This document shows positions 1 to 64,000 of a DNA stretch of 64,000 nucleotides, one piece after another (position 1 is the first letter of the stretch; the number at the start of each line of letters is the position of its first letter). The DNA is taken from the sequence record LC819006.1; one strand, written 5' to 3'. The notes under the pieces were generated by a model. The model did not search any database and was not told where the DNA came from. It was given only the letters and a program-made list of their open reading frames with translations. Both the position numbers and the translations under genes were made by a program.

Positions 1-1136
1 GCGCCTTGGAACGCGCCCAGCAACGTCGATGCTGCGTTGTTGAACAGCGTCGTGTTCGGGCCGATCATTGCCGAGTCCGTCGTGAACTGGAGGTCCATAC
101 GACGGGTTTGGCCTTGCAGGGCTTCCGTGAACTGGTTCAGCGGGCTGTTCGACGTGTCGAAACGGACCACTTCCTTCTTGCTGCCGTCGGCGTTCGAGAA
201 CACGACGTACACGCCCTTCAGGACGGCACCCGGGTCCAGCGCATCGGTCTGGTCCAGCACGCCCTTCGCGAGTTGCGTGTCGGTCAGAGCCAGGCGGAAC
301 AGCGACGTGCGGTAGTTCGTCTTCAGCGGAGCCGTCTGGATCGCTTCGCCTTCGTCGGTCGTTGCCGCGTACGGTGCGACCAGCGCCGGATCGACGAACG
401 CATCTGCCGTCTGAGCGCGCACGACCGGGATGATCTTCAGCGTGTCGTTCTTCAGGATCGTCGCGTCGATTTCAGCGTTGACGATGTTGCGACGGTTGTA
501 GTCGGTCAGACGCTTTTCGAGTTCGTAGCGAACTTGATCGTACACGGAAATCAGCGGGATTTCCATTTCGATCGCGTACTGGTCCGGCGACAGGTTCACC
601 GTCTTGTAGAACATTTCGCCGAAGCGGTTCTGCGTTGCGGTCGCGAGCGCGAAAGCTGCCGTGAAGTTCAGCGTTTCGTCGTTCGGCTTCGTGTCATACG
701 CTTCCATCGAGCGCTGACCGAGCTTGGCCGGATCCAGGCCGCTGTTGTCGGGAATGAACACTTCGAAAGCGTTCGAACCCTTCATGCCCTTCATCGCCAC
801 GCGGCGCGCGAGCGAATCCTTCGGGGCCATGGCCGACGCCAGAGCGAACGACACAGCTTCTTGTTGCTGCGGGGTAACCTTCACGCCGAGCTTGGCGCCG
901 TCCATCTTGAAGAACGATTCGACGCTGGCTTGCACGTCGCCGAGCATCTTGAACGCGGCTTGTTCGATGTCAGCCGAGAACGACTCGTTCGAGACGAGTG
1001 CTTTGCCGATTGCGGGGTCGTTGCGGAGCGAGCCTTCACGGCTCAGGTGTTCGACCATCTTGAACGCAGCACCAGCAACATTGACATGTTCCTGGTCCGC
1101 GCGCTTGGCGAACTTCGAAGTGGTCACGAAAGACAT
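1..1136 (-). CDS. Major capsid protein, phiKZ gp120-like (partial, runs off left edge)
   Basis: Manually translated open frame MSFVTTSKFAKRADQEHVNVAG... from ATG 1136 with GAGG SD. Strongly biased codons. Prohead-protease-type S-x-E sites (SNE/SF, SME/AY). Lies two genes from DnaB, as in phiKZ. Missing from the ORF track because there is no stop in the window. Confidence 0.8.
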   Translation of the reverse strand, partial: MSFVTTSKFAKRADQEHVNVAGAAFKMVEHLSREGSLRNDPAIGKALVSNESFSADIEQAAFKMLGDVQASVESFFKMDGAKLGVKVTPQQQEAVSFALASAMAPKDSLARRVAMKGMKGSNAFEVFIPDNSGLDPAKLGQRSMEAYDTKPNDETLNFTAAFALATATQNRFGEMFYKTVNLSPDQYAIEMEIPLISVYDQVRYELEKRLTDYNRRNIVNAEIDATILKNDTLKIIPVVRAQTADAFVDPALVAPYAATTDEGEAIQTAPLKTNYRTSLFRLALTDTQLAKGVLDQTDALDPGAVLKGVYVVFSNADGSKKEVVRFDTSNSPLNQFTEALQGQTRRMDLQFTTDSAMIGPNTTLFNNAASTLLGAFQG

Positions 1137-1245
1137 GTTGTATTACCTCTTATTCCTAGGAAAAAGGTTTTCTGGGAAAACGAAAACTACGATTCTGTAC
1201 AAAACCGGTTTTGGCAGTGATTACCACCAAACTATTGAGACTGTT

Positions 1246-1887
1246 TTATTTCAAGAGATCCAGTTCGGTGAGATACCATTCGAACCAGTTCGTCTTATGT
1301 ACCACGTTCAGGTCGTAGTACTGCTGCAGCTTTTCGACCACGGACCGCAGGATCGACAGGCGCAGCTCTTCTTTGCGGTTGAAAATCACCGGCGACAGAA
1401 TTCCCTGATTGAGGGCCACAACAATCAGTTTGCTCGATGCCGAATAAACGCTATAAGATTGATGAAGATCAACCTTGTTAGCCGCCTCTTGCTTGAGGTG
1501 ATCCAGAACATACTGGTTCACCAGCTTGAGGCTGTATTCTTTTTTGTCTGCGAGTTCCGAGATCTGGTTCCTCGCATATTTATCTGCTTCAGTTCCGTTG
1601 ACGGACTGCCCGGCTTCTTCCGGGAAGAACCACAGGTAACCGAGACTCTTCGTGTACTTCTGGCGACGGTCCGACACATGCGGGATCGTACCATTAGTCC
1701 AGAAAATGGAAAGGCCGTCACCGGAGAATGCGTCCAGTGCCACCAGCTGCTCCTGAGTGAACCATTGGCGCATCAGGGAGAAGTTGAGGACATCCTCGAT
1801 CTTGCCTTTCTTGGCAAGCTGCCGGTAAGCCCAGTCCGGAATCACCACGACCTGGTCACCAGGATTCACGTTCATGAACAAACTCAT
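1246..1887 (-). CDS. Conserved hypothetical protein (position of phiKZ gp119)
   Basis: 213-aa ORF between capsid and helicase. Identity rests on synteny only. Confidence 0.6.
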   Translation of the reverse strand: MSLFMNVNPGDQVVVIPDWAYRQLAKKGKIEDVLNFSLMRQWFTQEQLVALDAFSGDGLSIFWTNGTIPHVSDRRQKYTKSLGYLWFFPEEAGQSVNGTEADKYARNQISELADKKEYSLKLVNQYVLDHLKQEAANKVDLHQSYSVYSASSKLIVVALNQGILSPVIFNRKEELRLSILRSVVEKLQQYYDLNVVHKTNWFEWYLTELDLLK

Positions 1888-1986
1888 GCTCTTCGCCTTT
1901 ATCCGGTATGAAAATAAAATAAAAAACTTGCCCGTTCTTATTTGAACGCTGCAACAGAAATCCTACCAATCCAGCAGGTCTAGACA

Positions 1987-3510
1987 ATGACCCCAAGACT
2001 TCTTCTTCTCAAGATCATCACGCTCCTGCACCTCGAATCACAGATCGAAGGTGAGAATGCACGATCGTCTGACTTGGCTACCAGCCTGCTCGCCACCGTC
2101 AAAATTCCTGAGGCCGACGTGGGCCTCATAGACAGTGAACGAGAGATTATTGGCTCGCTCTACAACATATGTCGCAAACTCGCCACCGCTACGCCGGGCG
2201 ACGAGATGGACAAATCAGACCTCCTTCAGGAAGTCCGGTTGCATTGCGGCAGTGAAATCGATCTGTTCGAATCCTTCAAAGAAGGGATCGCGATTGAACT
2301 ATCACAAGATGGTCTCAAAAAGCGTGTTGGCTTCATCCGTAAAGAGCTCAAATCGTATCTACATTACGAGGGTACGAAAAAGCGCATCATGGATGCTGCC
2401 CATGCACTGCGTTTCAAGGAGAATTCGATTGAAGATATGGACAAGTATCTTCGCGACTTCTCAACTGACATTGAATCATCGCTCAGTAAATCCAGCAAGC
2501 AGGACGAAGCTATTCTCGGCACAATCGACATGGCAGATAAAGAGTCGGTTGTGAAAGCTGCATGTTCCGTGTCAGATGAGCAATCGGGTGCCGGTAAGCT
2601 CAAGACGCATTTGCAAGATCTGAATGACATGATGAATGGCGGCATGCGCCGCGGTGAATTCGTCTGTACTTCGGCTCTTCCGCACAACAACAAGACCGGC
2701 TTTTCGTTGGACATCTTCGCTGGTGTCGCAATCAACAACGATCCGTATCTGATTGATCCGAAGAAGAAGCCTTTGCTTCTGCGCATCTCGTTCGAAGATG
2801 ACGTCGAAATGAACTTCAACCACCTCTACAAGCACTTCTGGGAACAGGAGCATGGCGAGGTGGCAGTGATGGTCGGTAAATCCGAAGAGGAAATCGCCCA
2901 GTACGTCATGGACAAGATGACGGCACGTGGCTGGCATGTTCGCATGTACAAGGTCGATCCTTCGATGTGGTCGATCTTCGATCTGTTTGCATTCGTGCGT
3001 GATCTGGAATCGCAGGGTTATGAAATTGCTCTGTGTATGCTGGACTACATGCGTAAGATGCCGACTACGGGTTGCGTACAGGGCATTGCAGGCGCTGACG
3101 TCAGAGACATGGCTCGTCGTTGCCGTAACTTCTTCAATGCCCGTAAAACGGCGTTTTACACGCCGCACCAGATCTCGACTCAGGCTAAGGAAATCCAACG
3201 TTCGGTGCCTAAGGACTTTGTCAAGATGCTGCCGGGTGGCGGTTACTACGACGGCTGTAAATCGCTGGATGCAGAAATCGATCTGGAAATCTTCCAGCAT
3301 ATCGAGAAGCACAATGGTCATTCGTATCTGACCTTGCAGCGAGGCAAGCATCGTAATGCTCCGGTGCTGGCAGAAGAACTGAAGTATCTGGTTTACCAAT
3401 TCTACGACATCGGCGGCATTCCTCCTGACATTGGCGGAGAGCGTTCCGGTTTGCGTAAGGTTGGTGGCAAGCGTGCTTCGGAAGCTGAAACCGATTTCGA
3501 TTGGCTGTAA
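1987..3510 (+). CDS. dnaB: DnaB-like replicative helicase (phiKZ gp118-like)
   Basis: GGMRRGEF followed by degenerate Walker A ALPHNNKTG, Walker B MLDY, HQIS motif and C-terminal QRGKHR. Confidence 0.9.
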   Translation: MTPRLLLLKIITLLHLESQIEGENARSSDLATSLLATVKIPEADVGLIDSEREIIGSLYNICRKLATATPGDEMDKSDLLQEVRLHCGSEIDLFESFKEGIAIELSQDGLKKRVGFIRKELKSYLHYEGTKKRIMDAAHALRFKENSIEDMDKYLRDFSTDIESSLSKSSKQDEAILGTIDMADKESVVKAACSVSDEQSGAGKLKTHLQDLNDMMNGGMRRGEFVCTSALPHNNKTGFSLDIFAGVAINNDPYLIDPKKKPLLLRISFEDDVEMNFNHLYKHFWEQEHGEVAVMVGKSEEEIAQYVMDKMTARGWHVRMYKVDPSMWSIFDLFAFVRDLESQGYEIALCMLDYMRKMPTTGCVQGIAGADVRDMARRCRNFFNARKTAFYTPHQISTQAKEIQRSVPKDFVKMLPGGGYYDGCKSLDAEIDLEIFQHIEKHNGHSYLTLQRGKHRNAPVLAEELKYLVYQFYDIGGIPPDIGGERSGLRKVGGKRASEAETDFDWL

Positions 3511-3514
3511 AAGC

Positions 3515-3555
3515 AAAAAAAAAATAAGAGTCCCTACTCCCGCAAGGGAGTAGGG
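3515..3555. terminator. Bidirectional-type hairpin between convergent dnaB and NUMOD genes
   Basis: CCCTACTCCC-GCAA-GGGAGTAGGG with flanking A-tract. Confidence 0.75.
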
Positions 3556-3565
3556 TGCTCTGACT

Positions 3566-4078
3566 TTATGTTGACTCTCTCTTGTCAACATAAAAATAAC
3601 CCTTAAACTTTTCACTACTACTGTTAATTCGAAACTTAATTGTAGCTCTATTTATTCCAGTAGCTTCACTGGCTTTAGCAAACGACGGATAGACGACACC
3701 ATCGATTGAAACCGGTTTGCTATTTTTTTCGATGGATTTTTCATGAGCTTTTAGCAGTCCCTGTTTCTGCTCTTCTGTTTGAACTCTTGAAGAATGCACG
3801 GTTTTCATTCTCGCCTTGGTTTCTTCAGAATGGCGGAAATTGCGACGAAATTCAGCCATTTTTTCTCTAGTCGCATCTGAAACTTTTCGACCAATCAAAC
3901 TCGCCATCAGTTTACTTTTCTGATTAGAGTTAATTTTCCGTCCAAGGCCAGCGCGACCAATATTAATCTTTCGCGTATCTTCTACAATTTTTGCATCTAA
4001 AGATTTCTGCCAGGATTGGGTAATTTGATCAATTGTCTCATTGATTTCATCTATCGATAGCGGCTTTCCGTGATTCAT
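3566..4078 (-). CDS. NUMOD3/NUMOD1 DNA-binding protein, homing-endonuclease-derived, no visible nuclease domain
   Basis: HSEETKARM (NUMOD3) and KPVSIDGVVYPSFAKASEATGIN (NUMOD1-like). AT-rich. GAGG SD before ATG 4078. Confidence 0.7.
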   Translation of the reverse strand: MNHGKPLSIDEINETIDQITQSWQKSLDAKIVEDTRKINIGRAGLGRKINSNQKSKLMASLIGRKVSDATREKMAEFRRNFRHSEETKARMKTVHSSRVQTEEQKQGLLKAHEKSIEKNSKPVSIDGVVYPSFAKASEATGINRATIKFRINSSSEKFKGYFYVDKREST

Positions 4079-4144
4079 TTTGTCCTCGCAAATCAAAGAC
4101 AGATCTAACAAACCCTCTCCGAAGAAAGAGTTTGTAAAACTGTC

Positions 4145-4996
4145 TTAGTTCAAATGGGTTTCCCAGTAATCGGGATAGTCGCTGGGATGATTGATCATTT
4201 CAGCAGCAAGCTCCTTGATCGCACGCATACTGACCGAACCCAATCGATCCCAGTTATGATCCAGCCAATGCAACAGTTCCTGCTTTTGCGCCTTCGTCAG
4301 ATCGAAGATCTTGTTCTTCATTGTCACTGATGCAGTCCAGCCCCAGCTGACATCGCGATCGTACTTGAATTCCGTGTAAACAACGCGATCGCGTATTGCT
4401 GATTCGTCGATCTTGCGGGCACCCTTAGGAGCCGGATTGGACGGAGCAAGAGACTGGTTGCTGGTGATAATGAAGTTAATGTTGTCGGTCGGAATCTGGA
4501 TACCAACACCGTCCGCCGTCTGGAAAGCGCGCAGTGCTTCTGCAACGCGTTGCTCGTGGACCGATTCGCTCTTTTCATAAAGCTGAATCATCGCCGTCAT
4601 GTTCTTGTTCCATGCGAACATATTGCGATCTTCATCTAGAGCACCCTTCATGACCGACAGACTGGTACGATCAGCAAAAACCGAATCACAGTCATCGATC
4701 CAAACGTAGGTTTTCTTCCCACGAGAATTATGAACAGCCAAAGCTAGAGCGATAGCGATGGCATTCATGCTGGCCACGCCGATGATTTCGATCAGAGGAA
4801 TACGATGTTTCTTTGCCGTGTTCCGAACAGTCACGGACTTACCGATACCTGCGGGACCGACGATGTAGTGGTGTCGTTTCGGAACGATAAGGGCATCCGA
4901 CTTGTCGAAAGCCGCTGTGACTTTACCAACGAGTTGATTGGTCAGGATTTCGCCGCGCTCGATGTTTTGTTTTTGTTTGAGGGTAAACGGTTGCAT
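4145..4996 (-). CDS. AAA+ family ATPase
   Basis: Walker A GPAGIGKS, Walker B VWIDDCD, sensor-1 ITSN, putative Arg finger AIRDR. Confidence 0.85.
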   Translation of the reverse strand: MQPFTLKQKQNIERGEILTNQLVGKVTAAFDKSDALIVPKRHHYIVGPAGIGKSVTVRNTAKKHRIPLIEIIGVASMNAIAIALALAVHNSRGKKTYVWIDDCDSVFADRTSLSVMKGALDEDRNMFAWNKNMTAMIQLYEKSESVHEQRVAEALRAFQTADGVGIQIPTDNINFIITSNQSLAPSNPAPKGARKIDESAIRDRVVYTEFKYDRDVSWGWTASVTMKNKIFDLTKAQKQELLHWLDHNWDRLGSVSMRAIKELAAEMINHPSDYPDYWETHLN

Positions 4997-5023
4997 CTTC
5001 TACTCCATTTTAAAAAGATTAAA

Positions 5024-5055
5024 CACAGACAGATGCCCGAAGGCATCTGTCTGTG
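5024..5055 (-). terminator. Hairpin (UUCG loop on - strand), copy 1 of an identical 26-bp core
   Basis: CACAGACAGATGCC-CGAA-GGCATCTGTCTGTG. Confidence 0.7.
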
Positions 5056-5064
5056 ATCAAGAGG

Positions 5065-5250
5065 TTATGCGCCTTTAACTTGCTTCTCTTGAATCAAGCG
5101 AACCATCCGCTTGTAGACTTCGACGAAGGTAAAACGATATCCTGCTTTAGCCAGAGCGTTTTCAACGTCTTCGGCCGGAGTTAGAATACCGTTCTTGTCC
5201 ATCGTGTCGAGAATGATCTTCTCGATCTTATCTTCTTCACTCAGAAGCAT
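5065..5250 (-). CDS. Small winged-helix-like protein (wH1)
   Basis: Three-helix pattern EKIILDTM / AEDVENAL / FVEVYKRMVRLIQEKQV. Confidence 0.55.
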   Translation of the reverse strand: MLLSEEDKIEKIILDTMDKNGILTPAEDVENALAKAGYRFTFVEVYKRMVRLIQEKQVKGA

Positions 5251-5638
5251 CTTTCACCTCAGCAGAAGCCGATACAACCGGTTCAGGCGGCGTCAGATAC
5301 TCGCTGATCAGTTCCATCATCGAATCCGTCAGCACGTAGCCCTTCTTGGTCGGATGGGCCACGCCGTCGACATGCAGATCCACCAGCAAGTTGCTGATAT
5401 TCATCTGCGGCATGAAGACGTTTGCTTCACGCATCTTCTTGAGCAGCAGGTTTTCGTTGATGGGTTTGTTTTCGCCGAGATACAACGTACGGACGATGAA
5501 ACCCGAAGCCGTGATGTTCGCATGGCCGCCGTAACCTTCGATGGTCTTGGTTTCGACGGATTCCTTGCTACGAAAGCACGCCGCCGCCATCGACTGGATC
5601 CGTCGGAAGCCCTTGCCGTTTCGATCGATTTTTAGCAT
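5237..5638 (-). CDS. Winged-helix-like protein (wH2)
   Basis: NISNLLVDLHVDGV...GYVLTDSMMELI. GAGG SD before ATG 5638. Confidence 0.6.
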   Translation of the reverse strand: MLKIDRNGKGFRRIQSMAAACFRSKESVETKTIEGYGGHANITASGFIVRTLYLGENKPINENLLLKKMREANVFMPQMNISNLLVDLHVDGVAHPTKKGYVLTDSMMELISEYLTPPEPVVSASAEVKDASE

Positions 5639-5966
5639 TTTTAATTGATACCTCAAAAATAAGTTCTCTCATGTCCTGCGTCAGCTTGAACATGTTTCCC
5701 GGAAGGGAGTGTACTGCGCCACGGTCTTTCAGAAACCGAAACGCCTTTTTGACATTATAGTCGGTGGCGCTGGTAATCTTTGCATGCCTCAGGTCAACTG
5801 CTACCTGAATGAAGTTATAGGGCTGGTCAGGAAAAACCAGTAAGCGTTTTAAAACCAGGACGTTTAGTCCGCCCTGAAAGCCTGATACCATTGTTGCTTG
5901 TTGGGCTAACTCACGCATCTGCGCGTCTGCTTTATTGAGCTTAGGTTGTTCTTTCAGGGCCGACAT
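5568..5966 (-). CDS. Winged-helix-like protein (wH3)
   Basis: NVKKAFRFLKDRGAV...MFKLTQDMRELI. Confidence 0.6.
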   Translation of the reverse strand: MSALKEQPKLNKADAQMRELAQQATMVSGFQGGLNVLVLKRLLVFPDQPYNFIQVAVDLRHAKITSATDYNVKKAFRFLKDRGAVHSLPGNMFKLTQDMRELIFEVSIKNAKNRSKRQGLPTDPVDGGGVLS

Positions 5967-5975
5967 CAGTCGCTC

Positions 5976-6305
5976 CTAGTGTTTAGTCATCGCCTGAGAA
6001 AGAATCAGGTCGAAGATCGACGTCATCTCCGGATGGAGGCGATACGCCACGTTCGGAAACGAAGTCTTGGTTGCGAGAATGCCCTTCTGCAGCAAATCCG
6101 TACATGCGTCACGCAGCATGTCGGTGATGTGGATACTGTCGCATCCATAGATAGCGAATGCCATGTCTTGAAGCGACTTGGATTCGCCATCCTTATCCTT
6201 CAGGTAGAACACTACCTTGTGCTGGGTATCCCAGTTGTCTTGCGGCTTTGCTGCAATGATGACGGCTTCTGCCATCTGGCGACGCCACATTTGTTGTGCT
6301 GACAT
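5976..6305 (-). CDS. Winged-helix-like protein (wH4)
   Basis: LRDACTDLLQKGIL...AYRLHPEMTSIF. GAGG SD. Confidence 0.6.
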   Translation of the reverse strand: MSAQQMWRRQMAEAVIIAAKPQDNWDTQHKVVFYLKDKDGESKSLQDMAFAIYGCDSIHITDMLRDACTDLLQKGILATKTSFPNVAYRLHPEMTSIFDLILSQAMTKH

Positions 6306-6314
6306 TTTGTCCTC

Positions 6315-6863
6315 TTATTCAAAAGCCTTCTGTTGTTTGAGGATGGCGTAAAGATCGATAGCTTCCTGTTTAGTAAGCTTCGACCTGCCTACATGGATGT
6401 GTTCGAGGTTTTGTTGTGTCTCGAACAACCACAAAACATTCTTGTAAAACTGATACAGGTCGCCGATCTTGACGTTGTTGCCTTTGACCTTGATATTGAC
6501 ATCGAGTAGGAATTGCTTACCCTTCTCACCCGTGTAGCTCGACATCAAGCTCACGAAATCAAGCGTCAGCGAATACAGCGTTGGACGATCGCCGATAATC
6601 GTACCCATCGGTTGCCAGCCTTTCAGAACCCCAGCATCGAGCAGGTCCTGCAAAGCAGTCTCGACTTCGGTCGTCGAGTACTTACCAAATGCCGTAAGAC
6701 GATGGATGATTTCTTTACCATCATGTCCTTCCGGATGGCGGCTTTGTTCCGACAACAGCTGAACGATACATTCTTCAGCCGACAGATCGCTACCATACTT
6801 GATCGATGCACATGCAACAGCAACCAGCTTCTTGATGATTGCGTTGTTTTTATCGAGTTTCAT
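6315..6863 (-). CDS. Winged-helix-like protein (wH5, PadR-like pattern) with C-terminal extension
   Basis: EVETALQDLLDAGVL...PTLYSLT. GGAG SD before ATG 6863. Confidence 0.62.
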   Translation of the reverse strand: MKLDKNNAIIKKLVAVACASIKYGSDLSAEECIVQLLSEQSRHPEGHDGKEIIHRLTAFGKYSTTEVETALQDLLDAGVLKGWQPMGTIIGDRPTLYSLTLDFVSLMSSYTGEKGKQFLLDVNIKVKGNNVKIGDLYQFYKNVLWLFETQQNLEHIHVGRSKLTKQEAIDLYAILKQQKAFE

Positions 6864-6912
6864 TTTAGCTCCGTGAAAGGAATTGTAAAGTTTACTACAG
6901 GGATTCACGGCA

Positions 6913-6929
6913 GTTATATATGTCTGAAA
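6913..6929 (-). promoter_or_regulatory. Early (virion RNAP-type) promoter TTTCAGA-CATATATAAC
   Basis: One of six intergenic copies of a 17-nt motif resembling the phiKZ early TATTAC element. Confidence 0.65.
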
Positions 6930-6942
6930 TAAAATGCATACT

Positions 6943-6972
6943 CATACACACTGGCTTGCGCCAGTGTGTATG
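6943..6972 (-). terminator. Hairpin (GCAA loop on - strand)
   Basis: CATACACACTGGC-TTGC-GCCAGTGTGTATG. Confidence 0.7.
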
Positions 6973-6980
6973 ATGAGCGC

Positions 6981-7301
6981 TTATGCTGCGATTTTAAAAT
7001 TGCAAATACGGTCGATCTCCAGCCTTGTCCGCAAACGCAGACGCGACTCCTTATGCAGGCGTACGTGATTGATGGAGAAGATACGACGTTCAACCTTGTA
7101 TCCCTCCGGAGTCACGAAACGACTCTTCAGGTAACCCCGTTTTTCAAGAAGCTCCAACGCCTCCATCAGACCGTCAGCAGACAACTTACCTTCTGCATCA
7201 CGGACAATATCGGACGAAGTCTTCTCGACCCCATAAGGCGCTTTAAGAAGATCAAGAATCTGTTCTTCCAGCGCTGTTAGTTTTTGTTGGTCCAGTTCCA
7301 T
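6981..7301 (-). CDS. Winged-helix-like protein (wH6, PadR/MarR-like pattern)
   Basis: LEEQILDLLK...GLMEALELLEKRGYLKSR...RRIFSI. Confidence 0.68.
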   Translation of the reverse strand: MELDQQKLTALEEQILDLLKAPYGVEKTSSDIVRDAEGKLSADGLMEALELLEKRGYLKSRFVTPEGYKVERRIFSINHVRLHKESRLRLRTRLEIDRICNFKIAA

Positions 7302-7330
7302 TTTCTAAGGTCTCGTAGAAGTTCTTGTTA

Positions 7331-7507
7331 TTAGACCCGTGCGGTGTTGTTCATGGACTTCTGGTCACCGTGCCTGTTGCGGCTCGTAAGACCATTGGGA
7401 TGAACATCCGATTTCTCGGTTTGTTTGATGTCCTGCCTGATTGCAGGGCTGAGTGGATTCTCGGCTTTAAAGCCGCCCCACTTTGTGGTGCCGTTTCCTG
7501 GTGACAT
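7331..7507 (-). CDS. Small hypothetical protein (58 aa)
   Basis: Manual translation MSPGNGTTKWGGF...NNTARV*. AAGGA SD. Below the ORF-track cutoff. Confidence 0.5.
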   Translation of the reverse strand: MSPGNGTTKWGGFKAENPLSPAIRQDIKQTEKSDVHPNGLTSRNRHGDQKSMNNTARV

Positions 7508-7600
7508 TTTTATTACCCGTCCTTACTGGTGAAAAACCACAGGATCAGCGAAAAAAATAATAGTCCGCCCCGTTAAGAGCGGACCCTCCATTAGCGTAGA

Positions 7601-7768
7601 TTAACTACGCTTCTTAGCTGCCCGGCTTTTGCTGATGTGGGCTTCGATGCGCCTATCTTCTTCCATGAGTTTTCGGGCTTGTTCCTGAGTCATGTGATGC
7701 CGTTTCGCAATATCTTCATTGTGAGCGGCAGCTTGGAACAACTTTCTCTGACTAGGTGTGTACGGCAT
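7601..7768 (-). CDS. Small basic phage protein (55 aa)
   Basis: Manual translation MPYTPSQRKLFQAAAHNEDIAKRHHMTQEQARK...*. Strong GGAGG SD. Confidence 0.7.
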   Translation of the reverse strand: MPYTPSQRKLFQAAAHNEDIAKRHHMTQEQARKLMEEDRRIEAHISKSRAAKKRS

Positions 7769-7855
7769 TTTCAAACCTCCTCAACGGAAAAAATGCGACC
7801 GAACCCCGAAGGATCCAGTCGCCCAACTTACCGGGCTGAGGCTCCCGGTAATCCT

Positions 7856-9460
7856 TTACTGCTGTTCGCCATCCGGACCCGGATAGTCGATCGACGACTT
7901 CACCACCCAATCCGAAAGAGGCGGTTTACCTTCCAGGCTGCGAATGAAGTTCTTCACTCGTACTTCGAACGGCATTACACGTCCGTCATACGTTTCGTAC
8001 AGATGGTCGACCAATGCTGCGATGAACGCGTTCAGCTTCGTTTCACGATCCGGATCAGTCGGATCGATCTTCAGCATGTTCGGGTTGATGTAGTGTTCAA
8101 CTGCTGCACGAATGAAGTACTTCGGGTCTTCCGGGTTAGCGAAACGGTTGAACTTCTGATCCGTCTCTTCAAGCAAAGGACCAGGTTCGACACCTGGGAA
8201 AGTTCCCCAGACGTGAGCAATCAACGTACGCTTGATCGTTTCGAATTGCGACATGCGTTCTTCTTCTGTGCCTTCCAGATAGAAGAGACTCGGCGACAGG
8301 TAGTTCTCGACAGCTTGTCGGACCAACAGAAGCTGCTTGTAGTCTGGATACTGCTGAAGCTTCACGCCTTCATGACCTGCCGATTGACGCATCTGACCAG
8401 AAATCAGTTTCTTCGCCGAAGAACGCGAGGCAACCATGGCGTCATAGAACTGGGTGAAGTTGGGAGTTCGATCGTGAGTATCGTACGCTACCATCTGGTC
8501 CTTGTAGACAACATTCGGAACCAGATTCTTCTCGACGATACGAACAGTCGCACCGACACACTGTTGCTGGAACAAAGATTCCCACGGTTCGGGCTTCACA
8601 GCCGTCTCGTATTGTTCATCGTTCCAGGTAACCGGGATACCCAGCACCCGAAGCTTATCGGCGATGATACCGCACAATGCCGACTTACCCACGCCGGTAC
8701 GACCCATCACCACGACACGAATGTCCCCACCATTCAGGTAGTCGAGCGGAAGACCCTGACGACCCAGAACAGCCAATGTCCATGCCACGGCACCATCCCA
8801 CATGACGCGAGCATTCTTCGTGTCATAATGACCGTACTGATTAGGATAGTGCGGATGGTCCGGATCGTAACGCTGGACATCCTTGATGAAGTTCTGCTGA
8901 CGTGCGAACGATTCGAACGCTTTGGTATCGTCGACGATGACGTCCGGCCGCTGTTCGATCAAACCGGTCTGCCAGCCATATGGCTCGATCTTGACTTCAT
9001 GATAGCGGGCCAGTTGACGAACGTAAGCGACCGCATCGGACTCGTGCCAGAAATCGACGGAGTGTTTTACCATTCCGTTTTCGTAGCGCGAATAGACGCC
9101 GTAGCCTTTCGTTTCATCATTAGCGCCGTCCATCTGAATTTCGATGGAACCCTGCTCCAGTTCCTTAAACGGAGCAAGCTGAAGACCGATGATCTTACCC
9201 GCCTTTTTATTGACGGTATGTTGGCCGATGTAGACAGGTATTTTGTATTCGTAGGCGAGGTTGGTCGCCGTTGCTGCAGCCTGACCGATGTCGGTGAAGT
9301 AATTCGGATCGACTGGACTCAGGCTGCTGTCTTCGTGTTCCCAGAACAGAATCCAGCCAGCGAACCCGCGTTCGCCCTTCGCTTCAAATGCAGCGACTAC
9401 TTCACCATCGAGGTTTTTCACTGCGGGAATAACGCGAACCGACTTTGCTTTGTTCTGCAT
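7856..9460 (-). CDS. Mosaic multi-domain hypothetical protein with an internal P-loop-like segment
   Basis: Contains VVVMGRTGVGKS. Likely ATG at 9460 after an AAGGTG SD. Confidence 0.65.
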   Translation of the reverse strand: MQNKAKSVRVIPAVKNLDGEVVAAFEAKGERGFAGWILFWEHEDSSLSPVDPNYFTDIGQAAATATNLAYEYKIPVYIGQHTVNKKAGKIIGLQLAPFKELEQGSIEIQMDGANDETKGYGVYSRYENGMVKHSVDFWHESDAVAYVRQLARYHEVKIEPYGWQTGLIEQRPDVIVDDTKAFESFARQQNFIKDVQRYDPDHPHYPNQYGHYDTKNARVMWDGAVAWTLAVLGRQGLPLDYLNGGDIRVVVMGRTGVGKSALCGIIADKLRVLGIPVTWNDEQYETAVKPEPWESLFQQQCVGATVRIVEKNLVPNVVYKDQMVAYDTHDRTPNFTQFYDAMVASRSSAKKLISGQMRQSAGHEGVKLQQYPDYKQLLLVRQAVENYLSPSLFYLEGTEEERMSQFETIKRTLIAHVWGTFPGVEPGPLLEETDQKFNRFANPEDPKYFIRAAVEHYINPNMLKIDPTDPDRETKLNAFIAALVDHLYETYDGRVMPFEVRVKNFIRSLEGKPPLSDWVVKSSIDYPGPDGEQQ

Positions 9461-9491
9461 GTTGTACACCTTTTAAAAAGAGACATAGAGC

Positions 9492-9521
9492 ATAGACAGA
9501 TGCCCGAAGGCATCTGTCTAT
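9492..9521 (-). terminator. Hairpin, copy 2 of the identical 26-bp core
   Basis: ATAGACAGATGCC-CGAA-GGCATCTGTCTAT. Confidence 0.7.
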
Positions 9522-9534
9522 TCACGCTTCGACG

Positions 9535-10749
9535 TTAGTCGTTGGATTGCGGCTTGGTACGCTTTACTGCAGGCTTCTTGATCGGCGTTTTCTTCACCGG
9601 CACCGAAGCTTTCGACGGTTTCTTAGCCGCCGTGGTCGTGGCGGTTGCGCCGCCTTCACCCAGGAGCGCTACCTTGAAGCCGAACTTCTCGGCAAATGCC
9701 GCGGCTTGCTTCTGGGTAAGCTTCGACGTCATCGTCGGGTTCTTCAGACCGACCCCAGCAGCCATGCGGATCACCAGAGCGTGCTCGATGATGCCCATGC
9801 TGCGAACCAGCTGGTCGAGCTTGATGGTCTTCGGGATCTCGATGGTCGGCTGTTTACGACGAGCGCCTGCCAGACGATCGATTGCCTTCTGGAGTTCCGA
9901 GCCTTCCGGAAGCGGAGACTTTTTACCGAACATCATGCCTGACAGATCCAGCTTCGAGACCGGAGTCACACCTCCTGAGCTTGCTGCCGTAGATGCGACG
10001 GGTCCCGACATGATCGCCATACCGGCGCCAGAAGACGTCGAGAGATCCGTACCACCTTGGGTCTGTCCAGCTTCTGCGAAGCCCGCCTGAGCCGTTTTAA
10101 GGCCCTCTGCGAACGTTCCTTGCTGGCCTTCCGTCAAGATCTTCGTATCCTTGAAGATCACGACGACGACATTGCCGATCGGACCGAGTTCCATGTACTG
10201 GATACGGTCGACCTGATCCGGATTTTCGTTGGCAGTGCCTTCGTAAACGCGGATGATTTCCTTTTGCTTCGTGTCGTAACCGACCCACACGGTGCTGCTG
10301 GAAACCTTGTGCAGGCCATCGGTCTGCGAAGCCTTCGGATCCGGATCGCGTTCGGTGACGTCATGCTCGACAACGAGACGACGCTTCCAGTACGAGATCG
10401 GTACTTCGACCGGCGTGTTGCTGCCGTCTTCCGGTTCTTGCTGAACCGAACGGATGGTCGGCGGGAAAGCTTCGTTGACCATCTTGCCATTGATGAGCTC
10501 GAACATCATGGCGTAATGCTGTTCCTGCGCCGAGCGAGCCTGACCGTGGAAGATCGGCGGTTCGTTCGTGTTGAAGCCGATGGTGTACTGCAGATACGGC
10601 ATCGACTGATTTTCATCGTGGCCGACGGTCGTCGTGAGCTTCAGGTTCTGGCGAAGACACGCGAGCGACAGTTGCTGCTGCATCGACAGAATGGTTGCGA
10701 TACGTGCCGCGGCTTCCGGATTGGAAATGTTTTTGTTCAGGCTTTTCAA
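9535..10749 (-). CDS. Protein with a C-terminal IF2 N-terminal-like domain and Lys/Pro/Ala tail
   Basis: IEIPKTIKLDQLVRSMG...TSKLTQKQAAAFAEKFGFKVAL aligns by eye to the bacterial IF2_N pattern. TTG start with GAGGAG SD. Confidence 0.65.
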   Translation of the reverse strand: MKSLNKNISNPEAAARIATILSMQQQLSLACLRQNLKLTTTVGHDENQSMPYLQYTIGFNTNEPPIFHGQARSAQEQHYAMMFELINGKMVNEAFPPTIRSVQQEPEDGSNTPVEVPISYWKRRLVVEHDVTERDPDPKASQTDGLHKVSSSTVWVGYDTKQKEIIRVYEGTANENPDQVDRIQYMELGPIGNVVVVIFKDTKILTEGQQGTFAEGLKTAQAGFAEAGQTQGGTDLSTSSGAGMAIMSGPVASTAASSGGVTPVSKLDLSGMMFGKKSPLPEGSELQKAIDRLAGARRKQPTIEIPKTIKLDQLVRSMGIIEHALVIRMAAGVGLKNPTMTSKLTQKQAAAFAEKFGFKVALLGEGGATATTTAAKKPSKASVPVKKTPIKKPAVKRTKPQSND

Positions 10750-10759
10750 AGCGAGCTCC

Positions 10760-11095
10760 TCAGTTTTGATAGGACAGGTCCGTCAGGCGAACGTATTTTT
10801 CGATGAACTGTTCGTCGTTCAGGATCTGGGTGACATCATCGGAAACGACAATCCAATCGCCCTTCTTGCACAGGACGACTTGTTCGTCGATTTCGAATTC
10901 GAGTTCGTCGACCGGGCGTCCGATCAACGACGTGATTTTGCGGCGGGCGAGATGTTTGCAAAAGAGGAAGGGGATCTCATCCGCATAGCCACGGTAACGG
11001 AAGGCGTAAACCTTCTGGACCGTTTTGGGGACGAAAGCGTATTTCAGCATTTCGTCCTCTTCTTTCGTTGCCAAACGTCTTTCTTGAGACATCAT
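10760..11095 (-). CDS. Hypothetical phage protein
   Basis: GDWIV...EQFIEKY pattern common in phage small proteins. ATGA overlap with the upstream gene. Confidence 0.65.
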   Translation of the reverse strand: MMSQERRLATKEEDEMLKYAFVPKTVQKVYAFRYRGYADEIPFLFCKHLARRKITSLIGRPVDELEFEIDEQVVLCKKGDWIVVSDDVTQILNDEQFIEKYVRLTDLSYQN

Positions 11096-11325
11096 TCTCC
11101 CTTCAGGGGCGGAACGGTTTGATATTTGGCCAGATCGTGCACATACGTGAGGATCTGGTCATTGAGACCGTGCAAGTAGTACATCAGAAAGACTGTACAG
11201 ACGAGCACGACTAGACCAACGGCGCTGATGCGCTTGCGAAAATAAAGCTCGTTGCAAAACAGAACGAGACTGCTCAGCAACAAGAACCCGAGTGCGATGA
11301 TGGCGAAGACTGCTTGCATTTTCAA
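11092..11325 (-). CDS. Small membrane protein (two TM segments)
   Basis: Two hydrophobic stretches. First gene after the early promoter at 11391. Confidence 0.65.
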   Translation of the reverse strand: MKMQAVFAIIALGFLLLSSLVLFCNELYFRKRISAVGLVVLVCTVFLMYYLHGLNDQILTYVHDLAKYQTVPPLKGE

Positions 11326-11390
11326 CTTCCTTTCTAATAATCAACATATCAGGCCGTTCAATTGCTTTTTACATGCGGATTCTCAGGGTA

Positions 11391-11407
11391 GTAATATATC
11401 TCCGAAA
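11391..11407 (-). promoter_or_regulatory. Early promoter TTTCGGA-GATATATTAC
   Basis: Intergenic, downstream of a terminator hairpin. Confidence 0.75.
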
Positions 11408-11453
11408 TAAAGTATAGCACATAAACACACAGGGAGCCGAAGCCCCCTGCATG

Positions 11454-12461
11454 TCAGAACAGATCTTCAGAGAACAACGGCGTGACGCTAATCAGGTAAC
11501 CTCGCTCATCCATATCACGCTCACGCCAGATGCCTCCCATTTTGGGATCTTCCTGGTTAAAGAGTTTGGATGCGCAACGAGTCAGCATCACGGACATCGT
11601 AGGCGTATCGACGATCATCTTGTTATCAACCGCCATGAGCATTGCCCGATACCGTGTAACGAAATTGCCGTGATTCGTAAGAAAACCCTGGACTTCGTTT
11701 CGCTGCAGCCCACCGTGTGCTTCCTGGTATTCCCGGGACTGCAGGATGTGGTGATGACGATGCGGACGATCGACGTACCACACCACACCATCAACCCAAT
11801 TCGCAGCCGCTACCGGATATTCGTTCTCGTGGTCAATCGTGGCTTCCACGGCACGAAGGATCGGAGTACCAAAGTCTTTCAGCAGACGGAAGTTCGTCTG
11901 GCTAAAGATTGCATTACGCAGCTTGTACAGCTGAGTAACATCTTCATCATTCTCGTCATAACGAATGATGGTCATCTGCATCGATGACTCCACGATATGC
12001 GAACACATCGTGCCTTCAGTCTTCTGCCACTTGCGAGGGCCGGTCAAGATCGCAATGATCGGTTGTTCGACTTTCCAGAACACGCAGATGTACAGGATGT
12101 CGTATCCGAACAGTTCGCTGTTGACGATATCCGAATACGGAGTACCATCCATTAGCACGAAGTCACGACCTTTCTTCTCCGGGTTCTGTCGCATGAACTG
12201 CTCGGCGACCAAGATCGCTCGCATGCACAGCGATTCAGTTGTCTGAGGGTTCATGTCGTAAACCGGCTGAGTCAAACCACCCAGTCGGTAAACGTGCTTG
12301 CATCCCTTCACGAAACGATAGAGTAGATCGTTGATCTTCGGACCCAGACCAATCGCACCGCTAGGGTTCGCTCCCCAGTGACCGGAGAACTGCGCCGGAT
12401 AGCGGAAGTTAGTCTTCTTTACCAGCCCGCTCAGGAACTTTTCCGAGTTGTTTTGCGACAT
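11454..12461 (-). CDS. Hypothetical protein with C-terminal RHHH...QGFLT..G.FVTR phage domain
   Basis: Open frame extends to 12545. ATG 12461 has a GGAG SD. Confidence 0.6.
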   Translation of the reverse strand: MSQNNSEKFLSGLVKKTNFRYPAQFSGHWGANPSGAIGLGPKINDLLYRFVKGCKHVYRLGGLTQPVYDMNPQTTESLCMRAILVAEQFMRQNPEKKGRDFVLMDGTPYSDIVNSELFGYDILYICVFWKVEQPIIAILTGPRKWQKTEGTMCSHIVESSMQMTIIRYDENDEDVTQLYKLRNAIFSQTNFRLLKDFGTPILRAVEATIDHENEYPVAAANWVDGVVWYVDRPHRHHHILQSREYQEAHGGLQRNEVQGFLTNHGNFVTRYRAMLMAVDNKMIVDTPTMSVMLTRCASKLFNQEDPKMGGIWRERDMDERGYLISVTPLFSEDLF

Positions 12462-12897
12462 GAGGGGTATGCTCCCTAGAGAGTGCCTTGCACCACGCTG
12501 GGTAACCGGCAAGCGGAAAAGGCTCGATGTCTCTTCCTGGTTCATTTTCCATCGCCAACAGAAACTCCTGGCGATTCTTCGGTTCGTTCGGGTTGTACGG
12601 AATCAGGCCCAGACGTATCACCATATCGTGAACGAAGTCCACGAATTCCGGATCAGGCCAGCCCGTTTCACGAGCGACATCCATGATGAGATTCTGACGC
12701 CACTTCCAGCCCATGAGGTAGGCCATGGCGTAGAAGTTCTCGACCTGAGGCTGGTTGTCGTCTTCTTCGACGACTGCTCCACCATTGAAACGAACCGCCG
12801 CACAACAGAGGTTCGCTAGCTCATGGATGAAGCGTTGCTTGACTTCTTCCGACAACGGCGGATTGAAGGTATTGACTGTGGCTTCTTTGTAGAACAC
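12409..12897 (-). CDS. Hypothetical protein
   Basis: GTG start with GAGG SD. Confidence 0.6.
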   Translation of the reverse strand: MFYKEATVNTFNPPLSEEVKQRFIHELANLCCAAVRFNGGAVVEEDDNQPQVENFYAMAYLMGWKWRQNLIMDVARETGWPDPEFVDFVHDMVIRLGLIPYNPNEPKNRQEFLLAMENEPGRDIEPFPLAGYPAWCKALSREHTPHVAKQLGKVPERAGKED

Positions 12898-12927
12898 GGT
12901 TCGCCTCTCAAATGAAGCAAAAAAAAA

Positions 12928-12952
12928 TGGTGAGAGGATTTCCCTCTCACCA
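12928..12952 (-). terminator. Hairpin plus U-tract after the NUDIX gene
   Basis: TGGTGAGAGG...CCTCTCACCA with A-run to the left. Confidence 0.7.
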
Positions 12953-12968
12953 CCAACGCGCTTCTCGC

Positions 12969-14411
12969 TTAAGCGCGGAGGAAAGCGTTCATCGCGTAGA
13001 ACTTCAGCGACGGATCGAAGATCTGCGAGATCGTGCCGATCTTCCAGCGGTCTTCAGCCGGAATCTTGGCGATGAACTCGGGATCGCTCGGGTGCGAGCC
13101 GCCATTGGACATGGAGTCCATGACGAAGCGACTGCTGATGGCCGGACGGTGCGGATTGAGCGACAGCATTTCCAGCGTGCCGATGAGCGAATCGATGACC
13201 GAACGCGACCAGCATTCCAGCGGAGTCGGCAGGAGCGAATCGTCTTGCAGGTCTTCGAGCCACTTGAAACCGACGTCGTTGAGTTCTTCTTCGTTCGTCG
13301 AGAGCTCGTAGTCTTCCGGCACCTCGATGGCGATCATCATTGCCAGGTGTTGCTTTTCGACATCGCCCGAAGCGTAGTCGAGGAAGAACGTGGTGCGCTG
13401 ATGCAGCCATTGTTCCGGTGAGCACATTGCATCCTGGGCGCCTTGGGCGATCAGGTCGACGATGTCTTTCGTCTCGTACGTCTCGACGACCTGAACATTC
13501 TCCACGCCACGGCCGTAGACCCGCATCTGGATTTCTTCGCGCCCTTCGCGAATCACGTTGTTCATGATGCCGGTCCAGAAACCTTCGCACAGCAGACGAC
13601 CCGAGAACGTATTGATGAGTTCGCTGCCGCCCGGGAAGGCATGCTTCACGAGCTTCGATTGCGTCGACAGGAAATCGTGCGGGTTGATGTGACCACCCAC
13701 GCCGACCGAACAACCCAATGCCAGACGTTCTTCGCCGACGCCCTTACCGCGCTGATACACGAAGATGCGATAGCGCTTGCCGATCTTCTTGTAGAACACG
13801 ATGTACGGCAGCAGCTGGATGTAGCGGCTGTCGTTTTCGCACCAGCCGCGACGGATGAAGTTCAGGGCCCAGTAGACCGCTTCGTTCAGTTCGTTCGGAC
13901 GCACTTCTTCTTGCGGGACCATCGTCATCATGTCGATGAAGTCACGCGCGGCGATCGCCAGCACTTGTTCGACGGGTTTCTTCTGACCTTCGACCGAATC
14001 ACACAGATCGGTGTAGGTCGGCAGACGACCGAAGTCGTGTTCCTTCATCAGGTCGTGTTCGACCGTCGGCTTTTCGTCGACCATCAGCGGAATCTGACCC
14101 GGATAAAGCAGCGTGCCGAAAAGCGGAACCGGCGCAATGTCGTCCATGATCTGTTCGCCGAACTGGTTCTTGAACCCGAGCGACACTTGTCCGCCGATCG
14201 GCGTGATGACTGCGTTCTCGTCGTCGCGCATCTTCGCCGCGCGCTTGATGATCTCGGTGCTGACCGGCAGCAGCGGAATGTATGCACGCGCCGACAACGG
14301 AGGCGTTTGCGGATCGTCGATTTCGTCTTGTTGGTTTGCTGCGGGCGTGATCAGAACGCGAGTAGCCTGGTCAGCTGCTTCAGCTTGGTCGAATTTTTCT
14401 TGCAGAGACAT
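12969..14411 (-). CDS. NUDIX-superfamily protein (COG4112/YmaB-like) with N-terminal extension
   Basis: QLLPYIV...YQRGKGVGEERL...SVGVGGHIN...REGREE motifs. Confidence 0.75.
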   Translation of the reverse strand: MSLQEKFDQAEAADQATRVLITPAANQQDEIDDPQTPPLSARAYIPLLPVSTEIIKRAAKMRDDENAVITPIGGQVSLGFKNQFGEQIMDDIAPVPLFGTLLYPGQIPLMVDEKPTVEHDLMKEHDFGRLPTYTDLCDSVEGQKKPVEQVLAIAARDFIDMMTMVPQEEVRPNELNEAVYWALNFIRRGWCENDSRYIQLLPYIVFYKKIGKRYRIFVYQRGKGVGEERLALGCSVGVGGHINPHDFLSTQSKLVKHAFPGGSELINTFSGRLLCEGFWTGIMNNVIREGREEIQMRVYGRGVENVQVVETYETKDIVDLIAQGAQDAMCSPEQWLHQRTTFFLDYASGDVEKQHLAMMIAIEVPEDYELSTNEEELNDVGFKWLEDLQDDSLLPTPLECWSRSVIDSLIGTLEMLSLNPHRPAISSRFVMDSMSNGGSHPSDPEFIAKIPAEDRWKIGTISQIFDPSLKFYAMNAFLRA

Positions 14412-14523
14412 GGAAAATCCTTATCTAAAAAGTACTACCGGTTTAGGTCAAACCATCCGGTCTTGTAGTAAAAAATAAATTGAGTCGAGATAGCCGAAGC
14501 TATCCCGATCTCATTTTCAAAGG

Positions 14524-15105
14524 TTACGTCTTGGGAAAGTTAACGCGTTCCCCACGCTGCTTCTGAGCCAGATACATCCGGAACGCGGTGATCTGTTGCG
14601 AGAATCTTTCTCGCGCTTGTTGCGTTTGCCCATAATTGACCGCAATAGCCGTACAAGCATTTACGAGCTTTGCGAAATCGTTATCGAACCGCTTGTCTGC
14701 AAATGAAGCACGAATCCGGGTGACACCTTCTTCGTCGATCTGATTGTCAACGCCGTAACGCATTTGCATCGCCTTCCCTGAAGTCGAGGTAGCAATGTCA
14801 TATCCGTCACGCCACTGGACCTGGCTGAGATTGTACAAATCTGAAGCACGAATCAAAATGACGAGATCGGGATCAAGTGGTCGCCGATTGATGACTTCCT
14901 TGGCATGATCTGACCAGACCATATGCTTGTTGTCCATATAGGACCTCAGCAGCTCATTGTCAGCCCACGCTTCTTTGTAGAACTTGTCCTGAGCAGCAAC
15001 AGCTGTTCTGATTCGCTCTATCTCACGTTTGTGGTATTGTCGGACAATGATGAGCAGGATGATAAAAACGAGGCTGATTCCTCCGAACATCAGTCCATTT
15101 TGCAT
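14524..15105 (-). CDS. Membrane-anchored hypothetical protein
   Basis: N-terminal GISLVFIILLIIV. GGAG SD before ATG 15105. Confidence 0.6.
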   Translation of the reverse strand: MQNGLMFGGISLVFIILLIIVRQYHKREIERIRTAVAAQDKFYKEAWADNELLRSYMDNKHMVWSDHAKEVINRRPLDPDLVILIRASDLYNLSQVQWRDGYDIATSTSGKAMQMRYGVDNQIDEEGVTRIRASFADKRFDNDFAKLVNACTAIAVNYGQTQQARERFSQQITAFRMYLAQKQRGERVNFPKT

Positions 15106-15179
15106 ATTTGAATCTCCGTTGTAAAAGGAAAACATAGTCCACAGGATGAGGCATTGCCTCATCCTGGGAGAAGTCGTGT

Positions 15180-15608
15180 TTACTTCTTCTTGACGACCTT
15201 GACGGGAGCCGGCGCAATTGCACCGATTACCACACCAGAGCGAATGTCGTCGTGACGCATCTTGATGAGGATGCGATTGCTACCAGTGACAGGTGGCAGG
15301 ATGATGACGTTCGTCCAACCATCTACGTCGAGCACTTCACGAACGATGTTTGCGATGAAACGATCGTCCGAACCATCGAGACGGGAGAACAGATCGATCT
15401 CGTGTTCCTTGCCGATGTACCAGGCGATTTCACCGATCGTGGGGTCGTACGAGTACAGGCCCAGCTTCAGTGCTTTGGCCAACAGGTCGAAGAATACATC
15501 CTTGACCTCTTGTTCCGACTTGAAACGACGGAACGGCTTACCGCTGAATTCGGTAAGCTCTTTCTTGAGCATCTTTTTGACTGCGTCGAGGGAATTCATG
15601 TCAACCAT
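15180..15608 (-). CDS. Hypothetical protein
   Basis: ORF in co-oriented operon, overlapping the upstream stop. Confidence 0.6.
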   Translation of the reverse strand: MVDMNSLDAVKKMLKKELTEFSGKPFRRFKSEQEVKDVFFDLLAKALKLGLYSYDPTIGEIAWYIGKEHEIDLFSRLDGSDDRFIANIVREVLDVDGWTNVIILPPVTGSNRILIKMRHDDIRSGVVIGAIAPAPVKVVKKK

Positions 15609-16080
15609 TGTGGTTCTCTTCTTTCACGTAGATGATTTCTTTCGAATAGTTCTGGGCGTAGAACTTATTACCGCCGATTTCCAGAGCCTTACGCGCAGAT
15701 GCGAGGAACTTCTCGATTTCTGCGGTCGGCATGTAACCGAATTCAGAAATCGTACGCTTATAGCCGGCCTCGACCATAATCTCGACCTGGACTTCAGCGA
15801 CTTTTTGAACTGCTTCATCGTACGGCAGATAAACAATCTTGGCCACACGGATACGTTCGGTTTCAGGAGAGTTCGGCACATAGTTCACGCCGAATTCCGT
15901 CATTAGTCGAGCTGCTTCGTCGGTATACTTCTTCCGATCCACTTCAGTCAGATCAGTAAGGATATCCGACGAGATGATTCCGAGCCGATAGTCGCGACGA
16001 ACGTTTTGTTCAGCTGCTTTCTGAATCGCTTCTTCCAGCGGATAGTACTTGTCTTCGATCGGTCGAATTTCAAACGGCAT
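15601..16080 (-). CDS. Hypothetical protein
   Basis: GAGGAG SD before ATG 16080. Confidence 0.6.
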   Translation of the reverse strand: MPFEIRPIEDKYYPLEEAIQKAAEQNVRRDYRLGIISSDILTDLTEVDRKKYTDEAARLMTEFGVNYVPNSPETERIRVAKIVYLPYDEAVQKVAEVQVEIMVEAGYKRTISEFGYMPTAEIEKFLASARKALEIGGNKFYAQNYSKEIIYVKEENHNG

Positions 16081-16173
16081 CAGCAAGCTCCTCAATTTTA
16101 AAAAGTTGGTATTCAGGTACAAAATAAAAAGCCCCGCTATGAAAAATAACGGGGCCTAACATCACCTCCCTAA

Positions 16174-16548
16174 CTACTGGAAGGTCGGTTGTTGCTGTTG
16201 GAATCTACGATCGGGCGGAGTGGGCAGATCATGGATCGCCACTTGCCAGCGCCTGCTGAGTACATCCGGTAAGAACAGCGAGCGTTTTTCGCAATACGGA
16301 TTGCCCCAATGATCCTTCTTGGGGACATCTTCCCAACCAAACTCGATTTTCGGAGCTTCAAACGTAGACGGCACATTTTCCATCGTACCGTTCGTCTGAT
16401 CCACTTTGCTTAAGAAAGCAAAGGGATAACCACAGTGGACGCAGAACATTCCTTGCGCCGCACGTCCTTCGAAGTTTTCGTTGCTGGCTCTTACCGTCCA
16501 GTAATGACCGTTATCGCAGAGGTACTCTGTGTAACCTTCGTAAGACAT
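16174..16548 (-). CDS. Putative Zn-ribbon protein
   Basis: C-x3-H (CDNGH) and C-x2-C (CVHC). GGAG SD. Confidence 0.6.
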   Translation of the reverse strand: MSYEGYTEYLCDNGHYWTVRASNENFEGRAAQGMFCVHCGYPFAFLSKVDQTNGTMENVPSTFEAPKIEFGWEDVPKKDHWGNPYCEKRSLFLPDVLSRRWQVAIHDLPTPPDRRFQQQQPTFQ

Positions 16549-16594
16549 TTCTTAGCTCCTCTATCTGCGTAGAGCTAACTACGCAGACTTTCGT

Positions 16595-16951
16595 TTAAAT
16601 GAAGTTATTACAAGGGTAGTACTCCAATTGCCCGGTGGTCCTACGATCCGGATAAACTTCGCTACTACTCGTACCACGAAACCCCGAGTACGATACCGAT
16701 TTCAACTTGAAGACTTCTTCCCTGGTCAGGGGATTACCATGCTGGTCCATCTCAGCATGGATTTGGAATCGACGGAATGCTTCGTCGGCTGCTTTTTTCG
16801 TGTCCTCTGCTGCAATGAGTCCACGTGACTCTGCGGTCAGCTGATATAAAAAACCACCTGGCTGAGCCGACTCCCAATGTTGTTTCTCTTGGGCAAACCG
16901 CTGCCGGAACCGGTCGATTGATTCCTGGCGTTTCTGTTCCTTAGTCTTCAT
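16595..16951 (-). CDS. Hypothetical protein
   Basis: AAGGA SD before ATG 16951 (MKTKEQK...). Confidence 0.55.
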   Translation of the reverse strand: MKTKEQKRQESIDRFRQRFAQEKQHWESAQPGGFLYQLTAESRGLIAAEDTKKAADEAFRRFQIHAEMDQHGNPLTREEVFKLKSVSYSGFRGTSSSEVYPDRRTTGQLEYYPCNNFI

Positions 16952-17011
16952 TTTAAAAGGTATTCCTTTCAAACGTTTCAGGATATGACGGATTGTCCCC
17001 GTCATACCAGA

Positions 17012-17194
17012 TTACTTCAGGTGGTTCTTCTTCAGATGCTTTTTAATCCGAGCCTCTCTTGCAAGCAGGACCGGATCCACGTAGTGAGCAACAACGCTGC
17101 GCGTTACATCATGGCGCAAGTGCGAAGGTTTCGTCGTGCGCCGATTCTTCATCGCGTTTTGCATCTTCCCGTTCCTTGAGCGTTTGAGCTTCAA
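17012..17194 (-). CDS. Possible small basic protein
   Basis: Fills a gap in the operon but overlaps the upstream ORF. Start uncertain. Confidence 0.35.
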   Translation of the reverse strand: MKLKRSRNGKMQNAMKNRRTTKPSHLRHDVTRSVVAHYVDPVLLAREARIKKHLKKNHLK

Positions 17195-17600
17195 AGGAGC
17201 CTTCCGGATATTTACCCGGAATGCGATCAGGATACAGCCTCTTCAACCGGCGGATGTATTGCAACGCATGCCACTCGGTTACGAAGATCAGGTTTTGTGC
17301 CTCCGGCCATGCCGGCAAGGCGCGGAGTTCCGCTTTTTGCTGCGGAGTGTCCACGCCAAAGTCGGCGAAGTGGTGAGACTCCATTTCGTTGGTGTGTTTA
17401 CGACCAACGATCTTCTTTCCTTCGAACCATTCAAACAGTTCGCCAAACGGCCGATTGGTCCCACGGCCATCGTCGAATGCATAGGGAACGGTTACGAAGA
17501 TCTTCAGGATCTCCTCAGACATCGAATAACCGTTAACAAGATAAAGCTTCGCGCCTTTCTTGAAGTCTTCGAACTTAGCACGACCGGCTTTAGTTGCCAT
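17109..17600 (-). CDS. Hypothetical protein
   Basis: GGAGG SD before ATG 17600 (MATKAG...). Confidence 0.6.
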   Translation of the reverse strand: MATKAGRAKFEDFKKGAKLYLVNGYSMSEEILKIFVTVPYAFDDGRGTNRPFGELFEWFEGKKIVGRKHTNEMESHHFADFGVDTPQQKAELRALPAWPEAQNLIFVTEWHALQYIRRLKRLYPDRIPGKYPEGSFEAQTLKEREDAKRDEESAHDETFALAP

Positions 17601-17838
17601 CAGTATTGCCCTCCGTCGCAGCATTCGTCTTTTCAACGTATGCGTTGTACTGCTCGATCAGCAGGTTGATCGGGTTGCGTTTGATCGCGAGACCTTTGAG
17701 ATCCAGATTCCGCGTAACCTGCAACTCACGAATGAGATATCCCGGTCCAGTCAAAGCATGCAGAAGCTCCCCCAGAGCCTCCACATCTACGGATACCATC
17801 GCACGTTCTTCAACTTCTGCTGATTGCTGTTCCGACAT
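17590..17838 (-). CDS. Small conserved-looking phage protein
   Basis: ALTGPGYLIRELQ...NPINLLIEQYN. GGAG SD. Confidence 0.65.
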   Translation of the reverse strand: MSEQQSAEVEERAMVSVDVEALGELLHALTGPGYLIRELQVTRNLDLKGLAIKRNPINLLIEQYNAYVEKTNAATEGNTDGN

Positions 17839-17860
17839 TTTCTTTCTCCGTTTTAAAAGG

Positions 17861-19219
17861 TTAGTCCATCAGGCGCGCAAAGTCCTCGGCTTCTTTGCGA
17901 TCCATCTCCTCTTCCAGCTTCTCCACTTGCCGCAGGGTCATGAAGAGCTGGTGCTGGTGATCGCGAATCCACGCGACCATTTTCTTGATGTTAAAGACGT
18001 AGAAGCTTTCGAACTTATCGTCATTCGGTCCATACAGCGTGACGAATCGTCCGAAATTACGTTGCACCATGAATCGATGCAACTTACCTTCATCGAGCCA
18101 CTTACCCTGATTTTCGGGGCGACGACCCACCGAGTTCAGAATGCAGCTGACGAGACGGCTGAGATTGACAACGAAACGCTCGTCCTTGTTCAGATGAGGC
18201 AATCGAAGCGAATTTTCACGAGAGAACATTTCGATCGTAGCTTCTTCGGTAGCCAGAAGTTCCTCGATTGCAATCGGACGATACTGAGGAAAGTCATCGC
18301 GCAGATCCACCTTACCGTCACCACGCTTGACGATCTTCCAGACATGGTGCATGTTGTACTGGCGAGGTTCATCCAGGATGAACGCACTGCCCGGAACGCC
18401 CGGCTTGATTTCCTGCATGACCAGCAGGTAATTGCGAGCACCCATCACGACGATATGATCGACCGTGAAACGATTGTTGCCGAGATGATCCTTGTGTTCA
18501 GGATTGACTTCGACGATCGTGCCTTTCGGAAAGTGAGCCGGACCGTACTTGATGTCCATTTCTGCATGACCATGGCGACCGAAACGCTTTTCGTAATTGA
18601 TCAGCGTGTACGGATACTTGTCTTCGAAGTCGTGAAGCCGCGGCAGTTCCGCCACACAAACGCCGTACGGATCCCTCAATGCCCAGAGCTCTTCACCGGG
18701 AATATCTTCATTCTCGATCTTCCAGCCATCGGCACTCGTATAGACGCCAAGTTTACGTTCGACGAACGTACGATGGAAACGCTCGTTCCAGATCACCTGT
18801 TCCCAATACTCATTCGGGAGTATGAGACTCGATTGCATCCAGGCATTCAACCAACGATCGAACAACTGAAAGTCGTCGACAGATCTAGCCTGGTCGCGCA
18901 GAAAAGCACGAGCATAATTGATGTCGCCGCCCGCCATGTGCTTGGCTTTCTTCGTGATGCAGCGATGCACCTTCAGGCCCTGGCGCATGTATTTGATACT
19001 GATGTCCGACATGTATTTGGCATCGAGAGACTTCGCGCCGTAAAGCACGCTGCTCGGAAGAGCAATTGCGTCGTGAATGATCTTGCGCATGTGATCCTCA
19101 AACTCACGGGTATCTTCAATTCCATGATTCGAAAACATCTGTTTCCGACTGTAATGAACCTCAGCTCGGAAAGGATCGAGTGCGTTTTCCATCAACATCT
19201 TCGAAATGTTCTTATCCAT
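17861..19219 (-). CDS. Hypothetical protein (452 aa)
   Basis: Long ORF with GAGG SD. Confidence 0.7.
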   Translation of the reverse strand: MDKNISKMLMENALDPFRAEVHYSRKQMFSNHGIEDTREFEDHMRKIIHDAIALPSSVLYGAKSLDAKYMSDISIKYMRQGLKVHRCITKKAKHMAGGDINYARAFLRDQARSVDDFQLFDRWLNAWMQSSLILPNEYWEQVIWNERFHRTFVERKLGVYTSADGWKIENEDIPGEELWALRDPYGVCVAELPRLHDFEDKYPYTLINYEKRFGRHGHAEMDIKYGPAHFPKGTIVEVNPEHKDHLGNNRFTVDHIVVMGARNYLLVMQEIKPGVPGSAFILDEPRQYNMHHVWKIVKRGDGKVDLRDDFPQYRPIAIEELLATEEATIEMFSRENSLRLPHLNKDERFVVNLSRLVSCILNSVGRRPENQGKWLDEGKLHRFMVQRNFGRFVTLYGPNDDKFESFYVFNIKKMVAWIRDHQHQLFMTLRQVEKLEEEMDRKEAEDFARLMD

Positions 19220-19240
19220 TCTTACCTCATTTTAAAAAGT

Positions 19241-19666
19241 TTAGAACTTGTGGAACTTGGCGATGTGTACGCCGGGAGCATCCTTCAAGTCGTCATAAAA
19301 CCCACGCTGAAACACCCGCTTCATCTCTTCAGCACTTGCCAGCCTGGTACAATGAATCTCCGGGTCGACGTCGATGTAACCGACCTCACCCTTGGTCGAG
19401 AACCTGCCTGCTTCTTTATCCAGAGATGAGAGAATGCATCCCAAGAACCGTTTCGTCTTCTTTTCGAAGACCGACTTGTGACACATCGGTGGCAAGTTCC
19501 ACGGCCTTAGGGCCTGACAATACTCCTCCTTCGAGACTAACTTTCCGTTGATCCCGAACTCCTGTCCCAATGGTCCCATCCGGAAGAAGTAATTCGGCTT
19601 CTCCGCATTCTCCACTCTGCTTCGAGCCGCATCCGTCAGTACCAGGGGAATCCGCTGCTTCGACAT
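19241..19666 (-). CDS. Hypothetical protein overlapping the 3' end of the QueC-like gene
   Basis: GAGG SD before ATG 19666. Its stop is followed by the intergenic TTTTAAAA-SD motif. Confidence 0.6.
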   Translation of the reverse strand: MSKQRIPLVLTDAARSRVENAEKPNYFFRMGPLGQEFGINGKLVSKEEYCQALRPWNLPPMCHKSVFEKKTKRFLGCILSSLDKEAGRFSTKGEVGYIDVDPEIHCTRLASAEEMKRVFQRGFYDDLKDAPGVHIAKFHKF

Positions 19667-20414
19667 CTTCTACCTCATTGGCGAGATTTAGAGAATTCAA
19701 GTACTCCATCCGCTCATCGATGGCATCCTTGAGTGTTCGTTTCTTTCGGCGTTCCCAGATAAATACTGTCTTCGCCATGGTCTCGCACGCGGCACAGCGT
19801 TCGCACGGAACAAACTTCACATCGTCGGGCTGGTCATCTCCAGCAGCGACAGGAAGTTCACAGATCCAGAGATCCCGAATGATTTCCAACGGCATCTCTT
19901 TCAGGATCCGATCCTTCGTGTGATGGATCAGGGGAAATTCGAGCGGCACCTGTTCGTACCGCGCGAATGCGCTGGTGTGTTGCCAAGCCAGCGCCAAATC
20001 CCCGAGATGCATTGAGATCTGATCCCCCATTACGATACCCATACAGACTTTCGAATGCTTGGTGCCGTCTGTTGCAAACTGCATCCCGAATTGCCACAAC
20101 GGGGCCTGAGCAAACGTGTGATCGGGAATGAGGTTATTCCAACTCCTTCTCGTGTGTCCGTCGAGAGGATCTTTCTCCATCACGTTGATGAAGTTCCCCA
20201 GATCCACGATCGTGTCCGAGAGGACCCGATTACCGGTCTTCTTCTCGAAGAACTTGATGATCTTCTTTCGGGCTTCCAGTTCCATCGGAATCTTGTCCTG
20301 ACACTGCATCGCTTTGATGTAGCAGGTATAAACATCACCCTGTTCCAAAGCTTTCCAGAGCATGAACGACGAGTCCAGACCGCCCGAAAATACGAGAAGG
20401 GGTTTCTTATTCAT
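19416..20414 (-). CDS. QueC-like PP-loop ATPase
   Basis: N-terminal LVFSGGLDS. C-terminal Zn-type Cys cluster WIC...PCERCAAC. Confidence 0.75.
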   Translation of the reverse strand: MNKKPLLVFSGGLDSSFMLWKALEQGDVYTCYIKAMQCQDKIPMELEARKKIIKFFEKKTGNRVLSDTIVDLGNFINVMEKDPLDGHTRRSWNNLIPDHTFAQAPLWQFGMQFATDGTKHSKVCMGIVMGDQISMHLGDLALAWQHTSAFARYEQVPLEFPLIHHTKDRILKEMPLEIIRDLWICELPVAAGDDQPDDVKFVPCERCAACETMAKTVFIWERRKKRTLKDAIDERMEYLNSLNLANEVEDVEAADSPGTDGCGSKQSGECGEAELLLPDGTIGTGVRDQRKVSLEGGVLSGPKAVELATDVSQVGLRKEDETVLGMHSLISG

Positions 20415-21129
20415 TGTTCTTTTCCTTCTTCATACCCGGTTCCTTTTCCAGAACTTCCTGGAGAATCGGATCCAACTTGTGTTCCGGTCGAAGCTTGCCG
20501 ACCTGATACTTGCGATGCAGATTGAGCGGATCGCCTTCGCCGCGAGTCATCGGAACATTCGTCGGTTTCAAACGACCCGTCAGACATTCGCCGACATAAG
20601 GCAAAGCTTCTGGACGATTTGGATTAAAGTCCGGTCCTTTGAACTTATCCGAATAACCGCCAACTTCCATCAAGGCCGGATGGTCTGCGTCAGGAGGAAC
20701 AACGCCGAACGACAGCGATCCGTCTGGGTTCATCTGACAGTCGATTGCGATGGGATTGGCACGCTGCTTCAACATTTCCATTCCTTCTTCAGAAATATTC
20801 CGATCGACCAGTACTTCGACTTCCGGCATTTCCAACGATATCTTCATCGTCAGGCCCGCTTTGATCGCCTCATTCAACGCCATCATCGATTTCCGTTCTG
20901 TAACGGGATGAACGATAAGAGGATAGAGGCGTCCACGATGGATGTCAGGATCGCGCGGGACGAAGGGGGTAGGACCGGGCGTCGAGAAGATCACCATTTC
21001 GCCTTTCTTGAAACCACCACCCCAGTCTTTCATGATCTGCTCTGGGATGGAGTTACGACAAGCCTCTGTCAGTTCGTCATGCATCTTCGGATCGAACAGA
21101 GGCGTAATAATTTTTGTCTTATCGTTCAT
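20407..21129 (-). CDS. Hypothetical protein
   Basis: AAGG SD, co-oriented with neighbours. Confidence 0.6.
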   Translation of the reverse strand: MNDKTKIITPLFDPKMHDELTEACRNSIPEQIMKDWGGGFKKGEMVIFSTPGPTPFVPRDPDIHRGRLYPLIVHPVTERKSMMALNEAIKAGLTMKISLEMPEVEVLVDRNISEEGMEMLKQRANPIAIDCQMNPDGSLSFGVVPPDADHPALMEVGGYSDKFKGPDFNPNRPEALPYVGECLTGRLKPTNVPMTRGEGDPLNLHRKYQVGKLRPEHKLDPILQEVLEKEPGMKKEKNNE

Positions 21130-21138
21130 TCTTTACCT

Positions 21139-21591
21139 TCATTTTAAAATAATTGAGGACAACGCTGCGATGGCGTACTTATCGCCTGCCATACTTTCAC
21201 ACGTTGCTCTAAGTGCCTCTACATCACAAGCCCGCTCCATCGCCAGACGTTCATCATCCGCTTTCATCTGGATGAATTTCAGCTTCGCACGAATGGCGCG
21301 GTAATACGGACGGATTTCGTTCACACATGCTCTCAGCACGGTCAGGATATCTTTGCCCGGACCATCTTCGTAAAACAGCTTATGCAAGAGAGGCTGGTTT
21401 TCATCGTTGGGCGGCAGCAACAACAATTCCCGACATACCGCCATGCGTATGTATTCGTAGCGCGCATGAACCGCGGCTACGCTAATGCCGAAATCCTTGC
21501 CGACACGGGCAAACCCTTTACCTTCGAAAACGATTTCTTCGAAGATACCGAAATAGCCATTCAGGTTTTCCAATGTCTGCATGGCGATCAC
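21139..21591 (-). CDS. Putative HTH protein (sigma-70 region-4-like pattern)
   Basis: GKGFARVGKDFGISVAAVHARY. Confidence 0.5.
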   Translation of the reverse strand: MIAMQTLENLNGYFGIFEEIVFEGKGFARVGKDFGISVAAVHARYEYIRMAVCRELLLLPPNDENQPLLHKLFYEDGPGKDILTVLRACVNEIRPYYRAIRAKLKFIQMKADDERLAMERACDVEALRATCESMAGDKYAIAALSSIILK

Positions 21592-21782
21592 CGATTTAGA
21601 TGTGAGACGAGGGCTTCAGCTTCGGTCTGCGAATACACCACGGCCAGCTGATCACCATCTTCATCGATGATTTCAAACTGTTCGACATCCTGCAATTCGT
21701 CGACAGTTACCGGTTCACCACTCTCATGCTTGAAGACATGTTCTTCAACTGCGTCTTCATCGATCTTAGCCCATTTGTACAT
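21588..21782 (-). CDS. Small acidic protein
   Basis: GAGGAG SD before ATG 21782. Confidence 0.6.
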   Translation of the reverse strand: MYKWAKIDEDAVEEHVFKHESGEPVTVDELQDVEQFEIIDEDGDQLAVVYSQTEAEALVSHLNR

Positions 21783-21816
21783 TTTGTTACTCCTCAGTTT
21801 TAAAAAGTCCTGGTAA

Positions 21817-22056
21817 TTACTTCGAACGTTGCGGCACTTTCGGAAACTCTGCTTCTTTACCATCCGCGTCACGAATGATAATGGTCTTCCCGCTCGCCTG
21901 TAAATCGACGATGTAGCTATACGTACCGAGTGCGTGACGAATCACATCTGCCAAGCCAGTTGCTGCGGTTTGCATCTGAAGCTTTTCAATCTCAACATGT
22001 GTTTCGGGCGACATGTCGAGTTGGAAGCCCTTCTTCTTCGATTTGCTCTTAAACAT
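21817..22056 (-). CDS. Ribbon-helix-helix (CopG-like) protein
   Basis: Beta strand FQLDMS, then helix ETHVEIEKLQ and helix LADVIRHAL. GAGGAG SD. Confidence 0.65.
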   Translation of the reverse strand: MFKSKSKKKGFQLDMSPETHVEIEKLQMQTAATGLADVIRHALGTYSYIVDLQASGKTIIIRDADGKEAEFPKVPQRSK

Positions 22057-22105
22057 TACATCTCCTCAGATTGAATTAGGAGGGGAGCCGCAGCTCCCCA
22101 TAACT

Positions 22106-22744
22106 TTAATACCGCCACGGATTGCGCGGATAGTTGTCTGCTTGCCGGTAAGCGTAGTCAGGACGGACATAACGATCCACGTAACCCGGCGGATAACCGC
22201 GCGGATACGGACGAACTGCCGGCTGTATCACTACCTGCGTCGGACCGTAATACGGTCTGTTGTACTGAACGGGCGGCGGTGCGTAATACACCGGCGCCGG
22301 AGAACGAACGAGGTGCGGTGGTTCTTGCTGGACGTATGCTTGTTGCGGATACTGCTGTACATACGGAGGATCGTCGGCGTCGATTTCTGCGACCTGGTTG
22401 GGATCATACGTCTGCTGCGGCGCAGGCGCGTCGGAATACGTGTACGTGCGAGACTGCAACGGAGCCTGGGGTCGTTGCTGTTGTTGCTGATCGTACAACT
22501 GCGCGTAATTACGGGCATCGTAGTCTCCGCGTTGAATCCAACCATTGCGGAATGCTCGGGCACGATCCGACATGGGACTGTCGGGATCTTCAGCGCGATT
22601 ATCCGCGTTACGAGTCCAGTCATCGGGCGTAATCTGCCGAGGCTGTCCATTGGCGTCCGGTACGCTATAAGCGTAGAACGGACCATCGGCCCAAGCCGAC
22701 ATACTGACAAGCAGTAATGCGCAAAGCGCGATTCGAGTTTTCAT
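22106..22744 (-). CDS. Secreted Pro/Tyr/Gln-rich protein
   Basis: Sec signal peptide MKTRIALCALLLVSMSAWA/D followed by low-complexity P/Y/Q sequence. Confidence 0.7.
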   Translation of the reverse strand: MKTRIALCALLLVSMSAWADGPFYAYSVPDANGQPRQITPDDWTRNADNRAEDPDSPMSDRARAFRNGWIQRGDYDARNYAQLYDQQQQQRPQAPLQSRTYTYSDAPAPQQTYDPNQVAEIDADDPPYVQQYPQQAYVQQEPPHLVRSPAPVYYAPPPVQYNRPYYGPTQVVIQPAVRPYPRGYPPGYVDRYVRPDYAYRQADNYPRNPWRY

Positions 22745-22771
22745 TTTTCTTCCCCGTGTTTTAAAAAGGAA

Positions 22772-23320
22772 TTACTTCTGCTTCGGAAACAGATAGAAGA
22801 TCGCCAGAAGCCTGCAATCTTTATCCAGCTTGATGGACTGGTTGCCGAGCAACAACCGTGAAGCGTTTTCGAAACCACGACTGCATGCCGAGATATAGTC
22901 GTCCATGGACATGATCATCGTGCCAAAGCACTCAGTCGTTCGGACCACCGAGTCATCAGACTCTGAAGCGAAGTTCAGAGGACAGACCTTTTGATCGATG
23001 GGATCCGAGTCGGTGTGAACCGGACAGATCCAGTTGCTCCCCCGCTGATCCTGAATCACCATGAAAGCACAGAGATTTCGGATCTTGTTTGTGTCTTTAT
23101 CCAGATACTCCAAATATTCCCCTTGTTCACGGGCCTTGAGGATATCCTCATAGATCGTGGAGAAAGTATCGGAGTCCATGATCAACTTCCCGAAGAAGAT
23201 CAGCGGATTCTGCAGAGGCTCGGGATCTTCCTTAAGCAGAAGGGAATTCTTCCACTGTATCGCCGGGCCGGGATTTACGGGTTTATCTTTCTCGTTAGGT
23301 TTATTTACAACAGGGTTCAT
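22772..23320 (-). CDS. Hypothetical protein
   Basis: First gene after early promoter 23446 and its structured leader. Confidence 0.6.
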   Translation of the reverse strand: MNPVVNKPNEKDKPVNPGPAIQWKNSLLLKEDPEPLQNPLIFFGKLIMDSDTFSTIYEDILKAREQGEYLEYLDKDTNKIRNLCAFMVIQDQRGSNWICPVHTDSDPIDQKVCPLNFASESDDSVVRTTECFGTMIMSMDDYISACSRGFENASRLLLGNQSIKLDKDCRLLAIFYLFPKQK

Positions 23321-23445
23321 GATCACTCACCTGTAATTATTTTAAAAACGGACTGTCCTTTTGTTAGGACAGGCTTTTCCCCCCAGGTTCAAACATTATC
23401 GCAGACGAGTTAGTTTTACTCGCTTGTCTACAGAACTTCAGTTGG

Positions 23446-23462
23446 ATGATATATTTCCGAAA
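23446..23462 (-). promoter_or_regulatory. Early promoter variant TTTCGGA-AATATATCAT
   Basis: Same spacing as the other copies, with mismatches. Confidence 0.55.
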
Positions 23463-23536
23463 AGAAATACAGCAAACATAATCCCAGGGAACCCTTTCGG
23501 GCCCCTGGGATTATAGTCTTTGTGCTTCTTACCTAC

Positions 23537-23980
23537 TTACGCAGCAGGTGGCGGCGTACCAGCTGCCGGTTGTGCCGGCGTCTGTGGTGCTGCAGCAACG
23601 CTCGGCGCTGCGGCCGTCGATACTGCGGTTGCTGAAGCCTGTGATGTTACTGCGGAAATAAGGGCTTCAGCATTGGCGACTGCCTGCGCGTCATTCGCAG
23701 ATGTCGTCAATGTATCGAGACGTTTCTGTTTGATCAGGCGAGATGCTGCGCCGACAAACGAGACGATCGCGATGATGTGCGCCAGTTGCGGAGGAGCACT
23801 TGCACCGGTCAGCAGACCCGACTGGAGAGCCAGGTTGTACAGATCCGGAGCAGCGCCTACGATGGCGAAGAACCACACCGAGTACATCGTGTAGAACTTG
23901 CGCCATTCGGTGACGAGTTCGAGACCGATCTTGTTCAGACCAGCTTCGATCTTGTCTCCGAGTGCGGAGAAAAAGCTCAT
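23537..23980 (-). CDS. Putative holin-like membrane protein
   Basis: WRKFYTMYSVW motif, two TM segments, basic SRLIKQKR, Ala/Pro tail. GAGG SD. Confidence 0.5.
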   Translation of the reverse strand: MSFFSALGDKIEAGLNKIGLELVTEWRKFYTMYSVWFFAIVGAAPDLYNLALQSGLLTGASAPPQLAHIIAIVSFVGAASRLIKQKRLDTLTTSANDAQAVANAEALISAVTSQASATAVSTAAAPSVAAAPQTPAQPAAGTPPPAA

Positions 23981-23991
23981 GGTTACCTCAC

Positions 23992-24594
23992 TTAAGAAAG
24001 AACTACGATACCAACGTCCTTGACACGGAGTTCTCCGTTGGGCGGATAAACCATGACGTGAGGAACATTAGCTGCATACTGACGAACGGTTTCATCCGCG
24101 TCGTCTCTTTGCCTGGCTTGCTCGTAAAACCATTTGGTCTTGCCGAGATACTTCTTGCACTTGGATTCCATTGCTCCGGGACCCGTGCCAATGAAACCAC
24201 GAGCGCGCATTTCTTTGTAGAAAGCACGCAGCGCCATTTCACGTTGTTGTCTTGTCATGTGGTACCAATCGAAACGATCAGACCACTCATCCATCTCCGG
24301 AGTCTCAACGACTTCGAATACCATATCGTGCGGCATGTCAGCCGTATCCACGATATGCATGTAGAGTTTTTGTCCAGACTTCCAGAACTCGTGCTTATGC
24401 TCGAAGATCCTGGCAATGTCTTTATCAGGAATTGGTTCGATGAAAAGCGAAATGTGGTCGTAGTAACCACCCGGCATTCCATAGAGAGCCTGATCAGTTA
24501 CATCCTTCTTGATTGCTTCAGGAGAAAGATGATGAGTCAATCGGCTCGTCTTAAGAGTCGCGTATTTCGCTTTCGAGTAATGATAGAAAAGCAT
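23992..24594 (-). CDS. Hypothetical protein
   Basis: ATG 24594 is coupled (TAATG) to the stop of the HAD gene. Confidence 0.65.
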   Translation of the reverse strand: MLFYHYSKAKYATLKTSRLTHHLSPEAIKKDVTDQALYGMPGGYYDHISLFIEPIPDKDIARIFEHKHEFWKSGQKLYMHIVDTADMPHDMVFEVVETPEMDEWSDRFDWYHMTRQQREMALRAFYKEMRARGFIGTGPGAMESKCKKYLGKTKWFYEQARQRDDADETVRQYAANVPHVMVYPPNGELRVKDVGIVVLS

Positions 24595-25079
24595 TACTTG
24601 ATGTCGAACGTCTTGGTTCCATCGCCTTCCTCTTTCGGAGGTAGGACTTCCCACTGAACGAGGATCTCGCGCAGCTTCACCCAGTCAACGCAGGGTTTAC
24701 CGTTACTACCCACCTTGAGCGGAATGCCGATACCAGCATCATCCACATAGATGGAAGCGTAGACTTTGGGAGAATTGGACCACTTCTCCTGCTCGGGGTT
24801 TTCGTTGATTCCCCAGAAGTCCACATTGTTCTTGTTGCAATAGACGACAGCTTCATGCAGCTTGTCTTCCGATCGCATGGTCAGAAGAATGAGCTTGATG
24901 CCCACCTTCTTCAATTCTTGCAGGACCTCAATAGCCCCTTCGTTCGGTTTACCGATGTACGGAAAATCGTTCTCGACGATTGTGCCGTCGAAGTCCACCG
25001 CGAAGATGGTCTTTTCGAATTTCTTCTGCGACTCGGCTTCGTCGACTTTCGTCACTTCGTTAGTGTTAAGCCACGGCAT
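24594..25079 (-). CDS. HAD-superfamily phosphatase
   Basis: Motif I DFDGT, motif II LLTMR, motif III/IV K...YVDD. Confidence 0.8.
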   Translation of the reverse strand: MPWLNTNEVTKVDEAESQKKFEKTIFAVDFDGTIVENDFPYIGKPNEGAIEVLQELKKVGIKLILLTMRSEDKLHEAVVYCNKNNVDFWGINENPEQEKWSNSPKVYASIYVDDAGIGIPLKVGSNGKPCVDWVKLREILVQWEVLPPKEEGDGTKTFDIK

Positions 25080-25131
25080 ATCTGCACCCTGTTATTTGTC
25101 ACAAGATCAGCCAAAAAAAATATAGGACATA

Positions 25132-25159
25132 GAATGGATGGGCGAAAGCCCATCCATTC
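25132..25159. terminator. Intergenic hairpin
   Basis: GAATGGATGGGC-GAAA-GCCCATCCATTC. Confidence 0.65.
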
Positions 25160-25170
25160 GATACATCGGA

Positions 25171-25518
25171 TTACTTCCCTTCAGCAGCCATGCGCTCGCG
25201 ATTCTTCCGACGGATTTTCTCGACCGTCCGGATACACATGAGAGCATGTATCAGGCGATCTCTTTCGGTCTGATTGCGAACTTTCAACGTAACGCTACGA
25301 GGAACCATGACTGAAACAGGAGCGCTGTTTTCGTCACGGTATGCATACTCATACCAGCCTCGCCCGACTTTAGCAGTCGGTTTCATCTTAAGCGTACAGG
25401 ACCTCGAATAACCTGCAAGATCCTTATCCGTAATATTGCCACGGATTGTTGTGCTGAAACACGGAGTATGTGTTCTAGCCAAACGTTTCAAACGCAGACG
25501 GGAATGACTAGCTTTCAT
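25171..25518 (-). CDS. Basic hypothetical protein
   Basis: ORF coupled to the upstream gene. Confidence 0.55.
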   Translation of the reverse strand: MKASHSRLRLKRLARTHTPCFSTTIRGNITDKDLAGYSRSCTLKMKPTAKVGRGWYEYAYRDENSAPVSVMVPRSVTLKVRNQTERDRLIHALMCIRTVEKIRRKNRERMAAEGK

Positions 25519-25519
25519 T

Positions 25520-25990
25520 TTATTGCTCCGTGATCAGAACGTATTCCCATTTATCGGCGTTGGGAATGCACCGGTCCTCTGCTGCCTTGTAGGCTTTCGC
25601 CTGATCCCACAGCGATGACTGTTCGATCAGAGTGTGAATGATCGAACATGCCGTGCCAACCTTATCGTATTCTTCACGCGACAGAACACGAATCAGTTTG
25701 TTCCTGCTGTCCCAGGACTTGTGGACAATTTCCTGAGCTTCTTCCAGGATATCCTGGATGCCGACCGACTCGAAGTTCTTGAGCAACTCCAGACCCACAT
25801 ACATCCGGATCTTCAGCGTAATGCGATCGCCCAGGTTGGCGAAACCATCACGATAGGCGAGCAGCCGGAAGTAGCAGTTCAGCGTCATCGTAGTGGAATC
25901 GTCTTCCGAGTACTCGAACGTCTTTGCCGAGTATTCGACGATGTTATCTTGCTTCGGACGGAAGCCTTTGCGGATTTGTGCTTTAGCCAT
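25520..25990 (-). CDS. Hypothetical protein
   Basis: Co-oriented ORF preceded by the TTTTAAAA motif. Confidence 0.6.
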   Translation of the reverse strand: MAKAQIRKGFRPKQDNIVEYSAKTFEYSEDDSTTMTLNCYFRLLAYRDGFANLGDRITLKIRMYVGLELLKNFESVGIQDILEEAQEIVHKSWDSRNKLIRVLSREEYDKVGTACSIIHTLIEQSSLWDQAKAYKAAEDRCIPNADKWEYVLITEQ

Positions 25991-26001
25991 GTTGTATTAT
26001 C

Positions 26002-26886
26002 TTACTTCGTTTTAAAAAGGTTTACGACGTTTTGGGGTTTGGGACGAACCTTCAGATCCGGAATGCTCTCTTTCGTTTGCATCAGAACCTTGGTAGCCCA
26101 ATGGAAAACTTTTGAGGGTTTGTCTTCCGTATAACCACGCGGAATCGAAACACCAGTCGCCATGCTAAATGCCATAGCGCATTGCCGGAAGAAAGTTTCG
26201 TCCAGCAAATGGTAGAACTTGACCAGATGGGCGGGATCCTGATACAGGCCGTGCAATTCTGCCTGATGGATACTGCCGATGATGCGATCCAGTTCGATCG
26301 TGTTGAACATCTTGATCGGCCAGTCAGCGGGTGCTTCTTCGTCAGTATGGTAGACGATTCGGTCACGCTGGGTAATCACCATCGAGACGAGATAGTCCAG
26401 CACTTGCAGACCTTCGTAAGCCATGCGCTTCGGGATATGAGAACCCGTGAACATCGCGTTCGCATTGAAGTACGAGATCTGGCTAAGCTTCGCCATGATG
26501 TTAGCCGAAGTCTCCATCAATGCCGTGCCGAATTCTTCGTCACCTGGACGCATAGCACGAGCTTCGATTTCGTCGATCAGTAGCTTCGACATCGGCTCAC
26601 GTGCAAGGACCAGTTGTTCTACTTCCAGCAACCAGCCAGGCTGAACCTGAGTCGGATAAACTGCGACGCCTTTGAAGCCGAGCGTACGATGCTGAATCAA
26701 ACCATCCTTACCCGGCTTTACCGCTTCGAGTACAGGAGGTGTAATCTCACTACTTCCCATCCATTCATAAAGGCGAATGGAGTTAGATGACTGATGGAAC
26801 TTGCCATCGAAGTCTTTAATGCATCCTTCAATGCTTGGTAGTACATATTCTTGTTGTCCGAGATTGATTGTCAAAGGTGTGTTCAT
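26002..26886 (-). CDS. Hypothetical protein
   Basis: 294-aa ORF abutting the upstream stop. GGAG SD. Confidence 0.65.
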   Translation of the reverse strand: MNTPLTINLGQQEYVLPSIEGCIKDFDGKFHQSSNSIRLYEWMGSSEITPPVLEAVKPGKDGLIQHRTLGFKGVAVYPTQVQPGWLLEVEQLVLAREPMSKLLIDEIEARAMRPGDEEFGTALMETSANIMAKLSQISYFNANAMFTGSHIPKRMAYEGLQVLDYLVSMVITQRDRIVYHTDEEAPADWPIKMFNTIELDRIIGSIHQAELHGLYQDPAHLVKFYHLLDETFFRQCAMAFSMATGVSIPRGYTEDKPSKVFHWATKVLMQTKESIPDLKVRPKPQNVVNLFKTK

Positions 26887-27420
26887 TTAATAACTCCGGT
26901 TCGATAGGCGCTGAGCCGTTACCACGTTTTGCGGAAAGTCATTCAGTTCGTCGAAATGACTCTCATGTACGTCCACCCTGAAGGTGAAGTTATTGATCTT
27001 GGTGATCTCGGTGACAGCAGTAAGATCGCTCGTGTAATGAGGATCGTCCTCATGACCACGAGGCATCTGGTGAGGCGCGAAGTAATAGCCTGCACCTTGC
27101 AGTTCTGAAAATACTTCTTCACCGCAGAACAAAATCAGATCTCTTAAGCGATCCCGATCCAGATGTGAGAGATGGTATCGACCAATCCCAAACTGATTCA
27201 GGATGCTATATGCGAGATCTTCGAGATTCTGTTCGCATGCAGCCATTGATCGCGGAAACATTGCACACGCGGTCATGACTTCTTCCATGAAAGCATAAAA
27301 CGTCAACGCTTTCAGAAACCGGTAATACTCAGGCCATGGTGCGATTTGTGCTAGCTCAGTCTCCTTAACGAACTCTTCGTAAGAGCGTTTGAGCCTTATA
27401 ACAAAAGTGAGTTGTGCCAT
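26887..27420 (-). CDS. Hypothetical protein
   Basis: 177-aa ORF. Confidence 0.6.
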   Translation of the reverse strand: MAQLTFVIRLKRSYEEFVKETELAQIAPWPEYYRFLKALTFYAFMEEVMTACAMFPRSMAACEQNLEDLAYSILNQFGIGRYHLSHLDRDRLRDLILFCGEEVFSELQGAGYYFAPHQMPRGHEDDPHYTSDLTAVTEITKINNFTFRVDVHESHFDELNDFPQNVVTAQRLSNRSY

Positions 27421-27829
27421 TTCGCAGGGGATGTTTTACAACGATTGCAAAATTGGAACGAGAGACTGGAATGACCCTGACGGGTCGAGTTCCTCTCTCA
27501 CGGATGTAATCGAAAAGATGAATGTCTTCAAACATCTCAACGATAGATTCACAGATTGCAAAAAGAATCCCGCAGATCTTTGCATACGGTTCATCTTGCG
27601 AGAAGATGTATTCCGGAACGATTCCTTTATCGCAGAGTTTGCCGATGAAGTAATCGATCTCGTTTATTTGTTCACGAGCTTCTTGTACATTATTCAGTCC
27701 CTCAGTGAGGAACTTAACTAACTCTTCCAACAGATCGCGACGGTTAACGTCCTCGAACATTCCGGTCGTATCGAAACGACGTATATGGCGATCAATGTTG
27801 AAGATCACACCGAATCGATATTTCGCCAT
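27365..27829 (-). CDS. Hypothetical protein
   Basis: ATG 27829 (MAKYRF...) lies just after the structured leader. Confidence 0.55.
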   Translation of the reverse strand: MAKYRFGVIFNIDRHIRRFDTTGMFEDVNRRDLLEELVKFLTEGLNNVQEAREQINEIDYFIGKLCDKGIVPEYIFSQDEPYAKICGILFAICESIVEMFEDIHLFDYIRERGTRPVRVIPVSRSNFAIVVKHPLRNGTTHFCYKAQTLLRRVR

Positions 27830-27841
27830 GATTACCCAATT

Positions 27842-28000
27842 AGAAAAAGATCCCCGTCCAGACCCGAGAGGGTCTGGATCGGGGCGACACTTATGACACG
27901 ACAGGATCAACGGCTAAATCGGATCACTCACCATGCCATTAGTCCCGAGAGAATAGCGCCCGAGTCGAGGAGAAGACTCTGGAGATGGGCAGCTATTCAA
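27842..28000 (-). ncRNA. Candidate structured early small RNA or attenuating leader
   Basis: Non-coding gap between early promoter (28005-28021) and a GC-rich hairpin plus U-tract (27842-27884). Internal long stem at 27951-27998. Confidence 0.45.
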
Positions 28001-28004
28001 TTAG

Positions 28005-28021
28005 GTAATATATCGGTGAAA
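28005..28021 (-). promoter_or_regulatory. Early promoter TTTCACC-GATATATTAC
   Basis: Immediately after the thyA stop. Confidence 0.72.
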
Positions 28022-28025
28022 TCAG

Positions 28026-29267
28026 TTACACCGCTGCCGGCTTGAAACGGATCGGCGGGTGCGACTTGTAGTACACCGTCAGGCGAGTGGAGTCGAACTT
28101 CGTCACGTCTTCCAGAGTCGGGTCGACAATGATGCGAGCCGGTTCCATCGGCGTGCGTTCCAGTTGTTTCTTCACGCCTTCATGCTGGTCGTGGTAGATG
28201 TGGTAGTCACCCATGAAGTGGGTGTATTCCCACGGAACGAAACCCGTGACTTCAGCGAGCAGGTGAGCAAGCAACGAGTACATGCCGACATTGAACACCG
28301 TGCCGAGCGGCACGTCTTGCGAACGAGCGAAGCATGCGAGCGAGAGCTTGCGTGCAGTGAAACCGCCGTCGAGGATCTTGTCGACTTCCAGCTGACCCGC
28401 TTCGGTGAGTTCGAGTTCGCTGTCGTTGCCCAGGTTGTACTGCATACCCTTGCCGACGAGCAGACCGCGAGTAACGAGCTCATTGTTGATGCGTGTCTTG
28501 TAGTACAGTTCCTGCGCTTCGTGCGACAGACCGCGCATTCCGCCGAAGACTTCCTTGAAGATCGCGACTGCGAAGTCTTCCTGATCCATCGAGTAGCGCA
28601 GGACTTCGAATGCGGACATCGGGGCCGTGTTGACCTGCCACATCGAGTGACACGGAGCGAGTGCCATACGACCAGCGTCTGCGTTCTGTGCAGGCGTCAT
28701 CTTGGTGTCGGGCAACAGACCTGCGTGCCATACATTCACGACCAGACGACGGCTGTCCGGATTGTTCTTCAGTTCGTTGACGATGTTCATCAGCTGATCG
28801 ACACCACCGCGCCCGCCGCTTTCGAACGGCGTCATCTTCTTGGCTGTTTCCTTCAGGAAGTATTCGCGGATTTCCGGCAGGTTCAGATCGAGCGTGCCGT
28901 AGTCGTTTGCGATCTTATCGAAGATTGCATTGACATCGCCTTCGTCCAGGCCGGTCGTCCAGTTACGCCACTGTTCGCCGTACATCGGTCCGATCGTGCC
29001 GCTTTCCGGACCCGTCCACGAGTTCCAGATCTTGTTGTCGCGGTCCTGCAGCCAGTCGACCGAGATGATGCCCTTGAGCATCCATTCCAGTTCTTCGGCG
29101 ATCTTCTTGTACTTCACCTCGCGCGTGGTCAGAATCGGCCAGATGCCGTGACGCAGCGAGAACTTCATCATGCCGCCGAACTTCGATGTCGTACCCGTGC
29201 CAGTACGATCGGTCTTCACATCGCCCGTTTCCAGGATGTCTTTCAAAACGTCGAGATACTGTTTCAT
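28026..29267 (-). CDS. thyA: Thymidylate synthase with two large insertions
   Basis: DRTGTGT, GPMYGEQWR, NPDSRR, ALAPCH (catalytic Cys), RSQDVPLGTVFN, GDYHIY. Confidence 0.95.
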   Translation of the reverse strand: MKQYLDVLKDILETGDVKTDRTGTGTTSKFGGMMKFSLRHGIWPILTTREVKYKKIAEELEWMLKGIISVDWLQDRDNKIWNSWTGPESGTIGPMYGEQWRNWTTGLDEGDVNAIFDKIANDYGTLDLNLPEIREYFLKETAKKMTPFESGGRGGVDQLMNIVNELKNNPDSRRLVVNVWHAGLLPDTKMTPAQNADAGRMALAPCHSMWQVNTAPMSAFEVLRYSMDQEDFAVAIFKEVFGGMRGLSHEAQELYYKTRINNELVTRGLLVGKGMQYNLGNDSELELTEAGQLEVDKILDGGFTARKLSLACFARSQDVPLGTVFNVGMYSLLAHLLAEVTGFVPWEYTHFMGDYHIYHDQHEGVKKQLERTPMEPARIIVDPTLEDVTKFDSTRLTVYYKSHPPIRFKPAAV

Positions 29268-29300
29268 TTATTTTTCACCAAAAAAAATACTGCTGTTAAG

Positions 29301-29681
29301 TTACAGACGAATTTCCATGACCGACAATCGAGTGCCGGGCTTAATGATCACTCGTTCGGGAAGAGGAATACAACTAATCTGTTCTAGATACTTTTTGAAG
29401 TAATACATCGTCTCTTCAACTCGCAGCAGATAGGACATTACATCCGCTGGGAGCCTGCCGAGTCTTTCTCTGATGTCGATTTCAACATCGTCCAGGAATT
29501 CACATAGGACGTAATCGAAATCGTCGCCATCTCGAACCATTTGTCCTTGCAGTCTTTCGACCAATTCCTCACAGAGTTCGAGATAATCGTATTCTATAAA
29601 AATCGGCTGTTCTTCTCTTAACAGCCGACTGATGCGTCTTTTCTCGTAAGTATCACCGACGAGGTAGCGGGTTTCTCGCAT
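29301..29681 (-). CDS. Acidic hypothetical protein
   Basis: 126-aa ORF, weak SD. Confidence 0.55.
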   Translation of the reverse strand: MRETRYLVGDTYEKRRISRLLREEQPIFIEYDYLELCEELVERLQGQMVRDGDDFDYVLCEFLDDVEIDIRERLGRLPADVMSYLLRVEETMYYFKKYLEQISCIPLPERVIIKPGTRLSVMEIRL

Positions 29682-30031
29682 TTGCGTATCAATCCGAAAA
29701 GCGACAACGGACTAACGTTGTAGATCTCGAAGTCTCCTAATGAATCTAGAAGTTCGAACTGTTGCAACTGTCTAACCATTTGCTTAGCCAACTTCGCAAG
29801 CTTCCGTAGAATCTTGTTGGCCTTTTCAAAAGTATTTCCTTGAGCATAAAGATAGCGACGGGTGCCTTCCAGGTAGTATCTCAAACTTTTGGAAGACTTC
29901 TTCACGCCGAATACTCGGCTCACCCGAAGGTGTTCGTAAAATCCTTCCAGAAGTTTAAAATATCGCCGCTTAAAGCGAACGAGCTTTGGGACTGGCTTTT
30001 TAAAGCCAAAAAGAAGAATGTCTGTTTTCAT
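29618..30031 (-). CDS. Basic hypothetical protein
   Basis: ATG 30031 just downstream of early promoter 30073. AT-rich, no clear SD. Confidence 0.5.
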   Translation of the reverse strand: MKTDILLFGFKKPVPKLVRFKRRYFKLLEGFYEHLRVSRVFGVKKSSKSLRYYLEGTRRYLYAQGNTFEKANKILRKLAKLAKQMVRQLQQFELLDSLGDFEIYNVSPLSLFGLIRKCEKPATSSVILTRKDASVGC

Positions 30032-30072
30032 GCCAATGAAAGGTTGATATGAAATCAACTTACAACAAAGTT

Positions 30073-30089
30073 GTAATATATGGCTGATC
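30073..30089 (-). promoter_or_regulatory. Early promoter GATCAGC-CATATATTAC
   Basis: Intergenic, after terminator 30118-30144. Confidence 0.68.
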
Positions 30090-30117
30090 AAAACTGGAAT
30101 AAAACGGACATAAAGGA

Positions 30118-30144
30118 TACCAGGAGGCACGAAGCCTCCTGGTA
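30118..30144 (-). terminator. Hairpin after the 29-aa peptide gene
   Basis: TACCAGGAGGC-ACGAA-GCCTCCTGGTA. Confidence 0.7.
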
Positions 30145-30169
30145 CTCTCACTCAGTCCTGACTAGCAGG

Positions 30170-30259
30170 TTACTTCACGAACAACCACGGAAAGCACATT
30201 TCCCAACATGCTTGTACCATGATGCCGTAGGCAAGGCCCATCTGTGCCGGAAGCCACAT
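30170..30259 (-). CDS. 29-aa hydrophobic peptide
   Basis: Manual translation MWLPAQMGLAYGIMVQACWEMCFPWLFVK*. Strong GAGAGGTG SD, followed by a terminator. Confidence 0.55.
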   Translation of the reverse strand: MWLPAQMGLAYGIMVQACWEMCFPWLFVK

Positions 30260-30274
30260 GTTACACCTCTCGCC

Positions 30275-31516
30275 TTACGCCTTTTCGAGCGCGTCGAATT
30301 CGCCGGTGATCTTGGCGAACTGGTCGTTGGTCAGCTGGAAGATGACGCGAGCGATGTACAGTGCGTGCGAGATCTTTTCGCCGGGTTCGAGCGTTTCGTT
30401 CAGGCGATTGTATTCACCTTCCAGAATGCCCGAGTTCAACACGTCACGCACCAGCGGCCACTTGCTTTCATCGCTGCACTGCTTCTCGATGACGGCCAAG
30501 TACACACCCTTCTCTTCCATCGACAGATCGTCGAACTCTGCCTTGGTCAGGAGGTATTCACCCAACACGCCGCGCTGCGAGGCGTACGAGACCACGGCAC
30601 CCGTTTCTTCACGCGGTACTGCGATCGTGTCGCCTGCGAAGTCGTCAGCGACCTTCTCGACCGTAGCTTCCGGAGTCGGATCGTTCTCGTCCAGCTGAAC
30701 GTTCACTTGCGTGCGCGGCGGTTCTTCGATTTCCGAAGCCGGGTTCTGCGGAGTAGGCTGTTCCTTCTTGACCTTTTCCTTCTTCTTACCCGCGCCGTTC
30801 TGTTGGCCGTTGTTGAACTTCTCGCCGAGAGCTTGCAGGCCCGCGCCGACATAGTTCTTGAACTGGCCGTCGCTGAACACGAGCTTCGGGTTGAACGCGA
30901 GTGCCGGCAGGTTCTGCTTGATCTTCGACAGGATTTCCGCTTGCAGGCGGTCCGGACCGATGAAGTCCGCGAGATCGACGACGGGCGAGACGATCGTGAA
31001 TTCGAAAGCTTGATCAGCGTCGCTGCCTTCCTTCAGCCAGAGCTTGCCCTTGATGCCGTCGACCTTCGGGCCGTTTTGCACGCCGCGGATGGCGTTGAAC
31101 CACACGAGGTTGCCCAGTGGAACCTGGATGGTCTCGACGAGCGGCTTGTTGCGGCCATGCGAGACCGACGAGTAGTCGACGCGGTTCGTGTTCAGTTGCA
31201 GCAGGTTGCGAAAGAGCGTGGTCAACTGGCTTTCCGACGGCAGGGACGGCGCTTCGGTCAGACCGTAGTGGTTCTTGAACGAGTCGCTGTTGACGAGTGC
31301 CGACAGAGCGTTCGCGAGCTTCGTGACGAGGTCCTTCACGTTCTTGCGATGCTTCTTCAGTTCCGCCAGGTTGCGGTGCAGGCGCCAGTAAGCGACTTCG
31401 CCGTTGGGTAGCTTGACAGCACCCGAGGGCAGGTCGGCCGACAGCGTGTTGAAGATCTTCGGCAGCGGCAGGAACTGGATGGTCTGGCCTTCGACGGTGC
31501 GTTGGAGTTTGCTCAT
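30275..31516 (-). CDS. Hypothetical protein, probably highly expressed
   Basis: 413 aa with capsid-like codon bias and a central low-complexity linker. Confidence 0.75.
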   Translation of the reverse strand: MSKLQRTVEGQTIQFLPLPKIFNTLSADLPSGAVKLPNGEVAYWRLHRNLAELKKHRKNVKDLVTKLANALSALVNSDSFKNHYGLTEAPSLPSESQLTTLFRNLLQLNTNRVDYSSVSHGRNKPLVETIQVPLGNLVWFNAIRGVQNGPKVDGIKGKLWLKEGSDADQAFEFTIVSPVVDLADFIGPDRLQAEILSKIKQNLPALAFNPKLVFSDGQFKNYVGAGLQALGEKFNNGQQNGAGKKKEKVKKEQPTPQNPASEIEEPPRTQVNVQLDENDPTPEATVEKVADDFAGDTIAVPREETGAVVSYASQRGVLGEYLLTKAEFDDLSMEEKGVYLAVIEKQCSDESKWPLVRDVLNSGILEGEYNRLNETLEPGEKISHALYIARVIFQLTNDQFAKITGEFDALEKA

Positions 31517-31714
31517 GATGTACTCTTGAGTGAGATTTTTGAAAGTCCCGAATATCGGGCACGGTAAATGACTGGATACGCTCAGTCAGCTTTTCCAGCG
31601 AATGGATCGGTTTTAAGTCAGCACGTGAAACAGATGCGTATCATGCCAAATCATAACGACATCTCAGTAGAAAATAACTTAGTAGACAAGGAGCCGAAGC
31701 CCCCTGTCTTTTTG

Positions 31715-32128
31715 TTATAGTGAATGGTACAAATGCACGGCCCAGTACATGATTTTTCGCTTCCACCACGGAGTACCCAGTACCTTCATGGCTTTCTCGA
31801 AAATCAGGTCGACTTCGTCTTGCGAAATCTTCAGAACCGGATTATCCCCGTTCCTCGTCAGTGCGAGAGTCGTGCACAGGTAATCGTGCGTAACTGCTGC
31901 CTGACCGTACACACCCCAGGGAGGAAAGATTCCCCACAGAAGACGCGGAACAGTTGCGCCATCCGTGATGAACCCTTTCGGGACGGTAACGTATTTTTGG
32001 TCTGTGACCTCTCCGATGAAAAACGTGAACGTATCATCGGTATGCCAGAGGTCTTTGTCTTTTGCTTTCGACTGTGCTTCGTCGTAAATGATGCCGACGT
32101 CGTTGTCGAATGAACCCACGATTGCCAT
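31715..32128 (-). CDS. DUF1353-like protein
   Basis: VPKGFITDGATVPR.LW...P.G.Y..AAVTHDYL. Confidence 0.8.
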   Translation of the reverse strand: MAIVGSFDNDVGIIYDEAQSKAKDKDLWHTDDTFTFFIGEVTDQKYVTVPKGFITDGATVPRLLWGIFPPWGVYGQAAVTHDYLCTTLALTRNGDNPVLKISQDEVDLIFEKAMKVLGTPWWKRKIMYWAVHLYHSL

Positions 32129-32164
32129 ACTCTCTCACTTGGCTGTTAAACCAAATGATCATAA

Positions 32165-32192
32165 ACTAGAGAGGGCTTTCGCCCTCTCTAGT
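32165..32192 (-). terminator. Hairpin (GAAA loop) after the tail fibre chaperone gene
   Basis: ACTAGAGAGGGC-TTTC-GCCCTCTCTAGT. Confidence 0.7.
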
Positions 32193-32206
32193 CTACGTTT
32201 CGTTAA

Positions 32207-32875
32207 TTAAGACGGAAGCGTGATCTCTGCCGGAACTGCCGGGAGGTCTGCTGCCGTAGCAGCTTTCGTCACAGCGTCCTTCAGTGTCCAGCCCGCGCCC
32301 AAGAAGCCAAGATACGCTTCGTAGGCTGCATCCGACAAGTCCACGATCTGTGCCGGAGTACACATGTGGGTCACGTTCTCCCAGTCACGGAAAGGCATCA
32401 CCGCATCGGTAACACCCTGAGTGACCAGCTTGTCCGCGCGAATGCGGGCGCTGGCGATATTACCGCGATCACCGTCGCGCAACTGCACATGGCCAGCCAC
32501 ATCGGAGAACGCGAACGAGAAGCCCTTTTCCAGAGCAGCCGTCAGTTTGTTGGTGATGTCCGTCATCATGGCCGTCTTCGTGACATCCAACTGCGATGCC
32601 ACTTCATCGGCCGTGAACGAGCGAACGTTCCAGACTTGAGACCACACGCCGTTTGCGAAGACAGGATCGCCTTCGGTCACGACGTCTCCCGTCGGCTGAG
32701 CTACTTCCTGAACGATGAAGTAACCCAGACCGTTGAGGTATTCCTCTTCGGTTTCGTCCGGGAACGAGATGTTGGGGTTGTCCTGCCGCACTTGACCCAT
32801 GTACACGGGATAGGTGTTGGCTTGACCTTCCGCACCGATTTTGATCAGGCGGGTAGACGCGTTGATGGTCGTCAT
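32207..32875 (-). CDS. Tail fibre assembly-associated protein (DUF4376-like C-terminus)
   Basis: Directly after the fibre gene. VQLRDGDRGNI...FRDWENVT pattern. Confidence 0.65.
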   Translation of the reverse strand: MTTINASTRLIKIGAEGQANTYPVYMGQVRQDNPNISFPDETEEEYLNGLGYFIVQEVAQPTGDVVTEGDPVFANGVWSQVWNVRSFTADEVASQLDVTKTAMMTDITNKLTAALEKGFSFAFSDVAGHVQLRDGDRGNIASARIRADKLVTQGVTDAVMPFRDWENVTHMCTPAQIVDLSDAAYEAYLGFLGAGWTLKDAVTKAATAADLPAVPAEITLPS

Positions 32876-32890
32876 GTTTGTTAGCTCCTA

Positions 32891-35800
32891 TTAGTTCGGA
32901 ACCGAGCCGACCCATTCCGTACCGTCCCAGTTCAGGACAACGGTGGTCGTGCTGTTGGTCAGCGGAGGCGCCGAGCCGTCGAACCAACGGATGGTGTTGG
33001 TCCAGGTCATGGCGTTCGTCTTGCCGTAGATCTTCACGATCACGGTAGTCGTGCGGTCCGATGCCGGGAGGTTCGTCATCGTGATCGCAGCAGCAGCCGT
33101 ATTCTGGATACGGAAGGTACGCGCAACCGAGAGGTCAAGCGTAACCGCACCAGCGGAGATCGCAGCATCGACAGCCTTCAGAGTGTAGGTATCCAGACGA
33201 GTCCAGGCACCGCTCTTCATGATGTACGTGCCCGTATCTGCCGGGATCGTATCAATCAGGGTATCTTGCACCCACAGACCGTTGGACAACACGTAATGCT
33301 TACCCGTGTTATCCGTCGGCAAGGCGTTCACGACCGAAGGCAGGTCCACCCAGCCCGAGTCGTTGTAGCCACGGTATTTACCCGTTGCTGCCGGAGCGTT
33401 CAGGTTACCCCCGCCGATGTGACCCAGCGATGCCCAGGTGGACGTCGAGGTCTTGCGGAAGAATTCCTGCGTGTTGCTGTTAAAGAAGTAGTCGCCGACG
33501 TTACCGTCTTGCGCTTGCGGATCGCGCGTGAGCACAATCCAGAGCGTACCTTGCGGACCAGTCGGACCTGCAGGACCCGTGAGACCTTGCAGACCACGCA
33601 GACCCTGGATACCCTGCGGACCTTGAGCACCAACCACGTGACCGAGGTTGAACCACTGCGAAGTGGTCGACAACCAGATCCAGCAGTTGTAAGTGCCAGG
33701 CGAGGACGAATCCGGAATCGCATAGCCCGTACCAGCGGTACCCGTACCCGGGAGTTGGCTGGAATCGCTCAACGTGCCGATGATCGAAATCGCCGGACCC
33801 GTCGGGCCTTGAGGGCCAGTCGCACCATCTGCGCCTGCAGGACCTTGCGGACCCGTGGTCAGGGTGATGTAGTCGTTGATGGTTGCGCCGGGGGAGAGCT
33901 TTCCGGCTGCGATGGCGTCCTGGACCGCAGAAGCGCCGGTAGGACCGACAAGCGAGGCGAGCCACTGGGCTTGCGTACCCACAAATCCGCCAGCGACGGC
34001 TGCTTGGTAGGCGCTCTGGCCAGTTGCGCCAGTTGCGCCAGTGTTACCTGTGTCACCTTTGGGACCCTGTGGACCTTGGGCCACCGGACCTGCATCGACC
34101 CAGGTGGTACCATTGTTGATGAAGATGTGACCAGCAGCGGTCGCCACTTGGGAAAGCGTACCAGCAGGGATCGCACCGGAGCTTGCGAAGTCGCCGATGT
34201 AGGCGAGACTCGTACCAGCAGGACCCGTTGCACCCGTGTTACCGGTCGGACCAGTTGCCCCGGTAGCACCCGTAGCACCAGTATCGCCCTTCGCACCCTT
34301 GAGGGATGCGAGCCATGCCGTGACATCGCCAGCGAAGCCTTGAGCCACAGCAACCGTATAGGCGCTGTCGCCTTGCAGACCCTTCAGCGACGCGAGCCAC
34401 TGAGCCTGGGTACCGGCAAAGCCAGCATCCACAGCGACTTGGTAAGCGGACTTACCATCGGCACCAGTCGGACCCTGCAAGCCTTGCGGGCCTTGCACAC
34501 CGATCTGACCGTTGTCGGTCCAGCCGTTGGTTGCATCCCACAAGTAGATGTGGTTGGTATCGGTCGTGGTAGCAGCAGCGCCCGTGTGCGTTCCCGTCGG
34601 CAGAGCAGCAGCATTCGCAAACTGACCGATGTACGTGAAACTCACGCCATCTGCGCCCTTAAGCGAAGCCAGCCATTCCGTCACAGTGCCAGCGAAACCA
34701 GCAGCTTGCGCTTGCTGATAGGCCGACAGACCGTTGGTGCCGTTCGTACCGTTTGCACCACGCCACTGACCCATGTTGACGAACTGAGCCGTCGACGAGT
34801 TGTAGACGTAGATGAAACCACCGATTTCGTAAGCATCGCCATTGGCGTTGCCCGAGCTCGGCAGCAGACCGGTATTCGCAAGCGAACCCTTTGCGTTGAC
34901 AGGTTGACCAACCGGACCTTGAGCGCCAGTAGCGCCAGCAGGACCCGTCAGGTTGCCCATGTCGACCCAGGCAGCACCATCCCACGAATACAGGTGACCC
35001 TGTACGCCGTAGGAATCGCCCACGCTGTTGCCAGCCGAAGGCAGTGCACCGACGTTTGCGACAGTGCCCTTCGGCTTCATCGCATTACCGGCAGGACCCT
35101 GCTCGCCTTGAGGACCGGTTGCACCCGTATCACCCTTCGGACCAACGTTGCGGCCGAGGTTCACGAACTGCGAGTTGATCCAGACGTGGAAGTCATAGCC
35201 GTCCGTGTCGTTACCGACCAGATAACCATGGTTGTTGGTGCCCGTTGCCGGCAGATCGCCAGTCGTTGCAACCGTACCGTCAGCCACGAACGAAATCGCC
35301 GTATCGCCCTTGGCACCTTGCGGACCAGTGATGTACGTGATGAACTTCGCGAGCGTGTCGACTTCCGGGTGTTGAGCGCGAATGACGTCCCATGCGGACG
35401 AGCCTTGCGGGCCCGTTGCGCCGGTCGGACCAACAGGGCCTTGCAGACCTTGTTGACCTTGAAGCTGCCATGTCGTACCCTGCCACACATACATGACCGT
35501 ACCAACCAGCCATGCATCGCCGTTACGCTGACCGGAAACCGGCAGGTAGTCCGACGAGGGGAGTGAGCCGAGCACCGTGATACCCGAGCCGTCTTTACCA
35601 GGCAAGCCCTGGAAGTCACCCATGTCGGTCCATTCACCGTTCAGGTTCATCCAGACATGCGTGCCGACGAAGAAGTAGTCGGCTTGTTCGTAGCCCGAAA
35701 CATCCGGCAGATCTGCCGACGTATTCACCGAACCCACGAGATGGCCGAGCACTGAGCTTTGGCCTGCGGGACCGGCTGCACCGGTATCGCCCTTGGCACC

Positions 35801-36601
35801 CTTCAGGCTGGCAAGCCAGCTGGTCAGGTCACCGGAATAACCTTGTGCGACTGCATCCTGGTAGGCGGAGTTACCCGTCGGACCAGCAGCGCCTGCGGCA
35901 CCCGTATCACCCTTTGCGCCCTTGATGACGGAACCAGCAGGCCATGCACCACCAGCCTTCGGACCATACATCGTGGACGTTGCAGGATCGTAGGCGTAAT
36001 CGCCATTCTGACCCGTACCAGCAGCAGGTGCGCCGTTGGTCGTGAGAAGCGTGTTGCCGTTCGTGCCAGCAGCACCGGTATTGCCGGTGTCACCTTTCGC
36101 GCCTTTGAGCACCACACCTGCCGGCCATGCGCCTGCGGACTTCGGACCATAGATGGTCGAGGTAGCCGCATCGAAAGCCAGATCGCCGTTGTTGCCAGTG
36201 CCGTTTGCGGGTGCACCACTGGTAGCGATGATGGTCTTGCCATCTGCACCTGCGGCGCCTGTCGCGCCTGCTGCTCCCGCAGCACCCGTTGCACCTTTGA
36301 GCGATGCGACCCAGGCTGCTTCCGTACCGACGAAACCCTGGTCGAGTGCCGACTGGTAAGCGGACTTACCGTTTGCGCCAACGAGGCTTGCCAGCCATTG
36401 AGCTTGCGTTCCCGCAAAGCCTGCGTCTTGTGCGACCTGATAGGCCGACTTGCCGTTCACCGAAACACCGGAGAGCGGGACCTTCTGGCTGGACGTTTGA
36501 CCAACCACGTGAACTTCGATATACGAGTTCGCGAGATCGATTTGGCCAGTCAGTGGGTCGAGCTGGAGGATGGTTTTACCCACCACATTCGAATCCGCCA
36601 T
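32891..36601 (-). CDS. Collagen-repeat tail fibre protein
   Basis: Many Gly-X-Y runs alternating with GKSAYQ.A...GF.GT..QWLASL.G and G.V....DLP..G...W.D.G modules. C-terminal DLS...TW...W.G.AP domain. Confidence 0.85.
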
Positions 36602-36651
36602 GGATTGCTCCCATTTCCTGTAAAAAATTATCTATCGATTGCGAAAAAAAT

Positions 36652-37710
36652 TTACGCGTAGGCCCGCGCAACACCCGGCGCGCTAACGCGATAACTTCCG
36701 TCACCAACCAGACGCACATTCGCAGGCGTGTCTGAGTGGTCGTTGACCTTCAGGGTATAGGTGCCCGGCAGCCAAGCGAGAGACGTCTTTTTAAACGTGA
36801 TCGGATATTCACTGAGCCCCGGCTGGAATGCCGTATTTTCAATGTCGTCTGCGGTGAGTTGCAGGTTGAGGGCAGCGTTGATCTGATCGAGTATGCTGTA
36901 TACCGTGAAGGCTTCGTTGGGCACCGTCACCGACGGAATGTTACCGTCTGTGAATTGGTCATTGATCGTAGCAGGACTGACGCGAGTGATATACAACCAC
37001 TGATCCACATACCCTTGCTTATGCGCATACACATAAACTCGGGTATTGCGTCCGGCAGGAGCGACAGACACCGTTTCGATAGCACCGAAATCGAAGTCAA
37101 TCATCTCTTGCCAACTCACGGCGTTATCGTGGTTGGCAATGCTCGTCAGTTGCGCTTTTTTGTCGGCCTGAATGCTGGTCGCGGAAAGGAAACCAAACAA
37201 CAGGTAATTCGGGTACAACAGGTTTTTCTTACCGCCGCCGAGGACATTGATGTAACGCCACCCTGTCCAGATTTTCGAAGTCGGCTTTGCGGTGATGACG
37301 AAGTCGTCATCCATTGTGGTATACTCGGTATTTTCCAGATCGTTTTCCGTCAGCCGGACACCCAGCTGCTGGTTAATCTGGTCGAGTATGTCATACGTTT
37401 TGAAAGGAATTGCGAGAGGCTGGATAATCGAGTTATCTACGACCCGCAGTGCCGCGAGAGGAATCCGGTGATAGAGAAAACCGGTTTCATTCGGGAACAT
37501 GCGATGATCGAACTTCGGGTTGATCTTCGCAGGAATGTATGCGTTGGGATCGTCTTCGATGTCGGGACGCTGGTCCAGTTCCTGAGGAGTACCGAATACC
37601 ACCATGGGCGGCGGCAGTTTGTACTTGTTCGAAACGTAAACCAGGTCGCAGAGAATTTCATCCTCCGGACGATCGAAGTCGTATGTCAAGATGAACTGGA
37701 AGATCGACAT
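36652..37710 (-). CDS. Putative virion/tail structural protein with internal duplication
   Basis: Repeat TYDILDQINQQLGVRLTENDLEN / VYSILDQINAALNLQLTADDIEN. Adjacent to the fibre gene. Confidence 0.6.
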   Translation of the reverse strand: MSIFQFILTYDFDRPEDEILCDLVYVSNKYKLPPPMVVFGTPQELDQRPDIEDDPNAYIPAKINPKFDHRMFPNETGFLYHRIPLAALRVVDNSIIQPLAIPFKTYDILDQINQQLGVRLTENDLENTEYTTMDDDFVITAKPTSKIWTGWRYINVLGGGKKNLLYPNYLLFGFLSATSIQADKKAQLTSIANHDNAVSWQEMIDFDFGAIETVSVAPAGRNTRVYVYAHKQGYVDQWLYITRVSPATINDQFTDGNIPSVTVPNEAFTVYSILDQINAALNLQLTADDIENTAFQPGLSEYPITFKKTSLAWLPGTYTLKVNDHSDTPANVRLVGDGSYRVSAPGVARAYA

Positions 37711-37823
37711 ATGACTCCGTTCTGGGTTAAAAAATCAAAAAAAAATATACTCGGCTCAAACGATTAATACCGCAGACATACTATCCGGGACTTCGGTCCC
37801 GGATAGTATTCATGCAGTTTTAC

Positions 37824-38144
37824 TTAGCGGGAATGCGCCATCGTCCGATGCACAGGACGCACTGGCGCGAGGCCGGCATACGAATACAGATGCGTCGGAT
37901 CGATTCCTGCCATCTTGGCGTGGTGGAACAGTTCCGCGATCACTTCCGGACTCATCTTCGGAGCGTGGGTATGGCCCTTGAAGAAGAACGAGATGGTGAT
38001 CGGATTGCGTGCACCTTCCTTGAGCCAGGTGCCGACGATCGCGCCATGTTCGCCCTTGCCTGCTGCTTCCGGTCCGAACAGAACTTCGTACTTGTTTTGA
38101 CGGTCGGTGTTGATGAAACCCAGTGCGCCCAGAATCTTTTTCAT
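37824..38144 (-). CDS. Hypothetical protein
   Basis: AAGGA SD before ATG 38144. Confidence 0.55.
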   Translation of the reverse strand: MKKILGALGFINTDRQNKYEVLFGPEAAGKGEHGAIVGTWLKEGARNPITISFFFKGHTHAPKMSPEVIAELFHHAKMAGIDPTHLYSYAGLAPVRPVHRTMAHSR

Positions 38145-38202
38145 TTGGAATATCCTTTCAATCATTTTAAAAGTAGGGGACCGTAGTCCCCAGGTATACT
38201 AC

Positions 38203-38577
38203 TTACGACGCGACGTTGCCGTCCTTGTCGTAATACTGCGCCCGTGGATGACCCTTGAAAGTCACCCACCAACCAGGTTTATCATCCCTGGCGTACGGAG
38301 CCAGATTCTCCTGTTCGATATCCACGAACTTGAGAACCTCTTCCAGATCCCGAGCCTTGAAGATCGGAATCCACTCACTGGTCGTATACAGATACTGCCA
38401 GACAGTATCCTTCAGACCAGGCAGAGCCAGCATCTGCTCGATCGTCAGGTCACTGTCCTGGATCGTAGCTGTCTGGCCCTGATACTCAAACTGCAGGAAT
38501 GCTGAATCCTGCAAGATGAGATCGTTCTGTACCTGCTCAAGGGTATAGAACGCATTCATACGCGGCTTTTGGCGCAT
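38203..38577 (-). CDS. Hypothetical protein
   Basis: AGGAG SD. Confidence 0.6.
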   Translation of the reverse strand: MRQKPRMNAFYTLEQVQNDLILQDSAFLQFEYQGQTATIQDSDLTIEQMLALPGLKDTVWQYLYTTSEWIPIFKARDLEEVLKFVDIEQENLAPYARDDKPGWWVTFKGHPRAQYYDKDGNVAS

Positions 38578-38642
38578 GGTGTTACTCTCCTAAAAAGGTT
38601 TTAAGCAGAGGGCGGAATTGCCCTCCATTTTGGTCCAGCTGT

Positions 38643-39119
38643 TTACATCCCGTACTTCACGAGGAAGTCGTCGAACTTCGTGTAGAACTCACTGCGAGTC
38701 ATAACCTCGCCGTGGAACTCACGATTGGCGATCCGTAGTTCTGATTCGACCCGATACGCTTGCAGCATGACTTCAGCAATCATGCATTCAACACGACGTG
38801 CGAAGTCCCTGGTATATGGAGCATCGAAGCCGAAGTGACTCAGCACCGCCAGGTAAGCATTGACTTCGATCGAGTCATTGAACCTGTCGTATCTGAAATC
38901 GCCATTTTCAGCCTGCCCGATGAAGCGACTCGACATCAGCCACTTGTCGACTGTAACCGTAGCCAGTTCGAACGACTTGCGGTCTTCATTCGATTCCGCG
39001 AACGGATTGAAACGAAGATCGACCATCTCTTTCGTGTAGTGGCTGCGAGGTTCACGCGCATTCATTGTGCGTAGAACTTCACCGTCGTAAACAACGTGGA
39101 CCACGTACTTCTTATCCAT
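38643..39119 (-). CDS. Hypothetical protein
   Basis: GGAG SD before ATG 39119. First gene after early promoter 39175. Confidence 0.6.
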   Translation of the reverse strand: MDKKYVVHVVYDGEVLRTMNAREPRSHYTKEMVDLRFNPFAESNEDRKSFELATVTVDKWLMSSRFIGQAENGDFRYDRFNDSIEVNAYLAVLSHFGFDAPYTRDFARRVECMIAEVMLQAYRVESELRIANREFHGEVMTRSEFYTKFDDFLVKYGM

Positions 39120-39174
39120 TACAAACTCCATTGTAAAAGGAAGTTCAAAGCCTTTGATTGGCTTTATCCTTTTC

Positions 39175-39191
39175 GTTATATATCTTTGAAA
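39175..39191 (-). promoter_or_regulatory. Early promoter TTTCAAA-GATATATAAC
   Basis: Intergenic, after terminator 39211-39240. Confidence 0.68.
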
Positions 39192-39210
39192 AAATCTACA
39201 AAGGCAAATG

Positions 39211-39240
39211 ACGAGGATAGGGCTTTCGCCCTATCCTCGT
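39211..39240 (-). terminator. Hairpin (GAAA loop) ending the structural operon
   Basis: ACGAGGATAGGGC-TTTC-GCCCTATCCTCGT. Confidence 0.72.
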
Positions 39241-39247
39241 CTTTCGT

Positions 39248-40630
39248 TTAGTCCAATCCTGTCAGACCAGCCTGATTGGGATCATCCGCTTTCACGAAGA
39301 TCACCATTGCGACGAATGAACGATAACCATTTGCCATCAGGCCCTTGCCGTTCATCTTGGTTTGGATATGCGCTTTCAACAACACGCCATTGACTTCTTT
39401 CACTTCACCCTGATCGAGGAACATGATCTTCACGTTCAGACCAGGCTTGATGATTTCGGGATTAGCGTTTTCCCATTCGAGCGTGTAGAAATGTCCTTGT
39501 CCACGAGCCAAACGAGAAGTCGCCAGATACGGATTTGCCGTAATCCCTTCAGGCGAGAGTCGAACATTGTTCTTTCCGTTAGGAGCTTGCTCACCAACGA
39601 ATTCACTGTTGTTCTGACTACGCCTAGCCAACGCAGTATTATTGCCGCCTTTGGAGAAGCCTTGGACGATCTGATTGGCATCTGCGAACATGACACCATT
39701 ACCAGCATTGTCCTGAATCTGACTCTTGTCAGATTCGATCTTCTTGTTACCCGTCGACAGGATGGTCGTGATGCCATTTTGCGTAAGGTAAGTCTTCTCA
39801 ACCTGGGGAAAGCGCTTGGCAGGAACTGAGATGATGATCAGCTTTTCCTTTGCCTCATCAAAGCCTGCCGTGTCATACGGCGGATACACGTACCAGATAC
39901 GCTCATGAACAAACTGAGCCATACCGGTCGGAAAGATACCGCCGCACTTGGTTTGAACGTAATCTGCCAGATCCGAGAGCATGACGCCGTGATCGATTAC
40001 GACCTGGCTTTGCTTATCGGTAGCTGCTGACGGATGCATGTTCACGCCCAGGAGCTTATTGTCGTCATCGACTTCCAGCTGACCGCAGTTCATCGTGATC
40101 AGGTGCTTGACGAGATCTGCATTGGTCGTGTTGGTAAAGTTACCACCCACACTCACTTTACTGATGTCATCAAGCAACTTGGGTTTTAGCTGAATATCGA
40201 CTTCAACGAAGTCAAGCAGGTTCTGAACCTCTCGACTCAAATTCTCGTTGTTGTTATCTTCCGACATGAAGGGACGAGCCTTCGGATCGATAGACACATT
40301 AAACGTTTCGACAGTCACCGATCCAGCAGCATCGGATTTGTCGTAACTGGTAGGATTGAGTAATTCTGTTTTCAGAATGAACTCAAGATTACCCTTGGCC
40401 GGATAAACGAAAGCCGTGTAGTCACCCAACATCATGACCACACGAATCATCTTCACCGCACCATAGTTCAGTTCGTAGTCGGCATGTTCGTCGATGTCCG
40501 TAATCTTGATCACGTCATACGTTTGCGTGCCAACCTTGAACTGTCCCGTATAGCTGTAGAAGTTAGGCTGGAAGCTGGATTTCAATACCCGCTGGATATC
40601 AAAGTCCAATGGAGAGCTGTCGATGTTCAT
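39248..40630 (-). CDS. Virion structural protein (phiKZ gp101-like, baseplate/tail)
   Basis: 460 aa. Length and position at the start of the conserved block. Confidence 0.6.
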   Translation of the reverse strand: MNIDSSPLDFDIQRVLKSSFQPNFYSYTGQFKVGTQTYDVIKITDIDEHADYELNYGAVKMIRVVMMLGDYTAFVYPAKGNLEFILKTELLNPTSYDKSDAAGSVTVETFNVSIDPKARPFMSEDNNNENLSREVQNLLDFVEVDIQLKPKLLDDISKVSVGGNFTNTTNADLVKHLITMNCGQLEVDDDNKLLGVNMHPSAATDKQSQVVIDHGVMLSDLADYVQTKCGGIFPTGMAQFVHERIWYVYPPYDTAGFDEAKEKLIIISVPAKRFPQVEKTYLTQNGITTILSTGNKKIESDKSQIQDNAGNGVMFADANQIVQGFSKGGNNTALARRSQNNSEFVGEQAPNGKNNVRLSPEGITANPYLATSRLARGQGHFYTLEWENANPEIIKPGLNVKIMFLDQGEVKEVNGVLLKAHIQTKMNGKGLMANGYRSFVAMVIFVKADDPNQAGLTGLD

Positions 40631-41331
40631 TGAATACGTCCGTGAATACCTGAACGATCCATGTACGACAGGAAGATGTCACGCATGGATGGACGCTCCG
40701 GCAACTTCTTCTCTTCCACATTTTCCGGCTTGGGCTGATCGGTAACCGGTACTGTCGAGTACTTGTTGCGAACGGTGTACTGATCCTGCTTTGCCTTGCC
40801 TCGATCCCTGACGCGTTTGTCGACTGCATCGAACATTGCGTTGAGATTGACGATTTCTCTTTGAAGACCTTCCGGAATGAACGTGCGAGCAAACTCTTCG
40901 CCATACTCGTGACCAGCGTACTGATACACGGCTTCAGCGAATTCGTCGATCTGAACGAGATCTTCAAACGGCACATTGTGGTTGAACACAGTCGACTGGA
41001 TGCGTTTAGCCCAATCGAACGTATAGTCCTGGCAGATCTCGTAGATCGCTTTCGTATCGTCACGCTTAACGATACTGACCATTGTGTGTTCGTGATAGTA
41101 CTCCACCATCTGAGCGATGGGGATGTACACGGGAGCCTGTTGCTTCATGAGCTCCCGGTCTACGTTTTGATTACCCGATGTGTGCAGGCCGTAGCGTTCA
41201 AGGTACGCCGTACCAAAACGAGCAATACGAGGTACCTTGCACAACCAGACCCGCCCCCACAACGGATACCGAGGATCATCGAAAGGGATGCTACTCGGGT
41301 TAGGTGCGGGGCGTTTCTTTTGTTCCGTCAT
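40627..41331 (-). CDS. Conserved chimallivirus protein (gp100 position)
   Basis: Translationally coupled to both neighbours. Synteny. Confidence 0.55.
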   Translation of the reverse strand: MTEQKKRPAPNPSSIPFDDPRYPLWGRVWLCKVPRIARFGTAYLERYGLHTSGNQNVDRELMKQQAPVYIPIAQMVEYYHEHTMVSIVKRDDTKAIYEICQDYTFDWAKRIQSTVFNHNVPFEDLVQIDEFAEAVYQYAGHEYGEEFARTFIPEGLQREIVNLNAMFDAVDKRVRDRGKAKQDQYTVRNKYSTVPVTDQPKPENVEEKKLPERPSMRDIFLSYMDRSGIHGRIQ

Positions 41332-42677
41332 AGCCTTCTGAGGTTGTACTTGATCAGCAACAGGAGAAGCGGAATGTAGTAAAACCGTTCCACATGTCCC
41401 CAGTTGAGAATGTCGTCACACACTTTCAGAATATCGCCAGCGGCGATAATTTTAAAGTCGATGTAATCCAGCAGCAAACTTTCGAGCAACGACAGATTCG
41501 TGTTGTCGCGCGTATAGAAGGCGCTGGAGAGGACGTAGCCGTTGTCCATGTCGATGGGCTTGATGATGGGCATCGGAGCGATGGAGCCATCCGTAGGCGG
41601 CGTGGGAGGCACGTACGCAGGCATTGTCGACTTGATGTTGACTGGAAGCAGAGGTTTCTGGATTTCCTTGGCCATCATGAAGTCAACGTTCGTCTTCGGA
41701 TCGACCGGATACACGACCTGAGCAATGCCCGAGTAGCGCATCGAAGCGAGAAGTGCCGAACGATGGAAATTCACCCGTGACGTCACGCCGGTCTTCGTGT
41801 AGATGAAGTTCATCAACTTCGGATCGCGATTGGAGAGCATCGTCCACAGACTCATGGACGAAATCGCGCCATCGTCCCCGATGTTCAATTCACGAATCGA
41901 CTGGATATGAACATCGTCGAACGAGTTCATGATCGACTTGACGAAATCGACCAGTCCATGATCGTAAGTCGGCACGTCTTGCATCGGAACGACAATCGTC
42001 ATGTACTCGCGACTGAAGTACTGGTTGAAGTACAGCTGGATGTAGTCGTACCAGTAGCCAGCCAGCTTCTTGCTGTTCTGATAGTCGTCCTCAACGAGCA
42101 AGGGATTCTGCAGGTTCAGCAGGAAGTCCTTGACGAAGTAGTACGTGACGATAGTCTTCTGATCCAGGTCGAAGATACGAGCCTGATCATTGATCGCAAT
42201 CAGCTGATATTCGATCTGGTGGGCATGGTCCACGAAGATCTGCATCGCCTGCACTTTCGTGACCTTGAAGATACCTTCACGACCATCAGCAATGCCGGCG
42301 CGGAACATGTCACCTTCCTGAGGCACCAGGAAAGGATAGACGTTCGCCATACCCTGCATCGTCATTTCATTGGTTTGCGGATCTTGAGAAACCTGCGTCA
42401 AGTCCTGAGTCACTTTCAGTTCCATCGACCAGATGCGACGGTACTGTTGGAGAACAGCAGGCAAGGACGTATCCTGGCCTTTGATCTCACTATTCTTGTC
42501 GAGGATCTGTGAGTAGTAATCCACTACCCACGGCGAGCCTTCGATATACGCAAGCAGATCGCTCTGAGGCGTATATTCGGTATCGATGACAGCGGTCTTC
42601 ACACCCGGCTTGAAAGGACGGACAATGTCCTGCCTGGGCTGTGTGGGAGCGTTGTCGAGATCTGTCCAAAGCGGCAT
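41328..42677 (-). CDS. Virion structural protein (gp99-like)
   Basis: 449 aa. Synteny. Confidence 0.55.
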   Translation of the reverse strand: MPLWTDLDNAPTQPRQDIVRPFKPGVKTAVIDTEYTPQSDLLAYIEGSPWVVDYYSQILDKNSEIKGQDTSLPAVLQQYRRIWSMELKVTQDLTQVSQDPQTNEMTMQGMANVYPFLVPQEGDMFRAGIADGREGIFKVTKVQAMQIFVDHAHQIEYQLIAINDQARIFDLDQKTIVTYYFVKDFLLNLQNPLLVEDDYQNSKKLAGYWYDYIQLYFNQYFSREYMTIVVPMQDVPTYDHGLVDFVKSIMNSFDDVHIQSIRELNIGDDGAISSMSLWTMLSNRDPKLMNFIYTKTGVTSRVNFHRSALLASMRYSGIAQVVYPVDPKTNVDFMMAKEIQKPLLPVNIKSTMPAYVPPTPPTDGSIAPMPIIKPIDMDNGYVLSSAFYTRDNTNLSLLESLLLDYIDFKIIAAGDILKVCDDILNWGHVERFYYIPLLLLLIKYNLRRL

Positions 42678-42686
42678 TGCGTCCTC

Positions 42687-44252
42687 TTATTTCTTCGATT
42701 GGAACACGCCATTGACGGTGCTGAACTGCACGGTCTTCATGGCACGATTGATGGTTCGGCCTTTGAGGCATTCAGCGAATGCATCGTAGGTACGCGGCGT
42801 CAAGCCGTTAGCGATGATGTTGTCGCACGGACGATAGTTACCGGCGGTCGTCGGTGCAATGTACTGAACGATCTGATCGAACGCACAGCGGGCATTGCGA
42901 AGACGAGCTTTCGCATCTTCCGTGATGTAGGTCAGGTCAGTGGTCACCGAAATACGCAGATGCCAGACCTTACGCTTATTGAGAGGTTGAGTCGAATAGA
43001 TGTTCAGATTCTCATCCATGCGAATCCAGGTAGGATCTACCAGCAGTCGACCCATGTAAAGGGCCACGTTCACGGCAGACTGACGAGGCTTTGTCACGTA
43101 CTGGGCTTCCGATGCCATGAATTGCTTCATGCAGTCACTGAACTGGAAACCATACGAATCCGCTTCGAGATCCGTCAGGTTCATGAGCAGGTTCGGATCC
43201 ATTCCCGCCGCCACCTGATCGTCAGTCGGCAACAGAACGAGAGTCGTGACCATGCGCATCGTTCTCTCAGGAACATTGCGAGGCATAAACTCATCGAAGG
43301 TCGGGAAGTAACGACCCGGGAAATCCTGATAGACAGGATTCACGTTCTGCATCGACTCGAACGATTTCAGGTGCGCCATCGACCAGCTACGCGATTGCTG
43401 GTGATCTTGCAAACGCTGAAAGCCTGTTTCGTTTCGGAACTTCTTGCTCAGGATCTGATTGTGAATCGAGATCGGATACATGAAGTGAATGTCCTTCGGC
43501 TTCTCGTAACGCAGCACGTAAGGAATTTCCACTTCCCACACATCCGTCTCATCTTTACGCTGACCGAAGTCAGGCTCAGAGCCGATGTCAAAGAAGCCAA
43601 GACAACGCATCTGGGTTTCCTTGAAGACACCCAATGTGTTCTTTCCTGCCTGATCCGTCAATAGACCATAGCGGGGATTGACCCATTTCTGGAAGAACGT
43701 GTCAAAGTCCTCACCATAGCCTGCTACAGCTTCCTGGAGGCGATGGATCTCTCTGAGGATGACCATGTAGGACTCCGGCATCGCAAACGAATACTGAAGC
43801 GTATGGAGCCACGTATCCTCACGATTGGGGATCTTCATGATCATGTAATCGTACCAGCGACGAGCATCCGTCTTGTTCTTGGCACGATAGTGGATCGTGA
43901 ACTTCATTTCCACCGATGCATAAATCGGACGCATCTCGATTTCGAGGTCACGATTCAGAAAGAGCGGAATTTGTTCAGGTTGTTTGGTCACCATTGCAGG
44001 CAGCCAATCATTGACATAGTTCTCCGTGATTTCGATGAAGATCTTGTCAGTCGTCGGCAGGCGAATGGTTTCGTATTTGTTCGAGATGTAGCCATGAGGC
44101 TGAGCGACCGTATCCGCATAACCCGGATAGTTGATATTCATGTCTGCAGGCAGACCGAGTCGATCGATCAGAATTTCCTGGACCGTGGCTACAGCGATGG
44201 CACGACTCACCGACTGATCGGATTCCAGGATAGGTCTTTGAATCTTGGGCAT
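42687..44252 (-). CDS. Virion structural protein (gp98-like)
   Basis: 521 aa. Synteny. Confidence 0.55.
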   Translation of the reverse strand: MPKIQRPILESDQSVSRAIAVATVQEILIDRLGLPADMNINYPGYADTVAQPHGYISNKYETIRLPTTDKIFIEITENYVNDWLPAMVTKQPEQIPLFLNRDLEIEMRPIYASVEMKFTIHYRAKNKTDARRWYDYMIMKIPNREDTWLHTLQYSFAMPESYMVILREIHRLQEAVAGYGEDFDTFFQKWVNPRYGLLTDQAGKNTLGVFKETQMRCLGFFDIGSEPDFGQRKDETDVWEVEIPYVLRYEKPKDIHFMYPISIHNQILSKKFRNETGFQRLQDHQQSRSWSMAHLKSFESMQNVNPVYQDFPGRYFPTFDEFMPRNVPERTMRMVTTLVLLPTDDQVAAGMDPNLLMNLTDLEADSYGFQFSDCMKQFMASEAQYVTKPRQSAVNVALYMGRLLVDPTWIRMDENLNIYSTQPLNKRKVWHLRISVTTDLTYITEDAKARLRNARCAFDQIVQYIAPTTAGNYRPCDNIIANGLTPRTYDAFAECLKGRTINRAMKTVQFSTVNGVFQSKK

Positions 44253-44286
44253 AAGTTGTCCAGTGTTGGTTCTATGTCAAAAGATG

Positions 44287-44703
44287 TCACTCGTTTCGCT
44301 GCATGTATTCAGGCAGATCGGGAAACGGCAAGATCTTTCCTTTCAATTCGTGCGAACAGTCGCCCAGGAAATACACTTCTCCCGGTTTAGCTCCGTTGCA
44401 ACCTACCCAGGTATGGCACTGCTGACATTCGAAGTCACGCTCGTCTTCAGGATGCTTCTCATTAAACGTACACCAGCAATCATCCCCAGGTTTGTGGGAA
44501 TCCATGTAATGTCCAGAACGAGTCAGGACGCTCGGACCGAAGACGGGTTTGTTCACGTCTCCATTCCACGTCCAGTTCTGACCCGGAGGACCACCTTGAG
44601 TCGTGATCTGGTGACAAGTCTGACAACCCTGACACCAATAGGTCAAACCACTACGACCGCGATTGTCGGACCAGCTACGAAGTTTTGAAGACAGAAGTCC
44701 CAT
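44287..44703 (-). CDS. DUF6527-like Cys/His-rich protein
   Basis: WCQGCQTCH...WTWNGD..KP.F.PSVL...CHTWV...FLGDCSHEL.G. Confidence 0.6.
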   Translation of the reverse strand: MGLLSSKLRSWSDNRGRSGLTYWCQGCQTCHQITTQGGPPGQNWTWNGDVNKPVFGPSVLTRSGHYMDSHKPGDDCWCTFNEKHPEDERDFECQQCHTWVGCNGAKPGEVYFLGDCSHELKGKILPFPDLPEYMQRNE

Positions 44704-44738
44704 GATGTTCTCAATAAAGATTAACCAAAGGATCAACA

Positions 44739-44766
44739 CTACCAGTAGCCTTTCGGCTACTGGTAG
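44739..44766 (-). terminator. Hairpin (GAAA loop)
   Basis: CTACCAGTAGCC-TTTC-GGCTACTGGTAG. Confidence 0.7.
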
Positions 44767-44778
44767 AGGATCTGCTGT

Positions 44779-45057
44779 TTAGTCGTCGTGACCACGAGTA
44801 CGTTCGCGGAAGGAACTGTGTCCCGTCATGCGGGCTTTCAGATCCTTGTTGCTGCTGCTGCCCGTACCGTAAGCATCGTTGATGGTCCTGACTGCACGTA
44901 CGGCCGCATGGCCGACGTTCTTGGCCGAGCCCACCACTGCTTCCTTGACGTCATGCGCGGCGTTCTTCACACCTTGCTTGGCGTTTTCCTTGGTGTCCTG
45001 CCACGAGCTCAAGGAAACCTGGCTCTTACGCGGTTTGTCGATCTGATAGAAGCCCAT
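44779..45057 (-). CDS. Small hypothetical protein
   Basis: 92 aa, 2 nt after the upstream stop. Confidence 0.55.
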   Translation of the reverse strand: MGFYQIDKPRKSQVSLSSWQDTKENAKQGVKNAAHDVKEAVVGSAKNVGHAAVRAVRTINDAYGTGSSSNKDLKARMTGHSSFRERTRGHDD

Positions 45058-45059
45058 GA

Positions 45060-46370
45060 TCAGTGTCCGTCCTTCTTCAAGTCAACGTGGTTGCCGCTAC
45101 GGTTGTTGAAAGCCAACACGTATTGGGCAAGATTGATGAACGAGTTCACCACCCCATCCACCAGGCCGTAATACATCAGAGCAGGCTGGTCCATCGTCTT
45201 CTGGAAGAACTTCAGATCGTAAAGCATGATGTCACGGTCGTTCTTCTTCTCTTTGGTGGAGAAGAGGTTTGCGCCGATCTTCTTGATCTTGGCTTCCATG
45301 CCCTTGATGAATGCTTCCTTGTCAACCTGATACTGCTTGACCTTATCTGCGCACGCTTTCAGCTGCGAGTTCAGATACTGGATGTTTTCGATGAGTTTGT
45401 CGGGATTGGCGAAATCGCCTTCGAGCACAGCGTACTTGTTCAAGTTGATGATGCCTTCGACTTTCGTCTTCTGGATCTTCAGGCCGTCGACCCAACGCAA
45501 GTTCTGCTTCATCACGTCATCGCTCTTCGCATCGTACTTCGGAGGCGGGAGCATCTGAACAGTCACGAAAGTGTTGTCGCCGAATTCTTCCGACGCATAC
45601 ACCTTGAGTTCACCATTCTTGCCGCGAGCAGCAGTGAGGACTTTACCCTCACGAGTTTCTTCGAACGGAACCGGCATCGAGTCGTCCGTCGGCTTATCGC
45701 CAAGCATGCTTTCTTTGGCCTTGCGGTTCATCTCGTGCTGGGCACCAAACACCTTCAGCATTTCAGAACCGATCTTGCCGAGGTACGGACCATCCATGAT
45801 GCCGTGAGTGGTCACGATATGCTTGAGGATCTCCGGCTTGGACAAATCGCACTTGGTGTAGAAGCCATTGGAGCCGATCGGATACGGACCATCTTTCTTC
45901 TGCTCGTCGGTCTTTTTCTCGTTAGCAGCTTTGACTTCTTCAGCTTTGTGCTTCAGATCGGCAGTCTTTTCTTCGTGGTCCTTGTTGCGCGTGAAGATGC
46001 GCTTGATCAGGCCCCACACCCACTGGAACGCTTTCTTGATCGCATTGATGATCGACATGAAAACGTTTTTGATTCCTTCACCGAATCCTTCGAGAGCGGC
46101 ATGACTGATGTCGTGCGTCTTGAAGGACTGCAAATCGGGAATCACTTTGTTCGGTTCACCGCCGATGCGACCCAGACGCAGGAAGCATTCAACGGAGTGC
46201 TGGACGAGTTTGTACGCTGTCTCATCGAGTCCCTTATCGCCGTCGGTCATCAGTTCCTGGGTATACGTGAGACTTTCCAGAGTCTGAATAGCCGTTTCGA
46301 CTTTCTCGTTATCGTGAGCATAAGCCTGGAGGTCCAGATCCAAGCTGTCGCTATAGGTGAGTGAGCTCAT
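45060..46370 (-). CDS. Internal head (inner body/ejection) protein, phiKZ gp93-97 paralog family
   Basis: Acidic propeptide with TLE/SL and ALE/GF, then amphipathic IKKAFQWVWGLIKRIF. Confidence 0.7.
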   Translation of the reverse strand: MSSLTYSDSLDLDLQAYAHDNEKVETAIQTLESLTYTQELMTDGDKGLDETAYKLVQHSVECFLRLGRIGGEPNKVIPDLQSFKTHDISHAALEGFGEGIKNVFMSIINAIKKAFQWVWGLIKRIFTRNKDHEEKTADLKHKAEEVKAANEKKTDEQKKDGPYPIGSNGFYTKCDLSKPEILKHIVTTHGIMDGPYLGKIGSEMLKVFGAQHEMNRKAKESMLGDKPTDDSMPVPFEETREGKVLTAARGKNGELKVYASEEFGDNTFVTVQMLPPPKYDAKSDDVMKQNLRWVDGLKIQKTKVEGIINLNKYAVLEGDFANPDKLIENIQYLNSQLKACADKVKQYQVDKEAFIKGMEAKIKKIGANLFSTKEKKNDRDIMLYDLKFFQKTMDQPALMYYGLVDGVVNSFINLAQYVLAFNNRSGNHVDLKKDGH

Positions 46371-46397
46371 CGGATTCCTTAATTAGACGTCATAAGA

Positions 46398-46431
46398 GAA
46401 TACTCAGGAGCCCGAAGGCTCCCGAGTATTC
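46398..46431 (-). terminator. Hairpin (UUCG loop) after the abundant head protein gene
   Basis: GAATACTCAGGAGCC-CGAA-GGCTCCCGAGTATTC. Confidence 0.7.
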
Positions 46432-46475
46432 CCAGTGACAACTAACCGAAGTCAGTTACCGGCACGAAACGAGGA

Positions 46476-47792
46476 TTACTCCTTGTTTTCGTACTGGCGT
46501 GCCGACAGTTCAGCGTACTGCAGCGATGCGCTCATGCCGCGGATCGAGTGCGAAGCGAACGAAGCCGCCGGCTCGTCCATCAGCTTGCGGAACAGCGTTG
46601 CCGAAGCCTTCGCCTTCTTCTCGGCGTCGCCCTTCGAATCGCCGCCTTCGCGCGATTGACCGGCCGCGAACTTTTCGAGCTTCGCGATGAACTTCGCCTT
46701 GTTGTTGTTGATGTCGGTGAGGTTGCGCTTGTACTCGCTCACTTCACCGGCGAACTTCTCGATCGCTTCCGCGAAGCCGCGGATTTCGTCCGGCGTCAGG
46801 ACCTTCAGCGTCTTGCCTTCGTCCTTCTTGTCGGACAGCGAGACCGAGCCGGCCTTGACCTTGTTCGCAGCTTCTTGAGCAGCCTTCACGTCGGCGCCGC
46901 CTTGTGCCTTCGGCACTGCGATGTACACGACGGATTCGCCCGGGAAGCGCGAGGTCACGAACACAGCGACGTCGCTTTCAGCCGTCACGCGCTTGGCCGT
47001 ACCGGCGTCAGCTTGCTTCAGGCCGTATTCGGCCGGCGACACGCCTTCCGTACGATCGTTCGCGAGGTCCGTTGCCTTGCCGAAGACGTCCGAGAACGCC
47101 TTTTGCTGGCTGAACAGCTTCTTCGCTTCAGCAGCCAGACCTTGCAGGTCGGCGGTCTTGACCGGCTGGCCGTTCACGCGCACGCTGTTGTACAGCGAGT
47201 CGTTTTCGAGGTTCGGCTCGGTAGCCTGGCCCGACAGCTTCGTGGTCGATTCCTTCAGCTTCTGAGCGCGCGATTGCAGACGCTCGGCCGCGCCGAAGAT
47301 CTTGTTGAAGAAGTTGCGGACCCACTCGATCGACTTCTTGATCGCGTCGACGATCGATTGCCAGATCTTCTTGGCGGAGATTTCGAGCGCTTCGACCGTG
47401 GCCTTGCCCAGTGCCGCGCGGTTCGTGCGCGTACGGAACGATTCCGACGACGGGATGCCGAGTTGCTTGTACGTCACGCCGATGCGTGCGACCTTGAGCA
47501 GCGTTTCGACGGACGTTTCGATGATCTCGGCCGTGTTCTCGTCGATGCCTTCGCCTTCGTTCGCTTCCGCGACTTGTTCGGCGATGGTTTCCAGGCCGTC
47601 GGCTGCAACAGCAGCTGCGTCGATCTGGTCGTTGCCCGTGTTGATCGCTGCTTCGTCGGCGTTGATTTCGCTGACGGCCGATGCCAGGGTGTTGGTTTCG
47701 TCCGGAGCGATTGCGTCAGCGCCGGTCATGGTGTCTGCGGCGTCGAAGTTTTCGTTCGAGTGCAGGATGCCGCTTTGCGGAAGGAAAGACAT
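46476..47792 (-). CDS. Internal head protein, gp93-97 paralog family (abundant)
   Basis: SNE/NF, SSE/SF, ALE/IS, then IKKSIEWVRNFFNKIF. Extreme codon bias. Confidence 0.75.
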   Translation of the reverse strand: MSFLPQSGILHSNENFDAADTMTGADAIAPDETNTLASAVSEINADEAAINTGNDQIDAAAVAADGLETIAEQVAEANEGEGIDENTAEIIETSVETLLKVARIGVTYKQLGIPSSESFRTRTNRAALGKATVEALEISAKKIWQSIVDAIKKSIEWVRNFFNKIFGAAERLQSRAQKLKESTTKLSGQATEPNLENDSLYNSVRVNGQPVKTADLQGLAAEAKKLFSQQKAFSDVFGKATDLANDRTEGVSPAEYGLKQADAGTAKRVTAESDVAVFVTSRFPGESVVYIAVPKAQGGADVKAAQEAANKVKAGSVSLSDKKDEGKTLKVLTPDEIRGFAEAIEKFAGEVSEYKRNLTDINNNKAKFIAKLEKFAAGQSREGGDSKGDAEKKAKASATLFRKLMDEPAASFASHSIRGMSASLQYAELSARQYENKE

Positions 47793-47924
47793 GTTGGATT
47801 ACTCCATTGCAATGAAGGTTACTAAGAGGCCCTTAGTTTAAAACACCTACTCTCGTAGGATCCTGAAAAACGTGCATTCTAAACTATATGCCTAAAATAC
47901 ACGTTTTAGTTTCTCACCAAACAA

Positions 47925-48509
47925 TTAAGAGCCAAAGAACACGCGAAGGGTGAAAAGCATATCGCTCAAACCATCCCGTTGTCCCAGCCATGTACGCAGG
48001 AAGTCCCGGATGAGAACGGGTTCGTTGTTGTAGCGCCCCAAGAGGAACTCGCGTGTTGCGATCCCAATCGTCCAGGCATTGTGCTTACCGATGTCCAGTG
48101 TGTCCACATAGATCATCGGATGATACTTCCGGAACCCCGTGTACACGTAGCAGACCGTCTCGTCAACGAAACGATTTTGCATCGTGTCAAAATATGGGTT
48201 CTGTTTCTGTTTTTCGATCCATTCGTTGATGGTCAAGGTGCCAAACGAGCCGAGGGCAGCTCGATACAGGCGTTCGCGAAAAGCGAAATCCCGCTTGAGC
48301 ATGTCCTCGTGCTTCGTGACCTCTTTCCAGAGTTCCTCGATGTCCGCGTTCGGAGTGAGGTCATTAGCCTCAGACTCCAAAGTGATACGCCGAGTTGCGG
48401 CACCTATAAGATCCACCTGAATGGGTTTGTTCACCTGAGCCTTACGGTACTCGATGGGGGCACCGAGAAAACCGTTCGGATAGAGTTTCAACCCACCGAA
48501 GATCTTCAT
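47925..48509 (-). CDS. Virion head protein (gp92 position)
   Basis: TLE/SE site. Synteny. Confidence 0.5.
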   Translation of the reverse strand: MKIFGGLKLYPNGFLGAPIEYRKAQVNKPIQVDLIGAATRRITLESEANDLTPNADIEELWKEVTKHEDMLKRDFAFRERLYRAALGSFGTLTINEWIEKQKQNPYFDTMQNRFVDETVCYVYTGFRKYHPMIYVDTLDIGKHNAWTIGIATREFLLGRYNNEPVLIRDFLRTWLGQRDGLSDMLFTLRVFFGS

Positions 48510-49399
48510 TACTGCATCTCCTCTTCGGCCTTGTTGATTTTGTAAATCAAGCCTTCCGACTTATCGCGCAGGAGTTTGATCTCCTTCTCGACTTGCGGGT
48601 TGGACTTGCCGGCTTGCGCTTCTTCCAGCAGCAGGATACGCGACTGGATGCGACGCAGGTCTTCCTGCGCCTCTTTGTAGCGCCATGCCTGGAACTCGAC
48701 GATCCACTTGCCGATATGGAAGAACGGGTTCAGGCTGACCGGGATGAAACCCATCTTGAACGGGTCCATCTTCAGACGACCGAAGAGCGCGTTGTTGTCG
48801 TCGCTGTCCGGATCCACCTTGACGTTCGGGATCTCGTCGAACTTCGACTTGAACTTGTCGTCCGACAGCGCTTCGAGGGTTTCCAGGAAGAACGGGAAAC
48901 GTGCGTCGACCCAGGCAGCTTCGCCCTTGGACATGTTCTCCTTCTGGTAGTCCTCGTACATGCCGATGGCTTCGGTTTCGTAGATCGTGACTGCCTCGAC
49001 GAACTTGCGGAGGAAACGATTCAGGAACGAAGCGTTGTCCACCAGTTGCATCATGACAGCCGAGCGATGATCGATCGTGGCCTGCGACACCGTTTCGGGC
49101 ATCGACTTGCGGATTTCCTGAGCCAGGATATCCAGGTTCTTCTGAACCTTGTGCAGACGATCCTTCAGGTCTTCGATCACGCTCGCGTTGCGTCCCAGAC
49201 GGAATGCTTCGCGATACTTCTCTTCGTAACCGAGGACCATCTCCGACTTGGCCTTGCGGGTTTTGAACGCCGCAGCAGCGGTGTTGTAGATCGGCATGAC
49301 CTTGGTGCTCAGATCTTGCTGAACCACTTCCAGCGAGGCCAGTACTTCATCCTTGCTGGTCACACCTTTGAGCGACTTGACGTATGCGTTGATATTCAT
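48509..49399 (-). CDS. Virion inner-body protein (gp90-like)
   Basis: 296 aa, helical. Synteny. Confidence 0.6.
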   Translation of the reverse strand: MNINAYVKSLKGVTSKDEVLASLEVVQQDLSTKVMPIYNTAAAAFKTRKAKSEMVLGYEEKYREAFRLGRNASVIEDLKDRLHKVQKNLDILAQEIRKSMPETVSQATIDHRSAVMMQLVDNASFLNRFLRKFVEAVTIYETEAIGMYEDYQKENMSKGEAAWVDARFPFFLETLEALSDDKFKSKFDEIPNVKVDPDSDDNNALFGRLKMDPFKMGFIPVSLNPFFHIGKWIVEFQAWRYKEAQEDLRRIQSRILLLEEAQAGKSNPQVEKEIKLLRDKSEGLIYKINKAEEEMQ

Positions 49400-49415
49400 G
49401 TTGGCGGCCTTGCTG

Positions 49416-50516
49416 TTAGAAGCTCGGAGCGTTGCCGAGCTGGTAAGCTTTCAGAATATCGGTGATCGAGGCGCTTTCCTTCTGGTTGGCCGCCTTGCAC
49501 TCGCGGATCGACAGATCCGACACCGACGGGATCCCGGTCGTGTAGAACTGCACACGGTCGTATTCCGTATCCATCACGGCCACGATGAACAGCCCCGTTG
49601 CATCGAACAACTTCTGGCGAGCCTTGAAGTTGCTGAACTTGTCGTTCATCGCCAGTTCGACCTTCTTGATGGTTTCCGTCGTGGTCACCACCAGGTTCGT
49701 CGAGTTTGCCACCGACGGGTTGAGCGAGAGTAGGCCGGAGAGCTTGTTGCCACGACGCTGGTTGGCCAGTGCCGTGTAAACGCCCGACTTGTCTTGCATC
49801 AGGTTCTTCTTGTGTTCCTTCACGAGATCGCGTGCCGTGAGCAGATCGACCAGGTTGATCTGACCGCTGCGGTACTTGATCCAGCGCGAGGACACATCGT
49901 TGTCGACATGACCCGTCGAGAGCAGCTTCGAGAGCAGATCCGGAACCATCGTCGAGGCTTGCAGGCGAATGAGAACCGGGAGCGTGCCCTTGTTGCCGCC
50001 AGCGGAGATCTGGACTTCCAGCAGCTTGCCGACAGACAGGTTGCTCGCTTCCTTGATCACTTCCGTCGAACGCGATGCCAGACCACCCGGTTCCGAGATT
50101 TCATTCTCGCCACCGAGCATCTGCGAAGCTTCGTTCGAAATCGACTTGAACGACGGCAAACGATGCTTGAAGCTTTCGTTGGACATCGTCCAGATCGCGC
50201 CGGCAGTGTCGATGGCGCTGTCTTTCGGATTGCGGTTGGGATTGAGCTTGTCCAGGTGCCGAGCCACTGCGATGTTGTCGATGCTTGCCTGGAGCATGTT
50301 CCAGGACAGCAGATAGTATGCCGAAAAAGCCGAATGCAGTGACTGGGTCACTGTGGGCGTATTTTCGTTGAAGAGCACACTGGAGTCGACGATCATCAGG
50401 GGTTCGACGCGGACATTGCGCGTGTAGTCGACGTACGAATCGGCAGTGCCGGAACGCATTGCGTCGATTACTTTGCCAGCGGTAACGAGGCCGGCTTCTC
50501 CAAGCTTTTCAAGCAT
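49416..50516 (-). CDS. Virion inner-body protein (gp89-like)
   Basis: GAGGA SD before ATG 50516. SNE/SF cleavage site. Synteny. Confidence 0.6.
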   Translation of the reverse strand: MLEKLGEAGLVTAGKVIDAMRSGTADSYVDYTRNVRVEPLMIVDSSVLFNENTPTVTQSLHSAFSAYYLLSWNMLQASIDNIAVARHLDKLNPNRNPKDSAIDTAGAIWTMSNESFKHRLPSFKSISNEASQMLGGENEISEPGGLASRSTEVIKEASNLSVGKLLEVQISAGGNKGTLPVLIRLQASTMVPDLLSKLLSTGHVDNDVSSRWIKYRSGQINLVDLLTARDLVKEHKKNLMQDKSGVYTALANQRRGNKLSGLLSLNPSVANSTNLVVTTTETIKKVELAMNDKFSNFKARQKLFDATGLFIVAVMDTEYDRVQFYTTGIPSVSDLSIRECKAANQKESASITDILKAYQLGNAPSF

Positions 50517-50548
50517 GATTTTATTCCTCGGGATAACAGGACTTTTAA

Positions 50549-51817
50549 ATGGATAACAGATTAGATCTAACGATCGACCAGATCTATTCACTCGGGAAAA
50601 ACGGGTCGGAGACCTTGCAAGCCGGGTTGGATCGAATCTACAATTCGACGCCTCTCGGTCCGTTGCCGAGTAACATGGTCAACACGATTTACGGTATCAA
50701 CCACCGACAGACTCAGTTGGCTTTGCCTTTCAACCGCGACAATTATGGTTTAACATTCTTTACGCGGCCGAGGTTGAACCTGACCACAAACAACATTCGT
50801 TTTGTTCGGCAAATGTATCCGTTGTTGAACACGGAGCCACGGTCTATTCAGCGGATCATCCGTTGCCTGCTGGATCCCTCACTGGCCTATCCAGACACGC
50901 AATACACTCAGATCCAACCTGTCAAGTCGCCCTATGTGGACGACCTGAATATGTTTATTCCACTGCTGTCCAACCTCTGTCTGACTATTTCGGGGTGGCC
51001 TGATTACGTCGTCGATACGCATACGACGCCCGAGGGTCACTACCGGGAATCGCACAGCATGGTCGACAGCAGTATTGAAGTTAAAAACACATACGAATTG
51101 TCGGCTTCCTTTCGGAACATACCGAATAATCCGGTCACATTATTGTTTTATTTCTGGATCTTCTACGCATCGAAGGTCTTTGAAGGTGAAATGATTCCGT
51201 ATGGCTCCTCGCTGTACGAAAATGAGATCGATTACAACACCCGAATCTACCGTCTGGTGCTGGATCCGACCAAGCGTTACGTTCAGCATATCTTGTCGAC
51301 TGGGGCGTCTTTCCCCCTCAATGCGCCGGTTGGTGCACTGGGTAACTTCGACCACGATCAGCCCTTCAATGAATCAGGGGATAACGTCAACATCCGCTTC
51401 CAATGTATCGGAATGGATTACAACGATCCGATCCAGATTCAGGAGTTTAACTCCGCTGTGACAATCATGAATCCTGGCATGGGCGATGGTTACCGTGACC
51501 AGTTCTACATCAAGATTCCTTACCAGATCCTCTCGTTCTTCAATATGCGTGGTTATCCTCGTATCGAGAAGAGCACGATGGAACTGGAATGGTACGTGTC
51601 CTACGCGATGTTCCAGTCGTATGCCGCTCAGTTGAGTGACTTCGCCAATATCCAGGGCATGCGCAACCAGACATTCTTGCAATATATTTCCGCAGGCGAC
51701 ACCTCTAATTATAAGAAAGCCTTGGAAGACCTGGATACCGAGAACCTAAATCAGACGTTTAACGGCGGCATCATTAAAGCTGATGTCAACGCGAACTCTG
51801 GTTCCTCACAGACTTAA
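50549..51817 (+). CDS. Virion baseplate/tail protein (gp88-like)
   Basis: 422 aa, divergent from the gp89-like gene. Synteny. Confidence 0.55.
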   Translation: MDNRLDLTIDQIYSLGKNGSETLQAGLDRIYNSTPLGPLPSNMVNTIYGINHRQTQLALPFNRDNYGLTFFTRPRLNLTTNNIRFVRQMYPLLNTEPRSIQRIIRCLLDPSLAYPDTQYTQIQPVKSPYVDDLNMFIPLLSNLCLTISGWPDYVVDTHTTPEGHYRESHSMVDSSIEVKNTYELSASFRNIPNNPVTLLFYFWIFYASKVFEGEMIPYGSSLYENEIDYNTRIYRLVLDPTKRYVQHILSTGASFPLNAPVGALGNFDHDQPFNESGDNVNIRFQCIGMDYNDPIQIQEFNSAVTIMNPGMGDGYRDQFYIKIPYQILSFFNMRGYPRIEKSTMELEWYVSYAMFQSYAAQLSDFANIQGMRNQTFLQYISAGDTSNYKKALEDLDTENLNQTFNGGIIKADVNANSGSSQT

Positions 51818-51831
51818 CTGGAGCCATTTTA

Positions 51832-54750
51832 ATGGGCACTATCCGTGACATCATGAACGACGCGCTGGCGGCGTCCTATGACCCTAGCGGTCAGTTCAGA
51901 GCGTCGATGCGCACGCTCGTAGCAATCATGAATGGGGAGATCGATGACGTCTCTCCAGCCAACCCCGTGGTGATGACCATCGAGAACACGGGTGCGTTGA
52001 TCGCGGCGTTCACTGAGAGCATGCAGACTCAGACTCAGCGGCTCTTGCAGGTGAACGCTCTGACGCCTGAGGACCTCTATCCTCACATGGCGGACGTACA
52101 CTTCACCAACATCTTCAATCTGCCGGCCAAGTCGACATTCACTCTGATTCTGGATAAGAAAGAGATCCTGAACCAGATGAAGCCGATTCCTGGCACGATG
52201 TCGAGCAAGGTGACGATTCCTCGCAACTCGTACTTTACTGTCTCGGATTACGTCTTCGGTATTCACTATCCGATCGACATCATCCAACAGGTGCATGGCG
52301 GCATTCGTGTTCAGTATGACACGAGTATGCCGACTGCTCTGGAAGCGTTGTCGACCAACATCTTGAATACGCGTGAAGTTCAGCGTGACGGGGTGACGTA
52401 TCTGGCAATTGACATCGACGTCTTCCAGTTCGACATTGCGAGTAAGACACCGGTAGTGACCCAAGGCACTACCTTCAGCTTCAACGTGGCGATCACGGAT
52501 CTGTATTACGCGACCCGTGTCTACATGACGAATGCTGACGGCTCGTACTCCGAGATCCCGGTAACGTACAGCGAGAAGATCTATGATCCTCTCAAGCCGT
52601 GTGCTGTGGTGAAACTGAGTGATGGGAACGTCAATGTTTCCATCCCGCAGATCTACATCAACCAGGACATCATCCTGGGCACGCTGCGCATCGATGTCTA
52701 CACCACGAAGGGACCGCTCCAGACCGATTTCTCCAGTTTCGCTATTGGTTCGGTAGGCTACCGCTTCAGAGACCTCGATAAGAACGCTGTAACGACGTAT
52801 ACGGCCCCGATGACGCAGTTGGATACCTGCATCATACTGGCGGAGCAGCCCGTCTCTGGCGGCGCTTTGGCGATGACCTTCGACGAGTTGCGCACAGCCG
52901 TGATTGCCGATGCAATTGGTGATCCGAACCTGCCGATCACGCCTGCCCAGATCCAGAACTTCATCACGCGTCTTGGCTACGACGTCATCAAGAATACCGA
53001 CATCGTGACCGACCGTGTGTTCCTGGGCACGAAGAACATGCCGGACCCGACTGATCCGTCTTTGCTCACTGCTGCGAACGCTTCTATCGAAACGATGAAT
53101 GCGGCGTTCACCGATCTGATCGGTAACTCGGCAGTGATCGACAACACAGCGGATTCGAACTCCATTACCTTGACGCCTAAGGCTATCTACCAGTTGGTCG
53201 ATGGCATGCTCAAGCTGGTGGACGATTCGACTCTTGCTTCGATCAATGCAATGCGCAGCGATCTGAAGGCAACGTACATCACCAATGGTGGTTTCCTCTA
53301 TTCGCCGTATTACTACGTGCTGGATAAGAGCAACAACCAGTTCCGTCTTGCGCCTTACTACCTGGATAATCCTCAGGTCCTGTCGCAGACGTTCGTCGAA
53401 GACAATGAAGGTACGCTCCTGCAAGTCAACACCAACGGGTACACGCTGGTGAAGACGGACTCGGGTTACACGCTTCGTCTGACGGTCAAATCCAATGACG
53501 ACTACAAGGCTTTGCAGGACACGGACGTACAGTGTCTGCTGGGCTTTAAGTCGCCCACGGAAGAAGATCCCTGCTGGCTCACCGGTACGCTCTACGGAAC
53601 GGATCCCACGAGCAAGGAACGGATCTGGGAATTCGATCTCTCGTCCAAGTTCGCTATGGACGTCACCGATCGGATTGACTTCCGTAACTTCAAGATGTAC
53701 GACACGACCGACAAGACGATCTTCGCAAGCCTCACGCAAGACTTCACGGTTATCTACGCGACTCAATCGCAAATGGGCAACCTCTTCGTGCCTGGCCTGA
53801 TCGACGCATTGCTTCCGCGTTATCTGGTCGGCCTGAATAGCAAGGCGATCTGTCAGGAGAAACTGACGCTGCAGTTCGGTCAAGCTTTGTCCAACCTCTG
53901 GGCACGTGCTCGTTCGGTTGCTTCCACGATCGAATACGAAACGTACCCGACCGACGTTATCCTACGCTACACGGACGACGTCTGGAAGGTGGATCCGGCA
54001 ACCAACAGCACGATCTTCATGGTCGACGGCAAGCCGACGCGCATTCTCCTGCATGCGAAGAACGATCCGATTCTGGATGCTAATGGAAACCAACAGGTTC
54101 AGTATCCGGCTGGTTCGATCGTGTATGACTACGCGCAGAATCCGCCCGTGCCGATCGTCAAGAACGTTCGTTATCTGAAACATCGCTTCGAGCTCTTCCT
54201 GATCGAAGGCGTCTATGCGTTCAGTAACGACGACATCGCTGTTGCCTATCGTAACACTGTTGCTCAGACGGTGGCTTCATGGGTGACGACCGACATGGTG
54301 AACGTTCAGAAGGCTTCGATGGATAAGACACGAGTCTACTTCTATCCGAAGACTATCTTCGGCACCATCGAGGTTGTGGTGGCCGATGGTATCATCCAGC
54401 AGATCTCGGCAGGTCAGCGTTTCGACGTTGCTCTGACTGTGACCAAGGAAGTCTATCAGGACGACGTTAAACGTCAGCTGCTGACCAATCAGACCACGAC
54501 GGTGATTGCCGCCTATCTGAAAGGCCAAACGCTTTCCAACAGCGACATCGTGGAACAACTTCGTGCAAGTTATGGCGAAGACGTTCTGGATGCTCAGGTA
54601 TCGCTCTTCGGCGACGCTGCGAACATTCCGGTGATGCAGTTGGTCAATGAAGTTCACTGTTGCGGTATTCGTAAACGACTGGTGTCGCGTGACGACAACA
54701 AGCTGGTCGTGCAGGAAGACATCAACGTGACCTTCACGATGATTCAGTAA
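51832..54750 (+). CDS. Large virion baseplate protein (gp87-like)
   Basis: 972 aa, beta-rich. GGAG SD. Synteny. Confidence 0.6.
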   Translation: MGTIRDIMNDALAASYDPSGQFRASMRTLVAIMNGEIDDVSPANPVVMTIENTGALIAAFTESMQTQTQRLLQVNALTPEDLYPHMADVHFTNIFNLPAKSTFTLILDKKEILNQMKPIPGTMSSKVTIPRNSYFTVSDYVFGIHYPIDIIQQVHGGIRVQYDTSMPTALEALSTNILNTREVQRDGVTYLAIDIDVFQFDIASKTPVVTQGTTFSFNVAITDLYYATRVYMTNADGSYSEIPVTYSEKIYDPLKPCAVVKLSDGNVNVSIPQIYINQDIILGTLRIDVYTTKGPLQTDFSSFAIGSVGYRFRDLDKNAVTTYTAPMTQLDTCIILAEQPVSGGALAMTFDELRTAVIADAIGDPNLPITPAQIQNFITRLGYDVIKNTDIVTDRVFLGTKNMPDPTDPSLLTAANASIETMNAAFTDLIGNSAVIDNTADSNSITLTPKAIYQLVDGMLKLVDDSTLASINAMRSDLKATYITNGGFLYSPYYYVLDKSNNQFRLAPYYLDNPQVLSQTFVEDNEGTLLQVNTNGYTLVKTDSGYTLRLTVKSNDDYKALQDTDVQCLLGFKSPTEEDPCWLTGTLYGTDPTSKERIWEFDLSSKFAMDVTDRIDFRNFKMYDTTDKTIFASLTQDFTVIYATQSQMGNLFVPGLIDALLPRYLVGLNSKAICQEKLTLQFGQALSNLWARARSVASTIEYETYPTDVILRYTDDVWKVDPATNSTIFMVDGKPTRILLHAKNDPILDANGNQQVQYPAGSIVYDYAQNPPVPIVKNVRYLKHRFELFLIEGVYAFSNDDIAVAYRNTVAQTVASWVTTDMVNVQKASMDKTRVYFYPKTIFGTIEVVVADGIIQQISAGQRFDVALTVTKEVYQDDVKRQLLTNQTTTVIAAYLKGQTLSNSDIVEQLRASYGEDVLDAQVSLFGDAANIPVMQLVNEVHCCGIRKRLVSRDDNKLVVQEDINVTFTMIQ

Positions 54751-54761
54751 CATAGATGAAC

Positions 54762-54795
54762 CATACACACCTGGGCTTACGCCCAGGTGTGTATG
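54762..54795. terminator. Hairpin between convergent genes
   Basis: CATACACACCTGGGC-TTAC-GCCCAGGTGTGTATG. Confidence 0.72.
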
Positions 54796-54806
54796 TGCTC
54801 TTTCGT

Positions 54807-56582
54807 TTATTCGTCTTTTTTCTCTTGACCCGTCACGATACGGAGAGCATTTTCAGCTTCCGACGTAGACATGGTAATCGAAGGACGATCGTCGTCTTCA
54901 TCATCCGCGCCGCCGAAGGAAACCTTCAGATGCTTGACGGAGACGAACGGCAGCATGTGTTGGTTGACCGTCGATTCCTGGGCTTCCTTGCTCAGATCCG
55001 ACAGATCATCCACGAGCTCTTCCAACGAAGGCGGAACCATCTCACCCACCTTGTTGTAAAGCGCTACGAGTCCAGCTGCGTTCTTCTTCAGCGTGCTCAC
55101 GACGTCTGCTGCGTTCTTGGTGACTTCCGTGTAAACACGGGAGATCTCCGCATACACCCGCATCAAGCCGGCGTAGTTCTCCGTCAGGATACGCTGCAAA
55201 CGAATGATCGCTTCTGCCTCTGCTTTACGCTGGGGACGGGAAGGATCACGTGCTGCCGTTTTCTGAAGACCACGAGCAGCTTCTTCGAGGTGTTGCAGGA
55301 CGGGCTGCGACTTCTTCAGCAGTTCGATGAAGACGATCATGCCGCGCCAGTTGACTTCCTTCAAGCGTCGCACACCGATCTGGTAACCAGACAACAGTTC
55401 TTCCAGATCGTTGAAGTTCGGTTCTTTCGAACCAGCATCGTGAATGCTGTTGCGAAGCGTACCTGCCCATTCACCAGCCGACATGAATGTATGGGAACCG
55501 ATCTTGAAAGCAGCCAGACGTTCATCCGAAATGGCTGCCAGCGAGAGAAGACCCGTGCGTTCCTTATTCCAGCCGGAACCGCCTTCTTCGGAAAAAGCAG
55601 ATGCAGCTTCCTTGCCAGCAGCAAATGCCGCTTCAAGCGCATCAAGTTCCGACGCCATGATCTTGCTGTAGTCGTTGAAGCCTTCGAACGACGCGGTGAT
55701 GAGAGCCATCGCATCGCTGCGTTCTTGAGCGAAAACAACACGAGCGTAACGACTCGGCTTTCTCATGTACTCCAGAACTTCCTTGCCGCCTTCAACGCCC
55801 ATCAGCGCTTCGCCCAGATCGATCTTCAGGAAGTGCTCGCGCTTTGCCTTCGGATCGATCTTGGTGTTGTCCAGCAGGTCGGGGATTTCAGCGATGATCT
55901 GGTCTTGAACAGACACAGGCAGCGAGGACTTGCGGATTTCCTCGTGACTGATCGCATTGGGCATGCGAATGCTCAGTTCCTTACCACGCGTAGCACGGAC
56001 CTTGCTGACGGTGCGATCGAGGACCTTCTCCTGCTTGTCCACTTTCTTCTCGGATTCACGGACACCCTGCTCCGCTTTATCCAAAGTACCGCCACCACTG
56101 CCGCCGCTCGATCCGTTTCCACCGCCAAACAGCCAGTTGATGAACTTGTAGATGATAGCGACGAGGAAAGCAGCTGCTGCTGCGATCACTACCCACATCT
56201 GGGTCGAGAGGGCTTCGAGACTCGGCTCGTAGCCAACGCCCGAAACATCTTCGGTGAAGTAGTTGGGCTTGACGTGGGATTCGAGCGACGGAACGAGTTC
56301 CAGAAGCTCGTAAGCCATCCCACGACTCATGCCCTTGTTCTTCTTCATGCGGCGTTCCAGGTCAATCAGGCGATTGACGTAGGATTCGGTCGAGATGATC
56401 AGATCGATGTCATCCTTCATCTCCGGGAACTGGTTGGCCAATTCCGGTTGTTTGAAGAAGTCCGTATCCGGCATCTCGAAGCCGCTGTTGGGACCACCCT
56501 CAGCTGCGGACTGCATAGCCTGAGCGCGGATCTCCTCGTTGTCGTTGAACTTGTCCCACGTGAAAAGCGAATCACCACGCAT
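54807..56582 (-). CDS. Internal head protein with a TM-like segment (gp86-like)
   Basis: STE/SY, SLE/SH, SLE/AL, followed by WVVIAAAAAFLVAIIYKFINWLF. Confidence 0.6.
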   Translation of the reverse strand: MRGDSLFTWDKFNDNEEIRAQAMQSAAEGGPNSGFEMPDTDFFKQPELANQFPEMKDDIDLIISTESYVNRLIDLERRMKKNKGMSRGMAYELLELVPSLESHVKPNYFTEDVSGVGYEPSLEALSTQMWVVIAAAAAFLVAIIYKFINWLFGGGNGSSGGSGGGTLDKAEQGVRESEKKVDKQEKVLDRTVSKVRATRGKELSIRMPNAISHEEIRKSSLPVSVQDQIIAEIPDLLDNTKIDPKAKREHFLKIDLGEALMGVEGGKEVLEYMRKPSRYARVVFAQERSDAMALITASFEGFNDYSKIMASELDALEAAFAAGKEAASAFSEEGGSGWNKERTGLLSLAAISDERLAAFKIGSHTFMSAGEWAGTLRNSIHDAGSKEPNFNDLEELLSGYQIGVRRLKEVNWRGMIVFIELLKKSQPVLQHLEEAARGLQKTAARDPSRPQRKAEAEAIIRLQRILTENYAGLMRVYAEISRVYTEVTKNAADVVSTLKKNAAGLVALYNKVGEMVPPSLEELVDDLSDLSKEAQESTVNQHMLPFVSVKHLKVSFGGADDEDDDRPSITMSTSEAENALRIVTGQEKKDE

Positions 56583-56593
56583 GGCGCGTCACC

Positions 56594-57070
56594 TCACGAG
56601 AGCGAGATCTTGTTGCACTCGCGCAACTTGCAGATGAGCAGGTTGGCCAGTTGGAGAACCGACGATGCCTGCATGCCGACTTCCTTGATGGCGTTCCACA
56701 CTTCGACCGGCATGATCGGAGCGATACCCAACGCGGTAGCCAGGAATTCGAATTCCGGGTTCACGTTGTAGTCGCATGCCTCGCCGTTCAGGATACGGCT
56801 GCGCAGCAGGAACATCATCTTCGCGGCTTCGCAAGCTGCTTGCACGTCGATGAGCATTTCTTCGTTCAGGAACGAGACCGTGCGCGCGACGTTTGCCGTG
56901 TGTGCATCTGCGAACACCGTCATCGGGTTCAGTTCGTTGCCGATCTTCGGAACGAGGTGGTTGCCGATTGCCATGCCGATAATGACCGGCAGGATCAGGC
57001 GACGCTTGGCGGAATCGGGCAGCATGAGGCTGACCTTGCCAGCGAATTCTTGGACTTCGAAATTCTGCAT
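56594..57070 (-). CDS. Conserved virion-block protein (gp85 position)
   Basis: 158 aa. Synteny. Confidence 0.5.
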   Translation of the reverse strand: MQNFEVQEFAGKVSLMLPDSAKRRLILPVIIGMAIGNHLVPKIGNELNPMTVFADAHTANVARTVSFLNEEMLIDVQAACEAAKMMFLLRSRILNGEACDYNVNPEFEFLATALGIAPIMPVEVWNAIKEVGMQASSVLQLANLLICKLRECNKISLS

Positions 57071-57085
57071 GATGGTGACCTGTGG

Positions 57086-58396
57086 TTAAGCGTTACGGAA
57101 CTTGTTTGCGTAATAGAACAGCTTGTTGGACGCCATGTCTTCGAGCTGTTGCTGGAATTCGATCTGTTTGCGTTTGTTGACGCCCGACGGAATCAGGTAG
57201 TCATAAACCAGGCCCACGAGCTGGGTATGGTCCTTGAAGTGATCGTTGGTCTTGTCGATGATCTCGATGTCTTCGCGAATGCGAGCCGAGTCTTCCTTCG
57301 TCAGGCCAGGTTCCTTCAGTTCGTTGATCAGGTCGTTGCGGATACGGATGAAACGACGACCTGCCTTGTCGTACCAGTCGTGATGGGCATCTGCCAGCAG
57401 GAGACCTGCGAGCAGCACGAACGTCGTGTATGCGCCGTACACTTGGCCGATTGCGATTTCGAAGATACCGAGCGCAAGCACACAGACCTTCACGAATTCC
57501 ATGAAGAAGTAGCCGACCCAGCCGCGACGATAGATCGTGCCTTTGTACATCTTGTCGAGCGCCGTCACGAGATCACGGCCAGCGCCATGACGCGTTGCGA
57601 ACTGATCCGACAGAGCTTCGAAGCTGTTGATGTCGTAGCCTTCCACACCCGACTGGCTGCGGTTCTTGCGTGCCAGGTTCGAGATGATGACCGTGTAGAT
57701 CGTCGTGTTGTTCTTGTTGCCGAGATCCTGAGCATCCAGATTCGTGATCGCCAGCATATCGCCAGCTTCCTTGATGATCAGCTCACGTCGGCCGTGATCA
57801 GTCGTACCGTCCAGCTCGCGCACCATCGTGATGAGGATCTGGTTGGTCGTACGGAAACGGATCAAGTGTTCGAAGAACGACCACACATGACCGACTTCAT
57901 GCAAGATGATCGCCGAGAGTTCCGGGCTGGAATATTCGCGACCGTCGAAGAGTTTGTAGAGCAGGCCCTTGTTGCCGTAGATCATCGCAGCATTCAGGTA
58001 CATCTTGATCGGCGGCAGTTCTGCCAGGTAGCCGTCCACCCAGCCTGCGTTCGTATCGATGAACGCACGCACTTCCTTGTTCTGGCTCTTGCGGATGTCG
58101 GCGAGCGAGCGCTTGGAGAGCGTCGTGTCCTTCCAGCCGTAGCCTTCGAGCAGCGGGCTGTTCTTGTCCAGATGCGGGGGTTCCGTCATCATGGGCATGT
58201 CGCTCACGCTGATTTCGAAGTTGATGTTCGTGTTGTCCTTGATGCACTTGGCAACTGCGATCTCGAACTCGGTGCGAGTGTTACCGTCGCTCTTGGTACG
58301 GTACTTATCGATGATCGCCGTCATCTCGCGGTGGAAGCGATCGTTCTGGAACGAAATGCTCTCCGGCGAGTAGATGGGATTGATGGTGGTAAACAT
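57086..58396 (-). CDS. Virion protein with HExxH zincin/M48-like motif (gp84-like)
   Basis: IILHEVGH (57887-57901), then EALSDQFATRHGAG..L..AL.K and a hydrophobic hairpin. Confidence 0.7.
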   Translation of the reverse strand: MFTTINPIYSPESISFQNDRFHREMTAIIDKYRTKSDGNTRTEFEIAVAKCIKDNTNINFEISVSDMPMMTEPPHLDKNSPLLEGYGWKDTTLSKRSLADIRKSQNKEVRAFIDTNAGWVDGYLAELPPIKMYLNAAMIYGNKGLLYKLFDGREYSSPELSAIILHEVGHVWSFFEHLIRFRTTNQILITMVRELDGTTDHGRRELIIKEAGDMLAITNLDAQDLGNKNNTTIYTVIISNLARKNRSQSGVEGYDINSFEALSDQFATRHGAGRDLVTALDKMYKGTIYRRGWVGYFFMEFVKVCVLALGIFEIAIGQVYGAYTTFVLLAGLLLADAHHDWYDKAGRRFIRIRNDLINELKEPGLTKEDSARIREDIEIIDKTNDHFKDHTQLVGLVYDYLIPSGVNKRKQIEFQQQLEDMASNKLFYYANKFRNA

Positions 58397-58493
58397 GTTT
58401 TGGCCGACCTTTTGTCAACGGTAATTAAAAATCAGACGACACAATGTTGTGCCTGAAATTGTCCTACGCCTCATAAAAAAGGTGCGAAATAGA

Positions 58494-60590
58494 ATGGATA
58501 ATATTCTGTTGCTCAACAAGAGGAACAAAACAGCAGTTTACCCGAGTGATCTGCTGGTCATTGACATTGACAGAACCTGTCCGATTCTCGGAAATCCGTT
58601 TCCGATGAAGGACAAAGACGACGATGAAGAACGCTCTTTTGTGATCGATTCATACCGTCGGTATTTTGAAAAAGAGTATGCCAATAATGGGATACTCACC
58701 AAACGAATTCATGAACTTGCAGACCTGGTTCGCTCTGGTAAGCGGATCGGTCTTCGCTGCTGGTGTCACCCTAAACCGTGTCACGGCAACATCATCATCT
58801 CCAAGATCAAAAAACTACTGGAAGGAAACATGTCTGAATCGCCTCAACAACCCAGTAAAGAGTTTCTGAACTATCCCTTCGCAAAGGAAGACATCGATTA
58901 CGTCGAATGTCGTTTCGCTATCCACATTCCGAAGGATCGAAACAACGAGAAGGGCATCGACCTTCATGCAGTTAAGGAAATCATTCACTTCAAGGATGGC
59001 ACGACCAAGCCATGGGTGAAGTACATTCCGAACTACCAATGCAAATTCTGGACGACGAAGCCTCATGTTCGTAACGGCAAGTTTGCACACAAGCAGAAGA
59101 AAGAATGGGAGTCGCTCGATAACCTGATTGAAGGTCAGGCTACGGCTTCCGGCATGGGCTTTGCAGTAGCTCGTGCGCTGGATCAGATGCGTCTGGCTGA
59201 TCGTTATTTCGATCTGAAGGATTCGCCCTACGTCTACGGTCTGGATATTCCGTCGACGGTGCAGCTCAAGCACGACTACACCGTGCGTATGCAGGGTAAG
59301 GCAGATACGCCGTTTACCATCGCTTATTCTGATACTGAAACGAACATGCTCGGTATCGAAGAAGGTGCTTCGAAACACATCATCATGCAGTCGCTCTTCC
59401 ATCAGGATGGACGTCTCTTTACGGTGATTCTCGAAGACTTCGTGAAAACGCTGCCTAATCCGCAGAAAGATCTTCGCGCCCTCTATGACGAACACATGCC
59501 TGAGCAAGGCAAGGAACTCGTCAAGGATTGGGAAATCGCAATCGTTAAAGAACCGATCGACATCGTCAAGGCGATTCTGCAACGTTGCCATACGTGGCAG
59601 CCTGACTTCCTGTCGTTCTGGAACATGATCTTCGACTTGGACAAAATGATCCAGTGCGTTGAAGACGCCGGTTATCGTCCCGAAGACATCTTCTGCGATC
59701 CTCGTCTGCCGCGTGAGTTGCGTTATGCTTTCCTGAAGCGCGCTAACCCGAGTAAGACGTCGGCATCGGGTCGTCTGATGACCAAGAAGCCTGCTGATCA
59801 GTGGCATAGCTGGCTGTGCCCTGCCTCGTTTTACATCATCGACCAGATGGCTACCTACCGCTTCGTTCGTAAATCGAAGCAGCTGGAAAAGTCTTACGGT
59901 CTGGATGACATTCTGGGCAAGGAACTCGAAGGTCTGGGTAAGCTTAAGCACAAACCTGCTGAAGGTTTGACTAAAGCCGAATTCCACATCTTCATGCAAC
60001 AGAAATATCCTGGCGAGTATGTGATCTATCACATCTGGGATGCGGTCTGTATGCACCTGCTGACATTGAAGACGAAGGACTTGTCATTCTCGTTGCCAGG
60101 TACGACGGAGTTCTCGGACTTCATGAGCTTTGAATCGGAACCGAAGCGCTATATCCACAAGTTCCATTTCTACGCATTGGAAAACCATCGATGCGTGACT
60201 GGCGTATCCAGTAAAGCTCTGGTGCAAGAATACGACGACATGACCATCTCCACCAAGGGTCACATCGTTACTCTTGAACCACACTTGACTGTGGATTCGG
60301 GGATGAAGATCTTCAATGATTATCCCGAGCTACAGACAAACTTCTACGGCCATAATGCTGACCTGGACGTTAAGTCCAGTTATCCATACGGCCAGTGGGT
60401 TTTCAACATGTCGCGTACTACGACTGTTCGAGAACTCGTTGAGATCGAAGGTGTGCGCGATCATGTTCGCCGCATCCAGGGTCTTAACATCTCTGGTGGA
60501 CGCAGTAATGCAGTTGAATTCTGTACTGAGATCTTCGGTCTTCCGAGCCTCGCTGAACTCGACAAGATTTACGATCAAGCACATGCATAA
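58494..60590 (+). CDS. Split family-B DNA polymerase, exonuclease/motif-A subunit (phiKZ gp82-like), with in-frame N-terminal DUF4326-like domain
   Basis: ExoI DTE, ExoII WNMIFD, ExoIII YHIWD, pol motif A DVKSSYP, no DTDS motif. N-terminal GNPF...LRCWCHPKPCHG. Second SD+ATG at 58830. Confidence 0.85.
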   Translation: MDNILLLNKRNKTAVYPSDLLVIDIDRTCPILGNPFPMKDKDDDEERSFVIDSYRRYFEKEYANNGILTKRIHELADLVRSGKRIGLRCWCHPKPCHGNIIISKIKKLLEGNMSESPQQPSKEFLNYPFAKEDIDYVECRFAIHIPKDRNNEKGIDLHAVKEIIHFKDGTTKPWVKYIPNYQCKFWTTKPHVRNGKFAHKQKKEWESLDNLIEGQATASGMGFAVARALDQMRLADRYFDLKDSPYVYGLDIPSTVQLKHDYTVRMQGKADTPFTIAYSDTETNMLGIEEGASKHIIMQSLFHQDGRLFTVILEDFVKTLPNPQKDLRALYDEHMPEQGKELVKDWEIAIVKEPIDIVKAILQRCHTWQPDFLSFWNMIFDLDKMIQCVEDAGYRPEDIFCDPRLPRELRYAFLKRANPSKTSASGRLMTKKPADQWHSWLCPASFYIIDQMATYRFVRKSKQLEKSYGLDDILGKELEGLGKLKHKPAEGLTKAEFHIFMQQKYPGEYVIYHIWDAVCMHLLTLKTKDLSFSLPGTTEFSDFMSFESEPKRYIHKFHFYALENHRCVTGVSSKALVQEYDDMTISTKGHIVTLEPHLTVDSGMKIFNDYPELQTNFYGHNADLDVKSSYPYGQWVFNMSRTTTVRELVEIEGVRDHVRRIQGLNISGGRSNAVEFCTEIFGLPSLAELDKIYDQAHA

Positions 60591-60600
60591 AGCATAGGCA

Positions 60601-60630
60601 CCTACTCCTACCCGCAAGGGTAGGAGTAGG
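60601..60630. terminator. Hairpin between convergent polymerase and SPRY genes
   Basis: CCTACTCCTACCC-GCAA-GGGTAGGAGTAGG. Confidence 0.75.
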
Positions 60631-60641
60631 ACTATGTCTGC

Positions 60642-61235
60642 TTACCATAGAGAATACCCGACCGGCGTATATTTGGGCGACGCCTGCCAATCAACAACCG
60701 TGAAACCGTTTGAGCCATACGGACTGGTAGCCATCGGATAAAACGTCGAGTTACCAGGACTGTATGAAGTCAGGTTAACGGCACCTTCGTTCGTACCATT
60801 GCGATAGTACGTCATGAGCTTGTTATCGAGATCTACAGCAACACCAACGTAATCGCCTTGAGTAAAGCCTGTTACACCATAACTGACGCGAGCGTTGTTG
60901 CCATAGATCAGTACGCTATAGCCTCCTGAACAATACCAGAAAATTTCTCCGGAAGCACTCGTCCAGGGAGTTACTGAAACTGGCGTTGCAGCCGTAGCGA
61001 GACCAATAAGCGGACTGTAACTAACACTACCTTCGAACTGAAACGCGAGGATTTCGAAGTAGTATTTACCTGAGCTTCTCGCCACGGTCGCCCTTACACC
61101 TTGACCATACGGTGAGATAGTAGCTCTAAGCGAGTTATTTGAAAGGGTGACCTGAGATCCTTTATTGTTCGTGTCCCAGATTGTAGTAGTTCCAGTTACT
61201 ACTTTTTTCTTTAAAAGCAAGTTGGCGGCTAGCAT
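60642..61235 (-). CDS. SPRY/B30.2 (concanavalin-like) domain protein, paralog 1
   Basis: SGKYYFEI...GDYVGVAVDLD...YYRNG. Confidence 0.75.
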   Translation of the reverse strand: MLAANLLLKKKVVTGTTTIWDTNNKGSQVTLSNNSLRATISPYGQGVRATVARSSGKYYFEILAFQFEGSVSYSPLIGLATAATPVSVTPWTSASGEIFWYCSGGYSVLIYGNNARVSYGVTGFTQGDYVGVAVDLDNKLMTYYRNGTNEGAVNLTSYSPGNSTFYPMATSPYGSNGFTVVDWQASPKYTPVGYSLW

Positions 61236-61238
61236 ATC

Positions 61239-61829
61239 TCACCAAAGTCCATAGCCAGAAGGACAGTATAGCGGGCTCGGCTGCCAGTCGACCACTGTGG
61301 CGGCAGTTGCTGAGTTAGGACTCGCACAAACCGGATAGAAAACCGTGCCCGCCGAATAGTTGTTGGCTCCCCAGCCAATCAAAGGCTGAGCAACGCCGTT
61401 CAAGATCCAGTAAATGGTCTTGGCAGTCATGTCAAGAGCAACGCCCACGATGTCGCCTTGTTTAGGCGTCGTACCGTAATTGAAACGCTGATTGCTACCA
61501 TAGATGAACTGGGCTGAACCCGATCCACCGTAATACCAGAACATTTCATAGCTGCCGGTATTCCACGGTGACTGGAAAGGCGTGGTCGTTGTGCCGAGTC
61601 CAATCATCGGCATATAGATACCGGACTCGAATTGGGTCAGCTTGACCTCGTAGTACCATTTACCCGAGGTCTGGGAAAGAGTAGCGAAACAGGCTCCGCC
61701 GGATTGTCCGCAGTTCGCCCGAAGATTGCTGTTCGTTACAGTAACAGAAGAAGCTTTAAGGGTCGGACTCCACGTCGTCGGCGTGGACGCCAGAGCCTTC
61801 TTCTTAAGAAGCATTGCTGAATCAAACAT
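61239..61829 (-). CDS. SPRY/B30.2 domain protein, paralog 2
   Basis: SGKWYYEV...GDIVGVALDM...WILNG. Start uncertain (TTG 61853 or ATG 61829). Confidence 0.75.
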   Translation of the reverse strand: MFDSAMLLKKKALASTPTTWSPTLKASSVTVTNSNLRANCGQSGGACFATLSQTSGKWYYEVKLTQFESGIYMPMIGLGTTTTPFQSPWNTGSYEMFWYYGGSGSAQFIYGSNQRFNYGTTPKQGDIVGVALDMTAKTIYWILNGVAQPLIGWGANNYSAGTVFYPVCASPNSATAATVVDWQPSPLYCPSGYGLW

Positions 61830-61865
61830 AAGAAGCCCGGTATGATTTGTCAAAAGTCATAGAAT

Positions 61866-61891
61866 CGTACCTAGGCTTGCGCCTAGGTACG
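61866..61891 (-). terminator. Hairpin (GCAA loop) after tmk
   Basis: CGTACCTAGGC-TTGC-GCCTAGGTACG. Confidence 0.68.
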
Positions 61892-61897
61892 AGTTCG

Positions 61898-62593
61898 TTA
61901 ACCGATGTACTGGATGATATTGTCGACCGACTTCTGCACTTCACTGATCGAGCGGGTTGCATCGACAGTGAAAAGAGGCCCGGCTTCCTGCATGATTCGC
62001 TGGCTGAACTGCGCACGGAAGTTCTGGATGAGGTTCTCGAAGAATTCGTCCGGCTTCGTTTCGAATGCATCCTTCACATCACCGGACGCACTTACACGTT
62101 CATCGACACGAGCGCGAGAAGTCGCCAGATCGATGTCCAGAAAGATCGTGGCGTAGCCTTTGATCTGGCTATAGAGCCATGCCCGCGTTTGAAGCGGATA
62201 TGAAGCCAGAATGTTGGGCAGATTCAGATGGTAGTCGAACATCTGATCACAGAGCTTCTTAGGGATTCCCTGAGTGAAGTGCTGGTATACCCATGTCGTG
62301 TCGTTCCAACGGTCACTGATGACCACCTGGCCAGCCAGAAGGGCAGGTATGATGTTCTCGACCAGTACCCGGCGCCGCAAATACAGAATACACGACAAAA
62401 CTGCCGGCATCGGGATTTTCTGATGAATCCATGCGTCCCGCATGAACGATGCTTCTTCGTCTTTCGGATATGCCGCGACAACGACATTCGGAATGCCTTT
62501 AGCCGTCAGGTATTCGCCGATGTATTTCGAGATACTGCTCTTACCGCTACCGTCGATGCCTTCAACGGTCCAGAAACGATTGTCACTTGCCAC
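61898..62593 (-). CDS. tmk: Thymidylate (dTMP) kinase
   Basis: VEGIDGSGKSS P-loop, ISDRW, IFLDID. Confidence 0.9.
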   Translation of the reverse strand: MASDNRFWTVEGIDGSGKSSISKYIGEYLTAKGIPNVVVAAYPKDEEASFMRDAWIHQKIPMPAVLSCILYLRRRVLVENIIPALLAGQVVISDRWNDTTWVYQHFTQGIPKKLCDQMFDYHLNLPNILASYPLQTRAWLYSQIKGYATIFLDIDLATSRARVDERVSASGDVKDAFETKPDEFFENLIQNFRAQFSQRIMQEAGPLFTVDATRSISEVQKSVDNIIQYIG

Positions 62594-62698
62594 GTTGGTC
62601 TCCCAGGTTTAACCAGGCTATCTGGCCTAAAAATAAAAAATAAAGCAAAAAAAAAATCCCCGGTGTTACCCGGGGAGAAATACACGCGCCGCCGAGGG

Positions 62699-63469
62699 CT
62701 ACATGCGGCGCATGTAGAGACTCAGAGGCACGTAGGACGGATTCACGAAACGATACATTGCTGCAGCGCTCTGTTCCTTCTCGCGACAGTTATTCGCGAA
62801 ACGAACGAAGTGCTCCAACTCACCCTTGGTTTTGGCAGTGCCGACATACACACTGTTCTGCTCCTTAAGCGAACTGTAGTAGACTTCGACACCGCCTTCC
62901 TTCGAGCGAGCATAGGCTTGTACGCCATCGGGGATGATGACGTCATGCACAGTCTTGATATAGTTCCGGTTGTACTTCACCGGATACCACAACGACTTAT
63001 TGACCTCGTCGGTGAACTGACGCAGATTCTCGAAGTAGTAGTTCGCAGCTTCCAGGACCATGTTCTTGTAATCCGGATTGTGGAACTCCTGCGCAATGCT
63101 GCTACCGCTGAACACGCGAATAATAACCTTACGAGGGCCCCGCATTGCTGCGACCATCTTCGAAGGAAGAATGAAAACGCCATGGCCGGGAATGACCTTG
63201 ACGCCTTCTTCTTTTTTATCAAACAACTGACGTAGCTTGCCGCGCTGGGCGAAAGCTTTCGACTGACCGAGCGCGACGTTGTATTCGCGGAATGTCTCAG
63301 CCGATACTTCTTCGTCCACGATGGGCGTGAACACGTGATTCTGGCGAATGCTATTCACCCGCCATGCCTTATCACCATAGCTGGCGTTGATGATGGACAG
63401 GTCCGAATCAATCGGGAATTCGCGATTCAGAATACGCACTACGTTTTTGCCGACGGAGATCTGTTGCAT
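62699..63469 (-). CDS. Hypothetical protein
   Basis: 256-aa ORF with AAGGA SD. Confidence 0.65.
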   Translation of the reverse strand: MQQISVGKNVVRILNREFPIDSDLSIINASYGDKAWRVNSIRQNHVFTPIVDEEVSAETFREYNVALGQSKAFAQRGKLRQLFDKKEEGVKVIPGHGVFILPSKMVAAMRGPRKVIIRVFSGSSIAQEFHNPDYKNMVLEAANYYFENLRQFTDEVNKSLWYPVKYNRNYIKTVHDVIIPDGVQAYARSKEGGVEVYYSSLKEQNSVYVGTAKTKGELEHFVRFANNCREKEQSAAAMYRFVNPSYVPLSLYMRRM

Positions 63470-63503
63470 GTCGATTTTATCCTTACGTTTTGAAAGTTGA
63501 AGC

Positions 63504-64000
63504 TTAAGCTGCGTTGATGCTTACATCTTCAGAGTTTGCTGCTTCCAGGCTTTCGCCCGATGCTGCTTTTTGGCGAGCCTTGATGATGCAGATCGCCATG
63601 TCCACGGCCACCAGGAAGTGGGCGTGAGAGGTTTGGTACGGATTCTTCGGAACAGAAACCGTACTGGCCAGCCGTCGCGGATCGCCTGCTTCTTCATAGC
63701 TTTCCAGCGGAGCAGTCGTCTGATACGCGTCGATCATTTCCTTGGTAGCGGCGATGACCGAATCGACCCAGACATACTTCTTCTTCCATGCTGCCTTGTA
63801 ATAGCGCTTGGCGTCTTCAACCGAATAGCCGGCATTGGCGAGAGTCGCCAGACAGCCTTGTTCGAAGATTGCCCGCGTACGGACAGACAGCGGAATCGCG
63901 ACGATTGTGCGACCGACTTCTTTTTCATCTTGCTTGCGGATGTTGACGCGCAGGTCCCATTCACCGAGTCGGTGGGGAACGCGGCTCCAACCATGGAAGA
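63504..64000 (-). CDS. Hypothetical protein (partial, 5' end beyond window)
   Basis: The frame of the 77-aa track ORF stays open to the edge (...FHGWSRVPHRLGEWDLRVN...). Confidence 0.65.
   Translation of the reverse strand, partial: FHGWSRVPHRLGEWDLRVNIRKQDEKEVGRTIVAIPLSVRTRAIFEQGCLATLANAGYSVEDAKRYYKAAWKKKYVWVDSVIAATKEMIDAYQTTAPLESYEEAGDPRRLASTVSVPKNPYQTSHAHFLVAVDMAICIIKARQKAASGESLEAANSEDVSINAA

Follow-up and report, generated by a model that had tools for sequence, protein, structure and literature searches.

A previously unannotated family of winged-helix paralogs in a probably early operon of the jumbo phage FLC8

Introduction

The small PadR regulators (subfamily 2: LmrR, Pex and Rv3488) are proteins of ~100–110 residues with a long wing and a single C-terminal helix after it. 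In a second group of described systems, which takes in TFIIE alpha/beta, Rpc34/Rpc82, TFIIIC, the MukE/ScpB kite subunits, cullin WH-B and Hop2, several winged-helix (WH) domains stand side by side within a single chain or complex, many serving as binders of protein rather than DNA. In large lytic phages such as phiKZ, early operons of ORFans or host-takeover genes, read from promoters of the virion RNA polymerase, combine small lineage-specific genes, packed head to tail, with a conserved AT-rich promoter motif, an upstream T-rich tract and strong hairpin terminators.

We have analysed a stretch of 64,000 nucleotides (the window; record LC819006.1) from Burkholderia phage FLC8, a phiKZ-like Chiangmaivirus and a jumbo phage of Burkholderia/Ralstonia. 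A first-pass annotation had picked out six minus-strand ORFs, followed by an AAA+ ATPase gene, as an array of winged-helix paralogs and a candidate early DNA-targeting system. The family that we delimit here shares its size, long wing and C-terminal helix with the small PadR proteins, but differs from them in its extra conserved N-terminal helix, in the acidic or neutral character of most members, in its occurrence as tandem paralog arrays or fused repeats and, in gp134, in an added domain of two beta-beta-alpha units. As in the tandem-WH factors, fused relatives carry 2–4 or more WH repeats per chain; unlike those machineries, which they resemble only in fold (E 1e-3 to 1e-2), the FLC8 domains are separate genes and no partner polymerase or SMC is encoded beside the locus. 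The array has the features of phiKZ early operons listed above, and departs from them in that its genes are demonstrable paralogs of one fold; its early timing is assigned by analogy of the promoter.

Results

The array and its operon frame

All six ORFs, gp130 to gp135, proved real, with their coordinates unchanged from the first-pass annotation (Table 1). They are kept across the genus, save that gp130 occurs in FLC8, FLC6, SURPRISE13 and L007 only. In FLC8 and FLC4-11C, phages that are 100% identical, they are annotated as hypothetical proteins, and we found no description of the winged-helix family in the literature. Pfam scans gave no family at E ≤ 1 for gp130, gp131 and gp133 and noise matches only, none of them wHTH, for gp132, gp134 and gp135, while PHROGs placed each of the six in its own singleton without known function, or in none. 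The array genes are tightly packed, with 10-nt gaps or overlaps; the first 71 nt of gp131 are shared, in a different frame, with the 3' end of gp132. We favour the long N-terminus for gp131 because the tblastn alignment of a distant homolog begins upstream of the shorter annotated start. RSL2 has the gp132 ortholog without an annotation for it, and the RSF1 annotation of the ortholog is too short.

Table 1. Features of the FLC8 winged-helix locus (positions in the window)
Feature	Position	Strand	Description
Terminator	5024..5055	-	Intrinsic terminator at the end of the gp134–gp130 operon; stem of 14 bp, UUCG loop, T-run
gp130 (61 aa)	5065..5250	-	Last operon gene
gp131 (133 aa, long start)	5237..5638	-	Winged-helix paralog
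gp132 (132 aa)	5568..5966	-	Winged-helix paralog, strongly basic
gp133 (109 aa)	5976..6305	-	Winged-helix paralog, charge near neutral
gp134 (182 aa)	6315..6863	-	First operon gene; N-terminal winged helix and C-terminal domain
Promoter-like element	6913..6936	-	T-rich tract TTTTATTTCA and, after a few bases, ATATATAAC; gp134 start codon 58 nt downstream
Terminator hairpin	6942..6973	-	Separates gp135 from the array promoter; perfect stem of 14 bp
gp135 (106 aa)	6981..7301	-	Separate upstream transcription unit, together with gp136; probable winged helix

The promoter-like element, with its motif at 6913–6921, is nearly invariant among six genus members and is retained in the distant L017, L018 and L019. 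The FLC8 genome has 12 copies of the motif ATATAT[A/T]AC, without exception on the minus strand. A short common tract, in most cases TCA plus 3 nt, precedes them, and as a rule there is a T-rich stretch before them as well. A start codon follows ten of the 12 at a distance of 26–112 nt and the remaining two at 184 and 290 nt; among the genes downstream are those for chimallin, RNase H, NAD-ligase and a tubulin-like protein. Published early promoters of phiKZ-type virion RNA polymerases (RNAPs) consist of a conserved AT-rich element with an upstream T-rich tract, and the array element likewise has an extended conserved AT-rich element with a T-rich tract upstream. By this analogy, the array operon is probably transcribed early. 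A literature search found no transcriptome of any Chiangmaivirus, and a sigma-70 scan returned 12 sites against 9.6 expected from shuffling, which is no excess.

The hairpin that trails gp130 (folding energy -28.6 kcal/mol, z = -8.0) is the same in SURPRISE13 and L007, despite a different downstream gene. That between gp135 and the promoter (-28.7 kcal/mol, z = -6.8) shows compensatory stem changes across six genomes and has equivalents in L017–L019. Bounded by the conserved motif on one side and the strong conserved terminator (5055–5024) on the other, gp134, gp133, gp132, gp131 and gp130 plausibly form one compact operon, as had been suggested for these five genes.

Four of the six genes form one family

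On sequence comparison, gp131, gp132, gp133 and the N-terminal domain of gp134 are demonstrably one paralogous family. Profile–profile alignment (hhalign) gave P values of 3.4e-5 for gp131/gp132 (over 69 columns), 1.7e-4 for gp132/X120 and 9.7e-4 for gp133/gp132, and in an all-versus-all comparison of 66 family pairs the top ten are candidate families, with control families in none. Every gp134 ortholog outranks all 245 ORFs of the window when scored with an HMM built from gp131, gp132, gp133 and X120, and distant metagenomic members act as bridging sequences, matching several paralog HMMs at once. The C-terminal echo noticed earlier in gp131–gp134 is, by these P values, rankings and bridging sequences, true homology and not chance. 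Pairwise BLAST between the paralogs gave nothing significant. Nor were DNA-level repeats joining them found, from which we conclude that the duplications are old.

In the shared domain of ~100 residues, a canonical H1-b1-H2-H3-wing core is flanked by one helix at the N-terminus and another at the C-terminus, the latter bearing the motif Y-x-L-T-x-D-(F/M)-x-x-L. In relatives the family also takes in the X120 gene and a gene for a 213-aa gp134-like protein; HMM ranking of the FLC8 genome ORFs yielded no further members outside the locus. Our conclusion is that this is a new, previously unannotated family with a common fold, which arose by tandem duplication.

The paralogous expansion that had been proposed for the array stands for gp131–gp134. 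For gp135 the sequence relation to the family is marginal and not significant (P 0.002, E 0.07–2), and gp130 is at noise level, with HMM E-values of 0.08–0.27 at the top of the noise and an hhalign P of 0.008 against 0.016 for an unrelated control. gp130 may be a truncated helix-wing-helix remnant.

Evidence for the winged-helix fold

The AlphaFold2 model of gp134 (pLDDT 80.8) is a canonical winged helix with extra N-terminal and C-terminal helices (H8–17, H29–37, bridge 47–48, H49–58, H64–76, E80–83, E96–99, H101–110). Its elements follow the order H1-b1-H2-H3-b2-b3, with H2-H3 as the helix-turn-helix and a beta-hairpin as the wing. In Foldseek against the PDB the top matches are wHTH proteins, headed by TFIIE; the 50 best neighbours are almost all wHTH, and PadR proteins are among the best of them (TMt 0.5–0.6). 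The E-values are weak (3e-3 to 6e-2), and at the level of the model these matches fix the winged-helix fold but no specific functional family. The modelled architecture is PadR-like, and would be compatible with a PadR-type dimer formed through the C-terminal helix and binding an operator.

Since gp131–gp133 are homologous to the gp134 N-terminal domain, they should take the same fold. A BFVD model of a 104-aa RSL2 protein superposes on this domain (TMt 0.66, rmsd 3.5 A), and because that protein has the length of the gp133 ortholog ORF122, the fold of gp133 gains indirect support. The family profile matches PDB chains of cullin WH-B (the best) and Hop2, followed by MCM-WH and, weakly, PadR (E 0.3–1); Hop2/TBPIP winged-helix proteins are among the sequence matches, and MukE and ScpB appear too. 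Single-family profiles searched against PDB sequences gave nothing significant for gp132, gp134 and gp135, although the top matches of the gp134 profile are already wHTH (E 0.07–0.2). The PadR Pfam profile (PF03551) has no significant match in gp130–gp135.

The AlphaFold2 model of gp135 has the topology H10–19, H29–36, H42–55, E58–63, E72–77, H79–105, but a pLDDT of only 58.9. The top Foldseek matches of this low-confidence model are again wHTH proteins, namely LmrR/PadR, PerR, ArsR and TFE (TMq 0.5–0.57), and PadR proteins are its best full-length structural neighbours (LmrR TM 0.54). Judged from the model, gp135 is a probable winged helix. The wHTH signature that had been read in all six ORFs is thus upheld for gp134 by its model and for gp131–gp133 by homology, while gp135 has the topology at low confidence and the sequence of gp130 does not rise above noise.

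Charge and conservation of the individual proteins

The winged helix of gp134 (residues 1–112) is acidic, with a pI of 5.5, and so is its recognition helix. The C-terminal domain (beta-beta-alpha twice, residues 123–177), whose profile found no sequence match in the PDB, is seen again as the last domain of fused multi-WH proteins. gp133 aligns with the family across its full length, and gp131 belongs to the subfamily most widely conserved outside the genus, with distant homologs P0022–P0026 at E 1e-20 to 1e-24. gp132, with a pI of about 10 and a basic C-terminal tail (KNAKNRSKRQ), is the best candidate for nucleic-acid binding; its invariant residues T68, D69, Y70, N71, K73, K74 and R77 fall in the stretch aligned with the gp134 recognition helix. 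The C-terminal helix of gp135 is long, highly basic and 96% conserved, and gp135 orthologs hold the same position in L017 and L019.

Only gp132 and this gp135 helix are basic, the gp134 winged helix and the whole of gp130, gp131 and gp133 being neutral to acidic, so that "DNA-targeting" as a description of the array is unproven. As most paralogs are non-basic and the gp134 recognition helix is acidic, DNA binding may be a property of one or two members at most.

Relatives, fusions and evolutionary rate

Members of the family have so far turned up in Chiangmaivirus and in a small number of uncultured relatives only. A word-indexed homolog search with gp134 returned genus members only, tblastn against deposited phages found no member outside Chiangmaivirus, and IMG/VR gave RSL2 and RSF1 only. 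A broader clade of uncultured phiKZ-like phages retains the locus order (gp137, gp136, gp135, the WH genes, convergent DnaB, gp126, major capsid protein), and in these phages the WH domains occur either as single genes or as fused chains ending in a gp134-type C-terminal domain. Copy number varies from 6 to 8 among relatives, and at the same locus in uncultured relatives 2–4 or more WH domains are fused in single proteins of 450–940 residues. This bears out the earlier view that the array, and no single gene, is the signal.

Comparison of substitution rates gave dN/dS values of 0.1–0.45, which describe purifying selection with fast evolution and lead us to reject gene-wide positive selection. 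The dN of gp134 is 0.35–0.65, about 10 times that of DnaB (0.03–0.07), and its helix H2 is hypervariable; gp135, at 0.07–0.14, is far below gp134. The array is not alone in diverging rapidly, since its non-WH neighbours gp139 and gp140 evolve equally fast. A host-directed role would be just as consistent with the fast evolution and the turnover in copy number.

Discussion

A reading based on joint action

The reading that we prefer, and to which we would give about an even chance, is that paralogs made early act jointly as a multi-winged-helix assembly, likely on the phage's own DNA or transcription programme. The fusion of the domains in relatives, read in the manner of a Rosetta stone, suggests, but does not prove, that the paralogs act together. 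The winged-helix proteins would be produced early and work as one assembly, with the flanking helices as its likely oligomerisation surface. Nucleic acid would be contacted by the basic gp132, and perhaps also by the basic C-terminal helix of gp135, while the gp134 C-terminal domain and those paralogs that are neutral or acidic would serve for modulation or for contacts with proteins. The assembly would most likely be directed not at the host but at the DNA of the phage itself or at its transcription programme, either in the switch from early to middle genes or in organising the genome. We favour this target because the synteny of the locus is kept, under purifying selection, across phages with different hosts.

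The chief alternative, which we hold to be rather unlikely, is host takeover or counter-defence, with the proteins as early cytoplasmic binders of host regulators, nucleoid proteins or defence sensors, diversified by arms-race duplication. It would accommodate the restricted distribution of the family, its turnover in copy number, the high dN and hypervariable H2 of gp134, and the neutral or acidic charge of most members, as in protein-binding WH domains such as cullin WH-B, the best PDB match of the profile. Manipulation of host factors is also plausible, given that RSL2 and RSF1 are reported to need host RNAP and the genus to depend on it in part. However, gene-wide positive selection is not seen at these dN/dS values, phages from samples of quite different kinds have conserved the locus and its promoter–terminator frame, and for independent decoys fusion into single large proteins would be unusual.

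It is improbable, though worth naming, that the split or fused winged-helix set (gp131–gp134, perhaps with gp135) supplies the promoter-specificity or initiation factor that the sigma-less multisubunit RNAP of the phage is missing, a functional analogue of TFIIE/TFIIF/Rpc34 made early for the switch to middle genes. The non-virion RNAP of phiKZ alone cannot use middle promoters in vitro, according to published work.

We see very little prospect that the six proteins are adaptors or targeting subunits of the adjacent AAA+ ATPase (gp129), acting with the NUMOD protein gp128 as one DNA-targeting system. The order that had prompted this proposal, array, then ATPase and NUMOD gene, is literally true, and FLC8, FLC6, FLC4-11C and FLC4-5C carry these genes side by side on a single strand. 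gp129 passes the Pfam AAA threshold; its matches in the PDB are generic AAA proteins at E > 0.2, with no close relative. gp129 and gp128 nevertheless lie past the strong conserved terminator, and the ATPase is unlinked from the array in relatives, an outcome that the first-pass annotation had itself named as speaking against its proposal. It is carried by just those four of the nine deposited genus genomes (11 records) and by none of the metagenomic loci; FLC4-4C, RSL2, RSF1, RsoM3USA, L011 and L017–L019 lack it, and SURPRISE13 and L007 have an unrelated 329–339-aa protein in its position. Among its carriers the ATPase is 100% identical, although the flanking region of FLC8 and FLC6 is only about 95% identical, and it lies beside a homing-endonuclease-like gene, which together suggest a recent mobile acquisition. 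These comparative data largely refute an ATPase-coupled system, and we regard gp129 and gp128 as unrelated accessory insertions that are no part of the winged-helix family.

Least credible of all is a chance likeness of unrelated small helical ORFans, neither a true family nor winged helices, which the silence of Pfam, the singleton PHROGs and the non-significant BLAST between paralogs might suggest, but which is refuted for gp131–gp134 (and still applicable to gp130 and, in part, gp135) by the profile–profile statistics with their negative controls, the HMM ranking against window and genome ORFs, the bridging sequences, the confident gp134 model with its uniformly wHTH neighbours and the match of the family profile to bona fide WH families.

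Significance

Nucleus-forming jumbo phages have many early genes without an assigned role, and it is of interest how their sigma-less RNA polymerases choose middle promoters and by what means the genome is organised, both ahead of the phage nucleus and within it. Should these proteins be ordinary regulators or host binders, the finding would be routine, one more entry in the already very large repertoire of phage winged-helix proteins. The analysis also corrects annotation, in that the gp132 ortholog had been missed in RSL2 and truncated in RSF1, and it offers ATATAT[A/T]AC as a candidate early-promoter consensus for Chiangmaivirus. An unannotated family now has clear boundaries, a fold, an operon frame and natural fusion variants, all of which are concrete and inexpensive experimental targets.

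Locus and gene content

Positions 3500-7600 of the window match Burkholderia phage FLC8 (LC667450.1, 127462-131562) and Ralstonia phage FLC4-11C at 100% identity. FLC8 and the related records FLC6, FLC4-4C/-5C, RSL2, RSF1, RsoM3USA and SURPRISE13 belong to the genus Chiangmaivirus, phiKZ-related jumbo phages of about 225 kb; among the FLC8 proteins is a chimallin homolog (PF25677, E 2e-21). The six ORFs proposed in the first-pass annotation as an array of winged-helix (WH) genes, gp130 to gp135, all exist at the coordinates given there and have orthologs across the genus; they are annotated, as are gp128 and gp129, as hypothetical proteins. The small genes gp136 and gp137 have their own terminator at the end of each unit, and similar-sized small ORFs occupy their positions upstream of gp135 at the distant loci (L019/L020).

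Coordinates of features in the window and at the loci of relatives
Feature	Position	Strand	Remarks
gp129 (AAA-type ATPase) and gp128	3566-4996	minus	between array and DnaB
Terminator closing the gp134-gp130 block	5055-5024	minus	14-bp stem, -28.6 kcal/mol, z = -8.0
gp131/gp132 overlap	5568-5638		71 nt, different frames
T-rich tract and ATATATAAC	6913-6936	minus	nearly invariant; 58 nt before gp134 start
Terminator hairpin downstream of gp135		minus	14-bp perfect stem, -28.7 kcal/mol, z = -6.8
gp136 (58 aa) and gp137 (55 aa)	7331-7774	minus	small, very basic (pI about 10), genus-conserved
ATATAT(A/T)AC copies	6913-6921, 11391-11399, 28005-28013, 30073-30081, 39175-39183	minus	five in window
gp132 orthologs with annotation faults	L003 5277-5672; L004 4365-4715		
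115-aa gene in L011	6991-7338		between gp135 and array promoter
Small gene in L018	1795-2349		alpha-CTD-like C-terminal domain
92-aa protein in L019	10406-10684		homologous to N-terminal part of L018 gene product

Four of the array genes are paralogs

A Pfam scan of the six ORFs gave no winged-helix match, a PHROG scan returned a singleton PHROG at best for each, and direct BLAST among the paralogs found nothing significant. Homology does emerge from other tests. Profile-profile comparison of ortholog alignments, with gp136, gp137, the ATPase and SUR13_129 as control families, linked gp131 to gp132 with P = 3.4e-5 over 69 columns, followed by gp132/X120 (1.7e-4; X120 is a further family gene found in relatives), gp133/gp132 (9.7e-4) and gp131/X120 (1.2e-3), while the links of gp134 to the other families are weaker but in register. 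All ten best of the 66 family pairs fall among the candidate families, and none involves a control. The joint MAFFT alignment is coherent across about 100 residues: an N-terminal helix (L-N-K-x-D-x-x-x-x-E-L-A) comes first, then H3 (D-L-x-x-x-G-V/I), the wing and finally Y-x-L-T-x-D-(F/M)-x-x-L. When gp134 was left out of the HMM, all seven of its orthologs and the two 213-aa paralogs still scored above every one of the 245 window ORFs. The paralogs are also bridged by distant metagenomic members, which match several of the paralog HMMs at once. When the whole FLC8 genome was scanned piecewise, the only family members were gp131-gp134.

At the sequence level, membership of the family is not demonstrable for gp135 (hhalign P 0.002; HMM E 0.07-2) or gp130 (hhalign P 0.008, against 0.016 for an unrelated control; HMM E 0.08-0.27), and so four of the six array genes are paralogs. 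The paralogous expansion suggested earlier is thus upheld by all-against-all profiles and HMM ranking for these four but not for gp135 and gp130. The C-terminal echo on which that suggestion was based had been noted in exactly the four proven paralogs.

The family adopts a winged-helix fold

Given the 27-row family alignment, AlphaFold2 modelled gp134 with a mean pLDDT of 80.8. The model comprises an N-helix (8-17), H1 (29-37), a short bridge (47-48), H2 (49-58), H3 (64-76), wing strands (80-83 and 96-99) and a C-helix (101-110), and is completed by a second domain (123-177) of two beta-hairpin-plus-helix units. Its best 50 structural neighbours in the PDB are nearly all winged-helix proteins, at probabilities near 1 and modest E-values (3.5e-3 to 6e-2), and include TFIIE, Pex/PadR, ArsR, ZitR/MepR/TcaR (MarR type), Fur, BlaI, MukE and Pol III subunits. 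In BFVD, a 104-aa RSL2 protein as long as the gp133 ortholog ORF122 can be superposed on the WH domain of gp134 (TMt 0.66, rmsd 3.5 A), which is independent support for gp133 sharing this fold. From sequence alone, the top PDB match of the family profile is the WH-B domain of the cullin Cdc53 (E 0.0015), others among the best being the Hop2 WH, CRP, AsnC, MCM-WH and many PadR-like chains; TBPIP/Hop2 WH proteins are also the weakest significant matches of the exhaustive profile search.

The gp135 model is poor (pLDDT 58.9), and in it the element order is that of a wHTH followed by a 27-residue C-terminal helix; the structural neighbours of this low-confidence model are LmrR/PadR, PerR, ArsR and TFE. 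Of the six winged helices originally proposed, those of gp134 and, through homology, of its paralogs gp131-gp133 are borne out, while that of gp135 appears only as the topology of a low-confidence model.

Distribution and natural fusions

Searching 1.84 billion representative proteins with the family profile gave 44 matches at E <= 1e-3, and those from outside the genus include gp131-, gp132-, gp133- and X120-like single-domain proteins of uncultured phages. Other distant homologs carry two to four HMM-detectable domain copies (P0028, 552 aa; P0032, 452 aa; P0021, 604 aa; P0030, 941 aa), and a 304-aa protein of locus L017 matches the family HMMs in two separate regions. The multi-domain proteins have at their C-terminal end a domain that can be aligned with the gp134 C-domain. 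Contigs with fusions or single genes keep the order gp137, gp136, gp135, WH singles or fusions, a convergent divDNAB helicase, a gp126 homolog and the phiKZ-type major capsid protein. At the distant loci, a terminator hairpin and then a ATATATAA(C/T) promoter precede the first WH gene.

Copy number, a comparison proposed with the original observation, does vary: inside the genus the array holds six to eight small genes. An extra 213-aa gp134-like paralog is found in L007 and RSF1, X120 is carried by RSL2, RSF1, RsoM3USA and L007, and L011 has an additional 191-aa paralog. The 115-aa gene of L011, a metagenomic relative, has a DG-T-H-R motif reminiscent of ParB/sulfiredoxin-type proteins and has no Pfam match. 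The alpha-CTD-like domain of the small L018 gene (RNA-polymerase alpha-CTD, PF03118, precomputed), which lies within this locus in distant relatives, could hint at a transcription-related neighbourhood.

Operon frame and promoter

The array genes gp134 to gp130 are tightly packed, with 10-nt gaps or overlaps between neighbours. The hairpin downstream of gp135 shows compensatory stem changes among six genomes, and the hairpin 3' of gp130 is retained in SURPRISE13 and L007 despite a different downstream gene. The sequence of the latter terminator, AGACAGATGCC...GGCATCTGTCT, is reused at at least two sites, recurring near-identically on the minus strand at about 9488-9505, and is read as a spurious peptide, 'RQMPEGICL', in two plus-strand ORFs. 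In FLC6, RsoM3USA and L007, the gp131 N-terminus is different and shorter, and lacks the gp132 overlap; the gp132 ortholog is unannotated in RSL2, and annotated at 75 aa instead of 117 aa in RSF1.

All 12 copies of ATATAT(A/T)AC in the FLC8 genome lie on the minus strand, 10 of them 26-112 nt upstream of a start codon and the other two at 184 and 290 nt. In front of them comes a short common tract, TCA plus 3 nt for the most part, and in most cases a T-rich stretch as well; the genes behind them include chimallin, a tubulin-like protein, an NAD-dependent ligase, an RNase H protein and several ORFans. We regard the T-rich tract, short common tract and ATATAT(A/T)AC as a candidate Chiangmaivirus early-promoter consensus. 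In published work, vRNAP early promoters of phiKZ-related phages combine a T-rich tract with a downstream AT-rich element that is extended and highly conserved, features that the array promoter shares, and phiKZ chimallin is reported to have such a promoter. By analogy, we infer that the array is expressed early. Rifampicin sensitivity is reported for RSL2 and RSF1, so the Chiangmaivirus transcription scheme may differ from that of phiKZ.

The ATPase is not part of the array

gp129 scores 25.4 bits with the Pfam AAA profile, above the threshold of 21.2. Within the genus it is present only in FLC6, FLC8, FLC4-11C and FLC4-5C. It is 100% identical in all four, and around it FLC8 and FLC6 share only about 95% identity. 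It is absent from FLC4-4C, RSL2, RSF1 and RsoM3USA, while SURPRISE13 and L007 carry an unrelated protein of 329-339 aa at its position. Its neighbour gp128 is a homing-endonuclease-type DNA-binding module (NUMOD3 plus an I-TevI DNA-binding domain) in which Pfam and PHROG scans detect no nuclease domain. The pair has the look of an accessory insertion, possibly mobile, beyond the operon terminator. The ATPase is therefore unlinked to the array in relatives, and the first-pass annotation, largely right in its observation, was wrong to propose a system with an ATPase. Unrelated jumbo phages, PA5oct-like phages among them, also encode distant relatives of the ATPase.

Selection, charge and possible function

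The substitution-rate comparison proposed with the original observation gives dN/dS of 0.1-0.45 for all array genes (Nei-Gojobori, four relatives), indicating purifying selection. For gp134, dN (0.35-0.65) is roughly ten times that of DnaB (0.03-0.07); gp135 is conserved (0.07-0.14), and the nearby genes gp139 and gp140 match the array in rate. Within gp134 the C-domain, H3 and H1 are best conserved and H2 is hypervariable. The basic C-helix of gp135 is 96% conserved. gp132 is strongly basic, with a pI of about 10 and a net charge of +6 to +10, and in the stretch aligned with the recognition helix seven of its residues (T, D, Y, N, K, K and R) are invariant. Neutral or acidic character is seen in the gp134 WH domain (pI 5.5) and throughout gp130, gp131, gp133 and X120.

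Our conclusion is that gp131-gp134 are a new, unannotated winged-helix family that arose by tandem expansion, and that it sits in a conserved operon frame, behind an early-type promoter, at a conserved locus of one phiKZ-like clade. The natural fusions argue that the WH domains act together. The products may form an early-made multi-WH assembly: gp132, perhaps together with gp135, would serve as the nucleic-acid binder, and protein contacts would come from the remaining paralogs and the C-domain of gp134. The conserved synteny and the purifying selection incline us to a phage-intrinsic role, in the timing of transcription or the organisation of the genome. A host-directed role is a serious rival, favoured by the fast divergence of the array genes, their copy-number turnover and their acidic surfaces. 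That the paralogs are a TFIIE/Rpc34-like factor set for a sigma-less phage RNA polymerase, an idea based on fold-level resemblance only, we consider improbable. The family is a new addition to a very common fold class and an interesting case of modular evolution.

Follow-up and report, generated by a model that had tools for sequence, protein, structure and literature searches.

A diverged IF2_N-type domain in gp139, a modular protein of nucleus-forming jumbo phages, and its possible docking on the 30S subunit

Nucleus-forming jumbo phages keep transcription apart from translation, which raises the question of how host ribosomes come to engage their mRNAs. PhiKZ014 and Churi gp335 are now appreciated as ribosome-binding proteins of such phages (PMC10914614, PMC11849849). 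Nine proteins of PhiKZ co-sediment with ribosomal subunits, and for one, PhiKZ014, binding to the 50S subunit has been observed (PMC10914614). PhiKZ014 is so far the one structurally characterised ribosome-binding protein, and two proteins of PhiKZ that sediment together with the 30S subunit still await an explanation. Could a hypothetical protein of another jumbo phage, whose C-terminal part resembles the N-terminal repeat of translation initiation factor IF2, be a factor directed at the 30S subunit? The gene in question lies in the window, the whole stretch of 64,000 nucleotides analysed here (record LC819006.1), which belongs to Burkholderia phage FLC8 / Ralstonia phage FLC4-11C, a nucleus-forming member of the jumbo-phage genus Chiangmaivirus. 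The 2.5 kb around the gene are 100% identical in DNA to FLC8 (LC667450) and FLC4-11C, 98% identical to FLC6, FLC4-4C and FLC4-5C and about 84% identical to Ralstonia phage RSL2. The Chiangmaivirus phages matched are myoviruses of bacterial hosts with genomes of 223-228 kb. Since the genome of the related phage SURPRISE13 contains genes for a PhuZ-like tubulin and for a nuclear-shell protein, FLC-type phages are taken to replicate in a nucleus-like compartment as PhiKZ does (PMC11898562).

The open reading frame at 9535-10749, from which the original prediction started, is present and intact on the minus strand, encodes 404 amino acids plus a stop from a TTG start, and has the same bounds in the FLC8 annotation, where it is gp139 (BDD79421.1, labelled 'hypothetical protein'). 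It falls into phrog_36087, an RSL2/RSF1-type hypothetical protein (E 9.5e-206; residues 23-404 against profile positions 1-387 of 387). The ribosome-binding site was read directly from the sequence at 10750..10759 (minus strand), with GGAG at 10756-10759 and a 6-nt spacer before the TTG; together with the first 22 residues, which are kept in aligned relatives down to about 30% identity, it argues that the TTG start, and hence the long form of the protein, is correct. The stop codon of the upstream gene, at 10760-10762, stands directly beside this site, so that translation of the two genes would be closely linked.

An AlphaFold2 model of gp139, built from a 37-sequence alignment (mean pLDDT 80.5), shows two confident globules, residues 11-228 and about 300-365, with a disordered linker (234-275) and a disordered tail (373-404). 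The N-terminal, family-defining domain comprises residues 1-228 (10066..10749; this and the following segments are all on the minus strand), with pLDDT mostly >90 over 11-228. It is followed by a linker rich in Ser, Gly, Ala and Thr, residues 229-282 (9904..10065), which is disordered as judged from its composition and from pLDDT <50 at 234-275, and which varies in length and sequence across the family alignment. A short helix, residues 283-296 (9862..9903; helix 285-295 in the model), leads into the IF2_N-type domain and contains Arg292 and Leu293, both invariant in the clade of the window. The domain itself, residues 297-365 (9655..9861), was recognised by hhalign, Foldseek and an HMM of the relatives; it opens with a basic Arg-Arg-Lys patch (297-299) right after the helix, has the topology beta-beta-alpha-alpha-beta-alpha-beta, and is strongly basic (net +7, pI 10.4). 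The Lys/Pro/Ala tail that had been noticed behind it is real: residues 366-404 (9538..9654) contain nine Lys, six Ala, six Thr and five Pro (net +9), are disordered, with pLDDT <50 at 373-394 and 396-399, and end in a conserved terminal motif, Gln-(Ser/Thr)-Asn-Asp. Domain and tail together, the last 108 residues, have a net charge of +16. Two matches, to a tape-measure PHROG (E 0.0043) and to an ejection protein in a PDB profile search (E 0.39), fell within the low-complexity linker and were rejected; a faint resemblance in sequence to the PASTA domains of S. aureus PBP1 (PDB search, E 0.026) was put down to chance, the fold search having returned no such protein.

The likeness to the IF2_N repeat had been recognised by eye in a segment that corresponds to gp139 residues 303-363, and it has been borne out, although by way of the relatives rather than by gp139 directly. 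Searches with the whole protein and with excised pieces gave no Pfam match at E<=10, NCBIfam gave none for gp139, and phmmer with the excised domain against the PDB found no IF2; the gp139 domain lies below the gathering cutoff of Pfam IF2_N (PF04760; 25.3 bits) and outside formal membership of that family. In view of these missing direct matches, the pairwise likeness to IF2 is not significant taken alone. The comparison with Pfam IF2_N that the original prediction had called for therefore came out negative for gp139 and positive for its relatives. Among these relatives, which share the N-terminal domain with gp139, P0021 contains the Pfam domain in three stretches (E 3.4e-23, 81.6 bits) and P0020 in two (E 2.3e-15, 56.5 bits), P0022 reaches 25.7 bits against the cutoff of 25.3 and P0027 matches at E 0.028. 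Closer to gp139, the 64% identical P0004 has a sub-threshold IF2_N match (E 0.018, 15.2 bits) at exactly the homologous residues.

Profile comparisons connect these matches to the window. The domain profile of the window clade aligned with the Pfam-positive repeats of the relatives at an hhalign probability of 96.9% (E 1.6e-10, 60 columns), and the domain HMM of the same clade picked out precisely the Pfam-positive stretches of P0020 and P0021. Moreover, an HMM made from the repeats of the relatives only, with the clade excluded, placed the gp139 domain first among 784 six-frame pieces of the window, at E 0.012 with the next best at 0.7. Structure comparison points the same way. When the full-length model was searched against the PDB with Foldseek, the first match was 7UIU, the N2 sub-domain of P. 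aeruginosa IF2 on the 30S subunit, and the second was IF2 in a 70S initiation complex. The domain modelled alone returned IF2 in the top four places (7uiu at E 9.6e-4, probability 1.00, TM 0.66-0.68, 27% identity over 75 columns); lower in the ranking stood two fragments of T. thermophilus IF2, and all other matches had E>1. The pLDDT of the domain is 75-85 when modelled alone and about 95 in the full-length model. A structural match to IF2 is thus found for the predicted model, and the estimate of about 17 identities in 60 is consistent with the 27% seen over 63-75 columns. Three independent lines, namely the Pfam-positive relatives, the profile-profile alignment and the fold, agree on the same 60-70 residues, and on this agreement residues 297-365 can be assigned with high confidence as a diverged IF2_N-type domain homologous to the IF2 N-terminal repeat.

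The matches further indicate which repeat is concerned. By plain phmmer, P0021 matches residues 304-364 of E. coli IF2 and 257-347 of P. aeruginosa IF2, and in the IF-2 equivalog model TIGR00487 (587 positions) P0020 and P0021 both align to positions 2-66; these regions are the N2 sub-domain, just before the G domain. Against P. aeruginosa IF2, P0021 scores 20.9 bits with N2 and -3.1 bits with the N1 region. The resemblance of the gp139 domain to IF2 N2 (PF04760; 7UIU/7UNV) comprises the small fold of three helices and short strands, the profile-level homology through the relatives, and an extension beside the globule, which in IF2 lies in the minor groove of 16S rRNA helix h16. Unlike N2, the phage copy stands at the C-terminus of an unrelated protein with no GTPase after it, is sub-threshold in Pfam, is strongly basic and does not have the lysine named as an h16 contact. 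Neither a GTPase G domain nor C-terminal tRNA-binding domains were detected in gp139 with TIGR00487 and Pfam, and the suggested reading as an IF2 mimic accordingly does not hold in the full sense. Our literature search found no published description of IF2_N-type domains in phage proteins of the gp139 kind; one retroelement target apart, IF2_N domains were not connected with phage proteins in any paper found. With this assignment, PHROG 36087, unannotated until now, gains its first domain annotation, and the IF2_N fold is seen to serve outside IF2 as a mobile docking module, an observation relevant to the role of a poorly understood domain in bacteria.

It is evident from the relatives that the module is mobile within the family as well. 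Fourteen family members were collected by a word-seeded search and 29 by exhaustive phmmer, all of which share residues 1 to about 220; the N-terminal domain is the sole part common to all 29 to 36 relatives, the C-terminal halves differ, and the middle modules vary freely. IF2_N-type copies occur in relatives one to three times, in tandem, at the position equivalent to that in gp139. In P0010 and P0011 the domain is replaced by an unrelated insert, and in 18 of the 36 other family members scanned no copy was detected. Basic Lys/Ala/Pro tails, by comparison, persist in most of the closer relatives, including several without the domain (P0018, P0010, P0011 and P0017, the last with 90% K/R/P/A in its final 40 residues). 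As far as these alignments tell, what the C-terminal halves share most widely is the basic tail, and the IF2-type domain is one of several interchangeable modules. A region-restricted search for the C-terminal module in other proteins gave close orthologues only, and tblastn of gp139, P0018 and P0021 against 50,697 phage records matched only 11 records, all of Chiangmaivirus type. The text-form supplementary tables of the core-genome paper do not contain gp139.

What might such a domain do at the end of a phage protein? In the P. aeruginosa 70S initiation complex, the IF2 N2 globule lies against h16, a helix of 16S rRNA in the 30S shoulder, and its extension wraps the h16 minor groove, the main contacts being Arg259, Ser277, Val278 and Lys279 (PMC9192638). 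In E. coli, the N1 sub-domain binds the KH2/AR1 region of NusA (PMC12297416). With N2 on h16 and N1 on NusA, the IF2_N fold serves for docking to partners of at least two kinds. We tentatively propose, at somewhat less than even confidence, that gp139 acts as a modular tether in RSL2/FLC-type nucleus-forming jumbo phages and that its C-terminal module docks on the 30S subunit. The IF2 N2-type domain and the basic tail would together dock on structured RNA, the most plausible site being helix h16 at the 30S shoulder, where the homologous IF2 sub-domain sits, and the flexible linker of about 50 residues would hold the N-terminal domain near the mRNA entry side of the ribosome. There it might recruit ribosomes to phage transcripts or to a phage structure; another possible role would be partial competition with the anchor of IF2.

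Several observations are in keeping with docking on the 30S subunit. The best fold and sequence match is N2, the h16-binding sub-domain, rather than N1; the gp139 copy (+7) and the tail (+9) are basic, and a conserved basic patch precedes the first strand. In addition, the mRNAs of these phages must meet ribosomes outside the nucleus-like compartment (PMC11898562), and the resulting need to connect exported transcripts with ribosomes was counted in favour of the ribosome reading. PhiKZ014 and Churi gp335 offer a precedent as jumbo-phage proteins placed on the host ribosome, with contacts to rRNA based on charge, as proposed for gp139, and PhiKZ014 also has a disordered C-terminal region. However, there is no sequence relationship to either of them, the tblastn matches of gp139 being confined to Chiangmaivirus-type phages, and the binding of PhiKZ014 is demonstrated and involves 5S rRNA on the 50S subunit, whereas for gp139 we infer binding, and to the 30S subunit.

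Other observations speak against docking. In the transitive alignment to IF2, Val278 corresponds to Ile320 of gp139, kept in kind, and Ser277 to Gly319; Lys279, however, corresponds to the hydrophobic Ile321, at a position where no clade member has Lys or Arg, and Arg259 lies beside the conserved basic patch but in a different column. The replacement of the domain in two relatives and its absence from the scans of half of the others, the acidic charge of the canonical IF2_N repeats of the relatives (net -2 to -7, against the strongly basic copy of gp139), and the binding of the same-fold N1 sub-domain to a protein, NusA (PMC12297416), weigh on the same side. The suggestion of a ribosome-docking effector thus stands as regards the N2 homology and the PhiKZ014 precedent and is weakened by the h16-contact lysine that is not conserved and by the frequent absence of the domain; for ribosome binding as such, our confidence likewise stays a little below the halfway point. 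As for the biasing or blocking of initiation, nothing in the sequence speaks for either. A bolder form of the proposal, which we regard as speculative and rather unlikely, is that the phage family captured IF2 N2, present as one to three copies, and by means of it places a phage-specific domain on h16, on the side where mRNA enters the 30S subunit; if true, it would be a new route by which nucleus-forming phages seize host ribosomes or displace the anchor of IF2. Even in its cautious form, a phage family equipped with the 30S-shoulder sub-domain of IF2 offers a concrete, structure-guided hypothesis for a phage factor directed at the 30S subunit.

The alternative that survives best, although we consider it unlikely, is that gp139 is a general nucleic-acid binder, whose basic domain and histone-H1-like tail would bind DNA or RNA without site specificity, for example by coating phage DNA or transcripts, with the IF2-type fold serving as a convenient small scaffold. 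The charge of the last 108 residues fits this well, as do the freely varying middle modules of the family; and since the basic tails persist where the IF2_N-type domain is missing, generic polyanion binding would be the more widely shared property. Histone H1-like and AlgP-type tails are likewise disordered, basic and rich in Lys, Ala and Pro. The tail of gp139 differs from them in being short (39 residues), in having no regular repeat and in its conserved Gln-(Ser/Thr)-Asn-Asp end. Against a general binder, the fold search with the domain returned no DNA-binding helix-turn-helix and no nucleoid protein, IF2 alone being significant and the nearest nucleoid-type match being sIHF at E 5.7 and probability 0.07; the acidic tandem repeats of the relatives fit charge-driven coating poorly; and the list of virion structural proteins for FLC6 does not contain gp139. 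Were gp139 such a binder, the finding would shrink to a domain annotation.

A protein-protein adaptor, which we hold to be improbable, would use the IF2-type domain to bind a host or phage protein in the way that N1 binds the KH2/AR1 region of NusA, and would thereby bring the N-terminal domain into contact with a complex for transcription or RNA processing. N1 and N2 are repeats of one fold, N1 binds NusA directly (PMC12297416), and the acidic, tandem repeats of the relatives are what would be expected of protein-binding modules. N1 also resembles the gp139 copy in being a repeat of this fold that terminates a flexible region and serves for docking. The matches of the gp139 family, however, go to N2 and not to N1, as the bit scores of P0021 illustrate, and those to TIGR00487 lie at the start of the model, at positions 2-66; the gp139 copy is itself very basic, with a basic tail behind it; and there is no evidence for NusA as a partner.

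That the IF2 likeness is a chance resemblance, and the segment just a small helical domain, has very little to recommend it: the pairwise identity is only about 27% and direct Pfam, NCBIfam and PDB sequence matches of gp139 are missing, but three independent lines converge on the same 60-70 residues, the clade member P0004 matches IF2_N at the homologous place, and the HMM built without the clade still ranks the gp139 domain first in the window.

The remaining alternative concerns the N-terminal domain. The rest of the protein had been described as unknown, in agreement with our finding no Pfam, NCBIfam or PDB match for this domain; fold searches gave no significant PDB or BFVD match either, with the exception of the RSF1 orthologue. 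The AlphaFold2 model shows an alpha/beta fold, in which a long helix precedes three beta-beta-beta(-beta)-alpha units, and which on this prediction is apparently new. The domain is acidic (net -7, pI 5.3), and the residues that are near-invariant across the wide family are only Gly, Pro, Trp, Asn and one Arg. As these include no conserved residues of a catalytic type, a binding or scaffold domain seems more likely than an enzyme. The secondary-structure pattern of residues 36-228 recalls the tandem beta-beta-beta-alpha arrangement of ChmC, the phage-nucleus-associated RNA-binding protein of PhiPA3 and PhiKZ, which also has a disordered C-terminal region (PMC11077065). An orthology of gp139 to ChmC, with the N-terminal units forming a Whirly-like fold, was nevertheless rejected as scarcely credible, since profile-profile comparison by hhalign of the N-terminal domain family with PhiPA3 gp61 and more than 100 collected homologues gave a probability of 0.1%, BLASTP found nothing, BFVD and PDB fold searches returned neither ChmC nor Whirly proteins, and FLC phages have a separate, weakly ChmC-like locus outside the window (E 9e-3, 27% identity, 65% of ChmC). 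ChmC (PhiPA3 gp61, PhiKZ gp67) and gp139 are thus alike in a globular N-terminal beta/alpha repeat domain, a disordered C-terminal region and the lifestyle of the phages, and differ in the tail, which is Asn/Gly-rich and acidic in ChmC and basic in gp139, and in having no detectable homology.

Finally, the surroundings of gp139 place it as the last gene of a six-gene block on the minus strand. The five upstream genes (10760..14411) encode, in order, proteins of 480 aa (12969-14411), 162 aa (12409-12897) and 335 aa (11454-12461), a small hydrophobic protein of 75 aa (11092-11319), and, directly upstream of gp139, a protein of 111 aa (10760-11095); PHROGs and Pfam assigned no function to these neighbours, and PDB sequence searches with them were empty. 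Two diverged metagenomic contigs (L002 and L003) retain the block with its gene order and homology. The neighbours reach up to 48% identity there, while the N-terminal domain of gp139 is about 35% identical and its C-terminal half is not alignable at all. Given the better conservation of the neighbours and the unalignable C-terminal half, gp139 is, by these comparisons, the fast-evolving and modular member of the block. No tRNA genes or Rfam families were found in the 64-kb window, and a scan for sigma-70 promoters and terminators stayed at background level. Downstream of gp139, 14 nt past its stop codon, a perfect hairpin with a UUCG loop lies at 9492..9521 (minus strand), followed 13 nt further on by a T-run. 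Its minimum free energy is -28.1 kcal/mol (z-score -5.8), none of 200 shuffled sequences folded as well, and it is probably a transcript-end or RNA-stability element that closes the gene block.

The C-terminal modules of the gp139 family are interchangeable, as is evident from the metagenomic relatives P0010, P0011, P0017 and P0018. In P0010 and P0011, the position of the IF2-type domain is taken by an unrelated insert of about 130 residues, while P0017 and P0018 carry different repeats and long Ala/Lys/Pro tails, with a Tyr-Tyr-Thr-Ala...Gly motif occurring twice in P0018. The extreme C-terminus of gp139 itself is Gln-(Ser/Thr)-Asn-Asp (last four codons, window 9538-9549), an ending shared with the relatives P0002-P0004, P0006 and P0009-P0011 and kept even where the IF2-type domain has been replaced. 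This tetrapeptide may constitute a short docking or recognition motif.

The Foldseek search with the full AlphaFold model of gp139 also returned the dGTPase inhibitor gp1.2 of phage T7 (probability 0.95, 76 columns, rmsd 6 Å), together with many phage proteins of 80-140 residues from BFVD. Neither T7 gp1.2 nor these BFVD proteins were returned when the C-terminal domain model alone was used. The matches probably reflect the first alpha-beta-beta-beta-alpha unit (residues 11-86) of the N-terminal domain (window 10066-10749). The RSL2 homologue gp129 (Ralstonia phage RSL2, NC_028950, 20001-21230), annotated from an internal methionine with a length of 387 residues, is probably annotated too short, since the tblastn alignment of RSL2 with gp139 already begins at residue 1 of gp139, whose 22 N-terminal residues (window 10684-10749) are conserved throughout the family.

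The gp139 gene is the final and most variable member of a minus-strand block of six genes of unknown function (window 14411-9535). The order and homology of the block are conserved in FLC8 and in L002 (4334-9902) and L003 (3438-8252), two diverged jumbo-phage contigs from metagenomes. The small protein of 75 residues encoded in the block two genes upstream of gp139 (window 11092-11319, minus strand) contains two hydrophobic segments and is probably a membrane protein. A 106-residue protein, phrog_38069 (window 6981-7301, minus strand), is also conserved in both contigs with 45-47% identity, and the distance of its gene from the block varies. Further along, 5-7 kb downstream of gp139, lie genes for an AAA ATPase (window 4145-4996, minus strand) and a divergent DnaB-like helicase (window 1987-3510; Pfam divDNAB, E 8e-112), the latter being the sole plus-strand gene in that minus-strand stretch.

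Stable hairpins recur on the minus strand between the minus-strand genes (window 7795-7822, 9492-9521, 11431-11447 and 12926-12954), three of the four with UUCG-type loops, and in this phage the hairpins probably serve as transcript-end or RNA-stability elements. Finally, outside the window, FLC-type genomes contain a weak match to PhiPA3 gp61, the nucleus-associated RNA-binding protein ChmC of that phage (E 9e-3, with 65% of gp61 covered at 27% identity). This locus (FLC4-11C 214434-214913; FLC6 215832-216311) is a candidate for the ChmC of Chiangmaivirus phages.

Follow-up and report, generated by a model that had tools for sequence, protein, structure and literature searches.

Short RNAs derived from the leaders of genes are already on record for the phiKZ-like phages. 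For phiKZ itself, the published account places 42 terminators in 5'UTRs, with 34 of the 42 giving a predominant transcript that is either shorter than 250 nt or long, and lists 17 ncRNA candidates (e.g. a 71-nt RNA before PHIKZ221 and a 141-nt RNA before PHIKZ302), two of the 17 being confirmed by northern blot (PMC10914365), while typical phiKZ leaders measure 31-40 nt (PMC8244752). For 201phi2-1, 11 sRNAs are reported, of which eight are derived from 5'UTRs (PMC11512511). These leader RNAs are catalogued, and in the publications consulted none comes with a function or with comparative support. Among the RNAs of bacteria, the CU-rich double-hairpin sRNAs of Burkholderia (RF02278) are predicted to cover ribosome-binding sites, and over-expression of ncS27 slows growth (PMC5688073).

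The locus considered here was found in a window (the whole stretch of DNA that was analysed, 64 kb in length) that corresponds to bases 124001-188000 of Ralstonia phage FLC4-11C (whole genome 225.6 kb), with the segment 27000-29500 being 100% identical to both this phage and Burkholderia phage FLC8. Both are members of the genus Chiangmaivirus, as are RSL2 and RSF1, jumbo phages related to phiKZ whose genomes encode multisubunit RNA polymerases (PMC5468394). The local genes, including those for thymidylate synthase (thyA) and gp168, lie on the minus strand, and the region between these two genes is, in our estimation (with a probability of about 0.6, as judged from the sequence and its relatives), a gene present in one copy whose product is a structured non-coding RNA of ~156 nt; it would combine three roles, those of a small transcription unit, of the 3' end for the thyA mRNA and of a leader for the gp168-gp164 operon (Table 1).

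Like the 5'UTR-derived ncRNAs of phiKZ and 201phi2-1, this post-thyA RNA belongs to the same phage group, with the same polymerases and early-promoter motif, has its start and terminator less than 250 nt apart (placed here in silico), on the gene strand and just ahead of a gene, lacks a conserved ORF and is conserved within its genus. It differs from them in showing no BLASTN similarity to any phage outside its genus (the likeness being one of architecture and not of descent), in being a predicted transcript, and in standing directly behind a gene with no terminator in between; moreover, it has covariation support, whereas none is reported for the phiKZ and 201phi2-1 candidates in the publications consulted. 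Type I 3'UTR-derived sRNAs of bacteria possess their own promoter at the gene end and share the terminator of that gene. The post-thyA RNA resembles them in that its promoter begins 5 nt after the thyA stop and a shared terminator is predicted, and departs from them in being also the leader of the next operon and in using a promoter type and polymerase of the phage's own. The kind of element is already known and the post-thyA member is undescribed; the papers searched on FLC6, SURPRISE13 and RP12/RP31 with RSL2/RSF1 hold no mention of promoters, terminators or small RNAs, and our literature search for a transcriptome or ncRNA description in Chiangmaivirus found none.

Table 1. Coordinates (in the window) of the post-thyA RNA, its parts and its flanking genes.
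Feature	Coordinates	Strand	Basis
thyA (thymidylate synthase, 413 aa), gene upstream of the RNA	28026..29267	minus	PF00303, E = 1.9e-72
Predicted phiKZ-type early promoter element, TTTCACCGA-TATATTAC	28005..28021	minus	Motif, context and near-invariance in relatives
Predicted ~156-nt non-coding RNA (predicted start to end of U-tract)	27843..27998	minus	MFE, covariance model
SL1, 5'-terminal stem-loop	27951..27998	minus	14 pairs, 100% paired, 5 with compensatory changes
P2 hairpin, 12 bp, CGGGA.CUAAUGGC with GCCGUUG.AUCCUG	27902..27947	minus	RNAalifold, 12 sequences
Spacer, 17 nt, predicted single-stranded, UCGUGUCAUAAGUGUCG	27885..27901	minus	RNAalifold consensus
Predicted intrinsic terminator, hairpin 27884-27852 and tail AUCUUUUUC 27851-27843	27843..27884	minus	-27.6 kcal/mol
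gp168 (154 aa), first gene downstream of the RNA	27365..27829	minus	ATG at 27829; conserved start MAKYRFG

A sequence-only reading of this DNA had proposed an early promoter right after thyA, and a predicted phiKZ-type element does occupy that very place: TTTCACCGATATATTAC (28021-28005, minus strand) begins 5 nt past the thyA stop codon (28028-26, minus strand) and carries the core motif TATATTAC at 28012-28005, which is the predicted phiKZ promoter as listed in Table 2 of PMC7058600. The core occurs three times in the 64-kb window (versus 0.4 expected). Exact matches in the 225.6-kb genome number only eight, every one of them on the minus strand and embedded in the arrangement tTCAnnGA-TATATTAC-n5-TGA. 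A position-weight scan of the genome returned 15 sites (again all on the minus strand), among which the post-thyA site ranks third, and the sites of both sets (exact and weight-matrix) are co-oriented with the genes. As the early-promoter motifs of phiKZ-like phages are centred near -10 (PMC7598289), we predict that the transcript starts at ~27998, where a conserved downstream TGA (27999-27997) would mark the start region; this position is also where the SL1 stem has its first base. Furthermore, the promoter block is near-invariant in 12 relatives (the distant metagenomic contig L023 included), and the post-thyA site is the only one of the 15 predicted early promoters to have a strong terminator within 300 nt on its 3' side. 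Its leader (169 nt) is also the longest, those of the other early promoters spanning 7-119 nt. A sigma-70 pattern scan yielded no site in the region. Since RSL2 and RSF1 do not multiply in rifampicin (PMC5468394), it is not certain that the virion RNA polymerase is the user of this motif in Chiangmaivirus.

At the other end of the unit, the GC-rich hairpin with a U tract that had been read from the letters alone was recovered on the minus strand in the same position, while its distance to the gp168 ATG, given as 13 nt, had to be corrected to 12 nt (counted from 27842 to 27829). The hairpin (33 nt, G+C-rich) is the tenth strongest of the ~90 hairpin-plus-T-run sites at -14 kcal/mol or below in the genome. 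Since no terminator-like hairpin was found between the thyA stop and 27884, the thyA transcripts, on the predicted layout, must run into the RNA region and end at its terminator too; by the same token, with a gap of just 12 nt from U-tract to ATG, the gp168-gp164 operon must, if the terminator is as predicted, be reachable only through read-through. The arrangement differs from that seen elsewhere in the genome, where a terminator is followed by a promoter (e.g. a hairpin at genome positions 104231-104190 and a promoter at 104163, or the hairpin at window positions 30145-30117 and the promoter at 30080-30073); here the order is promoter, 115 nt, terminator. The other genome terminators closely follow the preceding gene, with no conserved sequence of ~110 nt in between. 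Many of them lie 20-30 nt before the next ATG and have tails of the form (A/C)TCTTTTT, a style shared by the post-thyA tail.

As a more general observation on this genome, its terminators have a house style: the hairpins are long and G+C-rich, their loops are frequently UUCG or GCAA, and no recognisable promoter precedes the next ATG; examples on the minus strand of the window are found at 5020-5059, 9483-9527, 15131-15175 and 61856-61902 (genome coordinates 129020-129059, 133483-133527, 139131-139175 and 185856-185902, respectively). Given terminators placed 20-30 nt before an ATG and no promoter in between, read-through or processing must, as far as such predictions go, be common in this phage.

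The RNA delimited by these two elements folds with a minimum free energy of -71.4 kcal/mol (z = -5.65; 0 of 200 shuffles as good), and the opposite (plus) strand has a weaker fold (-59.2 kcal/mol, z = -3.8). The sequence-only reading had described a long stem at 27951-27998 within a unit of ~160-170 nt; the stem is present as described, and the unit stands as well, with a length nearer to ~156 nt. This 5'-terminal stem-loop (SL1) has a bulge of 7 nt (AUCUCCA, 27986-27980) and, at its apex, a loop of 8 nt (UUCUCCUC, 27974-27967). The UCUCCUC of the apical loop is identical in 12 of 12 aligned sequences, the bulge is kept in ten of the 12 (differing in the contigs L021 and L018), and both UCUCC motifs have a probability of being unpaired of at least 0.98 in eight phage homologues. 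The second module, P2, closes a 20-nt loop that contains an invariant GAUCCG (27925-27920). All of its 12 pairs are 100% paired, nine of them never varying and three varying on one side only, and because the pairs hardly vary there is no compensatory proof for this helix, which (as modelled) stays unproven by covariation. The invariance of the P2 stem and of GAUCCG fits a binding pocket, a protein site or a pairing seed equally.

Two alternative interpretations of this middle part were tried and rejected. A long middle hairpin (formed by the spacer and the 5' half of P2) is the minimum-energy choice in seven of eight phage sequences, and was dropped with the addition of metagenomic relatives: RNAalifold chose the shorter P2, and the long helix is broken (by eye) in L018 and L021. 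The P2 loop (AGGUGAUCC in seven of 12 sequences) was likewise discarded as a Shine-Dalgarno-like element, GGTGA and AGGTG being barely enriched before phage start codons. The (A)GGUGA of the P2 loop could pair with UC(G/A)CC at the terminator foot in every lineage (by eye, and with one-sided changes only); the overlap of this pairing with the full stem, which counts 14 pairs in the window, is limited to two to three basal pairs. The GATC cluster is not unusual, because GATC is over-represented genome-wide (across the whole genome there is a roughly twofold excess, with 1938 sites versus the 877 expected from base composition).

Searches for known or repeated elements were consistent with a single-copy RNA, and its lack of a recognised family agrees with the sequence-only reading. 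Rfam 15 gave no match at the gathering score, and at E <= 10 the sole match was a chance miRNA on the other strand, with no riboswitch or leader family among the results. A tRNA and tmRNA scan returned none, tandem repeats were absent from the RNA, plasmids and megaplasmids showed no similarity to the region, and the covariance model (described below) detected no second copy in the FLC4-11C genome (201.6 bits for the locus in the window, 13.9 for the next best). The earlier statement that the region has no credible ORF also held: ORFs of at least 10 codons start only from UUG or GUG, and neither their frame nor their peptide is conserved among relatives.

Each of the eight distinct Chiangmaivirus phage genomes contains the intergenic RNA region once, and none of them annotates it. 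Metagenomic relatives were reached through a search of a large protein collection with gp168 (44-85% identity), and no relative departs from the gene order (thyA, a ~193-nt gap, gp168). The eight phage sequences served to build a covariance model (its E-values being rough), which matches the thyA-gp168 gap in seven metagenomic loci with 102-191 bits. The comparative alignment comprised 12 sequences in 11 distinct rows (cultured phages and metagenomic contigs), representing approximately seven independent lineages, and its RNAalifold consensus has 38 pairs, in which 99.5% of the cells are paired and 12 pairs show changes on both sides. Compensatory changes fall in five pairs of SL1 and in seven of the 12 pairs of the terminator stem (where 98.5% of the cells are paired). 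Column shuffles of the 11 distinct sequences reached none of five measures in 500 trials, and slid-partner controls were 31-50% paired. The sequence-only reading had let its small RNA depend on structural conservation in relatives; such conservation was looked for and found, in the form of these 12 covarying pairs, which 0 of 500 shuffles equalled.

The RNA is also more conserved in sequence than its surroundings. In phage SURPRISE13 and in the contig L022 it is 85% identical to the window, with gp168 DNA at 64-66% and gp168 third codon positions at 36-38% identity (i.e. essentially saturated), and the UCUCCUC loop and the P2 hairpin are invariant even where gp168 third codon positions are 36-48% identical. 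Indels of one to two bases shift every candidate ORF between lineages, leaving the peptides unrelated. Saturated silent sites, the invariance of the loop and P2, and frame-shifting indels together indicate, as read from the alignment, that the region is under strong purifying selection as RNA. Beyond the relatives described above, scans with exact 21-mers against IMG/VR, JGI metagenomes and GTDB genomes returned only RSL2 and RSF1 or nothing, protein-pattern scans of the same three collections returned nothing new, and BLASTN (word 11) against 50,697 phage records (a set in which the presence of phiKZ and 201phi2-1 is unconfirmed) returned only Chiangmaivirus.

The most distant relative, contig L023 (thyA 61% and gp168 44% identical), keeps the promoter almost letter for letter, and its leader measures only ~84 nt, with a small 5' hairpin succeeded by a strong hairpin and UUCUUCAAAA; SL1 and P2 are absent. 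An early promoter and a terminator-like hairpin before gp168 are thus presumably the shared and older part of the element, and the body formed by SL1 and P2 is, in the present comparison, specific to a closer clade. As L023 retains the promoter and hairpin without SL1 and P2, the comparison suggests that the cis function (a promoter and a hairpin ahead of gp168) may be the oldest one. In the same contig, the gp168 homologue (574-990) is called from an ATG at 637. Translation from an ATG in the same frame at 574 yields the N-terminus that is conserved elsewhere (…YRFGIIFN…), and the start of the homologue therefore seems to have been called 63 nt too far downstream.

We propose that the virion RNA polymerase would start at the post-thyA promoter early in infection and that most transcripts would stop at the terminator, with the result that a short stable RNA accumulates, protected at its two ends by the 5' stem and the 3' hairpin, while a minority would read through and allow gp168-gp164 to be expressed at a low, attenuated level. 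Start site, 3' end, timing and efficiency of termination are each predicted from sequence. With regard to the two roles that the sequence-only reading had offered, the discrete small RNA is favoured in so far as a predicted promoter-to-terminator unit, no credible ORF and a covarying 5' stem and terminator are present, and its suggested employment as an antitoxin mimic or protein sponge is not: no computation supports it, tandem repeats are missing, and the RNA offers one invariant C/U-rich loop only, plus a second, less conserved C/U-rich bulge. The attenuator receives weak support from the 12 nt between U-tract and ATG (which make read-through obligatory), whereas its regulated form finds none, there being no conserved antiterminator: folds without the 3' arm gain 1-5 kcal/mol and the partner differs by lineage.

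The reading that deserves most attention beside ours is a purely cis-acting leader, either a sensor (riboswitch-like or protein-binding) or a fixed attenuator or insulator, with the short RNA as a by-product; we regard this as a possibility to be entertained and short of probable. The locus shares with riboswitches and attenuators the classical order of parts (promoter, conserved structured region, terminator, ribosome-binding site, ATG), gp168 would be inaccessible without read-through across its 12-nt gap, the promoter and terminator-like hairpin are common to the distant L023, the invariant loop of P2 might serve as a binding pocket or protein site, and every lineage would allow this loop to pair (as seen by eye) with the terminator foot. 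It departs from them in matching no riboswitch or leader family even at E <= 10 and in having no conserved antiterminator (the small, 1-5 kcal/mol gains having lineage-specific partners), while the loop-foot pairing would cover just two to three of the 14 stem pairs. The downstream proteins give no hint of a ligand either: the gp168-gp164 operon proteins yielded no functional clue in Pfam and PHROGs searches, gp168 itself has no Pfam or PHROG family match, and its AlphaFold model (pLDDT 78) found no fold match in the PDB by Foldseek (best E = 0.7). Translation coupling is, moreover, unlikely in a nucleus-forming phage, which speaks against such a leader. We argue that conserved sequence outside the helices would point to more than a plain attenuator.

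The remaining explanations fare worse. That the region is only the 3' UTR and terminator of the thyA operon, with an inactive TATATTAC and a conserved sequence that stabilises the thyA mRNA, agrees with the uninterrupted path from the thyA stop to the hairpin, where transcripts from the promoter at 30080-30073 would also end; we nevertheless hold it to be improbable, since the promoter block is almost invariant in 12 relatives (one of them with an unrelated RNA downstream), scores third among the 15 genome sites and predicts a start exactly on the first base of SL1, and since the other genome terminators adjoin their preceding gene without a conserved insert of ~110 nt. A small protein gene or upstream ORF is very improbable. 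The candidates are a 28-codon UUG ORF (28000-27914) and an ORF from a conserved UUG at 27910, whose frame does stay open across the hairpin in every lineage; single-base indels shift the frame and make the peptides unrelated between lineages, the stem substitutions are paired rather than codon-patterned, and the 28-codon ORF begins before the point at which the transcript is predicted to start, and its frame is broken in relatives. Finally, a function of the plus strand (as antisense RNA or through a mechanically called 86-codon ORF at 27785-28045) has next to nothing in its favour beyond the presence of that ORF: several conserved G-U pairs of the minus strand would become C-A mismatches, the fold is 12 kcal/mol worse, indels break the ORF in relatives, and the promoter and U-tract are oriented with the minus-strand genes.

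Returning to the discrete structured RNA, we tentatively suggest that the short transcript might act in trans by base pairing through its exposed C/U-rich apical loop, which would then occlude the ribosome-binding sites of messages from the host or the phage. The loop sequence UCUCCUC is reverse complementary to ribosome-binding sites of the GAGGA/GGAGA type (GAGGAGA-type sites), and GAGGA, GGAGA and AGGAG show a three- to fourfold enrichment within the 20 nt that precede phage start codons. On the other hand, duplex energies against 684 candidate phage start regions were no better than those of shuffled queries, a search for phage targets by 7-mer complements and short-word BLAST gave nothing above chance, and the longest exact match of the RNA to the genome (13 nt) equals chance expectation. 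A further resemblance exists to the 'toxic' RF02278 sRNAs (ncS27 and relatives) of the Burkholderiales, which occur in the host genus of this phage, end in a terminator hairpin and display an unpaired C/U-rich stretch complementary to ribosome-binding sites (here UCUCCUC). In contrast to them, the post-thyA RNA is phage-encoded, has no match to the family at E <= 10 and comprises three modules in 156 nt instead of two hairpins in ~60-90 nt. That it is a trans-acting early regulator copying the growth-slowing CU-rich sRNAs of the host (with UCUCCUC perhaps helped by the P2 loop), and serving host takeover or the timing of phage gene expression, seems doubtful to us, and we put it forward as speculation.

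Among the leader-type RNAs of this phage group, the post-thyA RNA represents a clean case (single copy, more conserved than the neighbouring genes, two covarying helices), and its invariant single-stranded loop suggests what to look for. It is a well-defined candidate for studying the roles of early small RNAs in nucleus-forming phages, and the phages that carry it infect Ralstonia and Burkholderia glumae and are studied as biocontrol agents of plant disease. Should the cis reading be true, the locus would exemplify how adjacent early units are separated and a downstream operon is dosed; should the trans reading be true, no small RNA from a phiKZ-like phage would, to our knowledge, have been assigned a function before it.

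Several minor observations concern the gene calls around the locus. The thymidylate synthase spans 413 aa versus the 266 positions of the Pfam profile and its match is split in two stretches, which indicates a large insertion in the enzyme; outside the genus, the closest relatives are only ~31% identical and occur in SPN3US-like jumbo phages. gp168 lacks annotation in the records of RSL2 (1363-1830 of the extracted locus) and RSF1 (1358-1822), and in SURPRISE13 (2068-2541) a small ORF on the opposite strand is annotated instead of the conserved gene. The following gene, gp167, is annotated shorter in FLC4-11C; a 177-aa form (26887-27420) aligns with PHROG 28923 over the full length, agrees with the gene call of the metagenomic contigs and overlaps the 3' end of gp168 (27365-27829) by 56 nt in another frame.

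Further upstream (window 29618-30151, minus strand), a 12-bp terminator hairpin (30145-30117) is succeeded by a second exact early-promoter motif (30080-30073), on the 3' side of which lies a minus-strand ORF of 134 codons (ATG at 30019, to 29618) that overlaps the annotated start of gp170 (29681) by 64 nt. FLC6 and FLC4-4C annotate a minus-strand gene in this place, whereas FLC4-11C has the plus-strand gp171 (29840-30052), which is probably spurious. At genome coordinates 8043-8091, beyond the window, the early promoter with the highest score in the genome is immediately followed by a 37-nt 5' hairpin (-12.5 kcal/mol) and CUUUU, and this could be a very short attenuated leader.

Follow-up and report, generated by a model that had tools for sequence, protein, structure and literature searches.

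In the 64,000-nt window analysed here (record LC819006.1, from Burkholderia phage FLC8 / Ralstonia phage FLC4-11C, an RSL2-type jumbo phage of the phiKZ type, genus Chiangmaivirus), a DUF4326 domain is joined in frame to DNAP-N, one subunit of the split family-B DNA polymerase of chimalliviruses, and we conclude that the fusion is real. The frame runs without interruption on the plus strand from the ATG at 58,494 to the stop at 60,588–60,590 and encodes 698 residues. The DUF4326 domain occupies 58,494–58,829 (residues 1 to 111 or 112; Pfam match at 58,560–58,799) and the polymerase subunit, an orthologue of phiKZ gp82, occupies 58,830–60,590. Residues 23–102 match Pfam PF14216 (E 6e-15, 56.1 bits vs a gathering cut-off of 25) and residues 113–698 match phrog_3011, ‘DNA polymerase’ (E 1e-201), so the original prediction of such a fusion was sound. 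Taken as a whole, the account that we favour, and regard as probable, is that of an old, maintained fusion with a working internal start and a phosphatase-like domain that would act on DNA.

RSL2, RSF1, RsoM3USA and SURPRISE13 all have this open frame as well, making five isolate species in total, and the proposed check of orthologues for a stop between the domains therefore supports the fusion; comparison of the isolates shows that a one-codon in-frame indel is tolerated within the fused frame. PF14216 and the polymerase occur together in 28 protein clusters of 52–100% identity. Contigs from three soil-metagenome runs (two studies) cross the junction, spanning 58,460–59,020 or more, and differ there by substitutions only, with no indel or stop. 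A contig from an RNA library covers both the DUF4326 and the polymerase parts, and start usage is not readable from it. Related genomes carry four different annotated starts, with one record annotating the polymerase part only, but an assembly artefact, or a recent accidental stop loss between two genes, is an explanation to which we give practically no weight, refuted as it is by the identical frame in isolates, clusters and independent metagenome contigs, by the tolerated indel and by purifying selection on the DUF part (dN/dS 0.11–0.24; 0.055–0.096 in the polymerase part). The 112-codon segment had also been called AT-rich; its GC content is slightly lower than that of the polymerase part (44.6% vs 49.5%), and the description holds only weakly.

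The polymerase part is DNAP-N and consists of the N-terminal domain, the 3′–5′ exonuclease and the initial portion of the palm, which contains motif A. Reading of the motifs, all on the plus strand, places ExoI at D280-x-E282 (59,331–59,339), ExoII at N377..D381 (59,622–59,636), ExoIII at Y512..D516 (60,027–60,041) and motif A at D623-L-D625..SYP (60,360–60,386), and finds neither motif B nor motif C (K..NS.YG, DTD) in this part, as expected from the earlier description of a split family-B subunit that has ExoI–III and motif A and lacks DTDS. The acidic columns of the Exo motifs and motif A are invariant or nearly so among 52 homologues and correspond to D151, E153, D251, D452 and D562 of phiKZ (bioRxiv 10.64898/2026.09.30.755723). 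A Foldseek search with the full-length model (pLDDT 82.6, confident at residues 120–570) finds RB69 gp43 and Pol epsilon (E 1.7e-13, probability 1.00). Homologues of DNAP-N occur in about 300 phiKZ-type phage records. Pfam DNA_pol_B finds no polymerase in the FLC8 record, since the family has diverged too far for it. The second subunit is not encoded within the window; the partner lies far away and is gp3 in SURPRISE13 (PMC11898562). In phiKZ, the split polymerase is formed by DNAP-N (gp82) and DNAP-C (gp50) with Rhc (Basu et al. 2026, bioRxiv 10.64898/2026.09.30.755723). The FLC8 subunit resembles gp82 in its N-terminal domain, its exonuclease with four acidic residues, its motif A and the split inside the palm insertion, whereas gp82 lacks DUF4326 and bears a lineage-specific little-finger insertion instead; the phiKZ polymerase preprint makes no mention of N-terminal fusions. 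Separately, we observed that the phiKZ-type DNAP-N is followed by an open −1-frame ORF with a C_CCA_AAG heptamer. For this ORF, neither a Pfam NADAR match nor any similarity to DUF4326 was found, and its parallel to the FLC8 fusion is therefore a lead only.

The suggestion that the domain was recently captured does not stand. The fused forms fall within one clade (support 100% in a quick IQ-TREE topology), protein identity goes down to 52%, and dS is 0.6–1.0 even between isolates carrying the fusion; together with the purifying selection, these comparisons indicate that the fusion is older than the divergence of the whole clade and neither recent nor accidental. Comparison of the loci shows that the ancestor of one clade acquired DUF4326 by a single insertion, placed between the 5′ leader and the start codon of the polymerase, after which the domain co-diverged with the polymerase (the identities of the two parts co-vary, rho 0.79). 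The divergent intergenic region upstream contains a small conserved inverted repeat (GCACA..TGTGC type, 58,438–58,453), which is retained in nearly all related loci, both the fused ones and the unfused L076. On the plus strand it is followed by a conserved motif, CCTCATAAAAAAGGTG (58,469–58,484), which includes AAGGTG, the Shine–Dalgarno sequence of the long isoform, and ends 9 nt before the ATG at 58,494. In 8 of the 10 fused loci that were checked, 9–10 nt separate the motif from the ATG of DUF4326; in L080 the distance is 4 nt, and L078 and L079 have more diverged versions. It is absent from the unfused loci L012, L077 and L013–L030, and in the unfused L076 it persists as an orphan, 29 nt ahead of the polymerase ATG. 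No further copies of it occur within the window as a repeated promoter motif, so a role as a general promoter was ruled out. The whole intergenic RNA folds no better than shuffles, and no sigma-70-type promoter was found inside the gene (58,494–60,590).

The orphaned ribosome-binding motif retained in L076, one of the relatives that lack the domain, points to secondary deletion. An AU test does not reject a tree with all fused forms as one clade (p 0.36), so secondary loss rests on the maximum-likelihood topology and the orphaned motif. Among the IMG/VR phiKZ-type loci, only 3 of 67 have DUF4326. We found no DUF4326 anywhere in the contigs of unfused relatives, and where DNAP-N homologues of other lineages are extended at the N-terminus, the extension holds no Pfam domain. 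Since some relatives do without DUF4326, it is an accessory part.

The polymerase part begins with a methionine codon, ATG 58,830 (Met113), preceded by an SD-like GGAAGG at 58,820–58,825 and a 4-nt spacer (58,820–58,832 in all, plus strand; putative start of a short isoform). This is the ancestral polymerase start, and we think it probable that it still works, so that two isoforms would be made: DUF4326–DNAP-N of 80.9 kDa and DNAP-N alone of 67.9 kDa. The idea draws on three observations: the ATG is kept, the mRNA around it is A-rich and unstructured, and unfused relatives start at the same methionine. The ATG is found in all 14 DNA loci and the methionine in all 27 fused proteins; in the alignment, this methionine is matched by the first residue of the unfused homologues P0023, P0032 and P0033. 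In the full-length model, residues 112–118 are a low-confidence, disordered linker, which also agrees with an internal start. In the 14 loci, the mRNA around ATG 58,830 is the least structured stretch of the gene (mean dG −4.9 at the internal ATG vs −10 to −15 elsewhere), and the SD-like signal, only moderate and seen in most loci, averages −4.2 vs a background of −2.5 kcal/mol. The original prediction had given the subunit its own GAAGG Shine–Dalgarno sequence and ATG and had considered two N-terminal isoforms possible; the ATG and the isoforms now have comparative backing, whereas the GAAGG occurs in the isolates only and lacks conservation in the clade as a whole.

It is conceivable, though clearly less probable, that only the full-length fusion is made. 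Met113 would then be a leftover or have a structural role, and the openness of the mRNA would simply follow from a flexible linker that is A-rich. The internal SD-like signal is weak or absent in the fused loci L010 and L083, and the abundance of Lys, Glu, Asn and Thr codons in the linker may partly explain the unstructured A-rich RNA. Comparison with synonymous shuffles bears on both readings: the excess is moderate (mean z 1.34, per-locus fractions 0.003–0.34, for loci that are not independent), but all 14 loci are less structured than their shuffles, that is, they depart in the same direction. Harder to reconcile with a full-length product only is the methionine itself, which is the sole invariant residue of a linker varying both in sequence and in length (the CH motif and the polymerase anchor lie 31–69 residues apart), is directly followed by Ser, Thr or Ala in 22 of the 27 fused proteins, and coincides exactly with the codon at which the unfused relatives start.

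A long and a short replisome protein from one frame have a precedent in gene 4 of phage T7, whose 4A and 4B products have both been shown biochemically; the short form starts at an internal methionine with its own ribosome site and is missing the N-terminal accessory domain. The FLC8 fusion likewise has a conserved internal in-frame start with features of an initiation region, but here we infer the short form from the sequence alone. If both starts work, only a fraction of the replicases would bear the DUF4326 add-on. In the papers searched, neither the retained internal start nor the existence of domain-less relatives is described.

The FLC8 record contains one copy of DUF4326 (six-frame search, 55.8 bits), and its feature neighbours in the ESM Atlas are all DUF4326 clusters. 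A Pfam match to DUF488-N3a is weak and below the cut-off (17.5 bits vs 27); sequence searches of the PDB with the protein, the full-length profile and the domain profile gave no meaningful match, and NCBIfam and PADLOC gave none. A word search with the 112-aa domain by itself was empty too, an outcome that its length window predicts and that is no sign of absence. The AlphaFold2 model of the domain (mean pLDDT 95.2) has strands at residues 4–8, 20–24 and 84–89 and helices at 44–63, 67–80 and 98–111. In a search against representatives, the best structural match is the C-terminal domain of RapZ (Z 6.4, rmsd 3.3 Å, 94 residues), after which come some 30 Cys-phosphatases in a list that includes PTEN, DUSPs and viral PTPs and also CbiL-type methylases; these Z-scores, up to 6.4, lie below 8, the level that the tool calls safe. 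Foldseek with the domain model gave no significant match. The predicted active-site loop, C89-W-C91-H-P93-K-P-C96-H97 (58,758–58,784, plus strand), comes where the central strand ends and precedes the last helix; by the secondary structure of the model, this is the position of the P-loop in Cys-phosphatases. Without exception, 83 viral DUF4326 sequences and all fused proteins have N34, C89, W90, C91, P93, C96 and H97.

As modelled, then, the domain would have the fold of the rhodanese-phosphatases, a Rossmannoid whose active-site loop follows the central strand. It resembles RapZ-C and the Cys-dependent PTPs and DSPs (PDB 5o5s, 2j16 and 4ki9, among others) in a three-layer fold over the whole 112 residues and in a cysteine that ends the central strand and is followed by a loop and a helix, but identity is 4–13% and the loop is of the form C-W-C-x-P-x2-C-H. 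After C89 the sequence reads W-C-H-P-K-P-C-H and position +6 is not an arginine, so the C-X5-R signature is missing and membership of the classical PTP and dual-specificity phosphatases is ruled out. Burroughs and Aravind are said to have described, in 2023, a clade of RapZ-C, DUF488 and DUF4326 within the rhodanese-phosphatase superfamily. DUF4326 had been called uncharacterised in the original prediction; this is true as regards experimental test, but the domain has been assigned to the rhodanese-phosphatase superfamily and its replication fusions have been noted (Iyer et al. 2021, PMC7824862; 2022, PMC9503650).

Those authors describe DUF4326 in large DNA viruses fused to replication and restriction–modification components, and also to Macro, SLOG or NADAR (PMC7824862, PMC9503650). 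The FLC8 protein shares this Pfam domain, for which an enzymatic role is predicted, and its link to a replication component; it differs in its partner, the DNAP-N of a group 1 (phiKZ-type) phage. In metagenomic viruses we found DUF4326 N-terminal of a family-A polymerase core (L115/P0055, P0060, P0061, P0064, P0066 and P0069); as in FLC8, the domain is ahead of the polymerase core in one polypeptide, but the polymerase belongs to the unrelated Pol A family and a family-4 UDG and a 3′–5′ exonuclease are often added. Other independent fusions join DUF4326 to an XPG-type nuclease and to an NrS-1-type primase-helicase, and in CP-T1 the DUF4326 gene and the polymerase gene overlap by 4 nt. Fusions to NADAR (P0065 and, weakly, AgentSmith) and to a YAcAr SLOG domain (L142 and P0068) also occur. 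Most viral DUF4326 genes are standalone and adjoin mixed DNA-metabolism genes, with Tad3 and NAD synthase among the neighbours.

It is reasonable to suppose that DUF4326 may act on damaged or modified DNA. Our best single guess, a tentative one, is that it is a Cys-dependent enzyme of the rhodanese-phosphatase type acting on phosphate or sugar-phosphate groups of DNA. Candidate substrates would be 3′-phosphates, deoxyribose-phosphates and ADP-ribose-derived blocks, at primer ends or on the template; tethered beside the N-terminal and exonuclease domains, the enzyme would allow the replicase to clear such blocks on encounter. Iyer et al. predict that the domain acts on terminal phosphates linked to ribose and that it is connected with replication (PMC7824862, PMC9503650). 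A more specific version, which we hold only loosely and consider rather unlikely as it stands, makes DUF4326 a repair or counter-defence enzyme borne by the replicase, which would remove phosphate-linked blocks ahead of the polymerase, its dose being set by the two starts; as counter-defence, it would clear ADP-ribose-derived adducts laid by host defences at the primer end or on the template. End-cleaning modules tied to polymerases are known, namely the 8-kDa dRP-lyase domain of Pol beta and the 3′-phosphoesterase domain of bacterial LigD. By analogy, DUF4326 would be a small tethered enzyme clearing away sugar-phosphate or phosphate blocks and thereby letting synthesis continue; the folds, however, are unrelated and the activity of DUF4326 is only predicted.

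The domain might instead act on soluble nucleotides derived from NAD+ or ADP-ribose, such as host immune signals or toxic ADPr-phosphates, with the tether to DNAP-N serving only for co-expression or for import into the phage nucleus. As DUF4326 is mostly standalone and in some cases fused to NADAR or SLOG, soluble ADP-ribose substrates fit as well as DNA; the Tad3 and NAD synthase neighbours agree with this, and processing of the terminal phosphates of ADPr or its breakdown products has been proposed (Iyer et al. 2022, PMC9503650). The repeated fusion to family-A and family-B polymerases, UDG, an XPG-type nuclease and a primase-helicase fits less well, a domain search found no NADAR partner in FLC8, and a scavenger would have no obvious gain from a 1:1 tether to the replicase. 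We place this reading among the unlikely ones.

More doubtful still is a non-catalytic domain, which would bind a phosphorylated ligand, nucleic acid or a metal (Cys3-His) and so regulate or localise the polymerase. The top structural match, RapZ-C, is a ligand- and RNA-binding module, and the CX5R arginine is missing. The C-x-C-x4-C-H arrangement, with its three cysteines and one histidine, resembles a metal site and could be one instead of a catalytic loop. However, where the central strand ends, the nucleophile position is taken by a cysteine, and its surrounding residues do not vary among 83 diverse viral sequences, as expected of an enzyme; catalysis is also what Aravind and co-workers predict (PMC7824862, PMC9503650).

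The annotation of the gene, which is labelled ‘hypothetical’ or given one of four differing starts in public records, needs correction. DUF4326 is common in phages and giant viruses, and the FLC8-type fusion ties it to a replicase for which a structure and assays have newly become available (phiKZ DNAP-N/DNAP-C/Rhc); as natural variants with and without the domain coexist, they offer a direct and cheap route to its substrate. Should the two isoforms be true, they would be a further case of a phage tuning the composition of its replisome through alternative initiation. If, in addition to the repair reading, the frameshift-made C-terminal extension of the phiKZ-type Pseudomonas phages is also true, sub-stoichiometric accessory enzymes on DNAP-N would be a general, hitherto undescribed trait of the replicase of nucleus-forming phages.

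We conclude from the sequence comparisons that the DUF4326-DNAP-N fusion is real, old and selectively maintained. The gene is a single plus-strand frame of 698 aa running from an ATG at 58494 to a stop at 60588-60590, with a Pfam DUF4326 match at residues 23-102 (E 6e-15; 56 bits, the cut-off being 25) and a match to PHROG 3011, 'DNA polymerase', at residues 113-698 (E about 1e-201); the in-frame fusion without a stop proposed in the original prediction is thus borne out. Its description of the DUF segment as AT-rich holds only weakly, the GC content being 44.6% in the DUF part versus 49.5% in the polymerase part. GC3 is 0.39-0.51 in the DUF part, below the 0.60 of the polymerase part, and synonymous divergence of FLC8 from RSL2 is twofold higher in the former (0.61 for 58494-58829, 0.29 for 58830-60587); this may stem from a quicker turnover, a less pronounced codon bias or recombination close to the junction. 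The 2.4-kb stretch with the gene is 100% identical to Burkholderia phage FLC8 (LC667450.1), whose record holds exactly one DUF4326 copy, and to Ralstonia phage FLC4-11C, and 83-98% identical to FLC6, RSL2, RsoM3USA, RSF1 and SURPRISE13, all of these being phiKZ-type jumbo phages of the genus Chiangmaivirus.

The orthologues have no stop between the domains: the frame is open in 5/5 isolate species, among which the DUF part carries a one-codon in-frame indel. Contigs from three soil-metagenome runs (two studies) also cross the junction and differ by substitutions alone, with no indel or stop. An RNA-library contig spans both parts, and such a contig is no proof of a transcript. Across related records, the start codon is annotated at four different positions. 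The RsoM3USA record (L003) has a 53-aa antisense 'hypothetical protein' (1751-1912) over the DUF4326 coding region and the polymerase annotated from the internal ATG, both probably mis-annotations. In the divergent intergenic region, a small inverted repeat of the GCACA..TGTGC type (58438-58453), conserved in almost every related locus, with or without the fusion, reads in sequence as a terminator-like hairpin with its T-run on the minus strand. Directly downstream of the polymerase gene, and convergent with it, are tandem paralogous genes (60642-61235 and 61239-61853, minus strand), both phrog_10080 (SPRY/ConA-like); the copy number and type of downstream gene vary, as several loci have a single SPRY gene and L078 and L079 encode an F5/8 type C domain.

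The polymerase part is an orthologue of phiKZ gp82 (DNAP-N), which forms with gp50 (DNAP-C) a 1:1 family-B polymerase that is split within the palm insertion and cooperates with the RNase H-clamp protein Rhc (bioRxiv 10.64898/2026.09.30.755723). As predicted, it holds ExoI (D280, E282), ExoII (N377..D381), ExoIII (Y512..D516) and motif A (D623-L-D625..SYP) only, a search of this part for motifs B and C finding neither. Model residues 120-570 match RB69 gp43 and Pol epsilon (Foldseek E 1.7e-13), and the low-confidence C-terminus of the model is the piece that co-folds with DNAP-C. The partner subunit of SURPRISE13 is gp3, adjoining an SH3 protein (PMC11898562); the gp3-type partner is located outside the window. 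In other chimallivirus lineages, DNAP-N has N-terminal extensions of ~140-160 residues (L037/L038, 821 aa; L058/L064, 709 aa) in which no Pfam match was found and which may represent further accessory domains or artefacts of start-codon choice. In Pseudomonas phage Pa_AttikonH10 (L167, 3318-3698), the phiKZ-type DNAP-N gene ends AAC CCA AAG TAA, holding a C_CCA_AAG heptamer (X_XXY_YYZ); its -1 frame runs for 126 codons without a stop, is annotated with two tiny ORFs alone, and has no Pfam match (NADAR included) and no similarity to DUF4326.

A word-based search of NCBI, ENA, JGI and Logan assemblies with the whole protein gave 28 clusters (90% identity level) with PF14216 and the polymerase, 52-100% identical; the more distant DNAP-N homologues it found (460-630 aa) are without DUF4326. 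Fused and unfused loci have identical synteny: the gene is preceded by a divergent gene of 436 aa and followed by thymidylate kinase. DUF4326 occurs inside the ORF or in the 3 kb before it at only 3/67 phiKZ-type DNAP-N loci in IMG/VR, and is absent throughout the 200-280 kb records of four unfused relatives, two of them 100% complete by CheckV. Among isolates, dN/dS is 0.11-0.24 (dS 0.6-1.0) in the DUF part and 0.055-0.096 in the polymerase part; across 25 proteins, the DUF part evolves faster (mean identity 53% versus 68%) and the identities of the two parts covary (rho 0.79). A quick IQ-TREE analysis of this polymerase part, in which P0031 is a contig-end fragment, places all fused forms within one clade (100% support), with unfused P0030 basal and unfused P0032 and P0023 nested among fused forms, which implies one gain and two losses; a topology with only one fused clade passes the AU test (p 0.36), so the losses are unproven from the tree alone. 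A 16-nt motif that includes the ribosome site for DUF4326 initiation is found 9-10 nt ahead of the DUF4326 ATG in 8/10 fused loci checked (the spacing is 4 nt in L080, and the L078 and L079 versions are more diverged) and is absent from the unfused outgroups. At L076, the locus of unfused P0023, the motif has a single mismatch and lies stranded, 29 nt away from the ATG of the polymerase, which supports domain loss there independently of the tree. Breadth, selection, the single clade and the L076 motif together lead us to reject both a recent capture and an accidental stop loss, the origins first proposed.

The expected SD-like sequence is found, as GGAAGG (58820-58825), before the internal ATG at 58830. 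In 27/27 fused proteins, a Met lies 12-17 residues past the C-H motif that ends the DUF4326 loop, where the last helix of the domain ends; it aligns with the start of unfused homologues and is directly followed by S, T or A in 22/27. Positions -3 to +8 around it are variable (no residue in more than 10/27), and between 31 and 69 residues separate the C-H motif from the polymerase anchor. The codon is ATG in 14/14 DNA loci. Upstream SD-like pairing averages -4.2 kcal/mol versus an in-gene background of -2.5 kcal/mol, is strong in isolates only and is absent at two loci. The gene is least structured over the 60 nt centred on this ATG (mean dG -4.9 kcal/mol, versus -10 to -15 elsewhere, the equally AT-rich DUF part included, and -10.1 at the first start); here all 14 loci are less structured (mean z 1.34) and A-richer at synonymous sites than synonymous-codon shuffles. 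Between its two well-folded parts, the full-length model has a single low-confidence stretch, residues 112-118. Linker composition and the shared ancestry of the loci could contribute part of this signal. The internal start is probably functional, and we lean towards initiation at 58830, which would yield products of 80.9 and 67.9 kDa.

DUF4326 was reportedly placed in the rhodanese-phosphatase superfamily by Aravind's group in 2023. The domain model (pLDDT 95.2) has the order b-b-a-a-b-a. Among 48,161 representative chains, its top structural match is the RapZ C-terminal domain (Z 6.4, rmsd 3.3 A, 94/112 residues), followed by ~30 Cys-dependent phosphatases (PTEN, DUSPs, viral PTPs, baculovirus RNA 5'-phosphatase) and CbiL-type methylases; the Z values are modest, and Foldseek alone gives no significant match. 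The coherence of this list and a weak Pfam DUF488-N3a match fit the assignment of DUF4326 to that superfamily by the same group (Iyer et al. 2021, PMC7824862; Iyer et al. 2022, PMC9503650). In the model, C89 lies at the end of the central strand, the nucleophile position of Cys-dependent phosphatases. The loop C-W-C-x-P-x2-C-H, invariant in 83 viral DUF4326 sequences, may be a metal site. Classical PTPs have their Cys at the same strand end, but the CX5R arginine is missing from the DUF4326 loop and a classical PTP identity is therefore ruled out.

Most of 78 further viral DUF4326 loci are stand-alone genes of ~100 aa amid DNA-metabolism genes (SNF2 helicases, RuvC, RusA, UDG, 5'-3' exonuclease, methylases, NAD synthase, Tad3). 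Fusions take the forms X-DUF4326-exonuclease-PolA (L115/P0055, P0061), X-DUF4326-PolA (P0069), DUF4326-UDG-exonuclease-PolA (P0066) and UDG-DUF4326-PolA (P0060, P0064); the domain is also inserted in an XPG-type nuclease (P0067) and joined to an NrS-1-type primase-helicase (P0057). Vibrio phage CP-T1 has a DUF4326 gene (102 aa) that overlaps by 4 nt the start of a DNA polymerase gene whose product is unrelated to the L115 polymerase. The PolA fusions and this overlap indicate that DUF4326 has been placed ahead of unrelated replicative polymerases several times, in agreement with a general remark of Iyer et al. 2021 (PMC7824862), and DUF4326-DNAP-N is a new member of this theme. In Bacillus phage AgentSmith (L007, 2501-3214), a gene labelled 'toprim domain-containing' actually encodes DUF4326, and behind it comes a weak match to NADAR that falls below the cut-off (28 bits).

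DUF4326 repeatedly turns up alongside polymerase, proofreading exonuclease, UDG and flap nuclease; this pattern, like the phosphatase-like fold, points to DNA over soluble signals. Our best guess is that the polymerase-tethered domain would strip phosphate-linked blocking groups (candidates are 3'-phosphate, deoxyribose-phosphate and ADP-ribose-derived adducts) from primer ends or template, the side of the enzyme where the family-B N-terminal domain and exonuclease lie. Action on soluble ADPr is still a live alternative: DUF4326 is fused to NADAR (P0065) and to the YAcAr SLOG domain (L142, P0068), although its repair and replication partners speak for DNA. A third option is a non-catalytic domain that binds a ligand or metal. 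We suggest that the interest of the fusion lies chiefly in offering a tractable route to the function of DUF4326.
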